Assembly (NCBI GenBank): GCA_963934255.1
Contig: CAWVXU010000082.1
Span: 1 to 11,913 of the forward strand
Direction: 5' to 3'
Length of the DNA stretch: 11,913 nt
Source of the DNA: an uncultured Fibrobacterales bacterium
GTDB taxonomy: Bacteria; Fibrobacterota; Fibrobacteria; Fibrobacterales; CAWVXU01
The position numbers were made by a program, and so were the translations under genes. Below, piece after piece: positions 1 through 11,913 of the stretch (within the stretch, counting starts at the first letter, position 1; every line of letters starts with the position of its first letter). The notes beneath the pieces were generated by a model. The model worked only from the letters and a program-made list of their open reading frames with translations. It was not told the origin of the DNA and searched no databases.

Positions 1-1
1 G

Positions 2-853
2 AGTAATGAGCCTGATGCGGGTACAAGTACTGCGGAGCTTGTGGTAAATGTAGCGACCTCTAAAGGTGTTAAAGTTGTCGAACGAGCTCAGCTCAATAAA
101 GTCTTAGAAGAACAGTCTCTGATCGCCTCAGGGGTGGTAAGTGACGAGGGTGCGGCAGAGATAGGTGAACTTCTTTCAGCTGAATACCTTGTGACGGGTC
201 GTATTAGTGAATTAATGGGTGAGCGCCTTGTTGCTATTAAATTAGTGAATACTGAAACCGGTGAAGTCGTTGATTCGAAAAATGTGAGCCTTGGTGCAGA
301 TGCCTTTAAGTCTATGCAAAAGGAGCTTCTTGGAGAGGCGACACAGACAAGTGCAGTCATTTTTAGATCGGCTATAGTCCCAGGGTGGGGGCAGATGTAT
401 GCGGGTAAAACGGTTCGTGGTTCAATTTGGACAGGGGCATTTTTCACTTCAGTAGCCACAGGTCTTGTGACTTCGATGCAAGCAAGTTCAAAGTTTGACG
501 ATTATGAAGTCGTATCTTCTCAGAATAATACTCCCAATCTTCAAATTGAATATTGTGAGATAAATTCATGTACAGTAGACGGCTCTTCGTCTTTACCAAA
601 CATTAATGAAAGTGCTATTTTTGCAGAGTACAATTCTTGGAAACAAAAGAAAATTGATTCGAGTTGGGATGATTATGAAAATGCTCAACTTACAAGTCAA
701 ATTGTCTGGGGTGCAACAGGGGCAGTTTGGGCTGCTAACTTAATTGATGCTTATATTGTTGGATCAGAACGCAAAGAGCGTCTTGACACTTATTTCACTG
801 CCATACCTACTTTGGATGGCGGTGTGAATTTACAACTAGGTATGAACTTCTAA
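2..853 (+). CDS. CsgG/HfaB (FlgO-like) domain protein with C-terminal DUF5683-like membrane region; 5'-partial
   Basis: The frame is open from nt 2 (SNEPDAGTSTAELVVNV...), so the true start lies outside the window. VVERAQLNKVLEEQSL...AAEIGELLSAEYLVTGRI...IKLVNTETGEVV is the CsgG/HfaB-type signature. RSAIVPGWGQMY plus hydrophobic helices and AANLIDAY resemble DUF5683. The protein ends in an alternating beta-strand with terminal Phe (VNLQLGMNF). Confidence 0.7.
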   Translation, partial: SNEPDAGTSTAELVVNVATSKGVKVVERAQLNKVLEEQSLIASGVVSDEGAAEIGELLSAEYLVTGRISELMGERLVAIKLVNTETGEVVDSKNVSLGADAFKSMQKELLGEATQTSAVIFRSAIVPGWGQMYAGKTVRGSIWTGAFFTSVATGLVTSMQASSKFDDYEVVSSQNNTPNLQIEYCEINSCTVDGSSSLPNINESAIFAEYNSWKQKKIDSSWDDYENAQLTSQIVWGATGAVWAANLIDAYIVGSERKERLDTYFTAIPTLDGGVNLQLGMNF

Positions 854-861
854 CAGAATAT

Positions 862-1572
862 TTAAGGTGATGTATTTAGTGTGTAATCAATCACAGTATT
901 GTAGTTCTCTCCTTGCGCGTCTTTTATGTCTGAAATCCCTTCATATTTTGTGAGATACTTTTTGCTTTTGTACCATACTTTTAATTCATCTACAAATAGT
1001 TTTAAGAACATATTTGACGGCTGCATGGTGACTAAATACTGGCCATCACTTAGGAGCTTTGCTTTTAATGTGAAGCTAAATGCCTTGCCATACTCAGGAA
1101 GAAATATTTCAACTTGACGATCAGACTGAATAATGTTGTCAAAGTTTTGTAGAATGTAAAAGTGTATACCTGAATCCCAAGTAAAATCCGATTTCGCCTG
1201 AATCACCTTGGTGTAAGATTCTTTTTTAGAATTAAATTGTACTTTAACACCAGCTCTTGTGTGCTTAAAGGAATAAGAGATGTTGTTGCGCTTATCCGTG
1301 AAATCAATCTCAGGGTGCCATCCTGTTGTAGGGATTTTGAGACTCTTTGTTGCAAAGACTTTGCTTTTAGCATCTATGTACTCGACATCAAAAGCTCCGG
1401 TTTCTTCATTTGTAGTAGTGCGTACTTCTGTATACTGAGGCTTTTTGGAGTCAGGAGAAGAGGCTTTGCCCACCCATTGGGAAACAAGGCTCGATGCCAC
1501 TACAACCGAGATTGCTAGAGCCATAAAAATCAACTGAAAACGGGCTATTTTAAGTAATTGTGAAAAAAGCAT
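862..1572 (-). CDS. Exported hypothetical protein (236 aa), divergent from the CarH operon
   Basis: Long ORF. The ATG at 1572 is preceded on the minus strand by GAAAAGGAAATTGCT (AAGGA Shine-Dalgarno), so it is preferred to the track start at 1641. The N-terminus is basic then hydrophobic (KIARFQLIFMALAISVVVAS), like a signal peptide. The body looks beta-rich. Confidence 0.75.
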   Translation of the reverse strand: MLFSQLLKIARFQLIFMALAISVVVASSLVSQWVGKASSPDSKKPQYTEVRTTTNEETGAFDVEYIDAKSKVFATKSLKIPTTGWHPEIDFTDKRNNISYSFKHTRAGVKVQFNSKKESYTKVIQAKSDFTWDSGIHFYILQNFDNIIQSDRQVEIFLPEYGKAFSFTLKAKLLSDGQYLVTMQPSNMFLKLFVDELKVWYKSKKYLTKYEGISDIKDAQGENYNTVIDYTLNTSP

Positions 1573-1601
1573 AGCAATTTCCTTTTCATCATGATATATT
1601 G

Positions 1602-1622
1602 TGTGTAGATTTAATCTATACA
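1602..1622. promoter_or_regulatory. Inverted repeat in the 68-bp divergent intergenic region: candidate CarH/LitR operator and/or overlapping divergent -10 elements
   Basis: TGTGTAGATT-T-AATCTATACA, with arms matching 9/10. Each arm carries a TnnACA-type hexamer and a TAGATT (TAnnnT) -10-like element on its own strand. It sits directly upstream of a MerR-family regulator. Confidence 0.55.
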
Positions 1623-1640
1623 TTTTTTTTGAAACATGCA

Positions 1641-2561
1641 ATGGCTGAAAACAATTATATGAGTATTGGAGATTTAGCTAAAAGAAGCGGGCTGAGTGTT
1701 TTTCGTCTTCGAGCATGGGAATCTAGATATGGTTATCCCGCCCCTCAAAAGCTGCAAAGCGGACACAGAAGGTTTCTACAGGGGGATCTACAAAAACTAC
1801 TTATCGTACAGCAATTGCTAGAAAATGGTTTTAAAATTTCCAAAATCATAGATAAAAGTAAAGAAGAATTGATTGACCTATTGCCAAGGGAATCAACAAC
1901 TCTTCAAACTTTATCTTTGCCATTAAAATCAAAAGAAAGTGCTGACCCTCACAAACTTTTACCCACAATAAAACAAGCGCTTCAACATATAAACGCCTTT
2001 GATGAATCTGCCTTACATGATATCTTTGCAGAGGTGTGGGGGAACTCAACACCGTTAGATTTTTGTGAGAATTTTGTAACACCATTTATATTTCAATTAG
2101 GCGATCAATGGGAAAATGGGTTTCTTGATATAGCCATGGAACACTTTGCTTCAAAGTGTCTTGAAAATTTTATTGATACAAAATGGCGTGAAGCCAATAG
2201 ACTATTAAACGGAAAACCTTTACTACTAGGGATGCTTCCGAATGATTTCCACTCTTTCGGACTGCAAATGTGCGCTCTCCTGGCTGTGTATGAAAACATA
2301 AAGATCGTTTATCTCGGTGAAAGAACACCTATTGAAGCAATCGAAACTGCGACTAGAGACCTTGATACACTTGGTGTTGTGTTGAGTATTTCTAAAACAA
2401 TGACTGACAAAGTGACTATGGATTATTTAAAACAACTAAGAAAAGAAATACCTAAAGAAATATCCATAGTGATAGGTGGAGGTGGCGCTTACAAAATTAA
2501 AGGTATAGATGAAATTACACAATTTAGGGAGTATATATCATGGGTTCAAAAAAGAAAATAG
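1641..2561 (+). CDS. carH: MerR-family cobalamin-binding transcriptional regulator, CarH/LitR class I (AdoB12 photoreceptor type)
   Basis: N-terminal MerR winged HTH (MSIGDLAKRSGLSVFRLRAWESRYG...SGHRRF). Helical cap with W-x9-EH (WENGFLDIAMEH, nt 2109-2144). Rossmann B12 domain with DFHSFG (nt 2244-2261), YLGERTP, VLSIS and IGGGG. Start is ATG 1641 or ATG 1659; the track's TTG 1599 is unlikely. Confidence 0.88.
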   Translation: MAENNYMSIGDLAKRSGLSVFRLRAWESRYGYPAPQKLQSGHRRFLQGDLQKLLIVQQLLENGFKISKIIDKSKEELIDLLPRESTTLQTLSLPLKSKESADPHKLLPTIKQALQHINAFDESALHDIFAEVWGNSTPLDFCENFVTPFIFQLGDQWENGFLDIAMEHFASKCLENFIDTKWREANRLLNGKPLLLGMLPNDFHSFGLQMCALLAVYENIKIVYLGERTPIEAIETATRDLDTLGVVLSISKTMTDKVTMDYLKQLRKEIPKEISIVIGGGGAYKIKGIDEITQFREYISWVQKRK

Positions 2562-3817
2562 CAGTTATCGGTGGTGGAGTTTCCGGGATATCTGCTGCAC
2601 TCATGCTTCATAATAATTACGATGTTGAAATTTTTGAAAAAGAACATTACGTCGGTGGACATACAAATACCATAGAAATTACAGAGGGTGCAGATAAAGG
2701 TCTTGGCGTGGATACAGGGTTTATTGTCTGTAATAATTGGACATACCCTAATTTTCACGCAATGATGAAAAAGCTGGATGTTGAGATTAGAGATACTTGT
2801 ATGTCATTTGGATATCATGATGAAGTGTCTGGATTTCAATATGCAGGGACTGATCTCAATGGCTTGTTTGCCGATCGTATAAATTTGTTGAATCCCAAAA
2901 TGTATCGCTTGTTAAAAGATGTATACACCTTTAATAAGAATGCTAAAAAGGATTTAGAGGCTCAGCGGAATTTTGATGGAATGACTCTGAAGTCATATCT
3001 TGATGAACTCAAAGTATCTGATATATTTATCATGCAATATTTGGTGCCCATAGGTGGAGCAATTTGGTCTTCATCCAACGCAACAATGTTGGATTTTCCA
3101 GCCTCATTATTTTTGCACTTTTTTAAGAATCATGGGTTATTAAATATTCTCAATCGGCCTCAATGGCAAACGGTGGCTGGTGGTTCTGCTACCTATGTGA
3201 AAAAGTTTTTAAAAGTGTTCAAAGGCTCGGTTAAAATCTCGTCAAAAATTGAAAAAGTATCTCGCAATGAGACTGGAGTAATCATACATACACCAGAAGG
3301 TGTGTTTCAATATGACCAAGTTATTTTCGCAACTCATGCCGACCAAATACTGCCACTATTAGAAAACCCAACATCAGAAGAAATTACAGCCTTGACGCCT
3401 TGGAATTATATTGAGAATCATACTGTTCTTCATACTGACACCTCGGTTATGCCCACTAATAAAAGAGCTTGGGCTTCATGGAACTTCACTAAAGAACCAG
3501 AAGTGAAAGATTCGTTTCCAGTATCAGTAACCTATGATATGGGTAGGTTACAGGGCTTAAAGACAGACGAAAATTATTTGGTAACATTAAATAGAAACCA
3601 AACTATTGATCCATCCAAAGTAATCCGTGAATTCAGATATTTCCACCCAAATTTTGATTTAGGGACTCTTGGCACACGTAAAGCTATTTGGAATTTAAAT
3701 GGAAGCCAAAACACCTTTTATACTGGCTCATATATGGGGTATGGTTTTCATGAAGATGCAGTAAAATCCTCTGTTGATATGGTCAATGAATTCTTTGATG
3801 GGGAGTCGTTTGAATGA
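2540..3817 (+). CDS. FAD-dependent oxidoreductase, COG2907/amine-oxidase-like (UfaD/RSP1091- and Rv0449c-like putative fatty acid desaturase)
   Basis: Dinucleotide-binding motif IAVIGGGVSG. Family motifs GGHTNT, VDTGFIV..NWTYPNF, PQWQTVAGGS, RAWASWN and GYGFHEDA. SD AGGGAG at 2526-2531. Overlaps the carH 3' end by 22 nt. Confidence 0.88.
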   Translation: MGSKKKIAVIGGGVSGISAALMLHNNYDVEIFEKEHYVGGHTNTIEITEGADKGLGVDTGFIVCNNWTYPNFHAMMKKLDVEIRDTCMSFGYHDEVSGFQYAGTDLNGLFADRINLLNPKMYRLLKDVYTFNKNAKKDLEAQRNFDGMTLKSYLDELKVSDIFIMQYLVPIGGAIWSSSNATMLDFPASLFLHFFKNHGLLNILNRPQWQTVAGGSATYVKKFLKVFKGSVKISSKIEKVSRNETGVIIHTPEGVFQYDQVIFATHADQILPLLENPTSEEITALTPWNYIENHTVLHTDTSVMPTNKRAWASWNFTKEPEVKDSFPVSVTYDMGRLQGLKTDENYLVTLNRNQTIDPSKVIREFRYFHPNFDLGTLGTRKAIWNLNGSQNTFYTGSYMGYGFHEDAVKSSVDMVNEFFDGESFE

Positions 3818-4578
3818 TTTCTCACTTGACGGGTACAACATGGCATAAGCGCTATACACCAGTAGAACATGAGTTCTCCTATCCATTGGCGTACCTCCAA
3901 GTAGATATTGATGCCAATAATAATGATTATGATACAGGTTCACGCTTGTTGAAGTTTGATCAAAATGATTACATACCACAGTATAAAGGGTCGCTTTATC
4001 AGAGAATAGGAGATTGTTTACTTTCTCATGATAGTCCCCTAGAATTTAATCAAGTGAAATTGATTACTATGCCAAAGGTGTTTGGTTTTTGTTTTAACCC
4101 GGTAAACTTTTATCTGCTTATCCAAGATGGAACAAAAGTCGGTCTCATAGTTGAAATCAACAACACTTTCGGTGAGAAACATACTTATGCATACTCAGGA
4201 AACCCCTTAGATGTCCTAATTAGAATGGATAAGACTTTTCACGTTTCTCCATTCAATAATGTAGCGGGATTTTATGAAGTAAAAATCAGTGAAGCAGCTG
4301 GAGTAGTTCATGTTGATATTGATCTACATCGGGACGGCCAAATGATATTCAAGTCAAATTTGAATTTAAAGCCAAGGGCGAAGACAATTAGCTTTTTAGA
4401 TGTGGTGAGAAATCTACCCAATCTATTACTTACGACGGTTCGGATTGGAAAACAAGCAGCCATGTTATACTACGTCAAAAAAATGGATGTTTATGACCTC
4501 CCTGAACCTCAAACAAAGTATACGCTTAAATGGAAGAAACCAGTATTTCTTCAAAGAATACTTACGGGAAAAATTTAA
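3814..4578 (+). CDS. DUF1365 family protein (UfaO/RSP1090- and Rv0448c-like)
   Basis: Motifs H.R..P..H.F.Y, FGFCFNPVNFY, EINNTFGEKHTY and KTFHVSPF. ATGA overlap with the upstream gene. Usual position between the COG2907 gene and cfa. Confidence 0.88.
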   Translation: MISHLTGTTWHKRYTPVEHEFSYPLAYLQVDIDANNNDYDTGSRLLKFDQNDYIPQYKGSLYQRIGDCLLSHDSPLEFNQVKLITMPKVFGFCFNPVNFYLLIQDGTKVGLIVEINNTFGEKHTYAYSGNPLDVLIRMDKTFHVSPFNNVAGFYEVKISEAAGVVHVDIDLHRDGQMIFKSNLNLKPRAKTISFLDVVRNLPNLLLTTVRIGKQAAMLYYVKKMDVYDLPEPQTKYTLKWKKPVFLQRILTGKI

Positions 4579-4599
4579 CACTTGTTAAAAGGAAATAAA

Positions 4600-5865
4600 A
4601 TGACAGCAATTTTATCACAAAACGAAACTCAATCGACAATGTCAATGACCCATAGAGTCAGTTTATGGTTTTTAAATAAGCTATTGTCAAAAGCGAAAAA
4701 TGGAAAGCTTGAGATTGTCCTTCCCAATGGCAAACAATTATTTTTTGGAGAATTAACTTCCGCCAAAACAGTTGAACTCAACATTAACGAGTGGGCATTT
4801 TTCACTAAAATTTTAGTAAGTGGTGATGTTGGTTTTGGTGAGTCATTTGTTGATGGTGATTGGTCTAGTCCAGACCTCACGGCCCTTCTACACTGGTTTG
4901 CTATTAATCAAACGACGATGGAAGACCAAAATTTTGCTTTTAGCAAGATGGGTGATTTGGTAAATTGGTTCGGTCATAAGTTAAAGGCCAACACCATTGA
5001 TGGTAGTCGTCAAAACATTAGTGATCACTATGATCTCAGTAACGATCTATATGAAGCATTTTTGGATCCGCATATGCAATATTCTTGCGCACTTTGGAAA
5101 ACTCCGAGTGAGTCTCTAGAGGAAGCTCAAGAAAACAAAATGCGTGCAGTTCTTGATAAATTACAACTCAAACCTGGGATGAGAGTTCTTGAAGTTGGTT
5201 CTGGTTGGGGTGGACTTGCTGTCATGGCTGTTAAGGAATATGGCGTTCATGTTAAATCCATTACCTTGTCGGAGCAACAACTAAAAGTTGCCAAGCAAAG
5301 AGCAAAGGATGAAGGCGTCCAAGATTTGATTCAGTTTAAGTATCAAGATTATCGTCACGAGTTAGGCAAATTTGACCGTGTGATGTCAGTTGAAATGGTG
5401 GAAGCTGTTGGACATGAAAACTTATCTGTTTATTTTAAAAAAATTGAAGAGGTTTTAAAACCTTCTGGACTTGCTGTAGTCCAAGTGATAACGACTCCAA
5501 ATTCCAAGTACCACACTTATCGTAAAAATTGTGATTGGATCCAAAAATACATCTTCCCAGGTGCGGTTTGTCCATCACTTGAGTCAATGGTATCTGCTAT
5601 GACTTCTAATACAAAGCTCATGATACACGATCTTGAAAATTTTGGAACACATTACGCTCGAACTCTTCGAGAATGGAACCACCGTTTCCATAACAATTGG
5701 AAAGAAATTCAAAAGTCAGGTTTTGATGAGCGTTTTAGGAAAATTTGGGAATACTACTTGTGTTATTGTGAGGCGGGATACGAGGCAAGGTCACTAGATA
5801 ATTTACAGCTTGTCATTAGTAAAGAAAATAATGAAAGCTTGAATGATTTTGGGCGGGGTCGCTAA
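4600..5865 (+). CDS. cfa: SAM-dependent fatty-acyl-phospholipid methyltransferase, cyclopropane-fatty-acid synthase family (UfaM/UfaA1-like)
   Basis: Motifs NISDHYDLSNDLY, MQYSCA, the SAM motif LEVGSGWGGLA, SVEMVEAVG, WIQKYIFPG, HYARTLREW and WEYYLCYCEAG. ATG 4600 has SD AAGGA at 4589-4593. Confidence 0.92.
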   Translation: MTAILSQNETQSTMSMTHRVSLWFLNKLLSKAKNGKLEIVLPNGKQLFFGELTSAKTVELNINEWAFFTKILVSGDVGFGESFVDGDWSSPDLTALLHWFAINQTTMEDQNFAFSKMGDLVNWFGHKLKANTIDGSRQNISDHYDLSNDLYEAFLDPHMQYSCALWKTPSESLEEAQENKMRAVLDKLQLKPGMRVLEVGSGWGGLAVMAVKEYGVHVKSITLSEQQLKVAKQRAKDEGVQDLIQFKYQDYRHELGKFDRVMSVEMVEAVGHENLSVYFKKIEEVLKPSGLAVVQVITTPNSKYHTYRKNCDWIQKYIFPGAVCPSLESMVSAMTSNTKLMIHDLENFGTHYARTLREWNHRFHNNWKEIQKSGFDERFRKIWEYYLCYCEAGYEARSLDNLQLVISKENNESLNDFGRGR

Positions 5866-5870
5866 GGTTC

Positions 5871-6332
5871 ATGATGAAAATATTCTCTAAAATTTCAAAC
5901 ACCATAGTTTCAGAGCTAAAAAGCGGCTGGAGTATGCAGAGCATTGCCTCTTCGATTGTTGTTGGAGCTGCAATTGGAATCTTTCCAGTACTTGGCTCCA
6001 CAACTGCTTTGGTTTTTGTAGCGGCTAAGTATTTAAAGTTAAATCAGGTGGTTTGCCAGGCTGTGAATTATTTAGTGTATCCACTACAAATTATGCTTTG
6101 GCTTCCCATGATGTTTTTGGGGGCAAGCCTTCTAGGGATTGAACTTGAATTCAATTCCATAGAGGAGTTTAAAGAATTATTAACTCAGAACACTATGGTC
6201 TTTTTCACTGAGATCATTTGGTATCAATTAGCGGGTGTATTTGTTTGGGCTCTACTTGTGTTGCCTTTTGGTGCCGCACTTTACTGCTTTATTATTTCTA
6301 TTCTTATAAAAAATAACCAGGATCAAAAATGA
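5871..6332 (+). CDS. DUF2062 family membrane protein
   Basis: SIASSIVVGAAIGIFPVLGSTT...LKLNQVVCQAVNYLVYPLQI matches the DUF2062 pattern. Several hydrophobic segments. Starts 5 nt after the cfa stop. Confidence 0.75.
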   Translation: MMKIFSKISNTIVSELKSGWSMQSIASSIVVGAAIGIFPVLGSTTALVFVAAKYLKLNQVVCQAVNYLVYPLQIMLWLPMMFLGASLLGIELEFNSIEEFKELLTQNTMVFFTEIIWYQLAGVFVWALLVLPFGAALYCFIISILIKNNQDQK

Positions 6333-7117
6333 CATTATTTATTGGATTTATTATTCCACTTATTTCCGTACTGTTTTTCTTTTTGTTGTATAAAAAATTA
6401 AACAATCCAAGTGTGATTGATATTGCTTGGGGCATTAATGTCTTTCTTCCTGTGAGTTGGTACCTCTCTCAATATTACTCAACAACGAGTACAATCTCTA
6501 TTGTGTTTTGTTTACTTGCCATGTTATGGGGTCTCAGGCTGACATCTCATATTGGCTATCGTAATTTGACCGAGGAAGTTGATGGTAGATACCATGAGTT
6601 CGAACGCAAATGGAAAGAGCAGGATTCTAACTATAAGAATCCCGACCGAAATTACTTGCAATTTTTCCTTATTCAATCAACGATGTCTTTTATGTTGAGT
6701 TTACCATTTTACTTTGCGTTAAAGAATCCCTTGCCTTCATCAAGTATTCTTTGGACGATTTTTGCTTTGATATTTATTGCGTTGGTATTTGAGGCGATTG
6801 CTGACTATCAATTATTATCATTCAAAAGGTCAAAGGTTAAAACCTCACGAGTTTGTAAGACAGGGCTTTGGCGTTACTCAAGACACCCCAATTATTTTTT
6901 TGAAATTTCAATTTGGGTATTGGTAGCGGTTGTGTCACTTTGGTTGCCATGGGGTTTTGTCTTTATTGGACTTCCTCTGATGATTGGGTTCTTCATATTA
7001 AACGTCACCGGTATTCCAGCAGCTGAAGCTCAAGCAATCAGTACTCGTGGGCAAGAATATAAAGACTATGTTGAACAAACCTCTTCAATAATTCCATGGT
7101 TCCCTAAAAAACTCTAA
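6329..7117 (+). CDS. DUF1295 family integral membrane protein (steroid 5-alpha-reductase/ICMT-like superfamily)
   Basis: Motifs IDIAWG, LWGLRL, DGRY, EAIADYQL..FK, GLWRYSRHPNYFFE and Y..Y...TS..IPWFPK. ATGA overlap with the upstream gene. Confidence 0.88.
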   Translation: MTLFIGFIIPLISVLFFFLLYKKLNNPSVIDIAWGINVFLPVSWYLSQYYSTTSTISIVFCLLAMLWGLRLTSHIGYRNLTEEVDGRYHEFERKWKEQDSNYKNPDRNYLQFFLIQSTMSFMLSLPFYFALKNPLPSSSILWTIFALIFIALVFEAIADYQLLSFKRSKVKTSRVCKTGLWRYSRHPNYFFEISIWVLVAVVSLWLPWGFVFIGLPLMIGFFILNVTGIPAAEAQAISTRGQEYKDYVEQTSSIIPWFPKKL

Positions 7118-7153
7118 CAATGAGTACAGTTAGATGTGTTAGGTGGATAATAT

Positions 7154-7528
7154 ATGTTCGAATACTTTAAGCTTCAAAATAAGCTCATAGCAACTCAGCT
7201 TGGGTTTTCACTTGCCTTAACAGTAATCATAACGGGCCAACTTTTAGCTTTTGACTTGCCTTTGATTCATACCGCTTTAAGTGTCATTCCCATGGGCGCC
7301 TATTCTTATTCTATTGTGTATAAGAAGTCAAAGCAAACGAGTCTCTTGGCTTATTGGGTGCCTGTCGGAATTTGGTCTCTATTTTTATTGTATAATTGGA
7401 TGATTGGGCATGAATCTAATGACCCGATTCAAGATGTAATATCGCTTTTATTTAAAATAAGTTTGCCATCTTATGTTCTGACATTTGTCTGGGTAACGTC
7501 GCCATGGTCTCCTAAAAATAACGTTTAG
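7154..7528 (+). CDS. Small hypothetical membrane protein (about four TM helices)
   Basis: 124-aa ORF with four hydrophobic stretches. SD-like AGGTGG at 7141-7146. Starts 36 nt after DUF1295. No family recognised. Confidence 0.65.
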   Translation: MFEYFKLQNKLIATQLGFSLALTVIITGQLLAFDLPLIHTALSVIPMGAYSYSIVYKKSKQTSLLAYWVPVGIWSLFLLYNWMIGHESNDPIQDVISLLFKISLPSYVLTFVWVTSPWSPKNNV

Positions 7529-7631
7529 CATAGTTGTGATCTTTGAAATACAGTCAATAGGTGACGATTCCTTGTTTTATTAGCGGAAATAGTAAATTTT
7601 AAGCTTAAAAAGGCCTTCCAACCTCATTTCT

Positions 7632-7655
7632 AAGGCTCCAAAAGAAGCCTTTTTT
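7632..7655 (+). terminator. Possible weak intrinsic terminator between the lipid operon and pnp
   Basis: AAGGCT (7632-7637) pairs with AGCCTT (7646-7651) and runs into a T6 tract (7650-7655). The stem is short and an alternative pairing exists (see findings). Confidence 0.4.
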
Positions 7656-7698
7656 ACTATTTTTACACCCGAAACAAAGAAATAAAGAAAGAAAAAAC

Positions 7699-9810
7699 AT
7701 GTCTGATATGTTAAGTAAAATCGAAGAGTCCGTAGAGTATGCTCCGGGTAAATCTGTCACTTTTGAAACTGGCCGTTTGGCTAAGCAAGCATCTGGCTCA
7801 GTAGCTGTAAAAGCTGGCGATGCATTCCTACTTTGTACTATGTGTTATGGTGGCGAGTCTTCAATGGGCTTTTTCCCATTAACTGTTGATTACCGAGAAA
7901 AAGCATATGCTGCTGGTAAATTCCCTGGTGGATACTTCAAACGTGAAGCAAGACCTACTGACGCAGAAGTTTTAACTGCTCGTCTTATTGACCGTCCAAT
8001 TCGCCCAATGTTCCCTGAAGGATTCATGCGCGAAGTTCAAGTTATCTTAAATGTTTTGTCTTATGATAAAGATCTACCAATTGATACATTTGGCATCTCT
8101 GCTGCATCAGTTGCAGTTGGACTTTCAGAAGTTCCATTTGAAGAGCAAGTAGCGGCTGTACGCGTTGTTAAAAATGGTGATGAATACCTTATCAATCCTG
8201 ATCACGAAACTTCAGAAGCTGGAGAACTTGAGATGATCCTTGCTGGTACTGCAGAATCTGTAGTAATGGTTGAAGGTGGTGCATGGGAAGTTCAAGAAGC
8301 TGATATCGTTGCTGGTATTCAAGCGGGACACGAAGCAATCAAAAAACTTGTTGCTGCTCAAAACGCTTTGATTGCTAAAATCAATCCTGTTAAAAAAGAA
8401 TTCGTATTACCAATTGTTGACAAAGAATTATACGCTAAAGTTGAAGAGCTTGTTGTTGCAAAACTACGCGAAACTTTCCACACTCCAATGGTTAAAACTC
8501 ATCACTACCCTGCAATGGCCGCTATCAAAGACGAGCTTCTTGCAACACTAGGTGAAGAGTATGCAGATCGCGCAAAAGAAATCAAAGGTTACTTTGCTGA
8601 CGTTGAGCGTGTTGAAATGCGTAACCAAATCCTTAATGAACAACTTCGTATCGACGGACGTGGCCCAGCTGATATCCGTGCAATCGAAATTGAAAACCAA
8701 GTACTCCCTTCTGTACACGGTTCAGCTCTTTTCCAACGTGGTGAGACTCAAGGTCTTGTTGCTGCGACTCTTGGCACTAAAGACGACGAGCAACACATCG
8801 AGACTCTTGGTGGAACTATCCACAAAAACTACAACTTACACTATAACTTCCCTCCTTTCTCTGTTGGTGAAGTAAAACGCACAGGTTCTGTATCTCGCCG
8901 TGAAATTGGTCATGGCCAATTAGCTGAACGTTCACTTAATCCTGTACTTCCTCATCCTGAAGATTTCCCATACACAATTCGTCTTGTGTCTGAGATCCTA
9001 GAATCTAACGGTTCTTCATCTATGGCTTCTGTTTGTGGTGGTTCACTTGCTCTTATGGACGCTGGTGTTCCAACTAAAGCACACGTTGCGGGTATCGCAA
9101 TGGGCATGATTTCTGAAGGTGACAAATACCAAATTCTTTCTGATATCACTGGTACTGAAGATCACCTTGGTGATATGGACTTCAAGATCACTGGTACTAA
9201 AGAAGGTGTGACTGCTTTCCAAATGGATATCAAAATCAAAGGTATCACTGCTGAACTTATGTCTGAAGCTCTTATTCAAGCAAAAGCTGGCCGTAACCAC
9301 ATCCTTGGTAAAATGGACGAATGCATGTCTGAACCTCGCCCACAGGTTTCAGAAAAAGCACCAGCGATTATCTCTCTCAAAATTGATTCAAGTAAGATCC
9401 GTGACATTATCGGACCTGGAGGAAACGTTATCCGTGGAATCCAATCAACTACAGGTACTAATCTATCAGTAGATGACAATGGTAACGTAACTATCGCTGC
9501 TCCAACTCGCAAAGCCGGTGATGTTGCTCTTAAAATGGTCCAAGAGATCGTTGCAGAAGCAGAAGTTGATAAAGTATACATGGGTAAAGTGAAATCAGTT
9601 GTGAACTTCGGTGCATTTATTGAAATCCTTCCTGGTAAAGAAGGTCTACTTCATATTTCAGAAATCCAACATGAGAAAACTGACAAAGTTGAAGATGTTC
9701 TTTCTGTAGGTGATGAGCTTGAAATCAAATGTATTGGTGTTGACCCTCGCGGCAAGATCAAACTTTCTCGTAAAGCTTTACTTCCAAGACCAGAAGCACA
9801 AGAAGCATAA
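7699..9810 (+). CDS. pnp: Polyribonucleotide nucleotidyltransferase (PNPase)
   Basis: Motifs FETGRLAKQA, FFPLTVDYREK, LIDRPIRP, HGSALFQRGETQ, RREIGHG, ESNGSSSMASVCG and DHLGDMDFK, then KH (IIGPGG) and S1 (FGAFIEILPGKEGLLHISEI) domains. Codon bias is typical of a highly expressed gene. Confidence 0.99.
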   Translation: MSDMLSKIEESVEYAPGKSVTFETGRLAKQASGSVAVKAGDAFLLCTMCYGGESSMGFFPLTVDYREKAYAAGKFPGGYFKREARPTDAEVLTARLIDRPIRPMFPEGFMREVQVILNVLSYDKDLPIDTFGISAASVAVGLSEVPFEEQVAAVRVVKNGDEYLINPDHETSEAGELEMILAGTAESVVMVEGGAWEVQEADIVAGIQAGHEAIKKLVAAQNALIAKINPVKKEFVLPIVDKELYAKVEELVVAKLRETFHTPMVKTHHYPAMAAIKDELLATLGEEYADRAKEIKGYFADVERVEMRNQILNEQLRIDGRGPADIRAIEIENQVLPSVHGSALFQRGETQGLVAATLGTKDDEQHIETLGGTIHKNYNLHYNFPPFSVGEVKRTGSVSRREIGHGQLAERSLNPVLPHPEDFPYTIRLVSEILESNGSSSMASVCGGSLALMDAGVPTKAHVAGIAMGMISEGDKYQILSDITGTEDHLGDMDFKITGTKEGVTAFQMDIKIKGITAELMSEALIQAKAGRNHILGKMDECMSEPRPQVSEKAPAIISLKIDSSKIRDIIGPGGNVIRGIQSTTGTNLSVDDNGNVTIAAPTRKAGDVALKMVQEIVAEAEVDKVYMGKVKSVVNFGAFIEILPGKEGLLHISEIQHEKTDKVEDVLSVGDELEIKCIGVDPRGKIKLSRKALLPRPEAQEA

Positions 9811-9849
9811 ACGTTTTAGCTTTTGACTTTGGTCTTAATGACTTAATTC

Positions 9850-9893
9850 ATTTAAAAAAAGCCCTACTCAATTGAGTAGGGCTTTTTTTAAAT
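9850..9893. terminator. Bidirectional rho-independent terminator downstream of pnp
   Basis: ATTTAAAAAAAGCCCTACTCAATTGAGTAGGGCTTTTTTTAAAT is a perfect 44-bp palindrome with a GC stem flanked by A7 and T7 tracts, about 40 nt after the pnp stop. Confidence 0.93.
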
Positions 9894-10175
9894 ATAATCC
9901 GGATTTTTACTGAGACCTAGCTTATTAACAGGGTCCTTTATTAATTGATGTTAAAATTCTAATCCATTCATTCTCGGCATACTCATGCCGAGCAAGATTA
10001 AAAACGATTGTGGTACTTTATTGTTCCTTAGTTTGGTCGTTGGGATACCACCATACTGAAACCTGTCTAAAACCTTAACGACTTGATCATAAAATTGAGC
10101 CGATTTGAAGAGAATTTTAAAAATGAGAATGATATCACCGATCAGGGTAAACTTTGGAATATCCAGAACTTTCAA
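9888..10175 (-). pseudogene. Decayed single-domain response regulator (CheY/Rcp1-like receiver) remnant
   Basis: The translation KLRNNKVPQSFLILLGMSMPRMNGLEF*HQLIKDP follows the receiver pattern LILLD-x-x-MPRMNGLEFL-x-x-L-x-x-DP. The phosphoacceptor Asp is Gly (GGC), the expected Leu is TAA (9951-9953), the acidic pocket is eroded (LIGD) and the C-terminal half is absent. Confidence 0.7.
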
Positions 10176-10206
10176 TGATTGGTTAAAATTTTTGTAGATT
10201 TAGATT

Positions 10207-11469
10207 ATGAAAATACAACAAACAGAACTTCCTAATGGCGTCGTCGTCATCACTGAATCCCAATCAGCCTTTGCCTCTGCAACTATAGGTGTTTGGGTTG
10301 AAAATGGCTCTCGCCATGAAACACCAGAACTTAACGGTGTGTCACATTTTTATGAACACATGGTCTTTAAAGGCACTCAAAAGCGTGACCCTTTAGAGCA
10401 GGTTCAAGCCATCGAAGCAAAGGGTGGATATATCAATGCCTATACCACTCGCGACCATACTTGTTTTTATACCAAAGTAGTCGAACAAGAGATCGGTGTT
10501 GCTACCGATGTATTATGTGATATGATTAATGCACCATTACTCGAAAAAGAAGAATTCACTAAAGAAAAAGAAGTGATTTTAGAAGAAGTTCGCGCAAGTA
10601 TTGATGCACCAGAAGATATCATTCACGATCTTTTTGCAGAAGCGCTTTGGGGCCAAACGGGACTAGGACAGCCTATTGCTGGTTATCTCAAAACGGTGAA
10701 AAGTATTGACATTAAAGATCTCAGATCTTATCAAACCAAAGTCAAATCCAAATTTCGAGTGGTTGTTTCTGCTGCTGGTGCTGTGAATCATAAGAAATTT
10801 GTAAAGATGGTTGAAGAGGCATTAAATACTCAGAAATCTTTGAAAAGTCACAAAGCAAAATTCCAACCACCAATTCCCAAACATTTTGTTAAGAAAAAAG
10901 ATGTTCAACAATGTAATGTGGTATTAGGTACTGCAATTGGAGCCACAGACCGACGTCAGCAGATAGCAATGAACATTGTCAATAGCATCTTTGGTGATGG
11001 TATGGCGAGTCGTTTATTTCAAGTAATTCGTGAAGAGCATGGTTTGGCTTATAGTGTTTATTCCTGCATGGATAACTATTCGGACACGATGTGTTTTAGT
11101 TTGTGCATGACTCTTGAAGACAAGAAGTTTGAGCAAGCGATGCAAATCCTCAACGATGAGATTTGCAAATTTAAGACCGATGGTGCAACTCAAGAAGAAT
11201 TTGATCAAGCCAAAGACTCCCTAAAGGGTGGATTACAATTAAGTCTTGAGTCAACAAGTGCTCGTATGAATTTCATGGTACGTCAATTCTTACGACGTCC
11301 GAGTGAAGAGATTTTAAAGCCGGTACAGATTTTAAAATTAATTGATGAAGTGACTCTTGATGATGTTAATTCTCTTTTACCTGAGATCTTCAATAAAAAG
11401 GATTGGGCGTCCGCTTTGATCCAGCCTAAAGATTCTAAGCTATCGGTTAAAAAGTGGTTGAAGTTTTAA
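10207..11469 (+). CDS. M16 family (pitrilysin/processing peptidase-like, M16B) zinc peptidase
   Basis: GSRHE...GVSHFYEHMVFKGT contains the inverted zinc motif HxxEH. Also INAYTTRDHTCFY, KEKEVILEE and SRLFQVIREEHGLAYSV. A position downstream of pnp is common for this family. Confidence 0.95.
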   Translation: MKIQQTELPNGVVVITESQSAFASATIGVWVENGSRHETPELNGVSHFYEHMVFKGTQKRDPLEQVQAIEAKGGYINAYTTRDHTCFYTKVVEQEIGVATDVLCDMINAPLLEKEEFTKEKEVILEEVRASIDAPEDIIHDLFAEALWGQTGLGQPIAGYLKTVKSIDIKDLRSYQTKVKSKFRVVVSAAGAVNHKKFVKMVEEALNTQKSLKSHKAKFQPPIPKHFVKKKDVQQCNVVLGTAIGATDRRQQIAMNIVNSIFGDGMASRLFQVIREEHGLAYSVYSCMDNYSDTMCFSLCMTLEDKKFEQAMQILNDEICKFKTDGATQEEFDQAKDSLKGGLQLSLESTSARMNFMVRQFLRRPSEEILKPVQILKLIDEVTLDDVNSLLPEIFNKKDWASALIQPKDSKLSVKKWLKF

Positions 11470-11855
11470 AATCTTTCGTGGGCGAGTCCCGCATTTGGAT
11501 TTATGGTTATGGGGTCGAAGGTCAGTCAAGTTTTCGATTTTTCAAAAGTCATGGGTTTGATGTTGGGGTGATTGATGGCAACTCTGAGCTGATTGTGGAG
11601 GAAGCAAGTCGTAGTGTTTTAGGTCAAGATGTTTCGGTGTTTTTCTCCAGTTGTGACTCGCATGATTTAATTATTCGTAGTGCGGGTATATCTCCTTTAA
11701 AGCCTGAGATTCAGCAAGCACTCAAGTGCGGTGCTCGCATTAGCTCTCAACTTAATATCTTCGCTTTATTGTGTCCGCTTCCTGTGGTGGCTGTGACAGG
11801 GACGATGGGTAAGGGGACTACATGCTCTGTGCTCAAGCAGCCATGCCGAGGCTAG
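11454..11855 (+). CDS. murD: MurD-family UDP-MurNAc-L-Ala:glutamate ligase, N-terminal fragment only (similarity ends near 11840)
   Basis: IWIYGYGVEGQS, DLIIRSAGISP and the P-loop VVAVTGTMGKGTT are present. The GTG start overlaps the peptidase end. After SVLKQ the frame reads PCRG-stop and the expected GNIG motif is missing in all three forward frames. Confidence 0.75.
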   Translation: MVEVLKSFVGESRIWIYGYGVEGQSSFRFFKSHGFDVGVIDGNSELIVEEASRSVLGQDVSVFFSSCDSHDLIIRSAGISPLKPEIQQALKCGARISSQLNIFALLCPLPVVAVTGTMGKGTTCSVLKQPCRG

Positions 11856-11913
11856 TCGCGGCGGGCGGCGGGTCCATCGTATGTATATGGTCGGGGGTCC
11901 CAGGGTTTCGTGG

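Follow-up and report, generated by a model that had tools for sequence, protein, structure and literature searches.

The locus described here raises the question of what a CarH-type B12 photoreceptor controls when it heads an operon of lipid-modifying genes in a marine bacterium, an uncultured member of the Fibrobacterales with a genome that is 92% complete. The window, that is, the whole analysed stretch of 11,913 nucleotides, was originally predicted to hold a lipid module under an AdoB12 light switch, and of this claim it stands that motifs and predicted fold support a CarH of class I (AdoB12-type) as the product of the operon's first gene and that an operator-like element is present. Judging from the sequences, CarH very probably switches the genes of the module, and the product is most likely a furan-type fatty acid. 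The reading to which we lean, as a somewhat probable one, is a light-released CarH repressor circuit driving furan-type lipid photoprotection of the membrane.

Arrangement of the operon

An ORF check placed carH (ATG, 1641-2561, plus strand) at the head of a close-set operon. It overlaps the FAD oxidoreductase gene (2540-3817) by 22 nt, which is joined by ATGA to the DUF1365 gene (3814-4578); these are followed by the methylase gene (ATG, 4600-5865) after a gap of 21 nt, which an alternative in-frame TTG at 4582 would shrink to 3 nt, the DUF2062 gene (5871-6332) after 5 nt, the DUF1295 gene (6329-7117) at a further ATGA junction, and a gene for a 124-aa protein (7154-7528) after 36 nt. The divergent gene starts with an ATG at 1572 on the minus strand and runs to 862. 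The gene set, order and six junctions of the original prediction were all reproduced, the ATG-to-ATG distance confirmed its 68-bp control region beside a divergent gene, and no carotenoid or photolyase gene was found in the window by Pfam and NCBIfam searches, as it had claimed. The homologues of carH and of the divergent gene (P0005 for the latter) align from the given ATGs; therefore, longer TTG starts of both genes are unlikely.

A hairpin followed by a T run before pnp (7632-7651, plus strand) is the likely end of the operon, a weak assignment since terminator-like sites in the region are at chance level (3 found versus 5.1 expected). Contigs from RNA libraries (three runs, two studies) span the carH/oxidoreductase (2307-2691), methylase/DUF2062 (5790-6059) and DUF2062/DUF1295 (6144-6427) junctions, and also the convergent boundary at 708-1009. 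As DNA carry-over is possible, and as these contigs carry no strand or level information and form small shares in two of the runs, they were set aside as evidence of co-transcription.

The regulator

The head gene encodes a CarH/class I LitR-type regulator of 306 aa, as identified by Pfam, PDB, Foldseek and motif comparisons. MerR_1 and B12-binding_2 scored above the Pfam cut-off, and B12-binding scored below it (26 versus 32.1 bits). The N-terminal MerR DNA-binding domain (PF13411, E 3e-11) contains RAWESRY at residues 24-30, which fits the RxWERRY-like helix. The four-helix-bundle motif W-x9-EH is present as W157, E167 and H168, invariant in all four close homologues, with Glu instead of His directly after W157. 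The Rossmann B12 motif, defined for CarH as D/ExHx2G/Px41SxT/Vx22-27GG (PMC9304148), appears as D202-x-H204-x2-G207, S249 and G279-G282, with Ser at the T/V position. The protein matched CarH in the PDB by sequence (E 3e-17), and the top Foldseek matches of its fold were all T. thermophilus CarH (E 1e-15). Domain order, W-x9-EH, D/E-x-H and fold are shared with the characterised CarH/class I LitR proteins (T. thermophilus, PDB 5C8D/5C8E; B. megaterium; Myxococcales, PMC9304148) at an identity of about 22%. On the narrow NCBIfam CarH equivalog NF052513 (84 bits versus a cut-off of 400), the regulator would be a divergent CarH member at best. From motifs and fold, we infer that it binds AdoCbl.

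These low scores bear on a different reading, in which the regulator controls the operon and senses cobalamin supply or a partner protein, as CarA-like or class II-like regulators do, rather than light directly. This is favoured by the B12-binding domain under the Pfam cut-off and far under the equivalog, by a replaced glycine in GxxH (3/4 of the SignatureFinder set GxxW, EH, GxxH and GxxxP are present, with NxxH for GxxH in all four homologues), and by BtuB, for which no gene scored above the cut-off in the genome. However, the intact W-x9-EH is what separates CarH from CarA (PMC9304148), and class II LitR proteins consist of the four-helix bundle and have no Rossmann B12 domain, whereas this regulator has one, with His204. 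We therefore consider the indirect sensor improbable. In favour of the direct light switch, the genome also carries a B12-dependent MetH-like gene and one for a PduO-family adenosyltransferase, which stays below its NCBIfam cut-off (101 versus 108).

The control region and a second site

A 21-bp palindrome (9/10 pairs) at 1602-1622, ending 18 bp before the carH ATG, is the predicted CarH operator and would cover both divergent promoters. Viewed by phase, a slightly longer stretch around it forms three 11-bp repeats (1591-1623, plus strand), which are the predicted CarH contact. At the TnnACA position they read TATATT, TAGATT and TATACA, namely two pseudo-repeats and one full repeat, and the first of them might also act as a -10 box. 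The consensus CarH operator repeat is nnnnTnnACAn, and weak operators of such repeats are bound in Sorangium (PMC9304148). Both arms of the palindrome fit TnnACA, which recalls the TnnACA repeats in 11-bp phase that characterised CarH proteins have at their own promoters; the predicted operator here, a strong palindrome, has on each strand a single full repeat, whereas the Thermus or Bacillus operators have more. A sigma-70 promoter scan was at chance level (29 versus 23.3) and was set aside, as was a count of the operator pattern, which is circular because the pattern was derived from the sites themselves.

A weight matrix built from the palindrome alone and scanned over the genome gave its best other site at position 1803 of contig C108 with 21.9 bits, the next reaching 14.3 bits, and six simulated genomes contained no such site. 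This second site, on a different contig from the operon, falls between genes, 22 bp ahead of one for a 3x fasciclin lipoprotein, and has the same one full and two pseudo-repeats, with 22 of 28 nt identical to those at 1591-1623. One strong second site before a fasciclin gene suggests a real CarH regulon of two sites, reaching beyond the operon itself. Among 90 other CarH-like loci, 9 (from 8 of 32 sequence groups) also have a fasciclin gene immediately upstream of carH, a fasciclin of R. sphaeroides belongs to the RpoE regulon, and two fasciclins of M. kansasii are light-induced and SigK-linked.

The palindrome might instead serve another regulator, with carH merely carried along as the operon's first gene. 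The second site lies after a cassette made up of a lipoprotein gene and a gene that we take to be TIGR02147-like, and the exact palindrome is absent from every non-self locus among 172. At L041 and L042, which carry carH homologues of 33% identity and have different neighbours, there is no palindrome; conservation of the operator was examined at these two loci, as the close homologues P0002-P0004 come without DNA context. Nevertheless, none of the 13 TIGR02147-like paralogues has the palindrome arms upstream, both arms fit the CarH repeat at a site close before carH, and the linkage of fasciclin with carH recurs. The passenger reading is thus very improbable, and CarH is retained as the predicted ligand of both sites.

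Characterised CarH proteins mainly control carotenoid (crt) and photolyase genes, whereas here the operator sites predict control of genes that modify lipids and of those for a barrel protein and a fasciclin. No crtI was found above the cut-off in the genome, and the sole SQS/PSY gene scored best as a squalene synthase, under the cut-off. Four photolyase-family genes lie elsewhere, three clustered on C23 and one on C138. Neither matrix scan found a site at the SQS gene or at the photolyase genes that could be scanned, and these were rejected as regulon members; the one on C138 has lost its 5' end where the contig stops and lay outside the scan.

The lipid module and its product

The desaturase-like, DUF1365 and methylase genes stand together, as the Ufa pathway requires. 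The FAD-dependent oxidoreductase (PF01593/PF13450) is a UfaD-like fatty-acyl desaturase candidate because of gene order (PMC7380195). The first reading labelled it COG2907; Pfam gives Amino_oxidase/NAD_binding_8. It is 49% identical to the gene in the same slot beside sigmaE-ChrR in the related genome G140 and 34-41% to those of six other clusters. The DUF1365 protein (PF07103, E 2e-49) is a candidate for UfaO-like furan-ring formation, as DUF1365 is present in UfaO homologues (PMC7380195). The third enzyme, from the Cfa superfamily (PF02353, CMAS, E 9e-90), is a SAM-dependent fatty-acyl methylase and a UfaM-like candidate; it scored 320 bits against a cut-off of 400 with the E. coli-type Cfa model NF008686, and below the CfaB cut-off too. 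In a tree of cluster-borne enzymes with E. coli and Vibrio Cfa, it joined 11 ufa-cluster enzymes in a clade with 96/91 support while both Cfa branched outside, so that the predicted separation from E. coli Cfa was borne out among these sequences; the comparisons of all three enzymes covered cluster-borne relatives and left out the characterised UfaM, UfaD and UfaO.

Of the remaining genes, that for the DUF2062 membrane protein (PF09835, three hydrophobic segments) has a 36% identical counterpart in the same slot in G140, and the DUF1295 membrane protein (PF06966, E 7e-50; PF02544), steroid 5-alpha-reductase-like and possibly a lipid reductase, is encoded in each of the four related modules known from the phylum sample. 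The 124-aa membrane protein is placed in the module by spacing only: it has no Pfam or NCBIfam family, no counterpart in the related modules, and only four matches, each at least 90% identical.

The light control may be right and the product other than 9M5-FuFA: the enzymes may work on a different chain, whether scavenged or not of the same length, or may yield, with the DUF1295 protein as reductase, an acyl chain that is methyl-branched or modified in some other way. FabA, a second ketosynthase, a membrane desaturase and FabX were not found in the 92% complete genome, so that the supply of cis-vaccenate, the UfaM substrate, is unexplained. In these searches, the control for PF03405 was silent, the PF02607 survey was swamped by MetH, FadL matched weakly (E 9e-4), and the PF03060 match is presumably an IMP dehydrogenase-like protein. 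DUF1295 and DUF2062 lie outside the R. sphaeroides pathway as described, and identities between this module and other clusters are only 24-49%. On the other side, the ufaD-ufaO-ufaM order equals that of RPA2571-2569, the R. palustris genes that are enough to make 9M5-FuFA, the UfaM product was formed by a methylase of a marine Halomonas whose gene is one of three in a row, and the missing 8% of the genome may hide the absent route. A different product is accordingly possible but rather unlikely, and the furan-type product remains our preferred one.

Exchange of regulators among related modules

In phylum relatives, the same module stands under other switches: G140 has the same gene order beside a sigma factor and ChrR cupin, together with a photolyase 57% identical to that on C138, and an ECF-RskA pair adjoins the module in G063 and G146. 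CarH in that slot here is a regulator swap, in one direction or the other, as synteny shows. Neither the ChrR cupin nor RskA was found in this genome. We presume the same gene order for M. tuberculosis Rv0449c-Rv0446c, next to sigK/rskA.

The pairing of carH with ufa genes recurs in 15 of 90 other CarH-like loci, all of one lineage, and on an Azoarcus plasmid. In this GC-rich lineage, the carH/oxidoreductase spacer carries TGTnnA in 11-bp phase in 15/15 loci, with three in phase in 12. The pairing, of which the original prediction knew no characterised example, is therefore neither unique nor rare; we found no paper, among main texts, on class I CarH with ufa genes.

What was said originally of the R. 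sphaeroides Ufa enzymes and the Pseudomonas class II LitR agrees with the papers. In P. putida and P. mendocina, a LitR-family repressor (PplR/PmlR) likewise lies next to an FAD oxidoreductase and ufaM, both light-controlled with 25- to 33-fold induction; unlike CarH, it needs no B12, is released by a LOV protein, has a photolyase in its cluster, and binds T(G/A)TACA-N12-TGTA(C/T)A (PMC9758184). The Ufa pathway under sigmaE-ChrR in R. sphaeroides and R. palustris (PMC7380195, PMC7074977) shares the three enzyme families, the R. palustris gene order and a fasciclin gene in the regulon; its switch is a singlet-oxygen anti-sigma factor instead of a B12 photoreceptor, and the DUF2062, DUF1295 and barrel genes are extra here. 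In mycobacteria, the fasciclins MPT70/MPT83 are core targets of SigK-RskA (PMC7509140, PMC9861118), the regulator type paired with this module in G063 and G146.

The divergent barrel protein

The divergent gene (862-1572, minus strand) encodes 236 aa, with one N-terminal hydrophobic segment followed by a predicted LolA/DUF1849-like open beta-barrel (pLDDT 94). It has no Pfam or NCBIfam match, and none is common to 144 family members, among 446 relatives at E<=0.001; an Atlas search with a homologue gave unnamed clusters, with recognition below threshold. By VIA-align, the model matched 6ntr (DUF1849; Z 11.7, rmsd 4.4, 194 aligned) and LolA 8t5j (Z 9.8, rmsd 4.5, 140 aligned). The shared LolA-type fold by itself shows no function, and the protein is a candidate periplasmic lipid carrier of an undescribed family. 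Its gene adjoins the lipid module in 5/5 module-bearing genomes of the phylum sample. The family was not found in the 90 further CarH loci, and within the phylum five copies have no ufa neighbours (12-16 kb per locus); the link to the module is thus not obligate.

A bolder reading, which we hold to be doubtful, is that the genome cannot make unsaturated fatty acids and that light turns on a "capture and armour" system, in which unsaturated acyl chains scavenged from outside, algal particles being one conceivable source, would be passed by the barrel protein and the fasciclin lipoprotein to the UfaM/D/O-like enzymes, yielding a singlet-oxygen-quenching lipid.

Proposed mechanism and meaning

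In the favoured circuit, CarH with adenosylcobalamin would oligomerise in the dark and occupy the repeats and palindrome at 1591-1623, and it would thereby block expression of its own operon, of the divergent barrel gene and, through the second site, of the fasciclin lipoprotein gene. Visible light would break the Co-C bond, as in characterised CarH, and release all three transcription units. Unsaturated acyl chains in phospholipids would next be methylated, desaturated and oxygenated by the UfaM-, UfaD- and UfaO-like enzymes. From family, gene order and clade, the product would be a furan fatty acid with a methyl group, acting as a scavenger of singlet oxygen. COX1 is present, and the organism is therefore taken as aerobic. 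The module itself would be an old cassette, run from sigmaE-ChrR or ECF-RskA in other members of the phylum.

The arrangement rewires a sun-protection circuit that is already known and is not a new type of system, since none of its parts is new and their pairing is found elsewhere too. Light control of ufa genes by a class II LitR is already known (PMC9758184); new are the 21-bp palindrome recurring once in the genome, the regulator swap within the phylum, and the LolA-like barrel travelling with the module. Beyond pigments, the output of a B12 photoreceptor would thereby extend to the lipids of the membrane and to proteins of the envelope, in a small, testable regulon of two sites and three transcription units. 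Being divergent and having a palindromic operator of compact size, this CarH might serve as a new optogenetic part, and the 446-member barrel family gains its first functional hypothesis. That a single cassette has three unrelated switches within one phylum suggests a common stress to which they all respond; this has a bearing on two unknowns, the signal that SigK-RskA senses and what fasciclins do in bacteria. The "capture and armour" reading, if true, would suggest photo-oxidative damage to lipids as the SigK-RskA signal.

Gene layout and the CarH-type regulator

The window is an entire contig of a Fibrobacterales genome of 2.67 Mb (92% complete), and the sequencing runs in which the stretch occurs carry marine or seawater metagenome labels. 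ORF calls agreed with the original prediction of seven co-directional genes with six junctions, running on the forward strand from carH (1641-2561) through a FAD oxidoreductase (2540-3817), DUF1365 (3814-4578), a methylase (4600-5865), DUF2062 (5871-6332) and DUF1295 (6329-7117) to a 124-aa gene (7154-7528), which are probably co-transcribed. According to the available text of PMC7380195, the UfaO family is DUF1365, and the gene order in the window is that of ufaD-ufaO-ufaM in R. palustris. At the left edge, a 5'-truncated gene for a CsgG/LpoB-like and DUF5683 protein (2-853; 50% identical paralogue on contig C8) is convergent with the divergent gene across 8 bp. On the right (7699-11855) lie pnp, an M16 peptidase gene and a 133-aa MurD N-terminal fragment; its stop at 11855 falls short of the contig end, and either a misassembly or a disrupted gene may be the cause.

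The regulator matched T. thermophilus CarH at E 3e-17 in sequence comparison, and all top Foldseek rows for its predicted structure (pLDDT 71.5) were CarH. CarH is defined by W-x9-EH plus D/ExHx2G/Px41SxT/Vx22-27GG (available text of PMC9304148); both motifs were present (W157, E167, H168; D202, H204, G207, S249, G279), the T/V residue of the second being Ser. Three of the four SignatureFinder motifs (PMC11796333, available text) were also found, the fourth, GxxH, being NxxH here and in three close homologues. The regulator reached 84 bits against an NCBIfam CarH cut-off of 400 bits, and only three other proteins among 1971 candidates were related to it at E<=1e-20; by this score and the few close relatives, its sequence is that of a divergent CarH. 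Such a protein would be expected to bind AdoCbl and to be released by light. The genome contains a MetH-like gene and a PduO-family adenosyltransferase (101 bits against an NCBIfam cut-off of 108), and the profile search gave no BtuB over the cut-off. No crtI was found in the genome; an SQS/PSY-family gene flanked by housekeeping genes (C43:4232-5311, locus L136) scored best as squalene synthase, at 156 bits, below the cut-off.

Operator-like element and fasciclin gene

The 68 bp between the ATG of carH and that of the divergent gene contain a 21-bp palindrome (1602-1622). A look-alike on contig C108, first spotted by a loose pattern scan, was then scored with a matrix for which the window site was the sole training sequence: it reached 21.9 bits, against 14.3 for the next best site in the genome, and no site in six Markov-simulated genomes scored as high as 21.9. 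At this locus (C108:1803-3246, L133), the intergenic site lies 22 bp upstream of a lipoprotein gene; the 466-aa product has three fasciclin domains and is the only fasciclin that BLAST finds in the genome. The two sites are identical at 22 of 28 nt, including an upstream TATATT, and share in 11-bp phase a pseudo-repeat, a second pseudo-repeat and a full TnnACA repeat. Together they make up a two-site, operator-like element. The C108 site could instead belong to the adjoining cassette, whose gene we take to be TIGR02147-like; this alternative is weakened, as the arms of the palindrome occur upstream of none of 13 TIGR02147-like paralogues. For a CarH operator, the repeat layout would be a weak design, though comparable to some that myxobacterial CarH binds (PMC9304148, available text).

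Independent support for fasciclin as a second target came from three sources. Of 90 other CarH-like loci (11 from genomes and 79 from metagenomes, the best 80 of 465 with our own copy, L040, removed; many are short), 9 have a fasciclin gene immediately before carH, and these span 8 of 32 sequence groups at 55% identity. The available texts place the fasciclin RSP_1409 in the R. sphaeroides RpoE regulon list (PMC7074977, Table 1) and report that light induces two fasciclin genes in M. kansasii, whose orthologues are SigK targets (PMC9861118, PMC7509140).

The original prediction proposed a CarH switch over lipid genes, and this pairing recurs, largely within one lineage: the oxidoreductase is divergent from a W-x9-EH CarH in 15 of the 90 loci (metagenome part, best 80 of 465), all belonging to a single GC-rich lineage in which the 11-bp repeats are clear, and is also paired with CarH on an Azoarcus sp. 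KH32C plasmid. At another locus (L052:1609-4900), CarH is followed by a second-type methylase and DUF1295, with neither oxidoreductase nor DUF1365 within 5.8 kb. Control of ufaM by light through class II LitR, which is independent of B12, has been published (available text of PMC9758184 and PMC8508746). The window regulator is of the class I CarH type. In the literature available to our search, we found no account of ufa or fasciclin genes being under class I CarH control, and the terms furan and cyclopropane were not found in the available text of PMC9304148, PMC11796333 and PMC8156234.

The module under other regulators

In the phylum sample, DUF1365 was present in 5 of 151 genomes, and only our genome matched the CarH alignment along its whole length, three other matches covering just the cobalamin domain. 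In G140, the module has identical order (oxidoreductase 49%, DUF1365 39%, methylase 40%, DUF2062 36% and DUF1295 36% identical) and is divergent from an ECF sigma factor, a ChrR-cupin protein, a divergent-gene homologue and a photolyase. In G063 and G146 it adjoins, with an esterase gene, an ECF sigma factor with RskA (L125:7332-9413 and L127:15006-16510, respectively); the former locus also carries a truncated-globin gene. Neither type of regulator was found within 19 kb around the module of G136, and ChrR cupin and RskA had no match in our genome. Module synteny is kept under three regulators, a case of regulator swapping. A second methylase ends four related modules and is absent from that of the window. 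Full CarH was found in none of the 40 nearest relatives, which fits, and does not prove, a recent gain of carH.

At another locus (C23:24131-29438, L134), an alternative sigma-70 factor gene precedes three co-directional photolyase-family genes, FAD-domain-only, photolyase and DPRP/CryB-like; the matrix scan found no CarH-type site before them, and they may form a separate light regulon with the sigma factor. A further photolyase (C138:2-1030, L135), 57% identical to that adjoining the G140 module, is cut by the contig edge, its promoter being absent from the assembly.

The divergent gene (862-1572, reverse strand) encodes a protein with a signal-like N-terminus, 446 relatives and no Pfam family, for which a confident open barrel nearest to DUF1849 and LolA-type folds was predicted. 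Its family flanks the module in all five module-bearing genomes of the phylum sample and occurs in five copies without it; the protein may be a lipid carrier.

Enzymes and substrate supply

In a 24-row tree without characterised Ufa proteins or the short row L082, and with a compositionally biased window row, the methylase grouped with 11 enzymes, each encoded in an oxidoreductase-DUF1365 cluster, in a clade supported at 96/91. Outside this clade lay the Cfa enzymes of E. coli, Vibrio and Clostridium and five alphaproteobacterial enzymes encoded by stand-alone genes. The methylase is separate from E. coli Cfa in this tree, and its kinship with UfaM is suggested through guilt by association. 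Stand-alone Cfa-family genes behind an ECF sigma factor, near DUF3141, on Roseobacter-group plasmids (L137, L138, L139) formed their own clade.

The gene content is that of an aerobic organism. No route to unsaturated fatty acids could be recognised in this 92% complete genome: FabA was below the cut-off, leaving FabZ only among FabA/FabZ-type genes, a single ORF carried the ketosynthase motif (C40:12958-14187), and neither a His-box desaturase nor a PF00487 match was detected. A PF03060 match was considered as FabX and rejected as not FabX-like. Since FabA, a second ketosynthase, a desaturase and FabX were not found, the simple reading of a furan product, which the gene set would suggest, is weakened; the UfaM-like enzyme may take a scavenged substrate, one whose synthesis gene is missing or unrecognised, or a different one.

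With its observed anatomy, motifs and fold, the system in the window is real and coherent. It represents a variant of known photoprotection circuits, and the leads that it offers are the substrate supply and the barrel family.
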